A stretch of DNA of 64,000 bases from a virus, in IMG/VR virus record IMGVR_UViG_3300018428_005148, positions 36,651-100,650 of that record; one strand, written 5' to 3'. Below the pieces are notes generated by a model. It searched no databases and was not told the origin of the DNA. It saw only the letters and a list, made by a program, of their open reading frames with translations. How positions within the stretch are numbered: position 1 is the stretch's first letter; every line of letters begins with the position of its first letter. This document shows, one piece after another, positions 1-64,000 of the stretch. The position numbers and the translations under genes are program-made.

Positions 1-476
1 TGTTGGATGTCTTTGTTTATAAGCCATCTATAAAAACAATTCTTATCGTAACTCGCTAAAGGATCATCGAGGCCGAATGATGTCGTGCCTATGGTTTGTT
101 GGTAAACATCGGGATTGGCATGATAGTTGATGTCTTTGAAATCACGCAGGTATTTAATTTTATGCATCTGTTGTTTGAAGGCTTCTGTTGGTACCAGCAT
201 TATGTTTCCTTCCTCGTTCAACCCTGCCATGGGATGACTTGCGTACCAGACATGTATTTGTGAATTTTCATGCTGTTCAGGAATGTAATCTAAATCAAAG
301 TCTTTCGACAAGTCTACAAAGTTTGCAAAAAACCAAAAGTATTCTGTGTTCACATCTTCGACAACCGCTTTGAGTATTTCAAAGTAACTGCCAACAAAAG
401 GCACTACCCTGGTGTTGGCGAATGGGCTAGGATGGTGCTTTGCGTTTTTAAATCTTACCTGTACACTGTCAAACAT
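1..476 (-). CDS. Glycosyltransferase-like hypothetical protein, truncated at the window edge
   Basis: Hand-translated, not in the ORF track: ATG at 476, MFDSVQVRFKNAKHHPSPFANTRVVPFVGSYFEILKAVVEDVNTEYFWFFANFVDLSKDFDLDYIPEQHENSQIHVW..., open to base 1. It overlaps the DegT stop. The TEYFW...DLDY...IHVW pattern resembles the 12311-13207 protein. Confidence 0.6.
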   Translation of the reverse strand, partial: MFDSVQVRFKNAKHHPSPFANTRVVPFVGSYFEILKAVVEDVNTEYFWFFANFVDLSKDFDLDYIPEQHENSQIHVWYASHPMAGLNEEGNIMLVPTEAFKQQMHKIKYLRDFKDINYHANPDVYQQTIGTTSFGLDDPLASYDKNCFYRWLINKDIQ

Positions 477-1527
477 TGTAAAACTTCTTTATTATCTTGC
501 ATACAAGGTCTACTTCAGACTTTTTCATAAAAGGATAAATTGGTAGGCTGAGAGACCGCCTACAAATACTTTCTGCTACTGGATATGAATTCTTAATATC
601 AAGTGTGTGTTCATAGTGTATTTTAGTTTCTACTCCGTTTTCCGCCAAATACCTACGCAGATCATCTCTTTTGTCAACTTGAATGACACACTTGTGATAA
701 CTGCTGGTATGTCTTACGTCTGACTCTATAAATGTCAACTGCGGCAAGTTATTTTTGTACCTCTCAAATATTTGTTTCCTGTGCTTTTGCAGTCTATCAA
801 AACGAGATAAAAGGAAAAGAAGTTGGTTTGCATGATCGTCTGAAAGTAGACTATTGTAACCATAGCTCAGACTGGTTCCGAATCCATGTCGCCTTAGGCT
901 TAACAAAATTTTATAATAATCTTCGTTATCTGTGAGGATCGCTCCACCTCCACCAAAACTTGGCATGTTCTTCATAGGGTCAAAACTAAAGATACTCAAA
1001 TCACCTAGTGTTCCAGACTGCTTTTTAAGGTAAGTTGATCCCTGTGATTGTGCGGCATCTTCAATCAGCACTGTGCCTCTTTTAGAACATATCTTGCTTA
1101 GGCTTTCGTATTCGGCAACGTTGCCGTAAAGGTTGACGTAAATCAAAGCCTTAGGCATACTCATATTGCTTATTTTAAGAGCATCTATGTTGCCTCTGTT
1201 GTCCGTGTCTATGTACTCGATGTGAGCCCCTGTCCTTTTTATCGCACCACTAGTTGCGACATAACTGAGGGCAGGACAAACCACTGTGTCGTTGTGGGTG
1301 ACACCTGCACACCTGAGGGCAAAGTATAAACCATCTGTTGCACTTGCAACCGCAACTGCATATTTCCTTTTGTATTTTTTTGCAAGTTCTTTTTCAAACT
1401 TTTCAAGGTATTGCCCCTGCAACACATTTCCAGTTGCCCATGCCTGCTTTGCCCTACGTGTCAGCCTCCAACTGTACTCCTTGTACAGCCTGTCGACACC
1501 ATTAAATTTTATTTTGAAGCCAGTCAT
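469..1527 (-). CDS. DegT/DnrJ/EryC1/StrS family PLP-dependent sugar aminotransferase
   Basis: Motifs AVAVASATDGL, VNLYGN, LIEDAAQSQG, SIFSFDPMKN (PLP lysine), GGGGAILTD, LSLPIYP. Confidence 0.92.
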   Translation of the reverse strand: MTGFKIKFNGVDRLYKEYSWRLTRRAKQAWATGNVLQGQYLEKFEKELAKKYKRKYAVAVASATDGLYFALRCAGVTHNDTVVCPALSYVATSGAIKRTGAHIEYIDTDNRGNIDALKISNMSMPKALIYVNLYGNVAEYESLSKICSKRGTVLIEDAAQSQGSTYLKKQSGTLGDLSIFSFDPMKNMPSFGGGGAILTDNEDYYKILLSLRRHGFGTSLSYGYNSLLSDDHANQLLFLLSRFDRLQKHRKQIFERYKNNLPQLTFIESDVRHTSSYHKCVIQVDKRDDLRRYLAENGVETKIHYEHTLDIKNSYPVAESICRRSLSLPIYPFMKKSEVDLVCKIIKKFYNV

Positions 1528-2452
1528 AATAATTTTTAAGTCCCTGCTCTAAGGTGAATTCAGGTTGGTATCCCAAGAGATCTTTTGCCCTGCTGATGTC
1601 AAGTGTGCCACGCATTGGATACAATTCATGATTTCCTATATCAACAATGTCTGAATCGCTACCTGTTATTTCCAATATCTTTTCTGCCAGAGTTCTAAGG
1701 CTACTAGCATTGCCGGCAGTAATGTTGAAACTAACATTGGCCACTGGCGACAGTGCTGAAAGTATTATCCCTCGTGCGGCATCTTGCCTATACGTAAAAT
1801 CAACTTTGTTTGCACCATTGTGTAATGTGATGTCTTTGCCTTTCATGGCCTTATCAAAGAACTTTGACACTACCCTGTCTGGCATGTCCCCCGGACCATA
1901 CACACCGCTGGGTCGCACTATGTTGTAATTCAATCCCGACCGTTTTGCAAACAATTTGACCATTCTTTCACCAGTAAGTTTTGCCTCACCATAGATATTT
2001 TTGGGTTTAGTTTTTCCGTCCTCTTTGGTTCCATCAGCAAAGTCACCATAGACCATGCTACTGCTGACATAGACAATTTTTTTGACTCCAAACTTTTCAC
2101 AGTGCCATAGCAAGTTTGTAGTGGTGTTGATCACTTTCGGTACTCCTACAATAGGATCTGCGTCGACTATCTTTGCCCTAGGATAGGTTGCAAGATGGAT
2201 TACAATGTCTGGATTGTATGAAAACGCCTTAAGGCAAACTAACCTGTCCAAAATATCACCACGTATGTAGGAAACTTTCTTTTGATCCCAATTCCTGGTC
2301 CGCCATTCATATAACTTACGAAGTTGTTCATTGGTCATGATATCGTAGTTGTCTTCGTTGTCCACCACAGTGATGCTGTGGTTATCCTCACATAACATCT
2401 CAACTATCTTGGATCCTATAAATCCTTTTCCACCTGTTATAAGTATTTTCAT
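1502..2452 (-). CDS. NAD-dependent NDP-sugar epimerase/dehydratase (extended SDR)
   Basis: MKILITGGKGFIGS Rossmann motif, SSSMVYG, YGEAK (YxxxK), VYGPG, DFTY. Start moved to ATG 2452, which forms a TAATG overlap with the upstream stop. Confidence 0.92.
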   Translation of the reverse strand: MKILITGGKGFIGSKIVEMLCEDNHSITVVDNEDNYDIMTNEQLRKLYEWRTRNWDQKKVSYIRGDILDRLVCLKAFSYNPDIVIHLATYPRAKIVDADPIVGVPKVINTTTNLLWHCEKFGVKKIVYVSSSMVYGDFADGTKEDGKTKPKNIYGEAKLTGERMVKLFAKRSGLNYNIVRPSGVYGPGDMPDRVVSKFFDKAMKGKDITLHNGANKVDFTYRQDAARGIILSALSPVANVSFNITAGNASSLRTLAEKILEITGSDSDIVDIGNHELYPMRGTLDISRAKDLLGYQPEFTLEQGLKNYYDWLQNKI

Positions 2453-2634
2453 TAAAATTTCTTTGTAACTCCAAGTTTTGGTTGTGTAACACAATTTTTT
2501 GCCTTGTCTATGATTTCCTGACTCATAGTTTTTTGTTCTTGAACTTTGTCGATTTTCTCAGATCCAGGAATACAGTTGGCATGCGGCTTAAAACCACAAG
2601 CAGTTATCAAGACAAAAAGAAGCAAATATCTCAT
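2452..2634 (-). CDS. Small putative lipoprotein (60 aa)
   Basis: MRYLLLFVLITAC: basic residue, hydrophobic stretch, lipobox-like Cys. Overlaps both neighbours. Confidence 0.55.
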   Translation of the reverse strand: MRYLLLFVLITACGFKPHANCIPGSEKIDKVQEQKTMSQEIIDKAKNCVTQPKLGVTKKF

Positions 2635-4097
2635 CCTAATACCTTGACCCCATACTTGTTGGTAAATGCTTTACCATCCTCCCTGTCATTCACTATCGGT
2701 TGCCCTTTTATGTTGAGACTGGTGTTGAGAAGTATGGGGCAACCAGTCTGTCGTTTCCATTCTGTTAGCAGTGCGTGAAACCCCGGATTGTCAGTTTTCC
2801 GCACGGTTTGTACCCTAGAAGTGTGATCATGATGTATTATGGCAGGGAAGTCTTTACCATGCGTACACGCCGCTGTATATTGCATATAAGGGGTGTTTTT
2901 GACTCCTTTAGGTAGGGTAAAATAGTCATTTACATCCTCCTCTAATATGGCTGGGGCGAACGGTCTGAACTTCTGTCTCTTCTTGATTGCATTTACCATG
3001 TCCTTGATGTCCTCACCCCTAGGGTCCGCTAGTAATGATCTATTACCAAGTGCCCTCGGACCAAATTCCGCTCTACCGCTCGCAACTCCCACCATCTTGT
3101 TTTCCTTCAATTCCTTGATAAGTGCGTCCACAGGATACTCACCGTCTATCTCTGTGCCCAGGAACGGGTGTTGCCAATCTATGAATCTCTTCTCGTGTGC
3201 GGCTATGCAACCAACACTTGATCCCGCGTCTCCGGGATTTGGTATTATCCAGATGTTGTCAAACAATCCCATGTTGGCCAACACCCTGTTCGCGGCACAA
3301 TTCAGTGCCACACCGCCCGCATACACAAGGTTGCGTGATCCGTAACTGCTGGCCCTGTGCCACAAGTCTGCGAGGCATTCTTCTGTGACTGCCTGTATGC
3401 TGGCCGCTATGTCCATCACGTCCGCTTCTGGATGCCAGTCTCCGAGGCCCCTGTGTAGGTTCTGTTTGAGTTTGAAAGGTGCTTGTTCAACGAAGTCTTC
3501 ATATATGTCCTGTTTGTATTTTGGCTCGCCGTACGCGGCCATGCCCATGAGGATGTACTCCTCTTCCGCTGGTTTGAGACCACAACGGTGTGTGAATGCC
3601 GAATACAGTATGCCCAGGCTGTGTGGATACCTGATTGTTTCCTTACGTTCGATGTTCCTTCCACGAGCGGTTGAAATACTGGCAGTGTCCCATTCGCCTA
3701 TCGCGTCCACTGTTAGTATCGTTGCCTCACGGAATGGTGACGTGAAGTATCCCGCCGCCGCGTGTGAGTCATGGTGCAACACGTACTCGTCTATCCTGAT
3801 GTGGAACTGGTCAAGGTGCCACTGAGGCATCTCTGACTGTGCGAATGCTTCTCTGTACTGACCCGCGTAGAACTGTCTTGTCTTCTTGAGCAATGGTTTC
3901 TCGTAGTACACCACCTTTTTGAATGGTCCGTATTTGTTTGCTTCGTTGACTATACCCCAGTTGAGGTAGTGGTCATTTTTTACCTTGGAATAGCGTTCCG
4001 AGTGAGCGGCCCATAGTATCCGGCCAACACCCGCTTGGAACTCTATGACCGCCATGGCGGCATCGTGATTCATGCAGTTAATTCCCAGTATTCTCAT
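2631..4097 (-). CDS. Carbamoyltransferase, NodU/CmcH/TobZ family
   Basis: NHDAA, ERYSKVK, HHDSHAA, DAIGE, GGVALNC, PNPGDAG, EFGPRALGNRS, RPFAP, LLNTSLN. Confidence 0.93.
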   Translation of the reverse strand: MRILGINCMNHDAAMAVIEFQAGVGRILWAAHSERYSKVKNDHYLNWGIVNEANKYGPFKKVVYYEKPLLKKTRQFYAGQYREAFAQSEMPQWHLDQFHIRIDEYVLHHDSHAAAGYFTSPFREATILTVDAIGEWDTASISTARGRNIERKETIRYPHSLGILYSAFTHRCGLKPAEEEYILMGMAAYGEPKYKQDIYEDFVEQAPFKLKQNLHRGLGDWHPEADVMDIAASIQAVTEECLADLWHRASSYGSRNLVYAGGVALNCAANRVLANMGLFDNIWIIPNPGDAGSSVGCIAAHEKRFIDWQHPFLGTEIDGEYPVDALIKELKENKMVGVASGRAEFGPRALGNRSLLADPRGEDIKDMVNAIKKRQKFRPFAPAILEEDVNDYFTLPKGVKNTPYMQYTAACTHGKDFPAIIHHDHTSRVQTVRKTDNPGFHALLTEWKRQTGCPILLNTSLNIKGQPIVNDREDGKAFTNKYGVKVLG

Positions 4098-4245
4098 CTT
4101 CCTCCTTGTGCCAACCCATGTCCTCTATGTTTTCACTACTGCAACTTGGACAAACATACCATTCGTTCGTTGTATCATCTTTTTCTAAGTCGTTGGCAAC
4201 ACCCTTCCATTTACAATCATAACAGAAGAAGTTCCACCATGTCAT
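4078..4245 (-). CDS. Small zinc-ribbon protein (55 aa)
   Basis: Hand-translated, below the ORF-track cutoff: MTWWNFFCYDCKWKGVANDLEKDDTTNEWYVCPSCSSENIEDMGWHKEEDENTGN. Two CxxC pairs; ATGA overlap with the upstream gene. Confidence 0.7.
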   Translation of the reverse strand: MTWWNFFCYDCKWKGVANDLEKDDTTNEWYVCPSCSSENIEDMGWHKEEDENTGN

Positions 4246-4886
4246 TTTATTTTGAAGAACCCTTTCGCCTTTTCAAGTGCAGTCTCCCACTCCTCCAGCG
4301 TGATGTCGTACTCAAAATTTTGTGTGGTCTCGTTGACTTTTAATTCTTTCGCTCCATTCTTGATGTGGAATCTCCTAGCCATGTCTGTGAGTGGTGACAA
4401 CGTGATTAGCCTGTTGAGGTGATTGGACTTCTTGATCATCTTGTATACCTCATTCACTATTGCTTTACCACCACCTTTCTTCTTTGCCCATACCGTGTAT
4501 GCTATCGCAATAGATCCCTGCACGCCTGCACGGTGTACTGCCTTGAGTGCGGCATCGTAACTCATCCTGTCCATTTCTTCAACAGTTTTTGGCACTTCAT
4601 CTGTGAATGCGAAACACATGATCGCCGCAATATCGCCAACGTCATCCTTCAGACCATAAATCTTCCTACCGTACGTCTGCCTGAATGCCAGGTCTAATTC
4701 TGGTCTCACTGGATCCTCGGCACAATCTATGTATGGCATTTCAACGAGTTCATATTTGGATTCTTTGATCTGCTGTTTTGTGTATGACTGCAACTTGGTA
4801 AATTTTTCCATAAGATTTTTGATAGAAGGATGGCCTTTCCATTCCTCTAGTTTCTGCACCAGTTTGTCCTTGTTAAGAATTTCCAT
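4242..4886 (-). CDS. Conserved hypothetical protein, possible GNAT-like fold
   Basis: AIAYTVWAKKKGGGK and LITLSPLTDMARRFHIKNGA resemble GNAT motifs A and B. Confidence 0.5.
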   Translation of the reverse strand: MEILNKDKLVQKLEEWKGHPSIKNLMEKFTKLQSYTKQQIKESKYELVEMPYIDCAEDPVRPELDLAFRQTYGRKIYGLKDDVGDIAAIMCFAFTDEVPKTVEEMDRMSYDAALKAVHRAGVQGSIAIAYTVWAKKKGGGKAIVNEVYKMIKKSNHLNRLITLSPLTDMARRFHIKNGAKELKVNETTQNFEYDITLEEWETALEKAKGFFKIK

Positions 4887-4887
4887 T

Positions 4888-4992
4888 TTATTTGTATATG
4901 AAAGGGTCTTTTTTCTTCAATTCTTTAAGTCTTTTCCTATAAGCAATCTCATTTTTGATCTTGCTTATAATTTTTTTTATCCAATTGAACAT
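4888..4992 (-). CDS. Small basic peptide (34 aa) ending KDPFIYK
   Basis: Hand-translated: MFNWIKKIISKIKNEIAYRKRLKELKKKDPFIYK. GGAGG RBS, TAATG coupling to the upstream gene, fills the intergenic gap. Confidence 0.7.
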   Translation of the reverse strand: MFNWIKKIISKIKNEIAYRKRLKELKKKDPFIYK

Positions 4993-5777
4993 TATTTTCC
5001 TCCTGTTATTTCTGTAAATCTCTGTTTCATTAACATTATAGCATCTTGGTGTGCTTTGTCTAGTGGATGGGTAACCCCGCGGGGATAATCATTCAGCAGA
5101 GCCCATTGATTGAATCCCATCATCCTTTCCCCAAAAGAAAACCACTTGGTAAAGTCAATTTCCGAGTATAGTTTTTTTAGAAATCCATCTTGGTCGGCGT
5201 GTAATTTGTGTTCATGGTAAAACAGGCTGTTGTCAGCAAGTGTAAACATGTAAGGAATATTCTTCTTTTCGAGAATGTGTTGCAACCATATGATGCTCTT
5301 CCAACTTAGGTAAATTTCGTGATATTCGTTGGCCGCGTTTCGGTAAAGGGAATCCACGAAAGGTTGTATGCCCGTGTCTGCCAACAATCTTGATCTTCTT
5401 TTTTGCTGTTCTAGTTGTGGTTCGGAACCTGTTAGTGCCTGATGTCTCTGGTCTGCAAACATGTTGGTGTCCCATGGTGACAATGACGCCCATCTTGTCT
5501 GCTCCAACTGTGAATTCCTAGGAAAGGCCCAATCATATCTCGAGAGAAAACTCCACATGACGACAACACACCGGACTTCCGGGTCCTGGGCCACCTGTTC
5601 AAATACACGCCTCGCTATGCCACTGTTACCAGATCCCGCCCTGGCTGTGCATACATATTGGCTATCACCCTTGAGTCCGTAGGCCCATGTCTTTTGTGAT
5701 GGTGTTTTACCCTCATTGTCATCACTGAGCTCGTGTCCAAATGTGAAACTACAACCGCCTGATACAAATTTATTCAT
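4992..5777 (-). CDS. SGNH/GDSL-like hydrolase or acyltransferase
   Basis: N-terminal GCSFTFG (GDS-like block), GSGN, C-terminal THP...H. Confidence 0.6.
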   Translation of the reverse strand: MNKFVSGGCSFTFGHELSDDNEGKTPSQKTWAYGLKGDSQYVCTARAGSGNSGIARRVFEQVAQDPEVRCVVVMWSFLSRYDWAFPRNSQLEQTRWASLSPWDTNMFADQRHQALTGSEPQLEQQKRRSRLLADTGIQPFVDSLYRNAANEYHEIYLSWKSIIWLQHILEKKNIPYMFTLADNSLFYHEHKLHADQDGFLKKLYSEIDFTKWFSFGERMMGFNQWALLNDYPRGVTHPLDKAHQDAIMLMKQRFTEITGGK

Positions 5778-6951
5778 ATATTTTCAAAACTTTATTTAAA
5801 AGTGGAAAAACCTCACTGAAATTTTCATTGCGATACTGATCGGTCTGGAGAATTCTTTCTTTTCTCCTTTGTCGAATCTCCACATTGTCTCTTTCAGAGG
5901 CATTCATGTACCGTAGCGAAGGTTGGAAGTCTGTAAGCATGTGGTACCTTGTGTTTATGATGTCCTTGACCTGTTTTGGCAAGGTCTGTATGTTGAAAAC
6001 GTCTGGATCAAAACAGGTGTTTACGTAGAAGAACTTGGGTTGGTACTGCGCCACCCACAAGGCAATCTTGGCCCAGTTGAATACGTTGAATATACTGACT
6101 GTCGTGCATATTTGAAAGTCCATGTTGTCAGTCTTGCGTTCCTTAAACTTGACAAGGTTTGCACTTACTTCACGCCAGTTGGCTGGATGCCTCTGGTATT
6201 CAAACGCCTGACCTATGTCATCAATGCTAAATGCTATCTCGACGTTCTTGAAGTACGCCCAAAGGTCGAATATCTCCTGCGGTGGCAGTTGTGTACCATT
6301 TGTGTTGTAATGTATGTCTATGTTCTTTGCGTAACCCTTCTCCACACAGTGCATTAGGATTTTGAAGTGGTCTTTGATCATGAACGGCTCGCCTCCCGTG
6401 AACTCGAAATATTCCACATGCCTGAGATCATCTTTTAAGTCTTCAAAGAACTGCGGATTGCGTTTTGGCCAGCCACCCTCCCGAAGTTGTTTCCGTGCGA
6501 CAGGGTTATCTCCGCCCTTCGCTAATTCGTAGTCAATTTCCTCCTGGGCCCATTTTGAAGAACTCCAGGAACCACATATCCTGCACTTGAGATTACAGAC
6601 GTTGCCTAACTTAAAATCAATGAACTTTAAAGATGGCTCGCTATTAGGTGTCCAGTCTTTGAGGCTTCTCGACATCTTGTACAAACTATTTTGCCTCTTT
6701 GACGTCTTTCCTGCGTCCTCCTCTGCCCAACAGTTGCTACAACCCGAGGGCCTTTCTCCATTACGGAACTGCTGTCTAAGGTTTTCCATGTACTCGCTGT
6801 GCTGTATGCTTTTAAGGCTTTGTTCATATACCTTGACGTTGGGTATGCTACCTTTGAAGAGACAGCATGGAGATGCACCTCCGTTTACATCAACCTCTAG
6901 GTGCGTCCAAGGCAATGCACATACGTTCGATCCTATATACTTGTCCACCAT
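5770..6951 (-). CDS. Radical SAM protein with N-terminal SPASM/twitch-like domain
   Basis: CNLKCRIC, FTGGEP, YNTNGT, SIDD; N-terminal CALPW...PCC...CSNC. Confidence 0.9.
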   Translation of the reverse strand: MVDKYIGSNVCALPWTHLEVDVNGGASPCCLFKGSIPNVKVYEQSLKSIQHSEYMENLRQQFRNGERPSGCSNCWAEEDAGKTSKRQNSLYKMSRSLKDWTPNSEPSLKFIDFKLGNVCNLKCRICGSWSSSKWAQEEIDYELAKGGDNPVARKQLREGGWPKRNPQFFEDLKDDLRHVEYFEFTGGEPFMIKDHFKILMHCVEKGYAKNIDIHYNTNGTQLPPQEIFDLWAYFKNVEIAFSIDDIGQAFEYQRHPANWREVSANLVKFKERKTDNMDFQICTTVSIFNVFNWAKIALWVAQYQPKFFYVNTCFDPDVFNIQTLPKQVKDIINTRYHMLTDFQPSLRYMNASERDNVEIRQRRKERILQTDQYRNENFSEVFPLLNKVLKIYE

Positions 6952-8342
6952 TCCAAAGCCTTTTTGTTTTTTGAAAGTATTTTTTTTATGTCTGTGCCTC
7001 TTATGGAGTCAAGCCTCTCGATTTCTTTCTTTCCAAATTTCTGCCCATTTGTGTATTGTTCTCCTTCGTAAACTAGTTCGTTATTCCTTTTTTGTTCTAG
7101 CATAGTAGCAAGTTGGTCAAAGAATGGTTTTGTCTTTTGGTTTTTATATTTGGATGTCTTGTGTAATACATCCTCTATCATGTCTTTCATAATGTCATAC
7201 GGCATAAACAACGGAGCCATTGCATTGTCTGGAGTGAAGTTAAACACTTGTTTTGTCAGCAACCCTAAATTTCCCAAATCCACAGACATCTTCACCATGT
7301 TTTCTAAGTCGAACAGTCCTGGAAGTGTGATCGTAAGGTCGAGGTCGATGGTCTTTGTAGCACCGTCTGTGTAAGGTAGGCCTTCTTTGATGTTGGCTAG
7401 CCATTCATCGAACTTCAAGCCAGTCCTGATGTACTCGCCTATCTCACCTGTGCCGTCTATCGACGCACATATTTGAAATTTAGGGAAGTGTTTTAGTATG
7501 TCGGCAAAGAGATGCTGATCATAATAGGTTATACGACTCATGTTTGAATTGTATCTTGCAAGTACCTGATCTTGGTAACCTAAATCCACTATCCTTTTCA
7601 TTGCCTCCCAATGTATCTTCCACATCAATGGTTCACCCCCGCACCAGTAAATCTCTGTGATTCTTTTATCCTCAACAGCCTCAACAAATTCTTTCACAAC
7701 TTGGGTGTCATGGAATTTCTGTAACTGCTCTTTGACGTCTTTACGACCCCATATGGCCCAGTCGTCGTAATGGCCTCGGCCGTGCCTTTTGTTTTCAGTC
7801 TCCCAACTACTGGATAACATGTCACCACACATTCTGCAACTGAAATTACAGAGATTCGAAAACCTGTAATCGAAACTTTGAACTTTCATAGTAGTTGCAC
7901 CAGTATCATCAGTGGAAGCATATGCCTCGTCAATTTGGTTCCTGTAGTATTGGTTGAAATGATTCCTGTAAACAGAGTCATTAAGAAGTTTGTGATTGCA
8001 GACTGCACACTGCGGTATTTCCTCACCGGCCAGCAACTTTAATCTCACTGACTTCATGTAATCTGAATTCCAATGTTGTTCTAGGGTCGTCAAGTTAATC
8101 TCCCCCGTTGGGCGATTCTTTTCGTCCATGGGTATGGTGTCTATGTATTGCTTGAAGTTGTGTGAATTCTCCCTCGAACTACAACAAAGTCGCCTTTCAA
8201 TTTGCGGACTGAGGTAGGTGTGCGTCCATGGCGCCATGCAGAAAGTTTTGTTTCCATCTTTTGGTTTTATCCTTTTATTCATATTCGTCAACGTTCCTTG
8301 CCTGGGCCATCTCTCGTCGGCTGTTGGAAATCTATCTGTCAT
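6933..8342 (-). CDS. Radical SAM protein with N-terminal SPASM/twitch-like domain
   Basis: CNFSCRMC, CGGEP, SIDG; N-terminal CMAPW...LCC...CAVC. Confidence 0.9.
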   Translation of the reverse strand: MTDRFPTADERWPRQGTLTNMNKRIKPKDGNKTFCMAPWTHTYLSPQIERRLCCSSRENSHNFKQYIDTIPMDEKNRPTGEINLTTLEQHWNSDYMKSVRLKLLAGEEIPQCAVCNHKLLNDSVYRNHFNQYYRNQIDEAYASTDDTGATTMKVQSFDYRFSNLCNFSCRMCGDMLSSSWETENKRHGRGHYDDWAIWGRKDVKEQLQKFHDTQVVKEFVEAVEDKRITEIYWCGGEPLMWKIHWEAMKRIVDLGYQDQVLARYNSNMSRITYYDQHLFADILKHFPKFQICASIDGTGEIGEYIRTGLKFDEWLANIKEGLPYTDGATKTIDLDLTITLPGLFDLENMVKMSVDLGNLGLLTKQVFNFTPDNAMAPLFMPYDIMKDMIEDVLHKTSKYKNQKTKPFFDQLATMLEQKRNNELVYEGEQYTNGQKFGKKEIERLDSIRGTDIKKILSKNKKALEWWTSI

Positions 8343-9621
8343 ACTTCTCAAACAGTTCGGTCCATTCTGGGAACACTTCTTTTGTGTTTTCAGTCCTTAT
8401 GTTGTCGTACTTCTTAGTATTTTCAAAAAACAATGGCAGATGCTTTTGGTTGTCAGTTTTATTCATCCAATTGATAGCAGACTCAAATCCTTTTGTTGCC
8501 CTAGTAAGGGGATCTTTATCAGACAACCAAGAAAGGTGATCCTTGTATTTGTTTTCTATCTGTTGTTTGTATTCTGGCGGTAGTATGTCTATCCGTTGCC
8601 ATATAGGATGTTGCAAAAGGTTGAAATTGAAATCTTGCGGCTTGATCAAACCCTGTTCTGCCCAATTCTTGTGAAAGTCACAAACGTGCAGTGCGTTGAG
8701 AAGTCCCACTGTTGAACTGATATAAAAATCAACTTTGGGACAAACTTCAATCATACGTTTCCTGTTTGCCAAAGTTTCTTCCCATATCGTGCCTTTACGC
8801 ATGAGTTCGGCCCTGGGTCCTTCTGCATCGAGGCTGGCTCCAACACTGACACTATCAAACTTATTCCATAATTCAAAAACATCAATATCTTTGAAAGTAG
8901 ACCTGCTGAAATTAGTGTTATAAATTAGACGCACATGATACATTTTCCTTTTATCTAATTCTTTCAATATGCGATAGTGCTCCTCCATAATAATCGGCTC
9001 GCCACCTGCAAAATAGAATTGCTCGGCATGATCGAAAGACTCAAGCATCTGTTCCCAAAGATCATCTGTGCTTCGGCCAACCTTCATGATTTTTGCATGT
9101 GGTGGTGGGGCACCTGTAAGTTTTTTATGATCCTCGTACCAGTTAGAGCTGAACCACGTGCCACAACTCCTGCAGGCCATGTTGCACAAATTAGAAAATC
9201 TTATGTCCCAATATTTCATCACGAAGTCTGCCGTGCCATCATCCTGTGTGCTGTCCACAAGTCCTATGTTGTGTCCGAAGTGCTTGTTTGAACTAAGGCG
9301 TAGACTGAAAAAACCTGACTTTTCTTGATCATAGCATTTTACACAGCCACGTGATTTTTGATTGTTCAACATCCTCACACGCATTTGCTTCATTTTTTCA
9401 CCATTGAAGACTTCCTTTAGACTCTGCTTGTTGAGATCTCCCACGGGGTAGGGATCAAATGCGAAACAACATGGATATGCTCTTCCATCAGGATACGCAT
9501 GTAAGTGCATCCATGGAAGCATACAGAAAGTGTCGCTTTCGAGCAACAACTCCTTTTGCCTCGGAGTCATGTCCTTGATTTTAATTTTTTCGGGCTCTTT
9601 GGCCCCGTACTCATATGCCAC
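8332..9621 (-). CDS. Radical SAM protein with N-terminal SPASM/twitch-like domain
   Basis: CNMACRSC, FAGGEP, YNTN, SLD; N-terminal CMLPW...PCC...CVKC. Confidence 0.9.
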   Translation of the reverse strand: MAYEYGAKEPEKIKIKDMTPRQKELLLESDTFCMLPWMHLHAYPDGRAYPCCFAFDPYPVGDLNKQSLKEVFNGEKMKQMRVRMLNNQKSRGCVKCYDQEKSGFFSLRLSSNKHFGHNIGLVDSTQDDGTADFVMKYWDIRFSNLCNMACRSCGTWFSSNWYEDHKKLTGAPPPHAKIMKVGRSTDDLWEQMLESFDHAEQFYFAGGEPIIMEEHYRILKELDKRKMYHVRLIYNTNFSRSTFKDIDVFELWNKFDSVSVGASLDAEGPRAELMRKGTIWEETLANRKRMIEVCPKVDFYISSTVGLLNALHVCDFHKNWAEQGLIKPQDFNFNLLQHPIWQRIDILPPEYKQQIENKYKDHLSWLSDKDPLTRATKGFESAINWMNKTDNQKHLPLFFENTKKYDNIRTENTKEVFPEWTELFEKYDR

Positions 9622-10954
9622 GGTACCATTCTCCTATGATTGGGAAAGTCTTCTCGAAGTCCTTGCCCCTACGCTTGTCATACTGGCTGTAGAAAGCCTT
9701 GAAATCCTTCTGTAGTTTGCCCTGTTCGGCCGCGCCCGCATGCGGTGTCTTTACAACGTCAAGATAATCTATAAGCCTTTGTGTATGATTGATTTCCATT
9801 TGTTCCAAATATTTCTCATTTGTATTTAAAAATTTGGTAATGTCGGTCTTAAATTTTTCACGTAGATCGTCTGGTAGTACGAGCGGTGATTGGAAACTTG
9901 GGAATCTCAATATATTCAGGGTGTAGTTGATTGTTGGACCATACACCTTGCTGGCACTCTTGAACCATACTATCTTTTCCAGGAACTCTGGCAGTGACTC
10001 TAAACATAATGCGTTAATCGTGGCCATGTTGTGTATGGCCATCGGTACTTTGTTCGACATGAAATCCAACACGTTCTTGAACCAGTCTGTGTATATCAGG
10101 CCATCCCTTATGTACTCCGCTTGAGAGCCAACTGCTTCATTGGACGTGTACAATTCGAACTTTTTAAAATTTTTCAACTTGCTTTTGAATCTCTCTAATA
10201 TCTCGTGCTTTGCACCAAGGTTACTGTTGATTGCTATACGCATATCGGGATTCATTTTATCACCTTGCGTCTCTATCCAGTCCAGCAGTCTCCACAGGTT
10301 GGGTGACATCATTGGCTCACCACCGGTTATCCTTAACTCGTCCAGACTCTTGTGTAGGTCGGTCTCCCACCATCTGTAGAATGCCTCAACATATGGATTG
10401 GTCTCATCCTTCTTGTATGGTTCCGCTGAGTCGTGTGCGTGTGTGAAATGGTTCCTACCGTCTGATTCCAATCCGGTGTAAGGACCTTTCTGCTTGATAT
10501 CATTGGCCCAGGTAGTGCTGAACGCAGGATTGCAATAGGTACAGGCGAATTGACAGGTCCTATCAAACGCTATCTCCAACGTCTTCAAGTTGTAATCTTT
10601 ACTGTGATCGTTATCAAATGCTGTTTGTAAATCACTGTTGGTAAAAATTTTGCTCTTATAAACCCTGTCACTGATGTTGTCCCTGTTGATGTCCTCTATC
10701 TTCCAACAGTACTCACAGCCTGCCGGCCTCTCGCCACACTGCATCTGTCTTCTCTGTTCCTTTTTTTGACGTGTGTTGTGGATTGCACTGGGATTGGCTT
10801 TGATTTCTACTAGGTCTATCTTATGTGGCAATGGGTGGTGGCAACTTGTGGTCATGCCTGATCCCAACCATATGGTTGCGTTGTACCACTTGGCTCCGCA
10901 GAAGCTCGCGGATTTGGTGTCCAGTATCTGTTTCTTGTATTCTAGGTCGTCCAT
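9611..10954 (-). CDS. Radical SAM protein (second subfamily)
   Basis: CQFACTYC, ITGGEP; N-terminal CGAKW...SCHHP...GCEYCW. Start probably at MDDLEY (10954). Confidence 0.9.
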   Translation of the reverse strand: MDDLEYKKQILDTKSASFCGAKWYNATIWLGSGMTTSCHHPLPHKIDLVEIKANPSAIHNTRQKKEQRRQMQCGERPAGCEYCWKIEDINRDNISDRVYKSKIFTNSDLQTAFDNDHSKDYNLKTLEIAFDRTCQFACTYCNPAFSTTWANDIKQKGPYTGLESDGRNHFTHAHDSAEPYKKDETNPYVEAFYRWWETDLHKSLDELRITGGEPMMSPNLWRLLDWIETQGDKMNPDMRIAINSNLGAKHEILERFKSKLKNFKKFELYTSNEAVGSQAEYIRDGLIYTDWFKNVLDFMSNKVPMAIHNMATINALCLESLPEFLEKIVWFKSASKVYGPTINYTLNILRFPSFQSPLVLPDDLREKFKTDITKFLNTNEKYLEQMEINHTQRLIDYLDVVKTPHAGAAEQGKLQKDFKAFYSQYDKRRGKDFEKTFPIIGEWYRGI

Positions 10955-12321
10955 GTGTTCTTGCACTCCTCCCAAAATTCCAACATCTCAGGGAACGTGT
11001 TCTCAAAGTTAGTTAAGCGCCTGCGATCGTGTTCGTTAAAAAATGCGTAAAAGTTCTTTTTCAGAGATGCGCTCGCATCAGCGTTTTCGCGCCAGTAGGC
11101 GAGATTGCGTCGCATCTTTTGGATCTCGAAGTCCTTGAATATGTGTAGCCCGCTCGACTCGCCGGAGTTCTCCTCCATGTATTGTATGTTCGCCTCGTGT
11201 ATGCTCTGGTACGACTCGGGCAACATGGTTATCTGTTGCCACGCGGGTTGTCTCAGCAAGGGCACGTCGAACCACACACGCTGGTAGTCCTTTGAATATC
11301 TCTTACGCAGGTCCAGTATGCGCTCCAGCAGTTTGTCCATGCTGGTGACACTGAGGTTGTTGTAGGTTATGATGAATGTCACTGAATTCCTGTGTGGTAT
11401 GCGCTCCAGGAACTCCTCCACGTTCGCCATCATGCGATCGAATTCCAGTCCGTTGCGTATGTACTCCGCCCGCTTGCCGAACGCATCCACGCTGACGAAC
11501 TGCATCACGTGTTCCACCTTCTGCTGTAGGCATATCTGCTGTAGCATGTTGAAGTACTTGGTCTTCAACTTGGGGTCCGGTGGACAGAAGTTGCTGGTTA
11601 TGTTCAGGTGCAGGTCATCCTTGGGGTGATCGATGATGTACTGGAACACTCTGTAGGTGTTGGGATCCATCATGGGCTCTCCGCCCGTCATCCTGAAGTG
11701 CTTGAGGTTCTTGTACAGCGTGGGCCACCATTCCCAGAACGCCTTCACGTATGGGTTATCCTCGCGGTTTGGTATGGGACGCCTCCTGCCCTGGAAGTGC
11801 TCGGGTGCGTTGTGGGGAGGGGTGGTCGGATATTGGTCATAGCGATCCACCTCCTTGCCCCACGTGGTCGAGAACTGTGGTGAACAATAACTGCACTTGA
11901 AGTTACAAGCGTGGTTGAAGTTTACCTCCACGTATCTCGGCGTCCAATCCGCCTTCATTGGATTCTGTCTTATCTGTTCGAAGTCCTGCATGGCCCAAGG
12001 TTCACCAGAACGGTAGTGCCTGTCCGACATCTCGCCCGTGTCCTCCAGTTTCCAGCAGTAACTACAGCCCTTGGGACGCTCGCCCTTCAGCATCTGCTCA
12101 CGCTGTCGCAGTTTCTCCTTGGTGTTGTGCAGTGCGGCTGGATTGTGTTTCAGTTGTTCGGCATCTATCTCGTGCAGGGGCGGGTGGTAGCAACTGTTGG
12201 TGAGACCCGTGGGCAGATGCAGGCTCACCTGGTTCCACTTGGCCAGGCACATGGTGGGAGAAATCGTCTCCAGTTTGTGCCTTGCGTGTTCCGCCTGTGA
12301 CTTGTAATCGCTAGTGCTCAC
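10942..12321 (-). CDS. Radical SAM protein (second subfamily)
   Basis: CNFKCSYC, MTGGEP; N-terminal CLAKW...SCYHP...GCSYCW. Confidence 0.9.
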   Translation of the reverse strand: MSTSDYKSQAEHARHKLETISPTMCLAKWNQVSLHLPTGLTNSCYHPPLHEIDAEQLKHNPAALHNTKEKLRQREQMLKGERPKGCSYCWKLEDTGEMSDRHYRSGEPWAMQDFEQIRQNPMKADWTPRYVEVNFNHACNFKCSYCSPQFSTTWGKEVDRYDQYPTTPPHNAPEHFQGRRRPIPNREDNPYVKAFWEWWPTLYKNLKHFRMTGGEPMMDPNTYRVFQYIIDHPKDDLHLNITSNFCPPDPKLKTKYFNMLQQICLQQKVEHVMQFVSVDAFGKRAEYIRNGLEFDRMMANVEEFLERIPHRNSVTFIITYNNLSVTSMDKLLERILDLRKRYSKDYQRVWFDVPLLRQPAWQQITMLPESYQSIHEANIQYMEENSGESSGLHIFKDFEIQKMRRNLAYWRENADASASLKKNFYAFFNEHDRRRLTNFENTFPEMLEFWEECKNTWTT

Positions 12322-13207
12322 GGTCCTGTACTCCTCTGTTCACGTGTGCCGGCATCACAAACCTGTAGAACCTGCTGTCCGCCTCGTCGAAATCCGCTAT
12401 GGGCATGTCCAACTGCTGTCGTAGGCTGTTGCCCCACATCTCAAGCTCTCTGTCTATGTTGGCAGGTTGCACCGCGGAATGGAAATAGTCCGCCATGCTG
12501 TTGAGGTCCGTCACGTCGAATTCCTCGTTCTTGTGATCTATCACTGTGTAGAAACTGCCCATCCTGGCACCCAGCATGGCGAACTTGCCGTGCTCCACGT
12601 CGGCACCAACCGTGCACCACGTGGTCAGTATGCGTAGGTTTGTGGGCCAAATGGATGAAAAATGTTCTGGTGAAATTGCCTTGCCCTTGTCGGTGCTCAT
12701 CTTGACTCCCTCACGGAAACCAGCCACAAACGCCTGTTGGGCAGTGCTGTTTATCACTGTCTCCGAGTAGCAGTTGTGTAGGTTTTCATGGGGTACACCC
12801 CAGCAGAAATCTATCCTATTCTTGTCGTCGTCGGCGTTCTCGTGTGTCCTCATCTCGAGGCAAGTCTTTTTGGGCCATCCCACCACACCACCGTTGCCAT
12901 ACACGAGCCCGTTGACACTGTTCCGGGCACGCCATCTGTGCACCTTATTCTTGTCTGTCTTTGACCAGTCCAGGGTCTGCAACAGGAAACTCTCGTCCAA
13001 TATGTTGTCACCGTCTACGCTGATGAAGAAATCAGTTTCCGCCATCTCGGCGGCCGCCTTGTGTGCCGAGTCGAACCCCACTACCCCGTCCACTCGCTTT
13101 GCCCATGGCACCTTGTTCTTGAGGTCGGCCCAGTTCTGTTCCTTGTTCGGCTCTTTGAAACTGATGTAAACAAAGTCAAGGTCGTTCACTCTCACTTTTT
13201 CTGCCAT
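12311..13207 (-). CDS. Glycosyltransferase-like protein (GT-A-like)
   Basis: DFVYISFKEP, AHKAAA, FFISVDGDN (DxD), YGNGGV. Start at MAEK with an AGGGGG RBS. Confidence 0.6.
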   Translation of the reverse strand: MAEKVRVNDLDFVYISFKEPNKEQNWADLKNKVPWAKRVDGVVGFDSAHKAAAEMAETDFFISVDGDNILDESFLLQTLDWSKTDKNKVHRWRARNSVNGLVYGNGGVVGWPKKTCLEMRTHENADDDKNRIDFCWGVPHENLHNCYSETVINSTAQQAFVAGFREGVKMSTDKGKAISPEHFSSIWPTNLRILTTWCTVGADVEHGKFAMLGARMGSFYTVIDHKNEEFDVTDLNSMADYFHSAVQPANIDRELEMWGNSLRQQLDMPIADFDEADSRFYRFVMPAHVNRGVQDREH

Positions 13208-13470
13208 GAGTGTCCCCCTTGTACCACGCCGTTGGGCCAATGTATGTCATTGTCCTGAAATGCGTAACCTTTCTGTGATTTGACCAGGCAGTTATAGAGA
13301 AGTTTTGTGTTGGCTGGCCTATAAACTGCTTTGCCCCCTTCGATTACGTAGTTGTGCTCTCCCCTCTGTATCGCCAACAACTTCTCTTTCAATGAAACCT
13401 CAAATTGTTTGCCTTGCACTGTGACAAAATGTTTTTTGGCAGGACGTGGAGGTAGCAGGTCAAATTTCAT
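13192..13470 (-). CDS. Hypothetical protein
   Basis: 92-aa ORF overlapping both neighbours in the operon. Confidence 0.6.
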   Translation of the reverse strand: MKFDLLPPRPAKKHFVTVQGKQFEVSLKEKLLAIQRGEHNYVIEGGKAVYRPANTKLLYNCLVKSQKGYAFQDNDIHWPNGVVQGGHSWQKK

Positions 13471-14254
13471 GTACTTCTATGTCCTTTTTTACGTAATGCC
13501 ACGGCCGTGAAACACGTTGCTCACCGAGATACAGGTGTCTTCCTGCCCTGTTGGGCATGAGATATTTGATGTGATCAGACTGTTTTTCAAGATTGTTCAC
13601 TGCTGGTTTGTTATGGATGAACTTGAACCATTCGTAGTCTATCAATTTTTGGCTTGTTGGATCTATTATCCTGTACGCTAGAGCAAACACAACATCTGTG
13701 CTTGGAAACTCGTCGTGACAGTTGATCAGCATTGTTTTCCTGACATCTTCCCAATTTTCTGCCACATAACTTGCAGTATTGAAGAACTTCTGAGCCCAGC
13801 GGCTTTTCCTGAAGTACATCAAACCGTTGTAAATGTTTGGCAAGTTGTTCCTTGCGAAAAGTTTTCTATATGGAGTGTGCTTGACCACCTGGTCCTTGTA
13901 ATTTCTACAATTGACTGCAAACACCAAATCGTGTTGCCAAAGATGATTCCACCACCAATCCGTGTTGCAAGTCCACAGCATGTCACTCTCTAACTTTATG
14001 GTATGGGTGAAAGGGCTGAGGGAAAACGCTTTGTATTCATTGGCCCACTTGATCTTGTGGTTCTCACTGCTGTCTTTTTTAAGTATCTTTACGTAGTCAA
14101 CTGCATCGTGCGTGAACTTGCTGTGTTCGTCAGTGACTACGCATATCTGGTTTTCCTTGTTCCATGACTTGATGCTTTCGGCCAATCTGATACTAATCTC
14201 CACGTAGTTGGTCTTGTCATTGTTCTGTGCGAACCATAGGAAACCTTTAGACAT
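13460..14254 (-). CDS. Glycosyltransferase-like protein (GT8-like)
   Basis: KGFLWFAQN, LAESIK, SPFTHTIKLESD, YNGLMYF, TDVVFALA. Paralogue of the next gene. Confidence 0.6.
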   Translation of the reverse strand: MSKGFLWFAQNNDKTNYVEISIRLAESIKSWNKENQICVVTDEHSKFTHDAVDYVKILKKDSSENHKIKWANEYKAFSLSPFTHTIKLESDMLWTCNTDWWWNHLWQHDLVFAVNCRNYKDQVVKHTPYRKLFARNNLPNIYNGLMYFRKSRWAQKFFNTASYVAENWEDVRKTMLINCHDEFPSTDVVFALAYRIIDPTSQKLIDYEWFKFIHNKPAVNNLEKQSDHIKYLMPNRAGRHLYLGEQRVSRPWHYVKKDIEVHEI

Positions 14255-14993
14255 CGATCTCCTTGTTGAGCACATGCACGTCTTGGTCCTCCGTGAACAT
14301 TACCTGGTCATCATATTTCCACGACAATCCTCTGTCACCTATTTCAAGCACCTTGCAATCTGGTGGAAGAGTTGGCAATGATATTGGCATGGTGTCATAC
14401 GTCATAAAACCATTGGCGTGTTGCAGAGCTATTGCAAATGCGTAGTCGTTACGAAAGTTCAAGGCCCTTACCCTGTAAAGTTTATTGAAGTGTGCATAGT
14501 ATTTTTTTACATACTTCACCATGTCGAATATCCTTTTTGCTTTCTCAGTCTTTCTAAAAATTATAACAGTTGCCCAGACCATATCAATCACGCTGAAACG
14601 TGCATGGTCAAAACTGTTTCTTCCTGATAGGTCGTACGCTTCTTTCGACACAAGGAAGTCATAGCCTGTGTCCATAAGTTGTCTCAGGTTGTCAGTGAAA
14701 GGGAAGTAGTCTATGTCGATCAATAGTGTGCAATCATACGGTGAAAGTTCATAGGCCATGTGCCTATCAAGGTTTCGCCATTCTTTTTTGTTCTTCGTGT
14801 TGCCCAGTTCGGGGTCGATTAATTTATAATTAACGAATCCCAATGGCTTAATCATCTTGAAGGTTTGCAGGTCAGTCACTACTGTGACATCCAGGCCAAG
14901 ATTTTTCTTTACAAGTGCAACACATGTCTCCAACACCCTGTGGTATTTGGTGTCTGCCGTGTCAAAACAGAATAAAAGTACACCCTTCTGCAT
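14247..14993 (-). CDS. Glycosyltransferase-like protein (GT8-like)
   Basis: KGVLLFCF, SPYDCTLLIDID (DxD), WATVIIF, RNDYAFAIA, HVLNK. Confidence 0.62.
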   Translation of the reverse strand: MQKGVLLFCFDTADTKYHRVLETCVALVKKNLGLDVTVVTDLQTFKMIKPLGFVNYKLIDPELGNTKNKKEWRNLDRHMAYELSPYDCTLLIDIDYFPFTDNLRQLMDTGYDFLVSKEAYDLSGRNSFDHARFSVIDMVWATVIIFRKTEKAKRIFDMVKYVKKYYAHFNKLYRVRALNFRNDYAFAIALQHANGFMTYDTMPISLPTLPPDCKVLEIGDRGLSWKYDDQVMFTEDQDVHVLNKEIDV

Positions 14994-15310
14994 CAGTCAC
15001 TCCGCTTCTCAAATGTTTTAGACATCTGATGATACGAACTGATTGCTTCTTGGTTCCTCTCAGTCAACTTTTTGAGAAATTGCTCTGGATCTTTGATCTC
15101 AACAGGATTGTTATTCGAGTCAAGCACAAAAAACTGGTCGTGATCATCTGCAAGAGTCTTGACCAGGCAGATTGTTTCTGCGTCTGCTTTGAATATGTGT
15201 TCGTTGTATACAACTATCATCCGCGAGTGTGCCTTCTCCAGAGCGTTGCGTTTGGCAACCGCTATGTTGTATGAAAGATCAGATTGTTTTTTTAGTTCGC
15301 CAATATCCAT
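14993..15310 (-). CDS. Hypothetical protein (possible fibre-associated chaperone)
   Basis: ORF lies between a fibre gene and the GT genes; contains VLDSNNNPVEI. Confidence 0.6.
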   Translation of the reverse strand: MDIGELKKQSDLSYNIAVAKRNALEKAHSRMIVVYNEHIFKADAETICLVKTLADDHDQFFVLDSNNNPVEIKDPEQFLKKLTERNQEAISSYHQMSKTFEKRSD

Positions 15311-15358
15311 GCCACAATTATACAATAATTATGGTGGTAAAACAACCTGGTAAAATTA

Positions 15359-16321
15359 TTATACTATTGTGTTAGATACCGTGTCTGTTGAACTCGGCGC
15401 CAGTCCTGTGCCCAATCCCTGTGATGTGTCTGGATCTATCGAGAACAGAGTGGTCACCATCTTAGGTGTGTTCTTGACGTCTGCGGGAACGCTCTGAGTG
15501 TTGCCTGACGTGAACCCAGTATCATTCGCCGGGTCCGTGGCCACCATCTTGATGGTCATGGTCACTGATGAGTCAACTGCCGCGTCCAGTTTGGCAGATA
15601 TCTCCACCGTGTTTGACGTGTAGTCGGAGTTGTCTGAAGTCAGTTTCAATAATGCAGTGTATGAAGTTCCTAAATCACGGAAACCGTTCGCCAGACCGTC
15701 CGTGGTTAAAGTCTCGCCTGATCCCGATCTCGTGGTTGCCAAAGATGCGATGTCTAGGTTACCGATCGCTGTGCCTAAATCTGAGAATGCTGTGTCTTTG
15801 TCACTTGTAGAAGCGGCCGTTATGCCCACTGTCACTCTCAATTTTCCACCTGCATTGAAAAAATGTCTCATCGCGTCCGCACTTGCGAACGTGGCGGAAA
15901 CTTCCTGAGTGGCGGACGTGTCCCAGCCCTCTGAGGCCGTGGTCACTGTCTGTAGTGCCGATGAAGTTGTAAGTGCTGTCGCCGATGTTGAACCGCCGGC
16001 TACTGAAGTTGCTAGAGTGGCAAGGTCTGTTGCCACAGCGGCTTTGATTGCTATCGTGTCGCCTGCTGAAACCTGTGTCCTTGATGTGATTGTGTCGTTT
16101 GTGTGATTAGCGATGTTGTCAATTCCTGTTAGTAGACTGTTCCATTGTGCGGCAGTGATTGTACTGCTACCGCCCGACACTGTTGCTATTTCTGTTTGGC
16201 CAAGTCCGTATTCTCCAGCACCTGTTCCAGCAATGTGATTATATCCGTAAGGACTCGTACTGCTGTTAACAAAAGTATTATATTCTGTTGCTAGAATTTT
16301 ATCACCTGCTGTATATGCCAT
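15359..16321 (-). CDS. Virion structural protein (fibre/baseplate-associated)
   Basis: T/S/A/G-rich; MAYTAGDKI, ITAAQWN, RHFFNAGG; structural context. Confidence 0.7.
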   Translation of the reverse strand: MAYTAGDKILATEYNTFVNSSTSPYGYNHIAGTGAGEYGLGQTEIATVSGGSSTITAAQWNSLLTGIDNIANHTNDTITSRTQVSAGDTIAIKAAVATDLATLATSVAGGSTSATALTTSSALQTVTTASEGWDTSATQEVSATFASADAMRHFFNAGGKLRVTVGITAASTSDKDTAFSDLGTAIGNLDIASLATTRSGSGETLTTDGLANGFRDLGTSYTALLKLTSDNSDYTSNTVEISAKLDAAVDSSVTMTIKMVATDPANDTGFTSGNTQSVPADVKNTPKMVTTLFSIDPDTSQGLGTGLAPSSTDTVSNTIV

Positions 16322-16324
16322 AAT

Positions 16325-17977
16325 CTATTTCACTCCTATCACGCACTCTGTAAGTGCTGTTTCTTTGCTGTATTTAGCCTTAATCAGTCGACCTATGGTG
16401 TTAAAAGCGGTGCACTCATCTAATTCAACCACCATTGCCTCTCCGTTTCCGGCAGAAACAAGCCTGCTTCCAGCGGCGCCTGTGCCAGTTACTTTGACAA
16501 AAACCCTGCCTTTTAAGGCTATCATGGGGTGTGTGCTGTCGTCACCTGCCTGTGCGTTCATTAGCACAGCGGGTTTTTCAGATACGACACCAAAAACCTT
16601 GTCCGACAGTGCTTCGTCACAGCGTGTAATTTCTTCTTGGCCACCCAATATTACTACATCTCCTTTTTCTAATGGCATGTCTGTGGCATATCTTTCCGCC
16701 AAATCCGCATACTGGGCCGATGTTGACGTTGCATGTACCACGTTTGCTCTGATATCCACCAACGTTGGTGCTTCCAATTCTGTGTCTGTCTCAGAACTCT
16801 TGAACGCTGTCCAGGCACCTCCAGCGTTTCCATGGATAGTGGTACCATCATCAGCAAAAGTTTCATCCCATACCCAATATAAATTTTGTTCTGTAGGGGA
16901 CGATGACTCTCCCCTGTTGACTTTGAGTCCGGTGTAGTTTGGCATACCCGCATTTGATGATATATTCCTGTTAAGTTCGATGATGTTGTCCTCAATGGTC
17001 ATTGTGGTTGTGTTGAAAATCGTCTGTGTGCCTTTGACCTGTAGATTTCCGTTAACCGTTAGGTCATTTATCGCTGTGTCACTGAATATAACCCTACCTG
17101 TGCTTCCTTGGATTGTTATAGGCGTTTTTGTTATTCCGCCATCATCAACCGTAAACAAGATGTCCTTGTCTTGAGTGGTCTGTGCGATAGTGAAGTTATC
17201 ACTTGACAGTGTCATTGTGACGTCATTACCAGCACCGATTCTCAAACCATCGTCGGTCTGTACGCTTAATCGACCTGTAGTTGTGTCAGCGGTGTCGGAC
17301 CTCAGATAGTTTGCGGCGGCAACTCCACCTAATGCGTCTGAATCTGTTGCTGTGCCTCTGAACTTTGCGGATGAAACTGTTGATGATAGTTGTAGTCCTT
17401 GTGCCACTGTAGAAAATCCTGCTGTGATAAGTGCGGCACCAAGAGTTTCAGTAGAGCTGGGAGTGAATGCTACGTTAGATACAACTCCCACCACTGTATC
17501 ATTAGTAACTAATTTTAAAATTGATTGCTTGACGCCCGTGTTGTCCTCCGGCGTCTCCGTGATTACCTGAGTAACGCCCGATCCAGCCACAGTCGTTGGA
17601 CCTATTAAGGTCCATGCAGTTCCAGTGTAAACATAGAGCTGGGTGTTTGAAGTATCAAACCACATGTCGCCTTGGACTGCGTTCGAAGGCTGACTTGCAG
17701 AGTTTGTTGGACCACCGGCAGGTTTCCATTTGTCACCTGTCCAGACATTAATTCTTTTATTCGTCTTGTCAAACCAAAGTTGTCCTTGTTGTTTGTTGCT
17801 GGGTGCTGACGTGTTGTTGAAATTTTCTAGTAATTTTAAAAAGTTTTCGTTTAATTTTTCTCCAAAACCTGCGTATCCTTTTCCGATGAGTGTAAGATCA
17901 GTAGTTGCAGTGTCTATGGTACCATCTGCAAGTGTGACCAGTAAGGTTCCAAATGTGTTGTTGATCTTATATGCCAT
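16325..17977 (-). CDS. Tail fibre-like protein with C-terminal YADLAE (autocleavage/chaperone-like) domain
   Basis: Shared N-terminus MAY...GKGYAGFGE..NENF.KLLEN...GQLWFD; C-terminal AQYADLAE, GVVSEKPA, ALKGRV. Confidence 0.75.
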   Translation of the reverse strand: MAYKINNTFGTLLVTLADGTIDTATTDLTLIGKGYAGFGEKLNENFLKLLENFNNTSAPSNKQQGQLWFDKTNKRINVWTGDKWKPAGGPTNSASQPSNAVQGDMWFDTSNTQLYVYTGTAWTLIGPTTVAGSGVTQVITETPEDNTGVKQSILKLVTNDTVVGVVSNVAFTPSSTETLGAALITAGFSTVAQGLQLSSTVSSAKFRGTATDSDALGGVAAANYLRSDTADTTTGRLSVQTDDGLRIGAGNDVTMTLSSDNFTIAQTTQDKDILFTVDDGGITKTPITIQGSTGRVIFSDTAINDLTVNGNLQVKGTQTIFNTTTMTIEDNIIELNRNISSNAGMPNYTGLKVNRGESSSPTEQNLYWVWDETFADDGTTIHGNAGGAWTAFKSSETDTELEAPTLVDIRANVVHATSTSAQYADLAERYATDMPLEKGDVVILGGQEEITRCDEALSDKVFGVVSEKPAVLMNAQAGDDSTHPMIALKGRVFVKVTGTGAAGSRLVSAGNGEAMVVELDECTAFNTIGRLIKAKYSKETALTECVIGVK

Positions 17978-17980
17978 TCT

Positions 17981-18157
17981 TTAGTTAGATCCGTTGTCTC
18001 TTACATTGACCAAGAAACTCACATCTCCTAAAAGTTTGATTAATATCTCTGCTACTTCAGGATTCATCTTTTGATCGATCTTTGCTATCTCTTCTTCGGT
18101 CAAAAGCGATGTTGCGTTAGCGTTGATGTAATCTGCTACTTCTTGTTTTGTTGCCAT
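17981..18157 (-). CDS. Small hypothetical protein (58 aa)
   Basis: Hand-translated: MATKQEVADYINANATSLLTEEEIAKIDQKMNPEVAEILIKLLGDVSFLVNVRDNGSN. AGGAG RBS and an upstream TAAATA. Confidence 0.7.
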   Translation of the reverse strand: MATKQEVADYINANATSLLTEEEIAKIDQKMNPEVAEILIKLLGDVSFLVNVRDNGSN

Positions 18158-18177
18158 TTTTACTCCTATGTGTGTAT

Positions 18178-19581
18178 TTAACTGTTTTGTGGATCATAAA
18201 TTTGAAGCCATTTTGTGAATCGTTTTTCCACAAAAGGTCTCACAATTAAACCCACTGTCCAACAGAAACTTTCTCCAATTAATCTTGTTATGATGCCGAG
18301 AGCATCTCTTTTCTTGCTGACTCCCATCGCATAGGCAAGTTCATTGGCACGTGCCTGTGCGAGTGCTCTAATTACCTTGATCACTAGTCTGCCAAATTTG
18401 CTACCCTTTTTATCTGCATTGGTCATGTATTCTACCAATGGCACTGCCCAGAACCAATATCCTATCTTGGTGTTCCGAGAAATATACTTCACGCTGTATT
18501 CTGTATCAACCGCTAGGTCTTTGGCAGAGAAAAGTCCACGTTCCTGTAACCAAGTACAGATCACACGTCCTCCACCGCCTCCGCCACCAGAGCCTGGTGT
18601 TCCTGAGCTAGAACCACCTGCGTTGTCGCCGAAACCGGCCGCTGTCTCTGTGAATTCTACGCCGGAATTGAACAATGCTTTCCACACACCACCTACCTTC
18701 ACGTAGCCTGCTGTCACTCTCTTCCATGTGCCTGATACCTTGTAATACATATCAGTGACGCTTTTCCACGCACCTGAAACTTTATAATTTGCTTGTACAC
18801 CAATATTAAAGACAACTACTGCCTTTCCGTTGCCTCCCGATGAACCTGGATTGCCTCCAACTGCTACACCCGACGAATAGTAGGCATCTCCACTACCCCC
18901 AGGGGTAACTCCAGATCCGTTGTCCTCTGTGCCCGATCCTGTGTAGTTTGAACCTGATCGTCCACCCGTTCCGCCATTGTCACCTGAACCACCGTTACCA
19001 CCTGTACCGCCATCGACTCCTCCGCCTCCGGCACCTCCTCCCGCTCCGTCTCCAGAGTGGTCTGCACCGTTCTCTCCGAGAGTGCCTGGTGAGTTGGCTG
19101 TTGGTGAATTGGTGTTTATACCTGCTGTGCCGTTTGATCCTTTCCCTGCGCCGGCTCCTCCGCCGCCGCCTCCGGCCACTGCTTTGTGTTCTCCGTCGAT
19201 CAAGACTGCCGTTGCGCCACCACCGCCACCTCCTGATCCTGAGTATGGTGTTGGCCCAGCGTTTCCGCCTCGTCCGCCTGAATATCCTGTTATGCTTTTT
19301 CCGTTTCTTCCGCCAGCGGCACCACCACCCGATGAGCCACCTGCTCCGCCTCCACCAACTGCTACCTCTATGGTTTTTCCTGCGTCAGATGATGCGATGT
19401 TGATGTTCGTTTCTGTTACATAGTGTCCCGCGGCACCCGTTCCTCCCGGGCCTCCCGCGTCAGAACCTCCACCACCACCTGCTCCGCCCCATAGGTGTAC
19501 GTTGATAGATGTTGTCCCTGCCGGAACAATGGCTTGCTGAAGTGTGCCTGTGTAGAGAAATGTCTTAACGACTGTGGCCAT
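18178..19581 (-). CDS. Glycine-rich fibre/adhesin-like protein with a distinct C-terminal domain
   Basis: Long polyglycine segments, three YxKVxGxWK-type repeats, then a GGGGGGGRVICT domain. Confidence 0.7.
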   Translation of the reverse strand: MATVVKTFLYTGTLQQAIVPAGTTSINVHLWGGAGGGGGSDAGGPGGTGAAGHYVTETNINIASSDAGKTIEVAVGGGGAGGSSGGGAAGGRNGKSITGYSGGRGGNAGPTPYSGSGGGGGGATAVLIDGEHKAVAGGGGGGAGAGKGSNGTAGINTNSPTANSPGTLGENGADHSGDGAGGGAGGGGVDGGTGGNGGSGDNGGTGGRSGSNYTGSGTEDNGSGVTPGGSGDAYYSSGVAVGGNPGSSGGNGKAVVVFNIGVQANYKVSGAWKSVTDMYYKVSGTWKRVTAGYVKVGGVWKALFNSGVEFTETAAGFGDNAGGSSSGTPGSGGGGGGGRVICTWLQERGLFSAKDLAVDTEYSVKYISRNTKIGYWFWAVPLVEYMTNADKKGSKFGRLVIKVIRALAQARANELAYAMGVSKKRDALGIITRLIGESFCWTVGLIVRPFVEKRFTKWLQIYDPQNS

Positions 19582-19585
19582 GGGA

Positions 19586-20977
19586 TTAAGCCTCCCTTAC
19601 GAACCAGAAGTCTCCGTTGTCACCGTCACCTGATGTTGGTGCGGAAGTCGAAACTGTTTTTGCTGATCCGCCCCACAAGTCACCAAATGTTACCACGGCA
19701 CCTATGGTCGGTACGTTTTGGTTGGTTGTGTCACCTTCGGAAATAGTGCCCACTGCTCCCAAAGTTGCTGTCGTAACTTTGACATTTCCTGAAGCGTTTG
19801 TTTTCAATACTTTTTCTTTTGATGCGTCGCCATCTGCAACGGCGTCCGCTAATCTTATGATCGGAGAGTATGATTGGTTCTCACCAGCACTCCATCTGTT
19901 CTCGCTTACGTCATAGAACAATCTAGCATCATCTGTGTCTGACGTCTCAACTATCATACCGGCATCCACTTCGGAGTTTCCGTTGTTCAGTTTGATGAAT
20001 GCGTCATCGTAAGTGCTGACCACCGAAGAAGCCGTGTTATACTCACCTGTAATGTTGAGGTTACCTGTGATTGTGACATCACCTGTGATGTCAATACCGC
20101 CATCGGCACCTGTCAACTGTAAAGGTGTTTTGGTCACACCTCCATCATTGACTGTAAATTTTAGATCCTTGTCTTGTGACGTCTGAGCAACTGTCACGTC
20201 ATTGCTTGAAACCGATATTGTTAATTCCTGTGCGTCACCAATTCTTATACCTGTATCTGTATCAACAGTAATTTGTCCTGTTGTTGTGTCCGCCGCATCG
20301 GCCCTTAAGAAGTTTCCGCCTGCTATAACTGTCGGTGATGTGTTCGATGTGCTGGAAACATCTATGTTTGCGGCCTGTGTATTTGTTCCTTCGAACACTG
20401 CTCCCAGTGTCGAGTTAAGTGTAAATCCTGCTTTGATTTCTGCGAATCCTGTCTGTGTCGCTGTTGGTGTGAACGTCTCTTTACTCAAGATAGCCACACG
20501 TGTGTTGCCCACGTACATTGATGATACTACCTTGTTGCCACCTGAACTGGCCAGTGTCTCTATCTTCCATCCAGACAGTGTCTGGCCCGAAGTGTAAACT
20601 GGTCCAACCAAAAGCCATTCACTGCCGGTGTAGACATAGACTTGATCGTCGTCTGTGTCTAACCATTGGTCCCCTGCTGACGGAGATGTTGGTTGTGATG
20701 ACTGTGCTTTGGAACCTCCAGTTGGTTTGAAACTGGTTCCGTCATAAACTTTGAGTTGGTTTGTGTTTGTGTCGAACCACAGCTCACCTTCGAGCGGTGC
20801 TGTGGGTGCCGATGTTGAAGCGGCGTTTTCTAATAATTTCACAAGGTTTTCGTTCAGTAACTCACCAAAACCTGAATAACTTTTTCCAAAAAGTGTTAAA
20901 GTTGTTGTATTGTCAATAGTTCCATCCGTGATTGTTGCAACTACTGTACCGTCTGTTTTGTTGATTGTGTACGCCAT
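19586..20977 (-). CDS. Tail fibre-like protein
   Basis: Paralogous MAYTINKTDG...GELWFD N-terminus; C-terminal APTSGDGDNGDFW. Confidence 0.75.
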   Translation of the reverse strand: MAYTINKTDGTVVATITDGTIDNTTTLTLFGKSYSGFGELLNENLVKLLENAASTSAPTAPLEGELWFDTNTNQLKVYDGTSFKPTGGSKAQSSQPTSPSAGDQWLDTDDDQVYVYTGSEWLLVGPVYTSGQTLSGWKIETLASSGGNKVVSSMYVGNTRVAILSKETFTPTATQTGFAEIKAGFTLNSTLGAVFEGTNTQAANIDVSSTSNTSPTVIAGGNFLRADAADTTTGQITVDTDTGIRIGDAQELTISVSSNDVTVAQTSQDKDLKFTVNDGGVTKTPLQLTGADGGIDITGDVTITGNLNITGEYNTASSVVSTYDDAFIKLNNGNSEVDAGMIVETSDTDDARLFYDVSENRWSAGENQSYSPIIRLADAVADGDASKEKVLKTNASGNVKVTTATLGAVGTISEGDTTNQNVPTIGAVVTFGDLWGGSAKTVSTSAPTSGDGDNGDFWFVREA

Positions 20978-20986
20978 TTGCTATAT

Positions 20987-22495
20987 TTAGCACCTTCCCA
21001 CTACAATGTTAATTGTGCCTATTTCGTCAGAATTGTAGTCTTCTAGTGCTTTTCCTATCACCTCTCCCACTTGTGGATCATGCGTTTTCTTAGCAACCCC
21101 GTTGTACGTAGGATGAGAAGAAAGCATGTCACCTTTGTTAATCATGCCGACCACCTTGCACTTGACTTTTCCCATAAGTGCCACAGGCAGTCCATCTGCT
21201 TTGTTGTTCATAAGATATGCAGGGCTTTCACTTATAACTCCTGCTACAGTTTTGTCATTCCCTGTAGTAGATATCGTGATTTCCTTGCTACCCCCAAAAA
21301 CAACGACCGTGCCGGCCTCGTATTCATCGTCTGATTCATATATCTCAGCCAAGTCAGCGTACTGTGCCGATGTTGCTTTGGCGTAAACAGTGTTGTAGCC
21401 TTTGAGAGACGTACCTATGTCATATGATACGTCAGCGTCAGGTTCAATTTCTTGTGTTACGAGTTTATCAGAAAGTGTCAACGTGCCCATTGTGTTTGCC
21501 CCAGAGCTTGTAACGTTTCCCGTCAAGTTGCCTGTGACGTCACCTGTGATGTCTCCTGTGAATGCTGTGGCAGTTACCGTGCCACTTACTTGCAGTTTTG
21601 TAGAAGGAGTAGTTGTGCCTATACCGACCCTAGACTCCGAACCATCAATGGTCATCACTGTGGTTGTTGAGCCACCGTCATTAACTTTGAAAGTGATATC
21701 AGTGTCTTGTGTCACATTTGAAATTATACCACCTGTAGCATCTACAGTTATTGTGATATCGCTATCAGTGCCTACCGTGACTCCGCTGTCATTGATTATA
21801 CCCAAAGTGCCTGAAGTGGTGTCATTGGCGTTGGACCTCAGATAATTTGCCGCGGCTACGCCTCCCAACTGATCAGAATCTGTTGCCGTGCCTTGGAACT
21901 TGAGATCACTTATTGCTGTTGACAGTGTGATTCCTTTTTTTATACTGGCAAAACCAGATATCGAAACCTTTGGTGTGAAAGTGTCTTCTGATATGATTGC
22001 AATCAAGTTTCCATCATTGAAAAGTTTTGTTATATTCTGTGTCGCGTCAGACGAGTCAAGTATGCTGTCAAAGGTGAATCCATTGGTTGTTCCAGTCGAC
22101 GATGGTGGACCAACTAATATAGAACTCGATCCATTGTAAAAATAAAGTTGTCCTGTGTCAGAGTCAATCCATAAATCACCCTGTGTAATCGCCGCCGGCG
22201 CCGTTGACTGGTAAGGCACGTTACCACCAGATGGTACAAACGAAGAGCCTGTGTAGACTTTCAACCGGTTGGCACTGCTGTCATACCACAACTGTCCTTG
22301 CACTGGTTTGGAAGGCGCAGACGTGTTTGAAAAATTTTCAAGTAGATGTAAAAAGTTCTCTGCAATCAGTTCTCCATAACCTGCGTAGCCTTTACCTATG
22401 AAACTTAGGTCAGTTTGTGTGTTTACCACTCCGTCCTGCACAGAGTATTGATTTGGCGATGATGATGTATTTGTTTTGTTTACTGTGTATGCCAT
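20987..22495 (-). CDS. Tail fibre-like protein with C-terminal YADLAE domain
   Basis: Paralogous N-terminus, RVGIGTTTP, AQYADLAE, GVISESPAYLMN, IGKALE. Confidence 0.75.
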   Translation of the reverse strand: MAYTVNKTNTSSSPNQYSVQDGVVNTQTDLSFIGKGYAGYGELIAENFLHLLENFSNTSAPSKPVQGQLWYDSSANRLKVYTGSSFVPSGGNVPYQSTAPAAITQGDLWIDSDTGQLYFYNGSSSILVGPPSSTGTTNGFTFDSILDSSDATQNITKLFNDGNLIAIISEDTFTPKVSISGFASIKKGITLSTAISDLKFQGTATDSDQLGGVAAANYLRSNANDTTSGTLGIINDSGVTVGTDSDITITVDATGGIISNVTQDTDITFKVNDGGSTTTVMTIDGSESRVGIGTTTPSTKLQVSGTVTATAFTGDITGDVTGNLTGNVTSSGANTMGTLTLSDKLVTQEIEPDADVSYDIGTSLKGYNTVYAKATSAQYADLAEIYESDDEYEAGTVVVFGGSKEITISTTGNDKTVAGVISESPAYLMNNKADGLPVALMGKVKCKVVGMINKGDMLSSHPTYNGVAKKTHDPQVGEVIGKALEDYNSDEIGTINIVVGRC

Positions 22496-22498
22496 CTA

Positions 22499-23227
22499 TT
22501 AGTATCCTGTATTGCCACCTGACGTAGTTCCGCTAACAGTGTTAGAAGTTGTCAGAGATGTGCCACTTGTTTCTGTGAACGTTGTCAAGCTCTGGATTCT
22601 CACTGTGTAATCTATCTGTATCAGCCTATTCAAAGATTTCTGTACAGGATGGAATATAACATGTGTTAGCAATTTGTTGGTCGACCCGTTTTCGGTCCCT
22701 TCCCAACTTTTTAATCCCAACTCATCAAACACGTAGTCGCCATTAAAGTTCGTGGTGTTGTCAAATGCTTCTTGGCCTGTTGGCTCTCCGTAATCCAAAG
22801 TACACGTGCAGACAATGTCAGTGTATTTGTTTCCTGCTGTGTGCCTGATCTCCATTTTGTTCCTGGTTGTGTCTTTGTTGGTTGCTGAATTGTCATCTAT
22901 GACTTTGTAGTAAGTTTGATTGTAGAGCGTGGCATTTGAACCTGTTGAATTTGGGGTCAAATATGTAATGATACCTGTTGGATCAACCGAAGTTCCGCCG
23001 TTACCGAATGCCATTTCATGCACAAAGCCAGTGCTTTTGTTGGCCAGCGAATTGGCTAGTGCCTGAGACATGTTTTCGTAGTGTATGGCGTTTCTCTTGT
23101 CCACTAACACCTCACCGGTCTCTGGGTCAAAAATCTTGATGTGTCCGGTCATCATTACTCCTGAATTTTCCTGAGGCTTTTTATTGTTCTCTTCTTTTGA
23201 TTCTGTCTGTTTGTTGTCCTGTGTCAT
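22499..23227 (-). CDS. Virion structural protein (baseplate/fibre attachment)
   Basis: GHIKIFD, MAFGNGG, FDELGL, LTHVIFHPVQKS; directly follows the wedge gene. Confidence 0.65.
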   Translation of the reverse strand: MTQDNKQTESKEENNKKPQENSGVMMTGHIKIFDPETGEVLVDKRNAIHYENMSQALANSLANKSTGFVHEMAFGNGGTSVDPTGIITYLTPNSTGSNATLYNQTYYKVIDDNSATNKDTTRNKMEIRHTAGNKYTDIVCTCTLDYGEPTGQEAFDNTTNFNGDYVFDELGLKSWEGTENGSTNKLLTHVIFHPVQKSLNRLIQIDYTVRIQSLTTFTETSGTSLTTSNTVSGTTSGGNTGY

Positions 23228-23236
23228 CTAGTGTAT

Positions 23237-26200
23237 TTATTCAGGTGCATTTGTGGGCTCATCCGCTATGAATCTAGCCTGTTGAGTGGTAGATTTCTGC
23301 AATCCTTTACCATCAGCAGGATTACCATCCTTGGCCGTGTACCATACCTGTCCTCTCTTGTGTAATATTTTGATCTGTGTGCCAGAAGCAGGAGCACTCG
23401 TCAAAGTCACTGCCTGGGTACTGCCATCCACAGAATAGTTGATTGTAGATCCGTCCTCGCTGGTGAGCAACAATCGTTGGCCACCAATGAATATGTCTAA
23501 CTCGCCAGCAGAAGACGGTGCTTGTGATAGAGCAAACACCACAGTACTTCCATCACCCGTGAAGGTGTTGGTGTACACAGTGTCCGCGTAAGGGATGGTT
23601 TGAGTACCAGATGCGTCTACCACTTCAGCACCTGATCCATGCGCCTTAATTCCTGTTCCCAACGTACCACGTCTAAGTTGACCCAGCACGTTGCCTGTTT
23701 TTGTAAAGTATTCTATTCTTTCCTTGTCTATGAAAATCACTCCTGGAGTGTTATTTCCAATGCTCGGGGTCGCCAAGACCGAACCATCTCTGACGGTTAT
23801 GGTCTGTGAGCCTTCCGTGACCACATTGGCTATTTCAGTCGTTGCATTTTTACTGATACGTTTATAGAAAGTTCTGTTCAGCATGTCTTTGAAAATCCTG
23901 AAACCTGTGGCACCTTTGGCCGACTCCAGGGCGAAATACATAACATCCAACCTGTCACTGGATGTGATAGTTTTACCCACAATAGTAATTTTTGTGTCAT
24001 CAGAAGTGAAGTGAGGCGTCACTGTGTAGTCCACGCCCTGTGTTATCTGTTCCCCGTTCAACCATACCCACATGTACGATGCATTGAGTGGAGCGAACCT
24101 CAGATAGAACTCGCCACTAGGTTGTCCTTCCAGCACTTCTCTTCTCTGTTTCATTCCCAGTGCATTGTTGAAGGTGGTAACAGACAGCACATCATTCGTG
24201 TTCAGAGTGTATCCGTCAGTGGCTATCTGAGAAGGCTTGAGAATTACATCTGTGCCTTGGTTGTAATAATGATTGTCAACCAGCGTTGATATGCATATAA
24301 CATCTGTTGCAGTAGGCACACTGTCTGTGTTGAAGTTTACATTTTGATTGCCTATATCTACCGTGTAATGGGTGTTTAAATTTTTCTCAACACCATTCAC
24401 AAAAACTTGCACCTGCAAAGCCGACGTGATTGTTTTTGCTGGGTCCACCGTTGACTCATCTCCTAGACCGGATGCAACCCCGTATGTGTATGTGCTTCCA
24501 TCTCCAACGTAATACGTGTTGTCAGGCCCTCGAAGTACCTTGCCGTTTACTTCTATCATTGTAAGTCCTGAGAATGGACCAATAGAACCAGGCGGATAGG
24601 TCAAAGTGTATCTTGTGGTGGATCCATCATAGGTTATCCCCTCATTTCTAATGCTGGCATGGCTTCTAGTTGTAGTGGCCGATTTGTTGTAGCCTGCGAC
24701 CTGTATGAAAGAATCCGCGGGGGGTACAGTGGTAAACGTTACTGTCACAGTGTTGGCCGATATGCTGGTAGTAAAGTCTGTTGTTGGAACGCCGTCTATT
24801 GTTATGTATATTTCGGAAGATGTTGAATCTAAATTGAATTCACCCCTAGTGGAGGTCAAGAAAGTGGTGGTACTGCCATCACCTGTGTAGGTATCAAGCA
24901 CTCGATAATTTTCTCCAGATATGGCAAATACCTTAGTAGATATTACAGAAAGGTTAGCCGGAGCAGTGTCAAAAGTGATTGTTTTGGCCCCAACGTCGAT
25001 CGTGTAATCTGAAATTGTAGAATCTAAGGCACTGCCTTTCTGTATCACTCCGTCCACGGCAACTGTAACCGATCCTAGTGTGCCTGGGTAATCTCCTAGT
25101 GCAAATGTTGTTTCTGTTCCATCTCCCCTATAGTTTTTCTCAGTGATGAGTGGCACGCCGGATTCAGGAGAAGTGTACACCTTGATGTCTACTGTATCGA
25201 ACATCTGTCCAGGTACGGCCTCTTCAGGCGCATAACTGGTGTCGGGAGTCACAAAACCATCACCTTCTAAAAGTATGTCACTAGGTGCGTGACCTATCGC
25301 AGAAGTGAATAGACCACCCTTGACTATGGAATCGAGAGTCCTGTCGTCCGTTGGCGTCAGCACACCGTCGTCGTCGAATGGAATAAATTCAACAAGGTGT
25401 CCACTCGCAGGTGCTGTGGAAAGCGTGAATGTAGTCGTTGAACCATCACCCCTGAAACTGTCGGCGGTTTTGGTCCTTACGCCGTCTGTTTTTGTGTAAA
25501 CTTGATATACGTCTGTGCTTGAAGGTGCAGTAGAGAATGTGAATGCCACTGTTGATCCGTCTCCTACAAATGTCACCACACGTGATCCACCGTAGTTGTC
25601 CCATGCAAAATCATACCATCCTGCGTTGTCCCATCCTGCCTCCTGATTGAACAGCAACCCAGTAACCATTGTTCCACCGTAATCAACTCCTGTCATCAAT
25701 TGTGACAGCTCATTGCCTGCCATTCCAGACGAAGGCGTGTAGAAACCTTTAGTTCTATCTGCCGCAGTAAGACCTGTTTCGTCACCATAGTACTTGTAAA
25801 CATTTCCTAAATTGTCATCGAAATCTGTGGTCGACGTGAAGGCGCTGGTAGCCTTGTACAACTCGTTGTTGTACCTGATTAAATCTTGGTATGCGTAACT
25901 TTTATTTTTTTCCCAATCAACGACTGTGGACGTGGCACTAATCCTGTCAAACTTAATTGTCGTGTCAAAGTCTCTGACCAGGTCATTGTTCAAGTTGGCG
26001 TATGCCTTGGCAGTGTCTGTTGGAGTAGAGCCGTCCTTCTTCCCTCCCGTGATCAACACCACAGGCGTTGAAGTGTAGTTGGCTCCTTTAGTGTTAAGCG
26101 TAATCTTGTTGACTGCTCCGTTCTGAATTGTGGCCGTGGCTGTGGCCGCTGTTGTGGACGGAGTCACATACATTTTGAATGTGCCTGATTTGGTAGACTG

Positions 26201-29200
26201 CGCCTCCATCGTCGAAGACGCTGGACCGTAAAAAGTTCCCGCGTAGTTCACAAATGTGTAACTCTTGGTGCTCCCTGCTCCGCTGTTCTGCGTGTCATAT
26301 ATTTCCGCCTGCTTCTGTGAAGTGAACAAAGGATAGTAGTAACCAAAAGACCCGCTGGTGCTACCAGAACTGCTTGTGGCTTGTATCTGGAATGGACCTG
26401 TTGAACCAACCGTGCCTCCTAGCACCGTGACAGTTGGTGCAACTTCGTACCCACTACCACCCGAGGTAAGTGTGATATCGCTCACATACTTCTTGTGATA
26501 GTCATTCCACATCTGCCATGGGTACTCTGTAAGTTTTGCTGTGTCACTGTTCACATTCAACGACCTAATCTTGCCTGTCGCGCTGTCATAGAACGCCGGG
26601 GCATCAAAGTCGGTGAATATGCCGTCTTGTGTCTCCAATGACGTGTAACCCAACTTGTATTCTCTGAGCTTGGTGTGGAATGGTTTAACTTCGTTGATAT
26701 AGCTCTCTATCCAATTGTCGGTGCCCAAGGTATAGGTCTTTCTTTGGTCCAACTCACGCACACTGTTACTTGCATTGATGAAACTGGTTTTAAACATCCA
26801 ATCGACATAGGTCTGCTGTTCTAGAACTTTTCTCAGACCCGTGAAGAAAAGTGTGTTGTATTCAATTGCAAGATCGTTGATGAAAAGGTCATCCCTCAGC
26901 GCAGTCAATATATTCCTTGTCTCTGCAGAAGGCTCCTCGTCAAAACTGTTGTCGTCAAAGTTGTCCGCCCCAGCGAACCCTGTTGCGTCTTGTGAGTAGT
27001 CATATAGTTTAGTGCTGATCCTTATTGTGCCGTTTTCGGTACCAACGTTCTCCCACGACGTTGCAGTCTTCATGAACAACTTCCATCCACCTGTGTCTGC
27101 ATTGGTCACTTTCACATGCTTTCCTATGTCAAGGTCCAGCGTGTCTAGTTCATATTGGTATGTGACCTGTGCGTCTATCACTGTGTTTTCATCATGGACC
27201 ATGTCACCATCGCTCTTGTACCAGTCTATGTAACTCCAGAATCTGTCTGTTTTGAAACTCTGCACCTTGGTCCTGGTGAACTCTGTGCCATCCCATGAGT
27301 AAATAGCCCATAACCCATCACAGGTTTCGTCCGCCTTAACCAAATATTTCACCGTGCCTGATAAGTTCCTAGTGTCAATATATGTGAGGTCGCTGTACGT
27401 GTCAACTGTGGCATCCCATTCTAAACTGTTGGCTGTCGGCTCAGGGTCCAATTTATTGAGATTTGTTTGACTGAACTGTCCCACCATCTGCTGTTTCTTC
27501 AACACGGTGTTTGCATAATCTATTATTTCCTTGAGGGCGGCGTATCTATCTGTGTACCAACTCTGCCTTGGGCGTACCCTGTTACCGTATCTCTCGTTTA
27601 TTGGAAGAGAAATGTCAGGCACAAGATCCCCTGCTGTGTTTTTTCCTATCAAAGAATCCCACCATCTTGTCTCCACATTAGATCCTGGCCTGAATGCCGG
27701 ATCGCCTTCACGCACCAGTTTCCATACTGAATGATTGGTTCCATCAAACTCTATTGATTTGAAGTCAACGTTGAGCACTATGTGATCATTGGTCAAGTTC
27801 GTGATGTTGTATACCAACAATTTGTTTGGATCAGTTATGGCATAGTATTTGATGCCATAACGCTGTGGATTTGCAATCAAATTTGCAACGTAAGACACGC
27901 TGTTCTTCCTTGTCACAACTGAATTGTTTGGAAGATTTACCTTGTTCCTTACCCAGAAGTAATACACATTTACAAACCTGTCTAGGTTAGCGTTGTATCG
28001 TCTTTCTACAGAATACCTGCTGTCATCGGGGGCGTATGGTGTGCCGCTAATTCCTTCTCTGTTTCCTTGATCAGATCCTGACCTGATATCCCATTGGCTC
28101 GGCAACACAGTAGATTCAACCCATTCGTAAATGTCAACACTAGACCCAGGGAATAATTTACCCCAGTTGTTTGACTTGTATTCTTGACTGCCTTGTTCAT
28201 ACCATATCCATTTTACCTTTGAAAGGTCCCACCAAACTTCACCAATGTGCTCCTTGCCCCACGGCGCCTGGTTTGTGTCAACGTTGTTGTACTGTGCAGG
28301 ATCCCACGGTGTCCTTATGTTTATCTCTCTGTCTGCTATGCCCGGAATTCTGCCTTTGACAGGATCATATAGGTCATAGTGACTCCTAATTGATTTACTT
28401 CTGTTATCGAAGTCAAAAACCTGTCCCGCCAAGTTGACATTGATCAAAGGTTCTTCATAGGCAATCTGTTTCCACGCATATTCCTGTGCAGTCGTCAGTT
28501 CAAATGCCGTGACTGTTCCGTCGTTGCTAACCTTGGTGCTACCGTCTGTGGTCAAGTTACCGTCGTCGTCTGGTGCTCCAACAAAAACGGCATCGTCTAT
28601 CACTGTAACTCCTCTTCCAAAGTCATCAAAGGAATCGACATTGGTAGTCACCAGCCTGTCATCGATCACGTATTGTGTGTTGTACAGAGTCGCTGTGTAT
28701 GTTGCACCTGATCCTGTGTTGGAATCAACTATTGTTGTGTCTTGTAGGTCAAATGTGGTTTCACCTGAATCAAATTTCATTTCACGGCTGTTTGCAAAAT
28801 TTTCCGAACCTATTGCAATTCTGTTTCCTGAATTGTTGATGCTCACAGTTGATCCAAATTTCATATTGATCTGTGTGTCTGGTGAACTGATTGTCTGTTG
28901 CAGTGTGTAGGTGTTGGTGCTACCATCTGCATTCCACTTGTAATAATACACAGCACCAAGGTCCGCTGACTCGCTCCCGTCTACACCTGGTGCACCTATT
29001 ATGAGCGTGGTGCCATCTTTGTTCATGTCCACACTTTCACCGAATGCAGTATTCAAAGACGAACCGTCACTGCTGGTGCCGGTCAATGTCTGTACGTGTT
29101 CAAAAGAATTCTGCGTACTTCCGTCGTTGCTTTGTGAAGTTCTCCTGAATATTTCCACCTTGCCCGCGTTGCCGGGTGCCAGTGAACTGATCGCTAGGAT

Positions 29201-32200
29201 GTCGCCGTTATCATTGGCGGCAATCCTGTGTCCAAATCTTTGGCCTGAACCACCATCTGGTGCCTGTATGGTGTAATCCAATGTCCATGAGTCATAAGTT
29301 GATCCATCCGCGCCAACTCCCCAAGTGTACATGTAAACCACTCCTGTGTCGCTGTTTAGGCCTGGCGCCGATACAAACATGTACTTCGAAGCAGTGCTCC
29401 TGACCGAGTCAGCGCCTGGCTCTGATATCTTGTGCGCCCAACCAAAATTCTGACTTGCGGCGTCCGTGGGAGGTCTACGTGTAACTAGTGTGCCGTATTT
29501 GAACGTAGAAGGATCCCAAACGAAAACTTTGATGGCGCCCGCGTCAGCAAATCTCGTGCTACCATCTGAACCAATGGCATTGGCGTAGGGTGCGCCAGCC
29601 ACTACAAAATTTTCATCTGTGCTGATTGATAAACTTTCTCCCAACCTTGATGTGTTGTCATCACCCACGGTCGTTGTCACCGTTGATTGTGTTTCAAACG
29701 CTGTGCCGGGCGACGTAGAACTCCTGAACAGGAAGTGAACAGCGCCTTGATTTTTGCCTGGGGCGGTAGCCACCAGTGTTCTCCCATCGTTCCTTGCCAC
29801 TACTCTGTGGCCGAATTCCTGATCAGTGGTCGTGGAGTCTGGTGACAGTATCTGCTTCACTGTGTATGGATCTTGTTTTTCGTACACACGCCACAATCCG
29901 CTTGAATCTGCGTCCGCAAAAACCACGTCTCCCTGCCTTCCCGCAGAGTATTCCTTGTCCCTGTACTGAGAATATGAAAGGTTGTCATTGACATTGTTCA
30001 TAGATGCCAGACGCACCGAAATAAATTTGTACACGTTACCATAAGAATCCGCAGTTGATCCATCCTCAAGAACCGGAATAAACGAGGTGTTGCCGTCGTA
30101 ACCTATTACCACTGTGTTGTGATCTATCACCCTCGCGACTTGATAGGCACCGTTCAATGTTTCTGACTCGCTGTTGGCTATGGCAAAATAGTCTGCTTCT
30201 GTGGTCATGCTTCCTGCACTTAATCCATGGCTTCCAGTGAATCTTATCTGCAACTGTGTTGCGTTATTGAGAGATTTTATACTTGCGATTTTGAAACCTG
30301 CCACTGTCAGCCTCAACACGTCCCAGTCCTTGTTGCCTTTGTTGGCAACCCAGATCAATTCATTCTCACTCACTTCGTTGACGTCTATGTCAAGCAACTC
30401 GGTAATGTCGAACAGAGTCCTTTGGACCTGAGTCAACCTAGGGTATCCCGCAGTTTTCAATACCTGCACCGTGTCCCTGTCCACGTCGGCTTTCGAGTAA
30501 TCATAGGTTTTGAAAGTGGTCGCCGCTGTGTAGTCTATAGGCTTGTAGTACAACGAATCTTTTTGTACCGTTACGCTTCTTGCCCATTCTGTGGCATCCG
30601 TGGTTGTGTCTGTGAGCTCTATGCTCTGCGGGTTCAGTAGAACTTTGTCGTCTTCTAAGGTGATCTGCACATTATTGACGGAGTCACTGTTTCCGAACTC
30701 TCCGGTCCTAATCATCCACTCTGGATAAAGATTGATGTCAATGTCTTCTCCCTCATACTTGGCCTTGAGGATTTTATCTATTGCCTTCTGCGTGCCTTTG
30801 TCGCGTATGTAGCCTTGGTAGAACTTGTACTGCGACACGTCATTGACGAAAAGGTTTTCCAGGTAATCCCTGCTTTGGTAACCTATCAATCTTTGTGCTA
30901 GGTTCTGTTGTGATTCATCAAAATTATTTGTTTCAAGATTGTAGAAATCATTGAACTGCGATATCTTGTAGTCGAAGTTTGGTATCAGCGATGGTGCTGG
31001 TTTTTCTGTCTTGTATATCCAGTTTCCTGTTATGAATTTACTGCCTGAATTATGATTGACACTTGCCACATAGAATTTTCCTTGGTACTCGACAGTGTCC
31101 CCTAGTCTGTAATCGGTGTTGGCCAACCAGTATGTAACCTGGGCCGCGTCGAACACAAATCCAGGTGAGTAATAATCGCCGTTCCACCCTCCTGTCTTCC
31201 ATCCAACCAGTTTCAGCCTTTGCTGTCTGAATCCTGTGAAAGGTTGGTAGATGATGTCTGAGAATGCTGTGGTGTTGTCAAGCAATATGATGTGCTCCTT
31301 CTGGACAGTGTTTAATGCAATGTTGTACAATCCAATGTTCGGATTCTTGATTCCCAGGTCGAATGTTTTGCCTATCTTCTTGATGCTGGTATCACGTATG
31401 TCGATTTTCCTACCTCCTGCGTCCAACAGAGAGTAATCACCTGTGAGGTTACGCAACTTGCCTACGATAGAGTTTTCAGTGTCAAGCTCAAAGCCGTCCG
31501 CCGCTGGAGAAACAGTGATTGCCGATCCCGGTGCCCACTCCTGGGTCGTCCAATACAAAAATTCTTTTGTGGCGTTTGTCCAGTTCAAAACTTCCTTCAG
31601 TTCATTTGAGTACTTGTTGAATTTGAATCCTTTATCCTGTAACCAGTGGCCGTATCCCAACAAGAAGTCAGCCACGTCCTGCGCTGTGTCAAACACATAT
31701 CCGTATGGGATAGTTTGAGTGACTTCAGAATATTGGCTGTACTGCAAGACATCTATTGAGCCGCCCACGCTTACCTTGGTTGATGGCGATGCTTTCACAG
31801 GATAGTTGAACTGGAAGTAAGGCGTGGTTGTAGAATAACCGAGAACCTTAAATCCTCCCGACAGTGTAGAACCGTCCTCGCTGATGTCTGTATTCTTCTC
31901 TATCAGCACTCCAGAATAGTAGAAAGATTCTACAGGGTTTGATGTCCTGAACAGTATCTTGTAGTTCTCGTCAGGTATAATTTTACTGCCCGCTGTGGAT
32001 CCAGGCGATACAGAGTCCGTCAATATTTTTAGATTGTCCTTGTCAGTGAAGCCTCCTAGTTTGTAGGCGAGTTGCACCTTCAGATTTTTCATCTTATCGT
32101 AATAAAAAGTTACCGGATCTAGGTTCCTATGCACAAGGTAGTTCACTACAAAGTTCTGATAACCGGCTGTCTGATACCTTGTCGTGACTCCTGTCGCGTT

Positions 32201-35200
32201 GTTTGTTTCTGTTTCCAGATGGTACTTGGCATCTTTTAAAGTTGCACGAACGCCTGTAGTGGAATATATTTGGTTGCCTGCGGTGTTGGTTGACAACCTT
32301 GAAGTATCAAAGAAGTTTGAAAAGAATTTAGCAGGTTTGGTTAGCGCCAAAGTTTTCACAACAGTAAACGGATACGCCGACGACCTCCTCCAGGCCGTTT
32401 CCGCCGGTGATTGGTCACCAAATTTCCATGAAGATCGTCTGCCCGGAATGTTAAAATTACTGATAAGTCCTGCCGCTATTGGGTCGAGAAGGTTTCCTGA
32501 TGCGTCGACCGGCAAGTATGATTTGATGTTTGGTTTGCCGTATCTGCCGGTTTGAGTGGCGATTGCGTCCCATAAAACGTCATTGCCTGAAGTGTATGGA
32601 GCCGCACCATATGTGGTTTCCCAATTTGTTGGCTTCTCACTGTGACCGAGTATCTCCCATGGTCTAGTGTGTGGTGAATCTGTGTCGTAGTAGTACTTGT
32701 AGATCGCTCTCCAGTATCCAGGCAATTTTGCACTGTCAAGTCTACCTGTTGAATTCGAATAGTTGTAGGTGAAAGGTGAACCTTCAGAAAATGTTGTGTT
32801 GTTGATGTACTGGACACTATTCCTGCCGGCCCACACGTAGAAATCAGAGGCCATGGAGTCGTTGACCTCTTGCAGGGTATACTCAGTGCTGTAAAAAGCG
32901 GTCGGCATAACATCGTTAATGTCTAAAAGACTTGAATCATACGACACCTTGCAGTTGTTGTATATCCTTTTCTCTAATTCCAGTATTAGGTCATCCCTTT
33001 CGTCGCCATACGCTTTGATAATAGAACCATCGTGCCTCCTTATAACCGATTGGTTAGTGATGTACGTGTCATCTGTGTAGGTCTCGGGTTTGAACCTAGG
33101 GTACATGCCCATCTTTGTAGGCGAAGGAGGCATGTAACTTCCTGTGGTATCTGCATAATCTTTAATTTTTATCTTGTCACCAACTGCCAATGCCTTTGAT
33201 ATGCTTACGCTGTCGTCCTCAGTACTGAAACTGTAATCCTGTCCCAATACCAGTTGCACATCATTGAGGTAAACGTACACGGCTCTGTTGCTGGTGCTGG
33301 TCACGTCAAACTGTGAATCTAGTGCATAATCTGTTTGTGAAACGCCCTGCACAGTGTATGACCTTGTAGATACATTCTCTCCCCAACCCAACATGTCTTC
33401 ATAAAAGAATGGAAAACTATTGTTCTTGCCAGCAGACATGGATGCAATGATTTCATCCACCCTGGCGGCCGCATCGCCCTCATATGCAGTGCCAACAGCG
33501 TGTGTAAGGAATGCGTTGTACCATTTTTCATATTCCTGATTAGAGTATTCTATTGACCTGATAACGTTTGATTCTTGATCTATCAAACCAAATATGGCAG
33601 GCACCAAAGAGCCCTCGTGCTGTTGGATTGTGCCACCCTTTAATCTTGCATCAGGTACGTCACGCAAATTAGTGACCCCAGGAATCGCACCTGTCACGTC
33701 AGCATTTTTGTCCAGTATATCTTGGGCGTGTTGTAAAATTTGTCCATATGTAAACGTGCCTAGTTTATCATTCAATCCATTTGTTGCAAGGTTCTCTGGC
33801 AATTCATAAATTCCTTTATTTGATGCTTTGTCAGACTTGCTGTAACCTGCTATTCTCACCTGGTCGTTGGCCTGCAAATCTTTATTAAACTTCACGTACT
33901 TGTTCACTGTTCCGTCAACTAAAGTGTAGTCAGTGACCACATTTTTTTGAGTTCCATTTACCTTGACACTTATTTCTAGATCGGACAATGTTGCAGATTG
34001 ACTATAGAAATCAACGGGAAAAAGTTTTTTCTCATTGTCATCCACAATCAGAGTCCTGATTACCCTTTGCTTACTTTCAGATTCCCTTTGGATCCATGCA
34101 CTCTTGCTGTTGTGAGTCGTTCTTGCTGTGGTGTAATGCAAATGTCCCTCTGCAAAATTTTTTGTCAGGTTTGTTGTTCCTGACTTGTACGTGAATGTGC
34201 CCGACGTGTGGTCAGATTCGAAGACCATATCTCCAACGTTGTTCAATGTGTTGTATTTCACTTTAATACCAAGCACCGTATCTGTTGTAGCGGAATCACT
34301 TGTTGCAAATGCAAAAACCTTGGCGCCTGTGAATGACGAATTGGGATACACTGTGCTATCTGCAAAACTTTTGTGTTGATTGTCAAACATGCCAAAAAGA
34401 GGCTGTTGGTTCAAACCTGTCTTTTGTTGTGACTCCTTCCATGTCGAGCTGTCACTATCGTAGTGAAAAGTCTTACCTTGATTGTCTGTTCCAAACTCTA
34501 TAAACACACTGTCTAGGTCCTCCGGTGAGCCATCACTGGCTTCTGTCAATGATATTACCTGCGTAGAATCACCTGCTGTGACAAAGTTAACATCATAAAT
34601 CTTTCCTTTAACCAACGGATCCGTGTCATTGGCAAAGATTACCCTCATTCCTGTCTGCAATGATAGCCCATCAATAATGTAACCTGTCTGTTTTACGACA
34701 TCACTGAATGCGTCTGTTGTCACTGTGTCATAAAGTGTAACTGAACGTTTGGCAACGGTACCGTGGTTGTATAACGCAAGTCCCGAGTCAAACTCGATGA
34801 TGGGACGTTTGGCCCTGTCATCTTCATTGAAAGTTGGGGTGAACCCGCCAATCCTCGCTGTCTCTTCTATAACTGACCTGTGAAACCATCTGTTGTACCT
34901 GGACCATGCGTTCTGGTCTAGAGAATCTCTCTTGATCGTGATGTAATCTTTGTCTTCTGGTGTGTAAAAAGCCTTTGCATAAGGACGAGTGTCATAGGCC
35001 ACTTGATCATAAAGTATTGTGGTCTCTGTTGCGTAACTGCCTGGGGTAATTAGATCGGTGACATCTGTAAGTGTAATCGCATCTCCCACTCCTTCCACGT
35101 AAAACTCTTTGTCCTGATATTCACTGCCTACTAAACTGTTTGTGAATTTTATCTTCATTCCATTTGAAAGGTCTAGTGTTCGCAGACTGTAATTTTTCAC

Positions 35201-36112
35201 ACCTATTATGTCATCGGCCACGTTTATGCTTGTGGTTGTGGTCGCGTCCACTATCTGCAAAATACCATACATGGCATCATGATTTCCACATTGGTAGTAA
35301 AGTGTGTCTGGTGTGTCTGTCGACACGGTAAAAGTCACCGTGCCCTTGTCAGTACCGTTGTTAGTCACGCCAGTGGAGTACACTGTAGATGTTGACCCAT
35401 CTTGGGCAACCTTGCTCTTGTAGGGTTCTGTCATTATCCAGAATGGATGACCATTTGCGTCAACGTTGAATCTATAGGTATTGCCTCTGTACAACTTCAG
35501 TATTGGATTGGTTTCATTTTTCCTGTGCGTAAAATCCCAACCACTCCTATCAGTCTTGTTAGTGACCTTGTACTCCGCAACAGCAGAAGGGCCAACCCCG
35601 TCTATTTCTATTGATCCCGGGCCTCCAGGCATCCAGTAGTATTCTCTGTAATTTACTAGTTTGTCTATATCAATTGCGGGATTCCATGAGTACACAGCCT
35701 CCTTGTTAAGCCTGTCATGATTGTCTACCTTACCACCAAAATATTTGATCTGATTTATGTAATCATCATAGGTTCCTGTGAACTTGACTTGGTCCTCTGG
35801 GTTGACTGATGTCGTATCTTTATCGGTATAAGTCACAGCAGGTTCCAGTTGGTATGCGAATCTGTCCCTGCTTGTGGCAGATACATACCTGTCTGTAATT
35901 TTTCTTGTGTAGGCGTCTTGCCTTCCAATAAATCCATCCAGTCTTTCAAGTTTTCCTTTTTGGACTAATGGATCAAGCGTACTGGCAAGGAACCTTTGGT
36001 TAGCATCTGTCCTGTAGAATGCAGGCAGGTGTTGCACCGTTCTTCTGTACTCGTTGCTTCCTTGCTTTACTACCTCGTTGTTTGTGAGTGAATCTGTTAT
36101 GCTGTCAGCCAT
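23237..36112 (-). CDS. Giant baseplate wedge / virion structural protein (4291 aa)
   Basis: Follows the gp6-like gene. Contains YINEVKPFHTKLR, FG-GAP-like repeats, GGSGY..APTV repeats, GDGST-initiated beta modules and a cupredoxin-like N-terminal domain. Confidence 0.8.
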   Translation of the reverse strand: MADSITDSLTNNEVVKQGSNEYRRTVQHLPAFYRTDANQRFLASTLDPLVQKGKLERLDGFIGRQDAYTRKITDRYVSATSRDRFAYQLEPAVTYTDKDTTSVNPEDQVKFTGTYDDYINQIKYFGGKVDNHDRLNKEAVYSWNPAIDIDKLVNYREYYWMPGGPGSIEIDGVGPSAVAEYKVTNKTDRSGWDFTHRKNETNPILKLYRGNTYRFNVDANGHPFWIMTEPYKSKVAQDGSTSTVYSTGVTNNGTDKGTVTFTVSTDTPDTLYYQCGNHDAMYGILQIVDATTTTSINVADDIIGVKNYSLRTLDLSNGMKIKFTNSLVGSEYQDKEFYVEGVGDAITLTDVTDLITPGSYATETTILYDQVAYDTRPYAKAFYTPEDKDYITIKRDSLDQNAWSRYNRWFHRSVIEETARIGGFTPTFNEDDRAKRPIIEFDSGLALYNHGTVAKRSVTLYDTVTTDAFSDVVKQTGYIIDGLSLQTGMRVIFANDTDPLVKGKIYDVNFVTAGDSTQVISLTEASDGSPEDLDSVFIEFGTDNQGKTFHYDSDSSTWKESQQKTGLNQQPLFGMFDNQHKSFADSTVYPNSSFTGAKVFAFATSDSATTDTVLGIKVKYNTLNNVGDMVFESDHTSGTFTYKSGTTNLTKNFAEGHLHYTTARTTHNSKSAWIQRESESKQRVIRTLIVDDNEKKLFPVDFYSQSATLSDLEISVKVNGTQKNVVTDYTLVDGTVNKYVKFNKDLQANDQVRIAGYSKSDKASNKGIYELPENLATNGLNDKLGTFTYGQILQHAQDILDKNADVTGAIPGVTNLRDVPDARLKGGTIQQHEGSLVPAIFGLIDQESNVIRSIEYSNQEYEKWYNAFLTHAVGTAYEGDAAARVDEIIASMSAGKNNSFPFFYEDMLGWGENVSTRSYTVQGVSQTDYALDSQFDVTSTSNRAVYVYLNDVQLVLGQDYSFSTEDDSVSISKALAVGDKIKIKDYADTTGSYMPPSPTKMGMYPRFKPETYTDDTYITNQSVIRRHDGSIIKAYGDERDDLILELEKRIYNNCKVSYDSSLLDINDVMPTAFYSTEYTLQEVNDSMASDFYVWAGRNSVQYINNTTFSEGSPFTYNYSNSTGRLDSAKLPGYWRAIYKYYYDTDSPHTRPWEILGHSEKPTNWETTYGAAPYTSGNDVLWDAIATQTGRYGKPNIKSYLPVDASGNLLDPIAAGLISNFNIPGRRSSWKFGDQSPAETAWRRSSAYPFTVVKTLALTKPAKFFSNFFDTSRLSTNTAGNQIYSTTGVRATLKDAKYHLETETNNATGVTTRYQTAGYQNFVVNYLVHRNLDPVTFYYDKMKNLKVQLAYKLGGFTDKDNLKILTDSVSPGSTAGSKIIPDENYKILFRTSNPVESFYYSGVLIEKNTDISEDGSTLSGGFKVLGYSTTTPYFQFNYPVKASPSTKVSVGGSIDVLQYSQYSEVTQTIPYGYVFDTAQDVADFLLGYGHWLQDKGFKFNKYSNELKEVLNWTNATKEFLYWTTQEWAPGSAITVSPAADGFELDTENSIVGKLRNLTGDYSLLDAGGRKIDIRDTSIKKIGKTFDLGIKNPNIGLYNIALNTVQKEHIILLDNTTAFSDIIYQPFTGFRQQRLKLVGWKTGGWNGDYYSPGFVFDAAQVTYWLANTDYRLGDTVEYQGKFYVASVNHNSGSKFITGNWIYKTEKPAPSLIPNFDYKISQFNDFYNLETNNFDESQQNLAQRLIGYQSRDYLENLFVNDVSQYKFYQGYIRDKGTQKAIDKILKAKYEGEDIDINLYPEWMIRTGEFGNSDSVNNVQITLEDDKVLLNPQSIELTDTTTDATEWARSVTVQKDSLYYKPIDYTAATTFKTYDYSKADVDRDTVQVLKTAGYPRLTQVQRTLFDITELLDIDVNEVSENELIWVANKGNKDWDVLRLTVAGFKIASIKSLNNATQLQIRFTGSHGLSAGSMTTEADYFAIANSESETLNGAYQVARVIDHNTVVIGYDGNTSFIPVLEDGSTADSYGNVYKFISVRLASMNNVNDNLSYSQYRDKEYSAGRQGDVVFADADSSGLWRVYEKQDPYTVKQILSPDSTTTDQEFGHRVVARNDGRTLVATAPGKNQGAVHFLFRSSTSPGTAFETQSTVTTTVGDDNTSRLGESLSISTDENFVVAGAPYANAIGSDGSTRFADAGAIKVFVWDPSTFKYGTLVTRRPPTDAASQNFGWAHKISEPGADSVRSTASKYMFVSAPGLNSDTGVVYMYTWGVGADGSTYDSWTLDYTIQAPDGGSGQRFGHRIAANDNGDILAISSLAPGNAGKVEIFRRTSQSNDGSTQNSFEHVQTLTGTSSDGSSLNTAFGESVDMNKDGTTLIIGAPGVDGSESADLGAVYYYKWNADGSTNTYTLQQTISSPDTQINMKFGSTVSINNSGNRIAIGSENFANSREMKFDSGETTFDLQDTTIVDSNTGSGATYTATLYNTQYVIDDRLVTTNVDSFDDFGRGVTVIDDAVFVGAPDDDGNLTTDGSTKVSNDGTVTAFELTTAQEYAWKQIAYEEPLINVNLAGQVFDFDNRSKSIRSHYDLYDPVKGRIPGIADREINIRTPWDPAQYNNVDTNQAPWGKEHIGEVWWDLSKVKWIWYEQGSQEYKSNNWGKLFPGSSVDIYEWVESTVLPSQWDIRSGSDQGNREGISGTPYAPDDSRYSVERRYNANLDRFVNVYYFWVRNKVNLPNNSVVTRKNSVSYVANLIANPQRYGIKYYAITDPNKLLVYNITNLTNDHIVLNVDFKSIEFDGTNHSVWKLVREGDPAFRPGSNVETRWWDSLIGKNTAGDLVPDISLPINERYGNRVRPRQSWYTDRYAALKEIIDYANTVLKKQQMVGQFSQTNLNKLDPEPTANSLEWDATVDTYSDLTYIDTRNLSGTVKYLVKADETCDGLWAIYSWDGTEFTRTKVQSFKTDRFWSYIDWYKSDGDMVHDENTVIDAQVTYQYELDTLDLDIGKHVKVTNADTGGWKLFMKTATSWENVGTENGTIRISTKLYDYSQDATGFAGADNFDDNSFDEEPSAETRNILTALRDDLFINDLAIEYNTLFFTGLRKVLEQQTYVDWMFKTSFINASNSVRELDQRKTYTLGTDNWIESYINEVKPFHTKLREYKLGYTSLETQDGIFTDFDAPAFYDSATGKIRSLNVNSDTAKLTEYPWQMWNDYHKKYVSDITLTSGGSGYEVAPTVTVLGGTVGSTGPFQIQATSSSGSTSGSFGYYYPLFTSQKQAEIYDTQNSGAGSTKSYTFVNYAGTFYGPASSTMEAQSTKSGTFKMYVTPSTTAATATATIQNGAVNKITLNTKGANYTSTPVVLITGGKKDGSTPTDTAKAYANLNNDLVRDFDTTIKFDRISATSTVVDWEKNKSYAYQDLIRYNNELYKATSAFTSTTDFDDNLGNVYKYYGDETGLTAADRTKGFYTPSSGMAGNELSQLMTGVDYGGTMVTGLLFNQEAGWDNAGWYDFAWDNYGGSRVVTFVGDGSTVAFTFSTAPSSTDVYQVYTKTDGVRTKTADSFRGDGSTTTFTLSTAPASGHLVEFIPFDDDGVLTPTDDRTLDSIVKGGLFTSAIGHAPSDILLEGDGFVTPDTSYAPEEAVPGQMFDTVDIKVYTSPESGVPLITEKNYRGDGTETTFALGDYPGTLGSVTVAVDGVIQKGSALDSTISDYTIDVGAKTITFDTAPANLSVISTKVFAISGENYRVLDTYTGDGSTTTFLTSTRGEFNLDSTSSEIYITIDGVPTTDFTTSISANTVTVTFTTVPPADSFIQVAGYNKSATTTRSHASIRNEGITYDGSTTRYTLTYPPGSIGPFSGLTMIEVNGKVLRGPDNTYYVGDGSTYTYGVASGLGDESTVDPAKTITSALQVQVFVNGVEKNLNTHYTVDIGNQNVNFNTDSVPTATDVICISTLVDNHYYNQGTDVILKPSQIATDGYTLNTNDVLSVTTFNNALGMKQRREVLEGQPSGEFYLRFAPLNASYMWVWLNGEQITQGVDYTVTPHFTSDDTKITIVGKTITSSDRLDVMYFALESAKGATGFRIFKDMLNRTFYKRISKNATTEIANVVTEGSQTITVRDGSVLATPSIGNNTPGVIFIDKERIEYFTKTGNVLGQLRRGTLGTGIKAHGSGAEVVDASGTQTIPYADTVYTNTFTGDGSTVVFALSQAPSSAGELDIFIGGQRLLLTSEDGSTINYSVDGSTQAVTLTSAPASGTQIKILHKRGQVWYTAKDGNPADGKGLQKSTTQQARFIADEPTNAPE

Positions 36113-39100
36113 TAATATCCTGCCCCACTACTGCCGGAACTTGATCCCGATCCTGATGTAGTAGAGCCTGATACCGCTGAACCTGTTGTGGTGTTCGAAG
36201 TGGCTGTTGATGTTGATGTGACCACAGTTCCGGAAGCCTCAAGTTGGTTGGCTCCAAGTGCTGTTATAATCGACACATCATCAACGGTGGCCCCACTGAT
36301 GAAAATCTCGTCTGCCGCTGAATCTATTTGGAACAGAGACCCAAAACTCTGACCGGATTGGTTTGGCACTATCACTGCGGTCAGCAGGTCTGGTGCCAAC
36401 CTGTTGTGTATGTATGCGGCTAATTCTGTAAAGTAAAACGTGTCACCAAAATCCCAGTTATCCAGTGCGAAGAATTCGTTTATGGCCTGTATCACACGTG
36501 TTTTAATCACTGCATTGGTGACGTTGGTTTTTGGATTTTTGACAACCTTGAATGTGGCTTGAAGTTCATCATCGGCGTTGTTTCCAAAAAGTATCTTGTA
36601 TTTCACAGGATGATAAACTATTTGATCAGACAGTGATTTCAATGGGTTAAGTATGCCCGAGTATGCGATTCTCAATTGGTCAGAGGTCGAAGGTGTTGGT
36701 TTAGCGCCTCCATCCTGCAACCAAACCCTGTATGCGTTGTCGTACGTTCTCTCCAACATGAAGATATCTATTATGTTAGACACACTAGGATCTATCCTGG
36801 TCTCCTGTCCTGCGTTGTGCTTGTATTGGAAACTGATCGAGCTTCTACCTTTTCTCGCAATATAATCTGTGCTGGTAGACAGTGTGTTGGTTGCTGAATC
36901 ATATTTTTTAATAACATTTTCTGATGTATCAAAGAAATAAAACAACTGGTTGTTGTCGTAACTTGTCACATTCAAGTCGATGTCCGACTCGTTCTGTGTG
37001 ACAACAAAGTTACTTGCGGCATATGGCCTGTATCGTTCTATGTTGTCATAAGAAAGATATTTTTCAAAGAATACGAATTTTGTTGATTCTGACAAGGTTG
37101 GCTCAACATATATGTCAAACAGTTCGGGATTGTCAACCACTCCGTCATCATCTCTGTCATAGAAACCTATTTTCACTTTCCTGTTGTCCTGGAATCCATC
37201 AGATTCTGTTACTGTGTCTACCACCTGCCATTCTAATGGATAACCAATACTGTTAGAAGTAGAAATAATGCTGTTTGTTTTAAGTATTTTCACCGTGTCT
37301 TTCACAGTCTGTCCTGTCTTGTAGTCGTAAATTTTTTCCTGGCTGTCATAATGGAATTTGTTTTGAGCTTCTGATTCAAAAATGTAATCCAACTTCCTAT
37401 AAGTTACTGTGTAGGTGCTACCGTCATTAGAAAACTTGAACCACCAACTTGTATCAAGGTTGGTTCCTGAAGTGTCGCCTGAGTTGTTCAAACTGAACAC
37501 GGCACTGCTACTCAAATTAGATGATGTAATTACTTTCCACGTTTCTGTGTCAATGTCATACCTTAAACCAAACTCCTCGTAGGCCTCTATTCTGTTCAAC
37601 AAATCTGCTTCCAGACTAGCCGGAAAAGATGTGGTCAAATTTGGAATTACGGCGTTGAGCACTGCTCCTCCTGGGACCACGTTTGCAAGTGTTACCGGGC
37701 CAGATCCGTTTTCCAAGTTTCCGTTTCCTCCGTTGGCTCCATCGCCAACCACTGCACCTATCTTGGCCCATATTCTGTCTTCGGCGTTTTCAGTGCTGGA
37801 AGTCACGAGTTTGCCATTTTTGAATTTACGTGTATCCGGAGATGTGAATTTGATCAATGAACCGACTTTTGCGTACTTCAAGTTGGACGTGGCAAAGTCA
37901 CCTATGACCAACGCTCCACTTTGGTCGACGTACCCTGTGTTGCTGTTGGATGATGTCGTGGTGCTGTTCCAGGTTGCAGTCAAACTGCTAAGATCTTTTG
38001 CGGCGTACTTCAAATAGTAAAATTGTCTGCTGTACGCTTCCTTTAATTTGGCTTCGACAGATGTATCTATAACTGATTGTATCTCACTCCTATTTGTAAA
38101 ATTAAAAGTGAACTGCTGAGTAGACTCTTCTCTGTAAATTATGCCGTCGTCGGCGAAAACATTTACATTACTGTAGGCCCCTGTCGGGTCTAATATTTCT
38201 TTTGCCCTCGATATTCCAGACGCTGATCTGTTAGTGGATCGTATTTTTACTATTTCCTGTGAAGCGGACAAAGGCACTACCTGGTAGTCCTCAGCGGTTA
38301 TCATCCTGTTCTGAGAGTAGTAAACCTGACCTGCCTTTTCTCTGATTGAATCGTTTGATTCTGTGGCAGAAGCGTTGTACACGCTTGACTTCAAACCTAA
38401 AGATATTGTGATAGTCTGCTGTGCCCCGTTCGCATCCGAGTAAGGCACCGCCAACTGTATGTTAGTTAGGTCCGCTGGCTGTATTGAAAATTTTTCATTG
38501 TCACTGACCCTAAAGTATGTCCTGAACGTGCCCAATGGTAGGTTAGAAAAAGTTCCGTCTCCGAAGACAAAATCTATTGCGTCATCTGTTTTTGTTACAA
38601 CATTGTAGATATTTCTTTCATTGTTAGAAAGTGAATTGTATATTGCATTATTACCGCTCAATGATGGTACCTTTGTCCACTTCTCCAGTATCTGCCCGAA
38701 TTGATCAAGTTTGTATAACCACACATCAGAATCATTGATGTCTATCTGTTCTATCGACTTGACAAAATTTGTAACAGCAGTGTTCACAGTGAACTCAGAC
38801 AGTTGTAGGTTACCTTGCTTGAAAAGGAAAAAGAAACCAGTGTTGTTGGAACTGTCTCCTGATCCATCTGACCTGTATGTGTAAGTAAGACCTGTGCCTG
38901 GTATAGGATCGCCTTCGTATATTGACTCTGAACCAGTGATCTTGCATGGCACTATTTCGAACTGCCTCGCCACTCCTCCCACTGCTTTGTTGAATTTAAA
39001 AAGCGGTAGGTCTGTCTGGTTGGAACTCAACGTGTAGACTTCCGTGTCGATGCCACCTATCTGTGATGACTCCCTGGGCTTGCCAAAAAGTTGTCCTGTT

Positions 39101-39594
39101 TGGTTGGCCGCGTTCATGATTGCGATGATCTGCTCACGGTAGTTTGAATTGGCGGAGTCATTCCATATAATCGTCTGGTTTGCAAGATTCACTCCCGCAG
39201 AGTCAAAGACATCTTGCGTTGTTGACACACTGTCCACTTTCAAAAGTCCTGTGGCCGGCTTGTTACGCTTTGCGTTGTAGTTGATTAGTCTTGCAAGACG
39301 CAAAACCGAATCACGCCTTTCCGCTGTCTCTAAAAAATTTTCTCTTGCGTTGAGGTCCACCCTGAACGAAAGGGCCTGGGCCACGTATGCTATCAGATCT
39401 ATCAGTGCGACGTATTCCGAACTCTCCGTGAAGTCATTGAAGTCATCAGGATAATTCTCTCTCAGATATGCCACCATGGTCCTACGAAGTGTCTCAAAAT
39501 CGTAAGACTTGAAATCTGCCTGCTTGAACGCTTGGTAAATTTTGCGCCAATCCTCGGCAACTAGCAATCTGTTTTGTCTATCTGTTGTGGCCAT
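36112..39594 (-). CDS. Baseplate wedge subunit, T4 gp6-like
   Basis: DFETLR...YL, ENFLETAERRDSVLRLARLINY, FGDG, ESNDSIR...QNRMITAEDY. Confidence 0.85.
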   Translation of the reverse strand: MATTDRQNRLLVAEDWRKIYQAFKQADFKSYDFETLRRTMVAYLRENYPDDFNDFTESSEYVALIDLIAYVAQALSFRVDLNARENFLETAERRDSVLRLARLINYNAKRNKPATGLLKVDSVSTTQDVFDSAGVNLANQTIIWNDSANSNYREQIIAIMNAANQTGQLFGKPRESSQIGGIDTEVYTLSSNQTDLPLFKFNKAVGGVARQFEIVPCKITGSESIYEGDPIPGTGLTYTYRSDGSGDSSNNTGFFFLFKQGNLQLSEFTVNTAVTNFVKSIEQIDINDSDVWLYKLDQFGQILEKWTKVPSLSGNNAIYNSLSNNERNIYNVVTKTDDAIDFVFGDGTFSNLPLGTFRTYFRVSDNEKFSIQPADLTNIQLAVPYSDANGAQQTITISLGLKSSVYNASATESNDSIREKAGQVYYSQNRMITAEDYQVVPLSASQEIVKIRSTNRSASGISRAKEILDPTGAYSNVNVFADDGIIYREESTQQFTFNFTNRSEIQSVIDTSVEAKLKEAYSRQFYYLKYAAKDLSSLTATWNSTTTSSNSNTGYVDQSGALVIGDFATSNLKYAKVGSLIKFTSPDTRKFKNGKLVTSSTENAEDRIWAKIGAVVGDGANGGNGNLENGSGPVTLANVVPGGAVLNAVIPNLTTSFPASLEADLLNRIEAYEEFGLRYDIDTETWKVITSSNLSSSAVFSLNNSGDTSGTNLDTSWWFKFSNDGSTYTVTYRKLDYIFESEAQNKFHYDSQEKIYDYKTGQTVKDTVKILKTNSIISTSNSIGYPLEWQVVDTVTESDGFQDNRKVKIGFYDRDDDGVVDNPELFDIYVEPTLSESTKFVFFEKYLSYDNIERYRPYAASNFVVTQNESDIDLNVTSYDNNQLFYFFDTSENVIKKYDSATNTLSTSTDYIARKGRSSISFQYKHNAGQETRIDPSVSNIIDIFMLERTYDNAYRVWLQDGGAKPTPSTSDQLRIAYSGILNPLKSLSDQIVYHPVKYKILFGNNADDELQATFKVVKNPKTNVTNAVIKTRVIQAINEFFALDNWDFGDTFYFTELAAYIHNRLAPDLLTAVIVPNQSGQSFGSLFQIDSAADEIFISGATVDDVSIITALGANQLEASGTVVTSTSTATSNTTTGSAVSGSTTSGSGSSSGSSGAGY

Positions 39595-39608
39595 ACTGTT
39601 TGTATGGA

Positions 39609-39616
39609 TATTTATA
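39609..39616 (-). promoter_or_regulatory. T4-type late promoter TATAAATA
   Basis: Exact match 14 nt upstream of the gp6-like ATG. Confidence 0.8.
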
Positions 39617-39636
39617 TGTTATATTAAGTGCGTACT

Positions 39637-40050
39637 TTAAGATAGACGCATAAGAGAGTCTTCGTCGAAATTGAAGCGTAATTTCTCTGTGATATTAAGA
39701 GGCACGTAAGTGATAGTGGCCTGTATTGATATTCCTCTATCTGCCTCCTGAACAATGATATCTTGCGTTGCAAGTCGTGGATCGGCGTTGAGATTGGCGG
39801 TAACATCCTCTAGGATTTGGTCCTTAAGGTCCTCTGTGAACGGCTCGTGTATGGCGTCATATATGATTGTACCAAACTCTGGGTTCTCCACACGCTCTCC
39901 CTTTCGCACGCTCAACCTGTTGATGAGGTCCTGCTTGGCCACCTCGAAATCATACAATTTGTAGTTCTGCCTGTCGGCCCTCGAACTGAAACCTTTGAAA
40001 ACAACCTTCCCGTTGCCTGATGCAGTGCTGTTGTTGTCTCCGTATGCCAT
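39637..40050 (-). CDS. Baseplate wedge subunit, gp25-like
   Basis: RKGERVENPEFGT, DPR; position between gp5-like and gp6-like genes. Confidence 0.85.
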   Translation of the reverse strand: MAYGDNNSTASGNGKVVFKGFSSRADRQNYKLYDFEVAKQDLINRLSVRKGERVENPEFGTIIYDAIHEPFTEDLKDQILEDVTANLNADPRLATQDIIVQEADRGISIQATITYVPLNITEKLRFNFDEDSLMRLS

Positions 40051-42674
40051 TAATGCAACCTCCTAAATTCAACGTCGACCTTGCTGTAATCGACTGCCCA
40101 ATACCCCGAATCTGTCATGTGCCTTGCCCATGGCACCTCCTGTGCCATGACACCGATGTATCTTCCTGGTATCTGATAGTATTTAAACGAATATATGTTT
40201 ATGCCCGACGGGGACCTTCCAACAAGCCTTATGTCCTCCTTCAGCCTGCGATCACTGAACTTGCTGAACACTCTGCTCACTGCCTTGCCCACTGTGCCAC
40301 CTCCCAGCAATTTAGGCAGAGCAAGTGCACCTATCTTGACCCCTATGCTGGCGAATCCGGTCACTGAACCTCCGCCCATTGCTATGTCTCTCGCTGTGGC
40401 TCCTCCTAGCCCTGCCAGGAAGCCTGATGCCTGTGCCTTCACTGCCGATAAGGCAGTTGATGTGACTGCTGACGTAACTTGGCCAGCAACCACATTTTTG
40501 AATACGTTAGTCGTTGTCTTGATATCCGTAAGACTTTTGATACTGCGGATGTCTACGGTTCCCGTGATCCCGGATATGTCTAGGCCGCCGATGTTGGTGG
40601 GCAGTCCCGATCTTTCATATATGGTGTTGCCAAACTTGTCCACGCCTATGGCCTTCTTCTTGGTGAGTGCGTTGAACGCCTTGTCGGCCGCGCTCTGCAC
40701 CACGTTGTTGCCAACGTCTGTGGCGAAGCCCTTGATGTCTCCTGCCAGTATCTTGCTGGTGTCACCTATCGTGAACAGTTCCCCCGCCTGGTTAACAAAA
40801 ACATTGTCTTTGAACAAAGCAGTGGCTTCTTTTCCTGTGAAATTATCTATGACTTGATTGGACAGTTGGTTAGCCAGGTTGCCTGCCACGTCTTTTGCTA
40901 GATTGTTCACGTCAAAATCTTTCAACTTGTTGCTTATGCTGAGAGCAGTGTCAAATGCTCCTTGGGCTTGATTCTGTATGTCGAACAATTTGTCGTATTC
41001 AGCACCGAAATCTTGAAGCAACTGTTTTGCCTTCGCTGAGTCAGTGGAAACACCCATCTTCTCTTTCAAATATCTTTCTGCGTCCGCCTGGTACTGTCCG
41101 AGCCTGACGCTTTCTATGGGGCTCAATCTGTTCTTTTGCTCCATGTACTCGTTTGTGCCCGGTGATGACGCCAACCTGAACCATTGCTTGACGTTGTCCG
41201 CGCCGTCGATCGGTAAGGCGCCTTCGGTGGTGAAACCTCTAAATCTTGCCATTGGCTCGTGCGTCACAAACCTATGCACAGTGGTCTTGGTTTTTTTCGT
41301 GCCTCTTTTCAGTATAGCCGGTGAATCTTTTTTGGCAGTCTCGACATCAAGTTCCTCTCTTTCGTTTATGCTGATTCCTGGGTAGTCCGGCTTCAACCAC
41401 TTAGGTCCCCATGTAGAACTCGCGCTGGTGGAGTTGAAGTGCACCTGTGAGCCCGCTAGGTGGAATACGCCCAGTGATCCGTGTAACTGTGTGCCCGGGG
41501 TGAACGAAGAAATTCCGTCCTTTGCGTAATCTCTGATACTGCCTTTCTGTGAACTGTTGAATATGCCTTTCTCCCCCATGGTCATCATGTAACTGCCTGC
41601 ACTCTGGATTATGTCATTGCTTGAGCTCATCCTGATCTGCCCGCCGGCGTGCATGTTGATGTTGGTGTCCGAGTGTAAGTTGAAGTCCCCTTGGCTCCTA
41701 AGGTTGATTCCTCCCACGCCCGAGAATACGTCTATTCTGCCTTCACGGTCCATCTCCAGCCATGCGTTTCCGCTCGCGTTAGAGATGTATATCACACCCG
41801 CGGTGTCGTGCATCAGTATCTGGTGTCCCGATGCGGACCTCATCCTTACCAATTGGTTAGTGCCGTTTGCCGCTCCATCATCCATGACGAAACTGTGTCC
41901 ATGATCCCTGTCCACTCTCACCGGCCGGTTATCCAATCCTATTCTCGGCTGTGCAGAATCTGACTTGATCCTGCCCGGCGTCGTTATACCGAACACTGCA
42001 CTCGGAGTCTCACGCCTTGCAGAACTGCTTGTGGTCCCACGTTCTGGATCCTGTATCAGTCCTTGCTTACGCAACTGCTCTGCAAGACGTTCATTGATCG
42101 GAAACTTCTGATCACGTACCCTGACACCCTCGTTGACAAGCCTGTTACGCTCTCCTGCAGGCAAAAAATCTGTACCGTACTGCTCCTGTTTGGTCTGGCT
42201 ATCATAATCTGTACTGCCGGCCCTGGGTGCTGTCTCTGTCCTGGCCGCGTGTCCTGGTATCTGTTGGTTTACCAAAGGCTCCTGCACACATCCGATCCAA
42301 AATGCGCTCATCCTGTTCTTGTCGCCTTTTGCGAAGATCACCAACACCGAGGTGTCTATGTCGGGCGGAACCGCCCACATGCCATAACTGGTCTGGCTGG
42401 TGTTGTAGTTGTATGGATCATCCTTGCCGATCGCCTTGGCTGGTTTTGCACCGTAGAACGGTGACAGGTACTGACACCAGGTTATCTGCTCGGGCTTGGG
42501 ACTGGTGGTTCCCGAAAGTGCGGGTATGTTCACACCCAACCTGCCCATCCTCTCTGGATCTTCCGTGAACTTGACCGTGCCAAGATACGGGCCCGGATCA
42601 GAGTCCAGGAACCTCTCATTGAAGTCTTTCTGGTTGTCGTGTGTGTCTGTGAAACCCCTTGAATCTTTGTACAT
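40050..42674 (-). CDS. Baseplate hub/spike, gp5/VgrG-like, with C-terminal peptidase S74-like chaperone
   Basis: OB-fold DPERMGRLGV, YGMWAVPPD, beta-helix GHSFVMDD...SGHQILM; C-terminal SDRRLKEDI...GVMAQEV...VDY. Confidence 0.8.
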   Translation of the reverse strand: MYKDSRGFTDTHDNQKDFNERFLDSDPGPYLGTVKFTEDPERMGRLGVNIPALSGTTSPKPEQITWCQYLSPFYGAKPAKAIGKDDPYNYNTSQTSYGMWAVPPDIDTSVLVIFAKGDKNRMSAFWIGCVQEPLVNQQIPGHAARTETAPRAGSTDYDSQTKQEQYGTDFLPAGERNRLVNEGVRVRDQKFPINERLAEQLRKQGLIQDPERGTTSSSARRETPSAVFGITTPGRIKSDSAQPRIGLDNRPVRVDRDHGHSFVMDDGAANGTNQLVRMRSASGHQILMHDTAGVIYISNASGNAWLEMDREGRIDVFSGVGGINLRSQGDFNLHSDTNINMHAGGQIRMSSSNDIIQSAGSYMMTMGEKGIFNSSQKGSIRDYAKDGISSFTPGTQLHGSLGVFHLAGSQVHFNSTSASSTWGPKWLKPDYPGISINEREELDVETAKKDSPAILKRGTKKTKTTVHRFVTHEPMARFRGFTTEGALPIDGADNVKQWFRLASSPGTNEYMEQKNRLSPIESVRLGQYQADAERYLKEKMGVSTDSAKAKQLLQDFGAEYDKLFDIQNQAQGAFDTALSISNKLKDFDVNNLAKDVAGNLANQLSNQVIDNFTGKEATALFKDNVFVNQAGELFTIGDTSKILAGDIKGFATDVGNNVVQSAADKAFNALTKKKAIGVDKFGNTIYERSGLPTNIGGLDISGITGTVDIRSIKSLTDIKTTTNVFKNVVAGQVTSAVTSTALSAVKAQASGFLAGLGGATARDIAMGGGSVTGFASIGVKIGALALPKLLGGGTVGKAVSRVFSKFSDRRLKEDIRLVGRSPSGINIYSFKYYQIPGRYIGVMAQEVPWARHMTDSGYWAVDYSKVDVEFRRLH

Positions 42675-42689
42675 ATCCTAATTTATCCT

Positions 42690-44930
42690 TTAACCAACGC
42701 CGGGAACATTACCATCAGCATCGTCAAGCCTCTCGTTCTGACTATATTCGTAGTTGATCCTTTCTCTATCTCTATCCTTTTGTGTCTTTTTCTGTTTTCC
42801 TAGGTAATCCGGGTTCTTGGCGCTACTGCTCAGCACAAGAGGAGCCTGTCCCGTGCCCTGCTGGTTGTTCATCCTCACACAGGTCAGCGTCTGAAGGAAC
42901 TGTCCATTGGTGAACTTGCTGTCAACTTTGACCACCTGGTACACCCCGTTGAAGAACAGGTTTTCATCCCTGTACCTACGCTTGCCTGAGAACATGGTGC
43001 CCTCCACCCTTTCGTCCAGGTCCGCCGGCAACCGGTACCTGAGGTTGATCATCGGCATGAACGAGTCGGCATTGAACGACCCATATTCTTCGCTGAAGTC
43101 TTGGCCTGTTTGGTCTATCACCTGCACCGTTAAATCTTTCGTCCTCTGCTGTAGAAGTGCGAACACATCCTGGCACAGGTATTGCGGGTCACCCAGTATG
43201 TCCAATTCAATCCTCATCATGTCGGCCTCTGGGTTGGTCAGGTAGTCAAAGAACTCCTGGGCACGGTTTCCTCCCGCCCTCAGGTTTTTCACTGTGGACC
43301 TGCCCTTTATGTTTGAAGGATATGACCTCAAGGGCAGAAGTGGTTCTGGATAGTCTTCTTTCCCGAACACCTGGTTCCAGGCATTCACTGCCCACTTGGG
43401 TACCACGCCCTTTTCGTTTTCTGTCTGGTCATCACCCCGCACGTTCCTCATGTAGTATGCCGACTTGTAGTTCAGCCTCAGTCCCTGCACGTCGACGTTG
43501 TCACCTGTGTACAGGTAGTCGTAGTTCTTCCTGACGAACCTGTGCCAACTGACCTTGCCTATGCTCATTCCTGCAGTCAGTATTTTCAAAACGTGTATCT
43601 TGTATGGTATGGCCTTGTACACCAGTGTCTTTGGGTGCATCTTGGTGACGGGATCGAGCCTGTCGGTATCCGTGAACACCGTGGTCTTGATTTTGAACCA
43701 TGGAATGAACTGGTGCCTAACGAGTAGGTCTGCCACCTCGCCCTCCCTGTCCTTGTTGGTCAAGAGATCTCTGATCTCGCTTGTCCTAGTTGCCTCGTCA
43801 TTGGAAAGTTTGTAGCCGGCCATGTGCAGGTATGCACGCCAAAAATCCTGCGTAAGATCAAAGAAGCCAGGTTGTGACCTGATCCAGTCCTCGAACGCCT
43901 TTGTGACTGTTGTGCCTGCGTCAATTGTCTGCGTCTGGTTTTTTACAATCGCTGAGTATTCTGACAGACCGAAATCTTGTGGATTTATGTATTGTATTCC
44001 CGAGGCTTGGTTTACAGTTGCCCCGGTATGTATGCTGTCTAGGTCGAAAGCGTATTTGAAAAGTTGCGAGTCGAACAATCTGAGGTCCACCTCGAACTGG
44101 TACTTGTCCCTGTATGCCCTTACTTTCTCTTCTATCTCCTGATCCATCTGATCATCGAGGCCTTTCTCCATGGAGGTCTTCCACTCATTGAACGTGCCAC
44201 CGGCCTCCACCTCGAACTGTGTACGCAAAACCTTGAACCTGTCATCGAATGGCATGTCGCTGTAGGGCACTGCCGTGACGTCATAAACCGCTCCTCCCTC
44301 GTTGATGTCAAAGTCCACCCTGACTATCAACACAGGTATCTTTCTGGTCTCAGCCAGGCCAGTCAACACAGGCTTTCCATTTTCGTCTGTGCCTTTGAAT
44401 TCTATGGTCAGTAGCAACGGAGCGTCCTGGTAGTCCAGGAATCCGCTGTTGAAAGTGGCGGCCCGGACCTTCTCCGTGAACGTGATGCCATATGGTTCGT
44501 GTATCTTGAATTCCATTTTGGTGAAGTTAGAGGTGTTACGCTCCGAGTTGGGGCCTACGGTTGACAGTATGTTGACGTCTTCAAAGAACACGTCATGGTG
44601 CCTCTCCAGCACGTCTATGCTGTCCCTGTACTGATCGAACTGGGCATCCAGTCTTTCCAATACCGCGTCCTGTGCCGGTCCCCTTACACGTTCTTTTACT
44701 CGATCTTTTTCCGCGATCCTGTAACCACTCCTGGCTCCGTCTGGTCCTATTCCGCCTGTCCTCGCCACCACGTCGTGCAATGGTGCCTTGAGGTAGGCGC
44801 CTGACTTGATCTCTTCTTCGGTAACGCCGCTCAGTGTGAAGATGGTGTTGTAGGTCGCGAACCTGTGCAGGGGGTTGGGTTTCTCAGCGGTCTTATCTAT
44901 AAAACCTTCGTGTATGTTTGGATAGGCCAT
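42690..44930 (-). CDS. Baseplate hub protein (gp27-like)
   Basis: NPLH, EPYG, LLTIEFKG, ILGDP, GVYQVVKVDSKFTNGQFLQTL; position upstream of the gp5-like gene. Confidence 0.65.
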   Translation of the reverse strand: MAYPNIHEGFIDKTAEKPNPLHRFATYNTIFTLSGVTEEEIKSGAYLKAPLHDVVARTGGIGPDGARSGYRIAEKDRVKERVRGPAQDAVLERLDAQFDQYRDSIDVLERHHDVFFEDVNILSTVGPNSERNTSNFTKMEFKIHEPYGITFTEKVRAATFNSGFLDYQDAPLLLTIEFKGTDENGKPVLTGLAETRKIPVLIVRVDFDINEGGAVYDVTAVPYSDMPFDDRFKVLRTQFEVEAGGTFNEWKTSMEKGLDDQMDQEIEEKVRAYRDKYQFEVDLRLFDSQLFKYAFDLDSIHTGATVNQASGIQYINPQDFGLSEYSAIVKNQTQTIDAGTTVTKAFEDWIRSQPGFFDLTQDFWRAYLHMAGYKLSNDEATRTSEIRDLLTNKDREGEVADLLVRHQFIPWFKIKTTVFTDTDRLDPVTKMHPKTLVYKAIPYKIHVLKILTAGMSIGKVSWHRFVRKNYDYLYTGDNVDVQGLRLNYKSAYYMRNVRGDDQTENEKGVVPKWAVNAWNQVFGKEDYPEPLLPLRSYPSNIKGRSTVKNLRAGGNRAQEFFDYLTNPEADMMRIELDILGDPQYLCQDVFALLQQRTKDLTVQVIDQTGQDFSEEYGSFNADSFMPMINLRYRLPADLDERVEGTMFSGKRRYRDENLFFNGVYQVVKVDSKFTNGQFLQTLTCVRMNNQQGTGQAPLVLSSSAKNPDYLGKQKKTQKDRDRERINYEYSQNERLDDADGNVPGVG

Positions 44931-44931
44931 T

Positions 44932-45231
44932 TTACAATCCTAGGTCACGGTTTACGTTGCTAGGCTTGGGCAACTGTATAGTCACGCCCGGCCTGAAATC
45001 GTATATGGGGTCCTCTATCTGGTCTGGGTTACGCTGTGCGAACACCCACCACAGCCTAGGCGTGCCGTACAAGTCATATGCCAGTAGGTCGGGCCTGTAT
45101 GCGTAGGTCCTCTCGATGGTGTAGCTCTGGTCATCCAACTCTGCAGTGATCACACGCGGCTGGAAAGCCTCAAGGTTGTCTTTGTTCTGGGTAGTGTTGA
45201 AATACGGTGAAGTGGATGAGTACTTGGCCAT
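44932..45231 (-). CDS. Baseplate wedge protein, gp53/LysM-like
   Basis: YRPDLLAYDLYGTPRLWWVFAQRN. Confidence 0.8.
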   Translation of the reverse strand: MAKYSSTSPYFNTTQNKDNLEAFQPRVITAELDDQSYTIERTYAYRPDLLAYDLYGTPRLWWVFAQRNPDQIEDPIYDFRPGVTIQLPKPSNVNRDLGL

Positions 45232-46067
45232 TATATGAATCCTATCTGATCTGCGCCCTTGCCATTCAACTCACCACGTGCGAAATCCGCCAGTGAGAAG
45301 TTCTTGATTGATTCCCTCGAGTAGACAGGTGTCAGTAGCACTGAAATGTTTGAAACTGTGGGTGCCCAGGTCTGGTCTATGCTGTTTGGATTGAATTGCT
45401 TACTTGCCGCCAGCTCTCGAGCGTCAGAACTCAGCCTTTGATACACGTCATCCTGTTTAGTGGATATGTAGTCTATGCCTTGTCTAAGTTCAACGTTGAA
45501 CGAGTTTACAACCACCGGGACCTTGTTGAACACATGGTCTCCAAAACCAGAAAGATGTAGTATCGGCGGAGGATTACCTTTGAGCGGCTGTTCCTTGCCA
45601 AAGAACATCTTGGTCACTGTACGCAAAAAATTTATTGTTGCCACCCAGTGAGCCGCGTCCTGTTGATTCTGCACCGGGAACTCTCCCAACACGTTGAACG
45701 AGTCCACCTGTGAATTCTGGTAGGCCTGGAATGGATAATTGCTGTGGGTCTGTGCCAATGGGTTATAGTTTGCCATGTGCTGTATCTGTACTACAGGCGT
45801 CAGAGGCCAGAAAATTCCACGTGACGGCACCAATGGTTCTAGAAGTTTGTTGTTCCGCATCAGGGCATCATACAATGCGTCAGCACCTGCCGGTATTGAC
45901 AACCTGACACGCCAGTCTACCTTGTCCTGCCTACCGCTCCACTTCGCACGTGCCTTCAGCACCCTGGAATCGACAGACACGCCTGACTTGGTAAGTCTAG
46001 ACAGCGTGCCGCCCAGTATGCCTTGGCCCACGTTCTTTGCTATGTTTCCAATTGCTTTTAACACCAT
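45231..46067 (-). CDS. Baseplate tail-tube initiator (gp48/gp54-like)
   Basis: THSNYP, FLRTVTKMFFG, GNPPPILHLSGFG, VPVVV. Confidence 0.65.
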   Translation of the reverse strand: MVLKAIGNIAKNVGQGILGGTLSRLTKSGVSVDSRVLKARAKWSGRQDKVDWRVRLSIPAGADALYDALMRNNKLLEPLVPSRGIFWPLTPVVQIQHMANYNPLAQTHSNYPFQAYQNSQVDSFNVLGEFPVQNQQDAAHWVATINFLRTVTKMFFGKEQPLKGNPPPILHLSGFGDHVFNKVPVVVNSFNVELRQGIDYISTKQDDVYQRLSSDARELAASKQFNPNSIDQTWAPTVSNISVLLTPVYSRESIKNFSLADFARGELNGKGADQIGFI

Positions 46068-46076
46068 AATTTACGG

Positions 46077-46105
46077 TTGCTTTTCCTAGTAAAATTTCGT
46101 ATACT
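46077..46105 (+). promoter_or_regulatory. Sigma70-type promoter for gp55-gp47-gp46
   Basis: TTGCTT-17 nt-TATACT. Confidence 0.7.
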
Positions 46106-46112
46106 TTAACTA

Positions 46113-46120
46113 TATTTATA
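46113..46120 (-). promoter_or_regulatory. T4-type late promoter TATAAATA for the baseplate operon
   Basis: Exact match 45 nt upstream of ATG 46067. Confidence 0.8.
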
Positions 46121-46210
46121 GGCACAATTCTAGGCGCACTTAATAACCCATACGGCACGATTCAACAGACCTGTTTGTGGTCATTTTTCACGAATAATAA
46201 CTGGAGAAAC

Positions 46211-47191
46211 ATGAAGAGAGTAAAATATCTTAACAACCGAGATCTGTTGGCACAGATACACGCCAGCAAGAACACCTACTGCTCGTACGTGGCGCCCGAG
46301 GACGCACAGTACGACTTGATTGTGCCGAACCTCAGCAAGATCAACATCAGGACCATATCCGAGGCACGCAAGGCCAAGGCCAAGAGGCTGACACAGGAGG
46401 CGTGGGAGCAGGCCAAGGCCGAGGGCAAGAAGAAGATCAAACTGATGGACTACACAGTGAGTCCTAGGAAGATCGAGAAGACAGACCTGGTGTTCCGTGT
46501 GATGACCTTTGACCACGTGCCAATGGACGACACACGTAAGAAGAATCCCAAGCAAATTTCAGATCACCACACCAAGGTCAACTTCCCGCCTTTCCAGCAC
46601 TACAGGTTGGACAAGAAGGGCAAGCCTGTGTGTGTGGGCAAATCACACTGGGTTGGCGGAATGGACAACGGCTACTTCTCCACAGACCATGGCAAGATGA
46701 CCAACCAACTGGCACTGATGTACATGAAGTTGTGCGAACGTTATGGAACGAGGGCCAACTGGAGAGGTTACACATACAATGACGAGATGCAGTCACAGGC
46801 CTTGATGCAGTTGAGCCAGATAGGATTGCAGTTTGACGAATCCAAGTCAGACAACCCATTCGCCTACTACACCGCGGCAATCACAAACAGTTTCACAAGG
46901 ATCCTCAACATCGAAAAGAAAAACCAAGCGATCAGGGATGACCTTTTGGAGTTCAACGGCATGATGCCAAGTTTCACGAGACAGAACGAGAACGAGACTA
47001 CCACCGTAAGTTACAAAAAGAGAATGAAAACCGCACATGGTGAGGTTCGAATCGTGAACAAGACGGGCATAGCAAAATTAAATAAAAAGTTGAAGAAGAC
47101 AGGCAAAATAGAATCTGACGATTTCCAAGAGGTCAACTACAAGAAGGTAGACATGACCAACCACAAACCGATCGTGAAAAAGAAATGGTAA
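46211..47191 (+). CDS. gp55: Late-transcription sigma factor, gp55-like
   Basis: YLNNRDLL, NWRGYTYNDEM, FDESKSDNPFAYYT; upstream of gp47. Start at ATG 46211 with a GGAG RBS. Confidence 0.85.
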   Translation: MKRVKYLNNRDLLAQIHASKNTYCSYVAPEDAQYDLIVPNLSKINIRTISEARKAKAKRLTQEAWEQAKAEGKKKIKLMDYTVSPRKIEKTDLVFRVMTFDHVPMDDTRKKNPKQISDHHTKVNFPPFQHYRLDKKGKPVCVGKSHWVGGMDNGYFSTDHGKMTNQLALMYMKLCERYGTRANWRGYTYNDEMQSQALMQLSQIGLQFDESKSDNPFAYYTAAITNSFTRILNIEKKNQAIRDDLLEFNGMMPSFTRQNENETTTVSYKKRMKTAHGEVRIVNKTGIAKLNKKLKKTGKIESDDFQEVNYKKVDMTNHKPIVKKKW

Positions 47192-47194
47192 CAG

Positions 47195-48217
47195 ATGGCA
47201 TTCTTTAAAAAAGTCGCTTGTTTCACTGACATACACTTTGGCCTAAAAGGCAACAGCCGTGTACACAACGACGACTGTGAAGAATTCGTGTACTGGTTCA
47301 TCGAGCAGGCCAAGGCACACGGGTGTGAGACATGCATATTCCTGGGCGACTGGCACCACCACAGGTCGGCAACCAACGTTTCAACTATGAACTACACTGT
47401 GTCAAACATGGAGAGACTGGGCAGAGCATTTGAAAAGGTGTACGTGATAATGGGCAATCATGATCTGTACTACAGAGACAAGAGAGAAATCAATTCAATG
47501 GAATACATCAGAAACATACCCAACATACACATAGTGAATGAATGGTTGGTGGAAGATGACGTGGCCATAATTCCATGGGTGGTGGGCGATGAATGGAAAG
47601 TGATACAGAAGATGACACAGAAGTATGTGTTCGGACACTTCGAACTGCCGTACTTCAAGATGAACGCAATGGTGGAGATGCCGGACACGGGCACCATACA
47701 GGCAGATCACTTCGCTGGCTGTGGTGAGGTTTTCTCAGGACACTTCCACAAGAGGCAATACATGAAGAACGTCACATACATGGGCAACGCCTTCCCACAC
47801 AACTACGCAGATGCGGGTGACGATGAGCGTGGCATGATGATAATCGAATACGGCGAGAAACCAAAATTCATTAACTGGCCGGACATGCCTAGGTACAGAA
47901 CAATAAAAATAAGTGAACTACTGCAAGATCCAGACCAACACCTGAAACCAAAGATGTATGTGAGGGTCACACTGGACATCAAGATCAGTTACGAGGAGGC
48001 CAACTTCATACGTGAGACCTTCGTGGACAAGTATGAATTGAGAGAACTGCAACTGATACCAGAACAGATCGACCAGGCACAACAGCCAATGGTGGAGGTG
48101 CAGAAGTTCGACAGCGTGGACCAGATCGTGATCAAGCAACTGCAAGGCGTTGATTCCGAGGTTTACGACAAAAAAATATTAACAGCGATTTACAACGATC
48201 TAGATGTCGAGAATTAG
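47195..48217 (+). CDS. gp47: Recombination endonuclease subunit (Mre11/SbcD-like)
   Basis: DIHFG, LGDWHH, GNHD, GHFE, SGHFH. Confidence 0.92.
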   Translation: MAFFKKVACFTDIHFGLKGNSRVHNDDCEEFVYWFIEQAKAHGCETCIFLGDWHHHRSATNVSTMNYTVSNMERLGRAFEKVYVIMGNHDLYYRDKREINSMEYIRNIPNIHIVNEWLVEDDVAIIPWVVGDEWKVIQKMTQKYVFGHFELPYFKMNAMVEMPDTGTIQADHFAGCGEVFSGHFHKRQYMKNVTYMGNAFPHNYADAGDDERGMMIIEYGEKPKFINWPDMPRYRTIKISELLQDPDQHLKPKMYVRVTLDIKISYEEANFIRETFVDKYELRELQLIPEQIDQAQQPMVEVQKFDSVDQIVIKQLQGVDSEVYDKKILTAIYNDLDVEN

Positions 48218-48368
48218 TAAAAAGAAACTGATAAAGGCTTTAAGGGGCGAACTTGAACAAAAAGTGACCCGACAATCATTGCTGGATGAACTGGCAAAAC
48301 CTGTAACACAGGAAGAATGGCTGAGAGGCTACAACGAATGGAAGAAGAAACAACTTGCTAACGATTAA
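48204..48368 (+). CDS. Small hypothetical protein (54 aa) between gp47 and gp46
   Basis: Hand-translated: MSRISKKKLIKALRGELEQKVTRQSLLDELAKPVTQEEWLRGYNEWKKKQLAND. Overlaps both neighbours. Confidence 0.6.
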   Translation: MSRISKKKLIKALRGELEQKVTRQSLLDELAKPVTQEEWLRGYNEWKKKQLAND

Positions 48369-50130
48369 AGAAATCACAGTTAAGAACTTCATGAGCGTGG
48401 GCAACCAGGCACAGGCCATCGACTTCTCCAACAAGAATCTAGTCTTGGTGATAGGAGAGAACATGGACCTGGGAGGCGATGACGCCGGTGCCAGGAACGG
48501 TACAGGGAAAACAACAATAATAAATGCATTGAGCTATGTGTTTTATGGCGAGGCACTGACCAACATACGAAGAGACAATCTCGTTAATAAGACCAACGAG
48601 AAAGGCATGATGGTAAGTGTCAAGTTTGTGAAGAACAATGTCACATACACAATCGAACGTGGACGTAAGCCACAGATATTCAGATTCTATGCCAACGACA
48701 TAGAACAGAAAACTGATGCCAACGAAGCACAGGGCGAGAACAGAGAAACACAGGTCGAAATCAACAAACTTTTGGGCATGACCCATGCAATGTTCAAAAA
48801 CATAGTCGCGCTGAACACATACACACAACCGTTCCTTTCAACGAAACAGGCAGAACAACGTGAAATAATCGAACAACTTTTAGGTATCACACTGCTATCA
48901 CAGAAAGCAGATTTGCTGAAAGAAAAGCAGAAGGCCACAAAGCAAATGCTGACAGAAGAAAAACTCAGACTTGAGGCAATAAATGCATCAAACGAAAAAA
49001 TACAGGAATCAATAGAAAGTTTAAAAATCAGATCAACAGCATGGATAAAACAGAAAAAAGAGGACATAGCGAACTTCCAAGACGCGATAGCGGAACTAGA
49101 GAAAGTGGACATCAAGGCAGAACTGGATGCACACAAAAAGTTGCAGACACACAACGAGATGCAGACAACACTACGTGGACTGGAGAAAGAGAAAGCGTAT
49201 CATGAGAACAGCCTGACAAAGGCAGAAGGCAACGTGGAAAAGACAAAAACAGACTTGAAGTTTGCAGAACAACAAAAGTGTCCCACTTGCGAACAGGCAC
49301 TGCATGACGACAAACACACGCATCTCCAGGAAAAACTGAAACAACAACTCAACGAATCCACGGATTATGCCAACCAACTGAAAGATGATCTTGCAAAGAT
49401 ACAACAGGGCATAGACGAGATCGGCGACCTGGGCCAGGTACCGGACACATACTATGACACACTAGACGAGGCCTATAACCACAAGGGCTCGCTACAAGAT
49501 CTCAAAAGGCAACTTGACAGGACTGAAAAACAAGAGAACGCATACGCCGAGCAGATAGAAGAACTAGAGAGCAAGGCTATACAGAAAGTGGATTATGAGA
49601 AAGCAAACGAACTGGAAGACCTGCACAGGCACCAAGACTTCCTATACAAATTACTGACTGCCAAAGATTCATTCATAAGAACTAGGATCATAGAACAGAA
49701 CTTGACATATCTAAACCAGAGATTGGCTTTCTTCCTGGGCAAAGTCAAATTGCCACACACAGTCACATTCCAATCTGATCTCAGTGTGCGTATCGAGGAA
49801 CTAGGCAGAGAATTAGATTTTGACAATCTGAGCAGAGGAGAAAGAAACAGACTGATACTCAGTATGAGTTGGGCGTTCAGAGATGTTTGGGAGAACCTAT
49901 ATCAACAGATCAACTTGCTCTTCATAGATGAGCTCGTAGACGCTGGAATGGACATCTCGGGGGTTGAAAGTTCCATGGCAGTGTTGAAGGACATGAGTAG
50001 AACACAGAAAAAAAACATATTCCTGATTTCGCACAAAGACGAACTGGTAAGCAGGGTCAACTCTGTACTGAAAGTTGTCAAAGAGAACGGATTCACGAAC
50101 TACGCCAACGACGTTGACATTATCGTCTAG
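48355..50130 (+). CDS. gp46: Recombination ATPase subunit (Rad50/SbcC-like)
   Basis: KNFMSVGN, Walker A NGTGKTT, zinc hook CPTC, LSRGE, Walker B LFIDE, ISH. Confidence 0.93.
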   Translation: MLTIKEITVKNFMSVGNQAQAIDFSNKNLVLVIGENMDLGGDDAGARNGTGKTTIINALSYVFYGEALTNIRRDNLVNKTNEKGMMVSVKFVKNNVTYTIERGRKPQIFRFYANDIEQKTDANEAQGENRETQVEINKLLGMTHAMFKNIVALNTYTQPFLSTKQAEQREIIEQLLGITLLSQKADLLKEKQKATKQMLTEEKLRLEAINASNEKIQESIESLKIRSTAWIKQKKEDIANFQDAIAELEKVDIKAELDAHKKLQTHNEMQTTLRGLEKEKAYHENSLTKAEGNVEKTKTDLKFAEQQKCPTCEQALHDDKHTHLQEKLKQQLNESTDYANQLKDDLAKIQQGIDEIGDLGQVPDTYYDTLDEAYNHKGSLQDLKRQLDRTEKQENAYAEQIEELESKAIQKVDYEKANELEDLHRHQDFLYKLLTAKDSFIRTRIIEQNLTYLNQRLAFFLGKVKLPHTVTFQSDLSVRIEELGRELDFDNLSRGERNRLILSMSWAFRDVWENLYQQINLLFIDELVDAGMDISGVESSMAVLKDMSRTQKKNIFLISHKDELVSRVNSVLKVVKENGFTNYANDVDIIV

Positions 50131-50936
50131 CACTGATTCAAGATACCTGCAACACCAACCGATTTTCCATTTTTCTTCGCCACGTGTATGAAATTGGTTT
50201 TTTCTAGGGCAAGTTTATCACAGATCACGTTGTAGTTTTGTTCGTGTCTGTCCCATGCATGGTCCACTGAGATGTTGTCCAGGATAAAGTTCGCACAATT
50301 CGTTGTGTTCTTGTTTATCCACCCGTTGGCGTTTCTCACAGTGATACTGTCAATTGTCTTTTGTTTAGAAAATCTAATGCCAAACTTGTTCCATTGAAAT
50401 CCTGTTTTGGTGATACTGAACGCAACTGTTTTGATGTTTGGATGGCCGACGTCCAAAGACATGTCTTTGGTTGCTGTGAACCATGCGGCATCTAGATGAA
50501 TGCTTATGTTCTTGCTTTCACATTCGTCCAGAAACTCTTTCCAGTCCGGTCTTGAGTTGCCAAAATGCCAATTGGGCAGTGAAACAATGATTGGCACATT
50601 GGACTGTAAATCCCCTACCTTGCTTTCCTGTTGTCCAAAAAGCCTGTAATATGAATAGTCTTTTTCTAATATTTGATAAGTTTTTTCCTTCATCAAGAAA
50701 CTGTTGATGTAGTCTGTGCAACCGTAGATTATATCTAATTTTTTAAAGTGGTCAATGCCATCCACTTTATTTCGTCTGCTAGACAAAAACCATTCACCTG
50801 CCTTCTGTGTCAGAGTGTTGATGTCTGTGTCATCTTTAGGTTGTGTGTGCAACCAGTCATATCTCACTTGCTGTACCTTGCTGTCAGCGATGTGATGGAG
50901 TTTTTGCGTCAACAGGTCTTCACGAATATCTAACAT
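50127..50936 (-). CDS. PLP-dependent fold-type I-like protein
   Basis: IHLDAAW and AFSITK resemble the Asp and Schiff-base Lys motifs; GIRF follows. Confidence 0.5.
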   Translation of the reverse strand: MLDIREDLLTQKLHHIADSKVQQVRYDWLHTQPKDDTDINTLTQKAGEWFLSSRRNKVDGIDHFKKLDIIYGCTDYINSFLMKEKTYQILEKDYSYYRLFGQQESKVGDLQSNVPIIVSLPNWHFGNSRPDWKEFLDECESKNISIHLDAAWFTATKDMSLDVGHPNIKTVAFSITKTGFQWNKFGIRFSKQKTIDSITVRNANGWINKNTTNCANFILDNISVDHAWDRHEQNYNVICDKLALEKTNFIHVAKKNGKSVGVAGILNQC

Positions 50937-51465
50937 ACAAACTCTTTCTGCCATCATGTTGCAGTTCGGGTACACCGTGCCAACTGTTTTCATTGTTCAA
51001 AAGGGCATAGCCAAAATTCCTCCTGAAAGGAAATGTGTGGACCTCCTTCTTGTCTTTGCTGTAGAGACAAGTACCTTGGTTGTCGTCACTCAAGTACACT
51101 TGTAGGTGTAACCTAATTGATGCATCATCTCTGTGTGGGTAATTGTAGTATCCTTTGCCATCTATCCAATAGTCAACAGAATTGAATGTCAATGGCACGC
51201 CGAACTTGCCTGCCAAGGACTCTGTGATTTTTTGATTCATGAAGAACACTTTTATCTTTCTCATTTCTGTGCTTTGCTGTCCCAACACAACACGGTTAAG
51301 GTGTTCCTGCATTGGCAGTTTCTGATAATCCTGTTGTTTACCAACTTGCAAATCATATTCTGATCCGAAGAAATTTTGGTATTCTTGGAAAAAAGCGCCA
51401 TTTAAATTTACCAAAGGTGAATTTTCTATTGACGAAACCACTTCTTGTGTGCTTAAATTAAACAT
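50920..51465 (-). CDS. 2OG-Fe(II) oxygenase
   Basis: PHRD (HxD), LQVYL, GT, SWHGV, RKS. Confidence 0.78.
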   Translation of the reverse strand: MFNLSTQEVVSSIENSPLVNLNGAFFQEYQNFFGSEYDLQVGKQQDYQKLPMQEHLNRVVLGQQSTEMRKIKVFFMNQKITESLAGKFGVPLTFNSVDYWIDGKGYYNYPHRDDASIRLHLQVYLSDDNQGTCLYSKDKKEVHTFPFRRNFGYALLNNENSWHGVPELQHDGRKSLYVRYS

Positions 51466-51511
51466 ATGTTAATTAATTATATCGTACGATTATAAAGGAA
51501 GGAAAAAACAT

Positions 51512-51700
51512 ATGTCACAGACACATGAACAGATCATGACAGAGATACAAACTTACTCAGAGGAGAATGGTAAATTTGTAGACAAGGGCGTGAAGGCTTC
51601 TGCAACAAGAGCCAGAAAAGCACTTGCTAATCTTTCGAAACTGATCAAAGCAAGAAGAAAAGAGATTCAGGAAGTCAAGAACGCGGCAAAAACTGCGTAA
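51512..51700 (+). CDS. Histone H1-like (Hc1-type) small DNA-binding protein
   Basis: KFVDKGVKASATRARKAL..L.K..KARRKEIQ matches the Hc1/bacterial H1-like pattern; strong AAGGA RBS. Confidence 0.7.
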   Translation: MSQTHEQIMTEIQTYSEENGKFVDKGVKASATRARKALANLSKLIKARRKEIQEVKNAAKTA

Positions 51701-51725
51701 CGATTTTTGGATTTGCAAAACCAAT

Positions 51726-51758
51726 AAACCCTCGGCTTGTCGCAAGTCGGGGGTTTTT
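51726..51758. terminator. Intrinsic terminator between convergent genes, possibly bidirectional
   Basis: AAACCCTCGGCTTG-TCG-CAAGTCGGGGGTTTTTT. Confidence 0.75.
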
Positions 51759-52597
51759 TACATGTAGGTTTCTAATTGCCCTTCGCGATATAGGTCCTGG
51801 GTCACACAGTGGATGCCGTTGTCCCAAAACTCTTTGTGTCGAAAATCACACACTATAGGATTGACCTTGTGCCTTTCCAGGAATCTCATTAGTCCTGTGT
51901 CCATGCTGGTAGAGATACAGTTCGAATCATTGACCGACAGTATGTTCACATCATAGTTGCTCTCCTCGTGGTCGCCTCCCCATTCGTGCTTTAACGGCGT
52001 CACCTTGTTCTGTTGGCGAGCGTAATACACTTCCCAGCCTTTGTAAATTTCCTCCATGCTCCTAAAGTCCTCTGACGCCACTATGACACCTGGTTTGATT
52101 ATGCTGTACACGCCGTCCATGTGCCAGCCTTTCCTCGTGATGCTGACCCTTATTCCCTGGTCTGACAACCATTGGATTATTTCCTTCTCGACATCCTGTT
52201 TCACAAACCTACTCACGTCCCAATGCACGTGGTCCCCACAACGCACCATGTTTCCGGTAGATACATCATTGTCCAAATACCATTTGATGTTTTTCCTGTC
52301 TATTGAGGACAGTATGTCCTTGTATCCCGGAATGACCTTTCCAACCAGTATCTTGTCACCAATCACAGCAAAGTAGTCTCTCGGAGATATCGGTGGTCTA
52401 TCACTGCCCTCCACCACTAGTGGCCTGTGGCACACCACTCCAAAACCTTCCAGCAGTTTTATAAGACCCTGTAGGTCCTCCTCGGTTTCGTGCATGATGT
52501 CCTCTAGCCTGGGGTCATGGACGCCTGCCACATGTGGTCTACCCACGATGCAGTGCTTCAATTCATGGAATGTGGCGTGTCCCTTTATCGGTATCAT
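51758..52597 (-). CDS. Amidinotransferase (glycine/scyllo-inosamine amidinotransferase, pentein fold)
   Basis: LKHCIVG, PRD, HMDG, DVNILS, catalytic GIHCVT. Confidence 0.85.
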   Translation of the reverse strand: MIPIKGHATFHELKHCIVGRPHVAGVHDPRLEDIMHETEEDLQGLIKLLEGFGVVCHRPLVVEGSDRPPISPRDYFAVIGDKILVGKVIPGYKDILSSIDRKNIKWYLDNDVSTGNMVRCGDHVHWDVSRFVKQDVEKEIIQWLSDQGIRVSITRKGWHMDGVYSIIKPGVIVASEDFRSMEEIYKGWEVYYARQQNKVTPLKHEWGGDHEESNYDVNILSVNDSNCISTSMDTGLMRFLERHKVNPIVCDFRHKEFWDNGIHCVTQDLYREGQLETYM

Positions 52598-52998
52598 TTC
52601 TTGATGATGCCCTTACCGTGTACCCTCACACGTATGTGACCGTTGTAGTATTTGTCACTCTCCAGCACTTTCCTGGCGAACTGCTCCCTGGCCTCCACGT
52701 AACTTAATTCTGCTTTGGACTTGCAGTAAAACAGTATCTCCCTGTCAAACTTGTCTTTTCCAATTTTCTGTATGTCTGCTGTGAGTTCGTCACTGCTTCC
52801 GTAGTAATCCCGCCAGTCCGAATCCACCTTGTACCTGCGCTTGTTCTTCCTGCCCTTCAGTGGTGGCCTGGATCTTTTGAACCTGGCCAACTTCTTGCCT
52901 ATGTACATCCTGCCGTTGGTTGTGTTGGTAATTTGGTAAACGAAACCCACCACGTCTTCTGGTAAGTCATCCACTGTTTTTTGCTCGTAAATCCACAT
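52594..52998 (-). CDS. Stand-alone GIY-YIG nuclease
   Basis: GFVYQITN..NGRMYIGKK, YYGSS, conserved Glu and YYN. No C-terminal DNA-binding domain. Confidence 0.85.
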   Translation of the reverse strand: MWIYEQKTVDDLPEDVVGFVYQITNTTNGRMYIGKKLARFKRSRPPLKGRKNKRRYKVDSDWRDYYGSSDELTADIQKIGKDKFDREILFYCKSKAELSYVEAREQFARKVLESDKYYNGHIRVRVHGKGIIKK

Positions 52999-53022
52999 TG
53001 CCAATATTTAAAGTCAAAAAGA

Positions 53023-53051
53023 TTGACCTTACAATTTAAAGAGTATAAACA
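53023..53051 (+). promoter_or_regulatory. Putative sigma70-type promoter
   Basis: TTGACC followed by TATAAA (15 nt spacer) or TAAACA (17 nt spacer). Confidence 0.5.
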
Positions 53052-53052
53052 A

Positions 53053-53482
53053 GTGCGATAGGCACACAAACACAATTCTTACAAATTCACACAGGCAAAC
53101 ATAGCATCCATGAAGTGAGCACGGAAATGCGGCAGTAATGCGACAGGTGAATCCGTTGATGCAAAAGGCAAAAATGATGGGGCTCTGAGAAACAGCAACC
53201 CCAGGTCTGCTATGGATTATCTTACAAAGACATGGCGGGCTCGCGTTGGATGAATAAGCGAATGGGTACAGCACAACCGCCCAGTTACGACAGCATTGTA
53301 TGATGACTGCGAACTCACCACAGGGTTCAAGTCAGTTCGGCTAGAAATAGCCGAATTGTGACTGCTCATCTACCACAGGCGACGCATAAATGCGTCATTA
53401 AGTTTTACAACTGCGTAAGTTAAAAAAACAAACGAGCGTAAGCGAAGTTTCAGATGGCGCAAGCCGGCTGTTGAATCGCCAT
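53053..53482 (+). ncRNA. Putative large structured non-coding RNA (family not recognised)
   Basis: The only long ORF-poor gap in the window. About 10 consecutive helices, GNRA loops, and G-U pairs that form only on the + strand. Confidence 0.55.
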
Positions 53483-53496
53483 TAAGTATTGCAACA

Positions 53497-54264
53497 ATGC
53501 AGATGATGTTCGACCACACCTTCGGAAAACAGGAACAGCAGGACCTAGTCGTGGCCAAACCCATGTGCATATTCGAGCGTGAGGAGGAGCAGGGCGCGAT
53601 AGAGCACGGGTGGCTGGCCCTGGACGAGCCCATACACGGAAAAGAAGTTTTCTACCAGTCACGCAGTACACGTGTGAACATGAGGAAGTGGCGCCCACGT
53701 TTCCGGGAACACAAACTGAACGGTAAACAGATAGAGTACAAGATCATAGAGGCCTCCGACATGGTGAGGCTGTTGGGACTGCCCCAAATATACGAGCGAT
53801 ACATGAAGCGGAAAAAATTTGGCGCGGACTACACGCCGTTCCGGCACCACCACAAGCGGGACCGTTTCATGGTGTTCTACACAGGAACCGCTGACAACAT
53901 AGTGGCGTTCACCAAGCAGAAGTTGTACATCGCGGAGGACCCACACTACTCGCAGATCGGCGACCCCTACGTGGAGTACGCGGGCGTGGAGAGTTGCATA
54001 CACGCCAACACCGCACCCATAGGTGCGCTCACATTGGACCTCGAACTGAAGTGGGCCTCAGAGCACCAGGTGCCCTTCTACTACACGGGATCAGGATACG
54101 AACGGAGCTCGGAGTACAAGAGCAGTTGGAGGGGATTCGAGTGGTGGACGGGTGTGGAGTGGACCAACAACAGGCGTCTGTACAAGAGGCTGTGCGGGCG
54201 TGATTCTAAGTTGACTAGGTTTTCCGAGCTCGGAAACCTTTCACTGATTCCAGATAAGCGTTAG
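53497..54264 (+). CDS. Aminoacyl-tRNA-protein transferase-like protein (ATE1/Bpt family)
   Basis: GW, IYERY, IGALTLDLELKWA...FYYTGSGY...YK..W.GFE parallel the ATE C-terminal LG....L.EI..A....YYLGY...YK motif. Confidence 0.62.
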   Translation: MQMMFDHTFGKQEQQDLVVAKPMCIFEREEEQGAIEHGWLALDEPIHGKEVFYQSRSTRVNMRKWRPRFREHKLNGKQIEYKIIEASDMVRLLGLPQIYERYMKRKKFGADYTPFRHHHKRDRFMVFYTGTADNIVAFTKQKLYIAEDPHYSQIGDPYVEYAGVESCIHANTAPIGALTLDLELKWASEHQVPFYYTGSGYERSSEYKSSWRGFEWWTGVEWTNNRRLYKRLCGRDSKLTRFSELGNLSLIPDKR

Positions 54265-54730
54265 ACCAATTACGGTAGTAGGGACCTTTCTCCAGCATTT
54301 TTGAAAACTTGTTCAACTTGCTCAGACTCTGCACGAGCAGAAGTGTGTAGTGCCCGTTGTTGAGTTTGACTTTGCCGACGTGTTCCTCTATGTCGGGGTG
54401 ATCCTCCAGTATCACCACGTCGCGTGGCATGAACCTCTCGTTCAGCCATTCCGCCATGCTGGTGGTCTGCTGGGCGGTGAACTGTTGCGGGTGGGCGATG
54501 ATGCAGAGCACGTCCTTCTTGCCAAAATCGAAGTTCCATATGTGTGAGTATACGGTGCGCCAGTCCGCGGCGCCGTCCAGCTCGACGAAACTGACCTTGT
54601 CATCCACGATCGCCTTCTGTGCGAACGGGCATGGTGGCAGGTCACCGAACACGGGGTTTGGCTTCGTGACGAAGTCCCTAATCCACTTCTTTATCGTCTG
54701 TGTGGGATTCTGTTTCTTGCGTTGAGTCAT
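54215..54730 (-). CDS. DUF1415-like protein
   Basis: WI..FV...PPCPFA, LEDHP. Confidence 0.6.
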   Translation of the reverse strand: MTQRKKQNPTQTIKKWIRDFVTKPNPVFGDLPPCPFAQKAIVDDKVSFVELDGAADWRTVYSHIWNFDFGKKDVLCIIAHPQQFTAQQTTSMAEWLNERFMPRDVVILEDHPDIEEHVGKVKLNNGHYTLLLVQSLSKLNKFSKMLEKGPYYRNWSNAYLESVKGFRARKT

Positions 54731-54995
54731 CCGTCAGTGATTTGATCCTTTCCAGTGCTTCCTCCAGCAGTCGTTCCTTGGTCTCGAGCTTGGCCTCCAG
54801 GTCCGCCATCTTCTTGTTCTGCTCGCCTATCTTGTGTCCCATGCTCTGCACGTCGTCCGTTGCGTGTTCAAGTTTGATCATGACCTGCCTCATCCTGGAT
54901 TCCTTGGTCTTGACCTTGTCCAAGGCATCATCGCGGTCCTTTGTGAGTTCCTTGATGTTTTCCTTGAGTTCTCGAACTAGATCTCGTTCTGACAT
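54678..54995 (-). CDS. Coiled-coil hypothetical protein
   Basis: Heptad-patterned E/K/L-rich sequence with an AGGA RBS. Confidence 0.65.
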   Translation of the reverse strand: MSERDLVRELKENIKELTKDRDDALDKVKTKESRMRQVMIKLEHATDDVQSMGHKIGEQNKKMADLEAKLETKERLLEEALERIKSLTDDSTQETESHTDDKEVD

Positions 54996-55046
54996 AATGT
55001 CCTGTAATTATCTGCTGTTTCAAATACCATTATAGTATACTATATC

Positions 55047-55268
55047 TTAGAAGAAAGGTTGACCGGTCTTTTTGGTTGTTTCCATGTTGTCTTTTACCAA
55101 CTGTGCTATTATCTCCCGCTCCTGTGGACTCATTGTGTTGGCCTCGTCGTAGGTAACACCGCCACGCATGAACCAACATATCTTGAATAATTCGTGTTTC
55201 AGTTCTTTCTGGGAGCTCTCCATGTCCTTGAGGGTCTTTATTATGTCAGATTCCGTTTGTGACAGCAA
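55047..55268 (-). CDS. gp51-like baseplate hub assembly protein; probably the -1 frameshift extension of the upstream gene
   Basis: WFMRGGVTYDEANTMSPQER. TTG start with no RBS; lies in the -1 frame after T TTT TTC. Confidence 0.6.
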   Translation of the reverse strand: MLSQTESDIIKTLKDMESSQKELKHELFKICWFMRGGVTYDEANTMSPQEREIIAQLVKDNMETTKKTGQPFF

Positions 55269-55270
55269 GG

Positions 55271-56125
55271 TTATACGAAAAAATTTGACGAATCGAAAGT
55301 GATAGGAACATTATAGGTAACTGGTGCCCCTAGTTTAGTCTGTTCTTCGGTGGCCTTCATTCGGAGAGGCTTGACCGCACCTTGTGTCCTCAGATCAGTG
55401 AGGTTGTTCTCTATCTCCTTGATCATTGTGGTGTTGGCGTTGTCCGCGAACTCCTTGATATGCACAGGGTCATTAATGACCGTGCCATCGGCCATTGTAA
55501 TCGACTCGATGTTCTTGAGCAGTATATTGGTGTTGAGATCTGTGAGTGTCTTGAAAGCGTCATTGAATCGCTTGGCCTTCTCCTCGTCTGACAGTTGTGA
55601 GTCCTGTATGGCCGAGTACATCTTCTGTTGCTGGAACGTCTGCAGGCTGGTTGTTGTCATGTCCTTGTATGTGAGTGGTCTGACCGTGATTTTCAATCCG
55701 TCCTTCAGGGAAAAATCATTCGTGATCGTCTTATTGCTGATCTCGTCAAGCAACGACGGTAGGTTGATGGTGTGCGCCACTGACTGGTTTGCCCCCGGCA
55801 CTGTGAAATTGATCTCCATGGTCTCACCGTATGTGGCTATCCTGATGGCTATCAGTATGGTGTCGAGGTCGTAGCTCTTGATCTGCCATGCGTCCTTGAT
55901 GTCTGGCACACAGCTCTGTATAACATCCACGACTCCCTGTCCGTTCATGAGAGCGTCTGGTGTTTTGAACCTTATCTCGTCTTTGGCAGTCATGGGCATG
56001 ACCCCCAGTTCTCCCGACTGCGTGGGTGCGACCACGTGCGGTGGGTAGGCCGTTTTGGAGGGCAGTTTGACGTAAAGAGACGGTTGCCGAAAATACTTGT
56101 TTAATGGGTTTGTGTTTTCTGTCAT
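55271..56125 (-). CDS. Baseplate hub assembly chaperone, gp26-like
   Basis: NPLNKYFRQP, LPS, MTAKDE, DLDTILIAIRIATYG, C-terminal NFF. Confidence 0.78.
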   Translation of the reverse strand: MTENTNPLNKYFRQPSLYVKLPSKTAYPPHVVAPTQSGELGVMPMTAKDEIRFKTPDALMNGQGVVDVIQSCVPDIKDAWQIKSYDLDTILIAIRIATYGETMEINFTVPGANQSVAHTINLPSLLDEISNKTITNDFSLKDGLKITVRPLTYKDMTTTSLQTFQQQKMYSAIQDSQLSDEEKAKRFNDAFKTLTDLNTNILLKNIESITMADGTVINDPVHIKEFADNANTTMIKEIENNLTDLRTQGAVKPLRMKATEEQTKLGAPVTYNVPITFDSSNFFV

Positions 56126-56135
56126 TTTTTAATTC

Positions 56136-56143
56136 TATAAATA
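56136..56143 (+). promoter_or_regulatory. Late promoter TATAAATA for the tape measure gene
   Basis: Exact match. Confidence 0.78.
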
Positions 56144-56168
56144 TACACTAACTGCGCATAGATGTCTA

Positions 56169-56176
56169 TATTTATA
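56169..56176 (-). promoter_or_regulatory. Late promoter TATAAATA for the gp26-like gene
   Basis: Exact match. Confidence 0.78.
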
Positions 56177-56206
56177 TGCGTATAAAAAGGTGCGAAATAA
56201 AGTCAT

Positions 56207-58345
56207 ATGGCAGAATACACAGAAGAAGAGTTGAAAAAATTAGGTGACACGGTAAGGAATCTCTCCAAGGAGATCCAGAAACAGGCAAGGGCGCAAAAGG
56301 CCAGCGCAGACCAGGAGGCGAGGATTGCCCGTGACAAGATCAGAGACGCACGACAAGAAATCGCCACAAACGTAAAAAACAAAAAACTCCGACAAGAACT
56401 AAACAACGCACTCGAGGATCAAGTAGATGAATACGAAGACCTCAAAAAAGCACAGAACAAACAACTGGAACAGTTGGGTAAACTGGGCGACAGTTTCATG
56501 GGACTGGGCAAGGCGGCGTTCGAAGGATCGGGATCTATCAGTGCGTTCACTGACAACATCAAGGGCCTGGGATTCCTGGGACGTAGGCTGGACACCAACG
56601 TTGAGACATTCAGACAACTTTCACAGACGGGAGCCAACTTTGGTCAGAGCATAGTGGAGTTGAGGACCGCGGCGGCATCTGCGGCCTTACCATTGGACGA
56701 CTTTGCGTCCTTGGTGGCAAATAATTCATCTAACCTAGCGGCGCTGTTCGGCTCAACCACGGAAGGTGCCAAGAGGATAGCGGAACTGGGCAGGATCACC
56801 AGAGAGGTGGGAATAGAAAGACTGGCGCCACTGGGGTTCACTGTTGATGAACTCAACGAGACACTGCTTTTGAACCTAGACTCGCAGAGAAGGACAGGAA
56901 TACTGAACCTACTCACAGACTCCCAACGTAGAGACAGTGCAATCAGTTTCGCAGAGCAATTGGACAGATTGGCAAAACTAACAGGTCAGCAAAGAGACGA
57001 ACTGCGACAACAGATAGAACAACAGCGTGCCAATGAAAGATTCCAAGCCGCACTCCAGGGACAGACAGATGCAACACGTCAAAGACTTCAGGCATTCGCG
57101 GGAACGGTGGCAGGTATCAGTCCAGAATTGGCCGAAGGCTTCCAGGACCTTATAGCCAACGCAGGTGTTCCGGTTACAGAATCCGCACTGGCGTTAGTTC
57201 AAAACATTCCTGGTGCACAACAAGTGATAAGAGATCTGATAAGCGGAGTAACAACCAGTGAGGAGGCTCTGGTGAGGATCAGAGACATCTCGGCAGGTAG
57301 CATAGATAGATTTAGACAGGCCACTGTGACTGGACAGGTCGAATTCTTGAGGCTTCAAGGTGGAATAATAGAACTAGGGAGAAGGGTAACCGACGCAGGT
57401 GCAGTACTGGACGAGCAGAACAGGTCAGCGACCAGCCTCGTAAGGAACCTTACCACTTTCGAGGATGCCACAAAAGTTTTATCAAGTCAGTTCCAAGGCA
57501 TAGAAACTGCCTTACTGAAATCGTTTGGTCCGGCACTCGGAGGCCTCGTGGGAACACTTAAGACAACATTGGGCGCAGGAGGTGCCATTGCAACGGCACT
57601 GGCACAAATGCCCGTGGTGTCCGCAGGACTGCTCATAGCAGGGCTAGGTGGCAAGTTCCTGTTCAGCAAGGCATTACAAATAGGAATAATAGCCAAGGGT
57701 ACGGAACTAGGGTTCAGGATGGCACAAACCGGGGGCGGCCTGATCCAGACGCTGACCGGTGGCAAGGACAAAGGAGCACGTGCCGGTGGTGGCATTAGGT
57801 CGGCACTCAACAGCAACGTCGGACGAGGACTGGGAGCGGCCGGTGTGGCGCTTACAGGACTATCAGTGGGCAATCAACTGCTGAACAAGGACAAAGACGA
57901 CAATGCCTCTGGCTTGGGTGGCCTCATAGGGATGGGTCTGGGCGGAATCGCTGGGTTCATGTTGGGCGGACCGGGCGGCGCACTACTTGGAGCATCTCTG
58001 GGAGGAAGCCTAGGACAGGGTGCTGGCGCATTGTTTGGTGGCGGAAAACAGTTTGGTGGCGGAATGGACACGGGAAAAACTTACCTTGTAGGTGAGCGAG
58101 GACCGGAAATGGTAACCGCTGGAACCAAAAGCACCGTAGTTGCTAACCAGGATCTAAAGAACACATTCAACACAGAAGCACTGGAAAACAAGATGGCCAC
58201 CATGACCACAGAACTAAACAACGCCAACAAGGCGTTAGCGAATATGGTCAATGGCGTAAATACGCTTGTTGCAGTAGAATCTCGGGCATTAAAAGCCGTT
58301 GAAACCACAGCACGGAAAGATCGTAATCAAGTAGGCCTAGTTTAG
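56207..58345 (+). CDS. Tape measure protein-like
   Basis: Helical A/L/Q-rich sequence, glycine-zipper hydrophobic segments, YLVGERGPE motif; divergent from the gp26-like gene. Confidence 0.72.
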   Translation: MAEYTEEELKKLGDTVRNLSKEIQKQARAQKASADQEARIARDKIRDARQEIATNVKNKKLRQELNNALEDQVDEYEDLKKAQNKQLEQLGKLGDSFMGLGKAAFEGSGSISAFTDNIKGLGFLGRRLDTNVETFRQLSQTGANFGQSIVELRTAAASAALPLDDFASLVANNSSNLAALFGSTTEGAKRIAELGRITREVGIERLAPLGFTVDELNETLLLNLDSQRRTGILNLLTDSQRRDSAISFAEQLDRLAKLTGQQRDELRQQIEQQRANERFQAALQGQTDATRQRLQAFAGTVAGISPELAEGFQDLIANAGVPVTESALALVQNIPGAQQVIRDLISGVTTSEEALVRIRDISAGSIDRFRQATVTGQVEFLRLQGGIIELGRRVTDAGAVLDEQNRSATSLVRNLTTFEDATKVLSSQFQGIETALLKSFGPALGGLVGTLKTTLGAGGAIATALAQMPVVSAGLLIAGLGGKFLFSKALQIGIIAKGTELGFRMAQTGGGLIQTLTGGKDKGARAGGGIRSALNSNVGRGLGAAGVALTGLSVGNQLLNKDKDDNASGLGGLIGMGLGGIAGFMLGGPGGALLGASLGGSLGQGAGALFGGGKQFGGGMDTGKTYLVGERGPEMVTAGTKSTVVANQDLKNTFNTEALENKMATMTTELNNANKALANMVNGVNTLVAVESRALKAVETTARKDRNQVGLV

Positions 58346-58380
58346 GTTGCTAAAATGAGGAAAAGATTGTAATATAAAGT

Positions 58381-60126
58381 ATGGCTTGGAAAAAATACTT
58401 CAAAGACGCTAACATGTCTCCAATATCTGGAGAGAAAGTGCCAAATTTCGCAAAGAGGAACTACAGTTCTTACCTGCCGGACGTGTACACAGGACACCCC
58501 AACAGGATACAGAGATACTTCCAGTATGACCAGATGGATTCAGACTCGGAAATCAACGCCGCTTTAGATATACTCGCAGAATTCTCAACACAGAAGAACA
58601 CAGAGAACGAGACACCGTTTGATATTGTGTTCAAGGACGAGACCACAGAGCACGAAGTTAAACTTTTGAAGAAGGCACTGCAACAGTGGACGAAGTCGAA
58701 CAAGTTCAACAAGAGGATCTTCAGGATATTCAGGAACGCACTGAAATACGGAGACTGTTTCTTCGTTAGAGATCCAGAGACCATGAAATGGCTTTACGTT
58801 GACAACGCAAAAGTTGACAGGATCGTAGTAAACGAATCCGAAGGCAAGAAGCCAGAGCAGTATGTGATCAGAGACATCAATCCAAACCTACAGAGACTAT
58901 CCGCGACACAGATAACACCAAACCAAACGTACGGTGGAGGTGGAACAACAGGTGGCGGTACTGCGGCATATGGATCAAGTTATGCAAACGCCGGTGCTAC
59001 AAATAATATGTCAGGCTTTGCAGGTGGAATGTCGGGTGGAAGATTTTACAGGACCATGAATGCCTACAACATAAACGCGGAACATGTGATACACATGAGT
59101 ATGTCAGACGGTTTAGACAACCTTTTCCCATTTGGACAATCGGTTCTAGAACAGGTATTCAAAGTTTACAAACAGAAAGAATTATTAGAGGACGCGATCA
59201 TAATTTACAGGGTGCAGAGGGCACCTGAAAGAAGGGTTTTCTACATCGACGTGGGTAACATGCCAACACACTTGGCGATGCAGTTCGTTGAGAGAGTGAA
59301 GAACGAGATCAACCAAAGAAGGATTCCAAGTGCGTCAGGTGGTGCCAACTTCATAGACGCTACATACAACCCAATGTCGATCAACGAAGATTACTTCTTC
59401 CCACAGACAGCAGAGGGTAGAGGATCTAAAGTTGACACACTTCCAGGTGGTACAAACCTAGGTGAGATCGATGATCTAAGATATTTCACAAACAAACTGT
59501 TTAGAGGACTGAGAATTCCAAGTTCATATCTGCCAACTGGAGCAGAAGACGGACAGCAACAGTACAATGACGGCAGGGTGGGTACTGCTTACATACAAGA
59601 ATTGAGATTCAACAAGTATTGTGCTAGATTGCAATCGATGTTGGCGGGAACATTTGACGAAGAATTCAAATTATGGATCAAATCCAAAGGTTATAACATT
59701 GACAACGGAATGTTTGAACTGAAATTGAACCCACCACAGAACTTCGCACAGTACAGACAGACGGAAATGGACCAAGCAAGGGTAAACACATTCACGGCAG
59801 TGGCAGAACTGCCTTACATGAGTAAGAGATTTGCATTAAAAAGATATCTCGGTCTCACAGAAGAGGAGATGGCTAGGAATTCTGAACTTTGGGCAGAAGA
59901 AAACAATGTTCCACAACGAAAACAGACCAAATCAAATCAACTCCGAAGTGCCGGCGTGACACAATCCGGCATTTCAAGTGACCTAGACCAGTTCGAGGAA
60001 CCAACAGCGGACGCTGAAGCACCAGGACCAGACTCACCACAGCCAGGACAACCGGGTCAAACACCGGGAGGACAGGGCGGCGGAGGCACGACCCCAGGTG
60101 GCACAGGCGGCGGTGGACAGGTATAA
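58381..60126 (+). CDS. gp20: Portal protein
   Basis: LLEDAIIIYRVQRAPERRVFYIDVGNMP, EDYFFP, GRGSKVDTLPGG.NLGEIDD. Confidence 0.95.
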   Translation: MAWKKYFKDANMSPISGEKVPNFAKRNYSSYLPDVYTGHPNRIQRYFQYDQMDSDSEINAALDILAEFSTQKNTENETPFDIVFKDETTEHEVKLLKKALQQWTKSNKFNKRIFRIFRNALKYGDCFFVRDPETMKWLYVDNAKVDRIVVNESEGKKPEQYVIRDINPNLQRLSATQITPNQTYGGGGTTGGGTAAYGSSYANAGATNNMSGFAGGMSGGRFYRTMNAYNINAEHVIHMSMSDGLDNLFPFGQSVLEQVFKVYKQKELLEDAIIIYRVQRAPERRVFYIDVGNMPTHLAMQFVERVKNEINQRRIPSASGGANFIDATYNPMSINEDYFFPQTAEGRGSKVDTLPGGTNLGEIDDLRYFTNKLFRGLRIPSSYLPTGAEDGQQQYNDGRVGTAYIQELRFNKYCARLQSMLAGTFDEEFKLWIKSKGYNIDNGMFELKLNPPQNFAQYRQTEMDQARVNTFTAVAELPYMSKRFALKRYLGLTEEEMARNSELWAEENNVPQRKQTKSNQLRSAGVTQSGISSDLDQFEEPTADAEAPGPDSPQPGQPGQTPGGQGGGGTTPGGTGGGGQV

Positions 60127-60143
60127 AGGGTTAAATACGCAAA

Positions 60144-60386
60144 ATGAAACTATTTGAATTCTTCACATACGGCGCAGACGGGTTTGAACAGGACAAAACC
60201 TACCAACCTGAGAACGACATTTCTGTTCTCGACGACGAGGACACAAGGAAAACAAGACTCACACTCAAAGACATCAATTCAATGAGGTTGGCGTCAGAGG
60301 CGCACGACGAACAACAGAAGGAAGAGGCCGTATTCGTCCAAAAGATGTACGGCACACCAGCACAAGACGATAACTTAGAGTTATAA
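60144..60386 (+). CDS. Hypothetical protein downstream of portal
   Basis: DTRKTRLTL, QKMYG; preceded by TAAATA. Confidence 0.7.
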   Translation: MKLFEFFTYGADGFEQDKTYQPENDISVLDDEDTRKTRLTLKDINSMRLASEAHDEQQKEEAVFVQKMYGTPAQDDNLEL

Positions 60387-61006
60387 TGTCCAACACAGCA
60401 TTTGTATTAGGTAACGGAGAATCCCGAAGGGGCATAGACATAGATGATCTCAAACAGCAAGGCAAGGTGTTTGCCTGCAACGCTGTGTACAGGACACATC
60501 GACCTGACTTCCTGGTTGCTGTTGATCCCAAGATGATCATGGAAATAGCCGAAGGTGATTACATGATCAACAACAAGGTCTATTCGAATTTCAATGCACA
60601 GTACAACAAAAATCAAAAAATACTCGATCATTGCAACTGGTTCAAACCAAGTCTCGGCTGGAGTTCGGGCCCGACTGCCCTAAGACTAGCCCTAGACCTA
60701 GGATTCAAGGACATCTACATACTGGGTTTTGACTACCAAGGACACAAAGTAGGAAGTGGCTTCAAATTGAACAACATGTTTGGGGACACCAGGAATTACA
60801 AAAGAAAAAAAGACGAAGCAACTTTCTATGGCAACTGGATGAACCAAACAAAGCGATGCCTACAGGATTTTCCTGATGCCAAATTCCATAGAGTCATACC
60901 AAAGGGCTGGTTCCAACCAAAAGATCTCGAGTGGAATGGCAACATTGATCACATGACCACCGAAGAATTCCTATCAAAGTTCAATTTACAACCGAAATTA
61001 GGTTAA
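60386..61006 (+). CDS. DUF115/Maf/MptE-like (GT29-like Rossmann) protein
   Basis: VLGNGESR, ACNAVYR, PDFLVAVD, SSGPTAL..A...G...IYILGFD. Confidence 0.6.
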   Translation: MSNTAFVLGNGESRRGIDIDDLKQQGKVFACNAVYRTHRPDFLVAVDPKMIMEIAEGDYMINNKVYSNFNAQYNKNQKILDHCNWFKPSLGWSSGPTALRLALDLGFKDIYILGFDYQGHKVGSGFKLNNMFGDTRNYKRKKDEATFYGNWMNQTKRCLQDFPDAKFHRVIPKGWFQPKDLEWNGNIDHMTTEEFLSKFNLQPKLG

Positions 61007-61010
61007 AAAA

Positions 61011-61043
61011 GCACATTTTTTGCCAGTTAATGTGCCCTTTTTT
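61011..61043 (+). terminator. Putative intrinsic terminator
   Basis: GCACATT/AATGTGC stem followed by a T-run; a TAAATA late promoter follows at 61055-61060. Confidence 0.45.
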
Positions 61044-61104
61044 GCGCCTTTTTGTAAATACAATACACTTATAAGTACAAATCGACAATAAAGGAGCACG
61101 TGTA

Positions 61105-62034
61105 ATGTCAAATAATAAATTTGAGAGTTTATTAGAATTACTGATAAACGAAGAAAACGACAAAGCAGAAGCACTATTCCACGAAATCGTAGTAGAAAAA
61201 TCTAGAGAAATCTACGAGAACCTAGCGGATGAGGAAGTGACTGCTGAGGCTAAAGAAGAGTCTAAAGAAGAAGTTAAAGAGACGGAAGCATCTGAGGAAG
61301 AGAAAGTAGAAGAAACTACAGAAGAAGCAAAAGATGAGAAAGTTGAAGAGACTTCTGAAGAATCTAAAGACGAGCAAGTAGATGAAGTTGTTGAATTAGA
61401 AGACGAAGCAACAGAATCTGAAACAACTGAAGAAGAATCAATCGAAGAAGTAGGCGGTGACGCAACTGACGAATTGGTTAAAGACATATCAGCCGAAGAA
61501 GAAGGCGAGATGGATGCAGACAAAGGCGAAGAAATGCCAGCAGACATGGACGCTGACAAGGGCGAAGAAGATATGGAAGACAGAGTTGTTGACTTGGAAG
61601 ACGCTTTAGACGAATTAAAAGCAGAATTCGAAGCAATGATGAGCAAGAAAGACGACGGCGAAGAAGAAAAAGAAGAGGCCGTTGAAATGCCAGCTCAAGA
61701 AACTCCAGAAATGCCAGTGGAAAGCAAAGAAGCAGACACAAAGGAAACTGTAAAAGAATACAAGATCCAAAAATCTGCGAACAACACTGACGGATCTGAC
61801 AAGTCTGCAAAATCACCAGTAGCAGATGCAGGAACTAAAATGGGCCAAGGTGGTGCAAACATCGCCAAAGGCGGAGCAGAAGACAAAGGAAGACCGGCTC
61901 CAACTGCACAAAAAATGGGTGAGTTCGAAAACAGTCCAGGAAAAGACAAATCTTCTTCAATGAAGAAAGAAGTTAAACCTGCAACTGCTGACGGATCAGA
62001 CAAATCAGCAAAATCACCAGTTGCTTCTAAGTAA
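61105..62034 (+). CDS. Acidic prohead core protein
   Basis: Extremely E/D-rich; LFHEIVVEKSR; upstream of the protease. Confidence 0.7.
   Translation: MSNNKFESLLELLINEENDKAEALFHEIVVEKSREIYENLADEEVTAEAKEESKEEVKETEASEEEKVEETTEEAKDEKVEETSEESKDEQVDEVVELEDEATESETTEEESIEEVGGDATDELVKDISAEEEGEMDADKGEEMPADMDADKGEEDMEDRVVDLEDALDELKAEFEAMMSKKDDGEEEKEEAVEMPAQETPEMPVESKEADTKETVKEYKIQKSANNTDGSDKSAKSPVADAGTKMGQGGANIAKGGAEDKGRPAPTAQKMGEFENSPGKDKSSSMKKEVKPATADGSDKSAKSPVASK
61789..62025 (+). repeat. Two 36-bp imperfect direct repeats encoding DGSDKSAKSPVA
   Basis: 61789-61824 and 61990-62025, with synonymous differences only. Confidence 0.8.
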
Positions 62035-62057
62035 TTGTTGATTAACGGGAGTTTGGA

Positions 62058-62687
62058 ATGTCATTATACCTAAGGGAGAATCTAACTTTTGATCAGGCCA
62101 GGGTGCAGGTCTTACACGAGGGAAAAGACGGTAAGGATTTGTACATGAAGGGCATCTGTATCCAAGGTGGGATCAAGAACGCTAATCAGAGAGTTTATCC
62201 TGTGTCAGAGATCGCCAAAGCGACAAAGACACTGAACGATCAGATCAGTTCTGGATACTCCGTGTTAGGTGAAGTTGACCATCCAGATGATTTAAAGATT
62301 AATTTGGACCGTGTGTCTCACATGATTACTGAAATGTGGATGGATGGTCCAAATGGATACGGCAAGATGAAGATTTTGCCGACACCAATGGGCTCACTTG
62401 TGAAGACTATGTTGGAATCGGGTGTGAAACTGGGCGTATCGTCAAGAGGAAGTGGTAACATTTCCGAGTACGGCGGTGGCGAAGTTTCAGATTTTGAGAT
62501 CATCACAGTTGACGTGGTAGCCCAACCTTCGGCACCAGGTGCTTATCCAACGCCAATTTACGAACACCTAATGAACACCAAGGGTGGTAACATGGCGAAA
62601 GGTTTGGCGGCCGAAGTTAGAAATGACCCAAAAGCACAAAGGTATCTGAAAGATGCCCTAACAAACATAATAAAGGACCTAAAATAA
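62058..62687 (+). CDS. gp21: Prohead core protease
   Basis: NANQRVY, LGEVDHP, GVSSRGSG, DVVAQPSAPGA. Confidence 0.93.
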   Translation: MSLYLRENLTFDQARVQVLHEGKDGKDLYMKGICIQGGIKNANQRVYPVSEIAKATKTLNDQISSGYSVLGEVDHPDDLKINLDRVSHMITEMWMDGPNGYGKMKILPTPMGSLVKTMLESGVKLGVSSRGSGNISEYGGGEVSDFEIITVDVVAQPSAPGAYPTPIYEHLMNTKGGNMAKGLAAEVRNDPKAQRYLKDALTNIIKDLK

Positions 62688-62688
62688 A

Positions 62689-63756
62689 ATGATCGATGCA
62701 ATATCAAAACTTGTTGAATCAGGAGCCATATCGGAAGACGTTCAAAAGTCTATCCAAGAGGCTTGGGATTCAAAAATCAAGGAAAATAGAGAAAATGTTA
62801 GTGCCGATTTAAGAGAAGAGTTCGCAAAAAGATACGAACATGACAAATCTAACATGATCGAAGCGATTGACAAGATGATGACTGAGAAGTTATCTGAGGA
62901 AATCACGAAGTTCGTGGAAGACAGAAAAGCATTAGCACAAGAAAAAATTGCCTACAAAGAAAACGTAGGCGCTCACTCTGCCAAACTGCAGGAATTCATA
63001 ATGCAGAAGTTGTCAGAGGAGTTGAAAGAACTACACAACGACAGAAAAGGTGTGCATGAAAACTTTAACAAAATGGAAGAGTTCGTAGTAAACGCTCTTG
63101 CAAAAGAAATTAAAGAGTTCCATGAAGACAAAAAAGGCGTTGTGGAGACGAAAGTCAAACTAGTAGCCGAGGCCAAAAAACAAATGGCCAAGATGAAAGA
63201 GGCTTTCATTACAAGATCTGCTAAAGTTGTAGAGTCTGCTGTAAACAAAAAACTTGCTGAAGAGTTGAAAGCTCTTAAAGAAGACATCACAGCGGCTAGA
63301 GAAATCAACTTTGGCAAGAAAATATTCGAGGCGTTTGCTTCTGAGTACCAGAATTCTTACTTAAATGAGAAGTCTGAGACTGCGAAGTTAATGAAAGTAG
63401 TGGATGAAACCACTCTTAAGTTGAAAGACGCTGAGAAGGCCGTCGAAGAGAAACAAGCGGTGATTGAGTCCAAAGACGCGGAAGCGAAAAGACAAGCGGA
63501 CTTGATGGAACGCAAGGAAAAGATGGCTGAGATGCTCAAACCATTGGGCAAAGAAAAGGGTGAAGTTATGAGCCAACTGCTTGAATCAGTTCAAACAGAC
63601 AACTTACAGGCTTCATTCGACAAGTATCTACCACATGTGATGGCTGACAAACCAGTTGAAACTGCCAAACAAGTTATGACAGAAGCAAAAGGTGACAGAG
63701 CACAAAGGGAAGATGCTGACTTAACCAATATCCGTAAATTAGCGGGTATTAATTAA
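62689..63756 (+). CDS. gp22: Prohead scaffolding protein
   Basis: Coiled-coil protein between protease and capsid genes; FGKKIFEAF. Confidence 0.8.
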   Translation: MIDAISKLVESGAISEDVQKSIQEAWDSKIKENRENVSADLREEFAKRYEHDKSNMIEAIDKMMTEKLSEEITKFVEDRKALAQEKIAYKENVGAHSAKLQEFIMQKLSEELKELHNDRKGVHENFNKMEEFVVNALAKEIKEFHEDKKGVVETKVKLVAEAKKQMAKMKEAFITRSAKVVESAVNKKLAEELKALKEDITAAREINFGKKIFEAFASEYQNSYLNEKSETAKLMKVVDETTLKLKDAEKAVEEKQAVIESKDAEAKRQADLMERKEKMAEMLKPLGKEKGEVMSQLLESVQTDNLQASFDKYLPHVMADKPVETAKQVMTEAKGDRAQREDADLTNIRKLAGIN

Positions 63757-63778
63757 CAAACTAAGGGGAAAAGATCAA

Positions 63779-64000
63779 ATGTCAGATATATTTGAATCAA
63801 AATGGGGCGAAACTAAACAGGCCCTAACCGAAGGTTTAACAGGCAACAAGAAAAAAACTATGGATGTCGTGTTAGAAAACACGAAGAGATACTTGGCTGA
63901 GCAGTCAACTGCTGGTGCCACATCTGCAGGTAACGTTGCTACGTTAAACAGGGTTATCCTACCAGTAATCAGAAGGGTTATGCCAACTGTGATCGCTAAC
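63779..64000 (+). CDS. gp23: Major capsid protein, 5' part (truncated by the window)
   Basis: Hand-translated: MSDIFESKWGETKQALTEGL...VLEN...LNRVILPVIRRVMPTVIAN. AAGGGG RBS. Confidence 0.9.
   Translation, partial: MSDIFESKWGETKQALTEGLTGNKKKTMDVVLENTKRYLAEQSTAGATSAGNVATLNRVILPVIRRVMPTVIAN

What the first reader, a model, noticed from the sequence alone, without database searches (positions are those of the whole stretch)
53023..53490. Candidate novel large structured ncRNA (~430 nt) between a minimal GIY-YIG nuclease and an aminoacyl-tRNA transferase
Seen: the only long non-coding gap, preceded by a sigma70-like promoter and tiled with helices. These are GCATC/GATGC (53104-08/53158-62) enclosing GCA-GTAA-TGC; TGGGG/CCCCA (53178-53203); a 10-bp GTCTGCTATG/CATGGCGGGC stem with three G-U pairs (53205-53240); TCGC/GCGA; TGGG/CCCA; GAACTC-ACCACA-GGGTTC (53311-28); AGTCA-GTTCGGCTA-GAAA-TAGCCGAAT-TG-TGACT (53330-63); GACGCA-TAAA-TGCGTC (53381-96); and ATGGCG/CGCCAT (53454-82). 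G-U pairs and GNRA loops favour a + strand RNA. The downstream gene has its own TAAGTA, so this need not be a 5' UTR. I recognise no tRNA, tmRNA, RNase P or intron motifs. Hypotheses: an RNA partner or guide for the divergent GIY-YIG that lacks a DNA-binding domain; a tRNA-like or decoy RNA for the ATE-like enzyme; or a replication-origin primer RNA.
Basis: partly seen in the sequence, partly recalled or inferred. Interest (0 to 1): 0.85.

Follow-up and report, generated by a model that had tools for sequence, protein, structure and literature searches.

The report
Twin-box structured RNA of marine phages
The gene-free gap holds a real gene for a knotted non-coding RNA of about 415 bases that is common in uncultured marine giant T4-like phages, is missed by RNA catalogues, and shows one 7-letter word twice, the two copies always mutating together, as if it grips two copies of a partner that is still unknown.

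Summary
Window 53056-53473 (+) encodes a large structured RNA. It occurs in at least 142 distinct forms in IMG/VR contigs. A 17-helix model with a 9-bp pseudoknot is 90.9% paired in 65 diverse sequences, against 31-39% in slid controls, and 53 of 87 pairs show compensatory changes. No Rfam family matches this sequence. It looks like a gene of its own: it has a conserved promoter-like region, ends in a hairpin that carries a U tract in many homologues, and in 16 of 90 loci is followed directly by a convergent gene. Seawater metatranscriptome contigs contain it.

Two 7-mers (53317-23 and 53372-78) are identical to each other in every RNA yet differ between RNAs, and no complement exists inside the RNA.

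This scan has already met the same family on other DNA ("twin-box RNA"). I confirmed that it is probably related to longer bacterial RNAs whose 5' third is the orphan Rfam motif Polynucleobacter-1 (RF01718).

The GIY-YIG gene is a frequent neighbour, not a demonstrated partner. The downstream ORF does have an ATE1/FemX-like aminoacyl-tRNA transferase fold. Function is unknown; the best guess is a trans-acting scaffold that docks two copies of an outside partner.

The parts
53023..53049 (+). Promoter-like region: TTGACC (53023-28), 15-nt spacer, TATAAA (53044-49). The transcription start is inferred near 53056.
   Evidence: Read from the sequence. The -35 block is conserved in 81 homologues. 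The -10 position is TATAAAC or TTATATA in alignment A2. The consensus scan does not call it because the spacer is 15 nt. Inferred, not shown.
53056..53473 (+). Twin-box RNA gene, about 415 nt, single copy in the 100.6-kb genome fragment.
   Evidence: nhmmer gave 156 hits and 142 distinct sequences in viral contigs. One copy in the genome fragment. Metatranscriptome contigs of 4 studies contain it.
53060..53098 (+). Variable 5' leader with repeated AGGCA words: 2 copies here, up to 4 in homologues.
   Evidence: Alignment A2, columns 20-100.
53104..53162 (+). 5' domain. P1 is 53104-08/53158-62. It encloses P2 (53121-25/53152-56) and an inner hairpin (53129-48) with a GUAA loop.
   Evidence: helices 1-3. 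G53129.U53148 alternates with A.C.
53178..53203 (+). P3 hairpin, 53178-82/53199-203.
   Evidence: helix 4: 98% paired, with a G-C to A-U swap in 29 versus 31 sequences.
53204..53241 (+). P4, an 11-bp stem (53204-14/53231-41). Nine nucleotides of its loop (53218-26) form the 5' strand of the pseudoknot.
   Evidence: helix 5 (10 of 11 pairs compensatory) and helices 6-7.
53297..53305 (+). 3' strand of the 9-bp pseudoknot with 53218-26.
   Evidence: Found by mutual information and by the helix search. helices 6-7: 96-97% paired, 6 pairs compensatory.
53256..53296 (+). Junction helix 53258-59/53293-94 flanked by tandem G.A/A.G. It encloses P5 (53263-67/53279-83, loop ACAGCACAACC) and a UACG mini-hairpin (53284-91).
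   Evidence: helices 8-10. The loop is unchanged in all loci that the second, independent pattern scan brought in and that entered alignment A2. One sequence in A2 has a single change.
53311..53328 (+). Hairpin that presents twin box 1 (53317-23, ACCACAG).
   Evidence: The stem is only 70% paired (helix 12), but a divergent clade compensates it as GAUAC/GUAUC.
53333..53358 (+). P8, an 11-bp hairpin with a GAAA loop, lying between the two boxes.
   Evidence: helix 13: 96% paired, 5 compensatory pairs.
53372..53378 (+). Twin box 2 (ACCACAG), single-stranded, preceded by GUGACUGC-UCAUCU.
   Evidence: six of the seven columns are identical to box 1 in 65 of 65 sequences (the seventh in 91%), while the word varies between RNAs. 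No complement inside the RNA.
53381..53428 (+). Variable region: a hairpin at 53381-96, GCGUAA repeats and an A-rich linker.
   Evidence: helix 14, 53% paired, many indels.
53429..53451 (+). P10: 53429-33/53447-51, tandem G.A/A.G pairs, and a GC-GUAA-GC tip.
   Evidence: helices 15-16; all 5 outer pairs compensatory.
53452..53473 (+). Terminal hairpin 53452-58/53463-69. Many homologues follow it with a U tract, as in an intrinsic terminator; here the tail is weak (CUGUUGAAUC).
   Evidence: helix 17 (97% paired). U tracts are visible in A2. Homology to loci with a different downstream gene ends here.
52594..53004 (-). Divergent neighbour: a 136-aa SegE-type GIY-YIG nuclease made of the catalytic domain only.
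   Evidence: PF19835, E 7e-38. 41% identical to P-SSM2 PSSM2_218. Divergent and adjacent in 85 of 109 loci.
53497..54264 (+). Downstream neighbour: a 255-aa protein with the fold of aminoacyl-tRNA-dependent transferases.
   Evidence: No Pfam, NCBIfam or PDB sequence hit. The AlphaFold2 model has pLDDT 85. Foldseek best match is human ATE1 (E 5.6e-6), followed by aminoacyl-phosphatidylglycerol synthases, yeast ATE1 and FemX.

Best explanation
Window ~53056-53473 (+) is an independently transcribed gene for a ~415-nt pseudoknotted non-coding RNA. It belongs to a family carried by uncultured marine giant T4-like phages.

The conserved helices, the pseudoknot, the GNRA and UNCG loops and the tandem G.A motifs build a rigid scaffold. 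That scaffold displays two identical single-stranded 7-nt boxes on either side of a GAAA hairpin. The boxes act as a changeable specificity element. They dock two copies of an outside partner, or two identical sites on one partner. The partner is most likely a short single-stranded nucleic-acid segment, for example tRNA anticodon loops.

The GIY-YIG gene is a neighbour that sits beside a highly conserved gene, not a subunit.

Shown: the RNA is real, structured, on the plus strand and widespread; the two boxes vary in lockstep; the RNA is independent of any single neighbouring gene. Inferred: the transcript ends, action in trans, and what the boxes bind.
For: Structure: 87 pairs are 90.9% paired in 65 sequences that are under 93% identical, against 31-39% with slid partners. 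53 pairs and 649 cells show both-side changes, against 24-27 pairs and 79-106 cells in controls. 0 of 500 shuffles reach these values.

Spread: more than 120 plus 73 viral contigs by two independent pattern scans, and 142 distinct sequences.

Stand-alone gene: the downstream gene differs between loci. 16 of 90 loci have a convergent gene directly after the terminal hairpin, and many homologues have a U tract after that hairpin.

Presence in RNA libraries: a 424-nt contig covers 53004-53425 in run X5, and further pieces lie in X1, X6 and X9, four studies in all.

Boxes: six of the seven columns are identical between the two boxes in 65 of 65 sequences, the seventh in 91% (ACCACAG, GCCACAG, AGUACAC/G, AGCACAU, ACGUGAU, ACAUGAU, AGAUGAU). 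The flanks differ consistently (CUC versus UCU). No partner column exists in the RNA. The bacterial branch follows the same rule.

In the predicted fold, box 1 sits in a hairpin loop and box 2 is unpaired.
Against: - No experiment or raw-read data define the 5' and 3' ends. The runs were chosen because they hold this stretch, so the contigs cannot show preferential expression, and DNA carry-over is not excluded.
- In 57 of 90 loci the ATE-like ORF follows within about 25 nt on the same strand, so read-through or a leader role is possible.
- The partner of the boxes is unknown. A 7-mer cannot be traced in genomes, and no third covarying copy was found in the held flanks.
- Lockstep variation could also come from a coevolving dimeric protein, or from contacts between RNA molecules.
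Confidence: 0.5

Rival explanations
1. Cis-acting leader of the ATE-like gene. It would work like a T-box: the boxes read a tRNA as a codon plus a purine, and the terminal hairpin acts as a regulated terminator in front of ORF255.
For: - ORF255 is adjacent on the same strand in 57 of 90 loci.
- ORF255 has the fold of aminoacyl-tRNA-dependent transferases.
- The terminal hairpin sits 7-24 nt before the ORF.
- UCAUCU (53366-71) can pair with the 5' strand of the hairpin (AGAUGG), and 53251-55 competes for the 5' strand of P8, with covariation.
- Read as codons, box positions 1-3 give ACC/ACG/ACA, AGU/AGC, GCC and AGA in phages. In the bacterial branch they are AGC, GAC, AUC, GUC and GGC (one box reads UGC), all ending in C. 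A purine mostly follows.
- In L009, L012 and L072 an ORF255 homologue lies divergently upstream, so it is still adjacent after a rearrangement.
Against: - No T-box or other riboswitch match at E up to 10.
- 16 of 90 loci have a convergent gene directly downstream, and others have unrelated genes.
- The bacterial branch has variable downstream genes and no ORF255.
- 415 nt with two identical boxes is unlike any known leader.
- The proposed anti-terminator pairing has no covariation behind it.
Confidence: 0.15
2. A self-assembling ornate RNA, like ROOL or GOLLD. The twin boxes would be contact points between copies of the RNA or with a dimeric protein, and there would be no nucleic-acid target.
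For: The RNA is large, carried by phages and pseudoknotted, with GNRA loops and no constant protein neighbour. Two identical elements suit symmetric assemblies.
Against: The boxes are not self-complementary and have no complement in the RNA. No Rfam hit to GOLLD or ROOL. Contacts that are not base pairs rarely allow the free variation seen at five of the seven positions.
Confidence: 0.1
3. RNA partner or guide of the divergent GIY-YIG nuclease, which lacks a DNA-binding domain.
For: Divergent and adjacent in 85 of 109 loci, and still nearby after insertions or inversion in 19 more. The supplement of Weinberg et al. 2010 noted that most Polynucleobacter-1 RNAs lie beside a homologue of PSSM2_218. 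That gene belongs to this GIY-YIG family.
Against: - The same small GIY-YIG family is in 569 phage records, 339 of them Synechococcus phages. The window's GIY-YIG-RNA-ORF255 stretch matched no record of the phage collection by blastn. In Melnitz and P-SSM2 no room for the RNA lies beside the gene.
- 5 phage loci lack the GIY-YIG in the held upstream DNA.
- All 17 bacterial-branch loci lack it, and 13 of 13 with upstream DNA have DUF6641 in its place. DUF6641 is unrelated (hhalign probability 0.1%).
- Free-standing Seg-type endonucleases typically settle beside highly conserved genes (established knowledge of T4 seg genes).
Confidence: 0.05
4. A bivalent guide for DNA recombination, analogous to a bridge RNA. 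The two identical boxes would match the identical 6-8-bp crossover core that two partner sites of a tyrosine recombinase must share.
For: In the bacterial branch a small tyrosine recombinase of 188-212 aa (little more than the ~170-residue catalytic domain that the Pfam model matches) lies 0.3-1.5 kb downstream on the RNA's strand in 5 loci. The module sits in a genomic island next to a Zorya operon.
Against: None of the held phage loci was seen to carry a recombinase next to the RNA (I compared them only with the window's own genes). No extra copies of the box at fixed places in the flanks. Integrases are common in islands in any case. No literature precedent found.
Confidence: 0.05
5. Replication-origin primer RNA, or an element that acts at the DNA level such as iterons.
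For: Direct repeats and an early-type promoter are present. T4 oriE lies near baseplate genes (established knowledge).
Against: Compensatory changes that preserve G.U pairs on one strand only, and a pseudoknot, point to selection on a folded RNA. GC skew only tracks gene orientation.
Confidence: 0.03

Closest known systems
Polynucleobacter-1 RNA motif (Rfam RF01718; Weinberg et al. 2010, PMC2864571)
   Same: Genuine RF01718 members from Burkholderiales genomes continue 3' for about 350 nt with the same landmarks in the same order:
- a hairpin whose loop reads ACAGCGAAACC (here ACAGCACAACC);
- twin boxes after GAACUC and GAAUCU, on either side of a hairpin;
- a helix with GAGCG..AAGCGAA;
- a terminator hairpin.
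The 2010 supplement says most members lie beside a homologue of PSSM2_218. That gene is 41% identical to the window's GIY-YIG. Both are orphans with unknown function.
   Different: The Rfam model covers only the 141-nt 5' part, and it does not score on this window or its genome at E up to 10 or on 8 divergent phage loci at E up to 1. Statistical support for homology of the 3' core is marginal: my covariance model gives E 0.006-0.025 for two of four genome loci, and nhmmer gives E 6.8e-5 for one metagenome locus. The bacterial members have DUF6641 upstream and a small integrase downstream, not GIY-YIG and ORF255.
GOLLD and ROOL RNAs (Rfam RF01998, RF03087; PMC12286853)
   Same: Large, intricately folded orphan RNAs that are often carried by phages or prophages and have no obligate protein partner.
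   Different: No sequence or structure match. Those RNAs are larger and form RNA-only cages. No twin covarying boxes have been described for them.
T-box riboswitch (works-like comparison only)
   Same: A structured RNA that reads a variable triplet plus a purine on a tRNA and ends in a terminator hairpin upstream of a gene that deals with aminoacyl-tRNA.
   Different: No match to RF00230. There are two identical boxes rather than one specifier plus an NCCA-binding bulge. The RNA is often not followed by any co-oriented gene.
IS110 bridge RNA (PMC11208158)
   Same: An ncRNA with two programmable single-stranded elements that hold two nucleic-acid partners.
   Different: Bridge RNAs are about 180 nt, lie inside IS110 elements beside a DEDD recombinase, and their two loops carry different guides. 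Here the boxes are identical, and none of the held phage loci was seen to carry a recombinase beside the RNA.
Free-standing Seg-type GIY-YIG homing endonucleases of T4-like phages
   Same: A small GIY-YIG gene placed right beside a very conserved gene. This is the usual position of intron-less homing endonucleases (established knowledge; Pfam SegE_GIY-YIG hit).
   Different: This concerns the neighbour, not the RNA. The 136-aa protein has the catalytic domain only.

Membership tests
Polynucleobacter-1 RNA (RF01718) | Scores at or above the Rfam gathering threshold (37 bits) with the family covariance model. | tested here: not met
   No hit at E up to 10 in window 52900-53600 or in the whole 100.6-kb genome fragment. 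None at E up to 1 in 8 divergent phage loci. Genuine members score 67-82 bits.
Polynucleobacter-1 RNA (RF01718) | Homology of the remainder of the RNA, 3' of the Rfam part, to the window RNA. | tested here: inconclusive
   Model R1, built from window 53241-53383 and 64 homologues, hits directly 3' of the RF01718 match on the same strand in all 4 genome loci, but only weakly: E 0.006, 0.025, 0.32 and 1.4. nhmmer gives E 6.8e-5 for L349. The landmarks are collinear and the twin-box rule holds.
Polynucleobacter-1 RNA (RF01718) | Neighbour gene of family GOS11034, a homologue of PSSM2_218 (2010 supplement). | tested here: met
   Supplement text. PSSM2_218 against the window GIY-YIG: 41% identity, E 5e-26.
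Twin-box RNA (this scan's own unpublished family) | Two identical 7-nt boxes that covary in parallel and flank a GNRA hairpin; a pseudoknot; an invariant hairpin loop; uncultured marine T4-like phage hosts. | tested here: met
T-box riboswitch | Match to RF00230: Stem I with a specifier loop and a T-box antiterminator with a UGGN bulge. | tested here: not met
   cmscan of all 4227 families at E up to 10 gave only two chance hits.
tRNA, tmRNA (including two-piece), RNase P RNA, group I/II introns, GOLLD, ROOL, HEARO | Detection by ARAGORN or by the Rfam covariance models. | tested here: not met
Aminoacyl-tRNA-dependent transferases (ATE1, Bpt, aa-PGS, FemX; tandem GNAT) for ORF255 | The tandem-GNAT fold of this superfamily. 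| tested here: met
   AlphaFold2 model with pLDDT 85 and pTM 0.84. Foldseek: ATE1 8tzv_A E 5.6e-6 with TM 0.55, then aa-PG synthases, yeast ATE1 and FemX.
Aminoacyl-tRNA-dependent transferases (ATE1, Bpt, aa-PGS, FemX; tandem GNAT) for ORF255 | Sequence-family membership and catalytic or tRNA-binding residues. | tested here: not met
   No Pfam, NCBIfam or PDB sequence match. Active-site residues were not examined.
SegE-type GIY-YIG nuclease (PF19835) for 52594-53004 | Match above the Pfam cut-off. | tested here: met
   130 bits against a cut-off of 25, covering residues 4-124. No C-terminal DNA-binding domain: the protein is 136 aa in total.

The most novel reading that the evidence does not exclude
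The twin-box RNA is a programmable bivalent adaptor. Each box would base-pair with the same short single-stranded target, holding two partner molecules side by side. In phages these could be two tRNAs read through their anticodon loops for the neighbouring ATE/FemX-like aminoacyl-tRNA transferase. In the bacterial branch they could be two DNA sites for the small tyrosine recombinase. Either would be a new class of RNA-guided or RNA-templated enzyme system whose specificity is reset by changing both boxes together.
Probability: 0.12. Interest if true: 0.9.

Novelty: new variant of a known kind. Interest (0 to 1): 0.62.

Why it matters
Few bacterial or phage RNAs of this size and complexity are known, and those that were solved proved to be ribozymes, guides or unusual assemblies. 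This one is abundant in ocean viromes, is invisible to current RNA catalogues, and extends an orphan motif from 2010 to about three times its catalogued length.

The two boxes that mutate in lockstep are a rare, directly testable clue to a specificity code. Changing both boxes should retarget the RNA.

The family also exists in Polynucleobacter-type bacteria, which can be cultured. There it sits beside DUF6641 and a small recombinase, so genetics is possible even though the marine phages have no cultured host.

Tried and rejected
- Rfam at gathering score on the whole window, at E up to 10 on the gap, and at E up to 1 on 20 other loci: only chance hits.
- ARAGORN on the window, on all phage loci and on the genome fragment: no tRNA or tmRNA here. 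I followed the two-piece tmRNA known from Melnitz and pelagimyophages (PMC9004378) and dropped it.
- blastn of the GIY-YIG-RNA-ORF255 stretch against 50,697 phage records: no match. Phage PA5oct shares the gp46 ... baseplate-hub synteny and has an unannotated gap, but I detected no homologue.
- The 16-mer scan of genome contigs returned 120 loci, all chance matches.
- T4 EndoII/DenA idea for the 136-aa GIY-YIG: no PDB sequence match; dropped.
- DUF6641 as a hidden GIY-YIG: hhalign probability 0.1%. Its AlphaFold2 model is mediocre (pLDDT 69) and has no fold match.
- DUF6641 in the phage fragment: none.
- Search for a complement of the boxes inside the RNA, and for extra box copies at fixed places in the flanks: none. 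ACCACAG occurs 25 times in the window against 13 expected; I judged this uninformative, since codon usage could explain it.
- Literature searches for GIY-YIG-associated RNAs, RNA-guided tyrosine recombinases and DUF6641 found nothing relevant. The supplements of Fremin et al. 2023 are not held.
- Metatranscriptome contigs cannot rank expression of the RNA against its neighbours, so I make no such claim.
Full report
**What is there.** The window is part of a 100.6-kb IMG/VR virus record that CheckV rates 29% complete, so it comes from a giant T4-like phage. Its markers are gp46/SbcC, a baseplate hub and a tape-measure-like protein. The closest cultured gp46 proteins are 44-49% identical and belong to jumbo phages such as PA5oct, Phosso and a 349-kb Vibrio phage. 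The gap 53005-53496 separates a 136-aa SegE-type GIY-YIG gene on the minus strand (PF19835, E 7e-38) from a 255-aa ORF on the plus strand.

- Four syntenic viral contigs found through the 255-aa ORF align across the gap. The gap is more conserved than the proteins, which are 65-89% identical, and it has long invariant blocks and visible compensatory changes.
- Exact-pattern scans with two different invariant blocks returned more than 120 and 73 viral contigs.
- An nhmmer profile then found 156 hits: 107 full length and 142 distinct sequences.
They also revealed a 9-bp pseudoknot between the loop of the long stem (53218-26) and 53297-305.
- On a tool-made alignment of 65 sequences under 93% identical (A2), my 87-pair, 17-helix model is 90.9% paired, against 31-39% for partners slid by 1-3 columns. 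53 pairs show both-side changes (controls 24-27), 649 cells show such changes (controls 79-106), and the covariation score is 0.374 (controls 0.04-0.07). None of 500 shuffles reaches these values.
- Conserved G.U pairs and a G.U to A.C exchange fix the strand as plus.
- Folding energy alone does not discriminate (z -2.66 on plus, -2.51 on minus).
Details are in the observation check.

**Is it a gene of its own?** The RNA always lies in the slot between gp46 and the baseplate hub.
- Upstream, among 109 informative loci: the GIY-YIG gene is divergent and adjacent in 85, divergent but 0.6-2.8 kb away in 15, on the same strand in 4, and absent from the held upstream DNA in 5.
- Downstream, among 90 informative loci: the 255-aa ORF is adjacent on the same strand in 57. 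In 16 a convergent gene follows directly, and the rest have other genes.
- Homology to loci with other downstream genes stops at the terminal hairpin 53452-69. Many homologues follow that hairpin with a U tract.
- A TTGACC-N15-TATAAA promoter-like region is conserved, although the consensus scan does not call it.
- Logan contigs of seawater metatranscriptomes from four studies contain the RNA. One example is a 424-nt contig covering 53004-53425. Because the runs were selected with this stretch, this shows presence in RNA libraries, not relative expression.
- The genome fragment has one copy and no tRNA or tmRNA gene.

**The twin boxes.** The 7-mers 53317-23 and 53372-78 (ACCACAG here) match each other at six of seven columns in 65 of 65 aligned RNAs, and at the seventh in 91%. 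Between RNAs they differ: ACCACAG, GCCACAG, AGUACAC/G, AGCACAU, ACGUGAU, ACAUGAU and AGAUGAU. The three bases before them differ consistently between the two copies (CUC versus UCU). That sharp boundary argues against simple gene conversion.
- No column elsewhere in the RNA covaries with the boxes.
- Box 1 sits in a hairpin loop and box 2 is single-stranded, on either side of the GAAA hairpin.
- The simplest reading is a changeable recognition element used twice.
- Read as a triplet plus the next base, the boxes resemble T-box specifiers: ACC/ACG/ACA, AGU/AGC, GCC and AGA in phages, and codons ending in C in the bacterial branch, mostly followed by a purine. This is a pattern I saw, not a test.

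**Relation to what is known.**
- Rfam 15 has no match for this sequence, for the genome fragment or for 20 other loci.
- Earlier follow-ups in this scan had met the same family on other genomes and named RF01718 as the closest known. I tested that. RF01718 does not score here.
- Three genuine RF01718 members (67-82 bits) and one sub-threshold match (25.8 bits), all fetched from Burkholderiales genomes, continue 3' of the 141-nt Rfam part for about 350 nt. Those 350 nt carry the same landmarks in the same order, including twin boxes that obey the identity rule.
- A covariance model of the window's core (R1) hits exactly that place in all four genome loci, but weakly (E 0.006 to 1.4). nhmmer reaches E 6.8e-5 for one metagenome member.
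- The supplement of Weinberg et al. 2010 states that most Polynucleobacter-1 RNAs lie next to a homologue of cyanophage gene PSSM2_218. That gene belongs to the window's GIY-YIG family (41% identity, E 5e-26).
- I therefore regard the window RNA as a phage branch of a larger family whose bacterial 5' third is RF01718. Homology is probable but not statistically proven.

**The bacterial branch.** It comprises 4 genome loci plus 13 metagenome loci.
- A DUF6641 gene is always divergent just upstream, in 13 of 13 loci with upstream DNA.
- A small tyrosine recombinase of 188-212 aa lies 0.3-1.5 kb downstream on the same strand in five loci.
- In one genome the module sits between that integrase and a Zorya operon.
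- There is no GIY-YIG and no ORF255. DUF6641 is unrelated to the GIY-YIG and has no fold match.

**The neighbours in the window.**
- The GIY-YIG family is found in 569 phage records, mostly cyanophages, and at 60% identity in OM43 phage Melnitz. In the two I inspected (Melnitz and P-SSM2) the RNA is not beside it. It is therefore not dependent on the RNA. Its position beside an extremely conserved gene fits a free-standing homing-type endonuclease.
- ORF255 has no sequence-family hit. Its AlphaFold2 model (pLDDT 85) matches human ATE1 best (E 5.6e-6), then aminoacyl-phosphatidylglycerol synthases, yeast ATE1 and FemX.
- In three divergent loci a 27%-identical ORF255 homologue lies divergently upstream of the RNA in place of the GIY-YIG. 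This is a hint of a real link, and it keeps the tRNA-related readings alive.

**Verdict.** This is a real, widespread, pseudoknotted ncRNA of about 415 nt and unknown function. My best reading, at about 50%, is a stand-alone trans-acting scaffold that presents two identical, changeable 7-nt boxes to an outside partner. The rivals are a T-box-like leader of the ATE-like gene (15%), a self-assembling ornate RNA (10%), a guide for the GIY-YIG (5%), a recombination bridge (5%) and an origin primer RNA (3%).

It is not categorically new. This scan has already recorded the family, and it probably extends an orphan Rfam motif. The full-length architecture, the pseudoknot and the twin-box rule are not in the literature I could search.

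Noticed in passing
window 53497-54264: The 255-aa ORF has no sequence-family match. Its predicted fold (pLDDT 85) is that of aminoacyl-tRNA-dependent transferases: ATE1, aminoacyl-phosphatidylglycerol synthases and FemX.
   Followed up: yes
L290-L293, L294 (G052:C4:64000-82000) and metagenome loci L301, L309, L387, L399 and others: Bacterial/freshwater branch of the RNA family. A DUF6641 gene is always divergent upstream (13 of 13 loci). A small tyrosine recombinase of 188-212 aa lies downstream on the same strand in 5 loci. In G052 the module sits next to a Zorya ZorABCD operon, so it is in a mobile or defence island.
   Followed up: partly
window 53251-53255 versus 53335-53339 and 53352-53356: UGAAU can pair with the 5' strand of the GAAA hairpin, with covariation (53253:53337 is AU in 79, UA in 10 and GC in 4 sequences). 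It competes with the hairpin's own 3' strand. This could be an alternative conformation or a base triple.
   Followed up: partly
window 53366-53371 and 53452-53457: UCAUCU, just 5' of box 2, is complementary to AGAUGG, the 5' strand of the terminal hairpin. This could be an anti-terminator pairing. Both sides are nearly invariant, so covariation cannot test it.
   Followed up: no
window 53060-53098 and 53381-53428 (alignment A2): Short repeated words of variable copy number: AGGCA (2-4 copies) in the 5' leader and GCGUAA (2-4 copies) before the A-rich linker. They may be protein-binding sites.
   Followed up: no
L009, L012, L072 (and L099): In a divergent phage clade an ORF255 homologue (27% identity) lies divergently just upstream of the RNA where the GIY-YIG usually is. 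The GIY-YIG is 2.2-2.8 kb further away in L009, L012 and L099.
   Followed up: no
L290 and other bacterial members: In the commonest bacterial form the box word AGCGAAA also occurs in the conserved hairpin loop (ACAGCGAAACC) and in the 3' GAGCG..AAGCGAAA helix, giving four copies in one RNA. In this window the loop reads ACAGCACAACC, and one phage clade uses AGCACAU as its box.
   Followed up: no
window, whole: ACCACAG occurs 25 times on both strands, against 13.2 expected (sd 3.6). Codon usage could explain this; I did not test it.
   Followed up: no
L289 (Pseudomonas phage PA5oct, 74404-77856): PA5oct shares the gp55-gp47-gp46 ... baseplate-hub synteny. At the equivalent place it has about 660 nt of unannotated DNA with hairpins, but no detectable homologue of the RNA.
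   Followed up: partly
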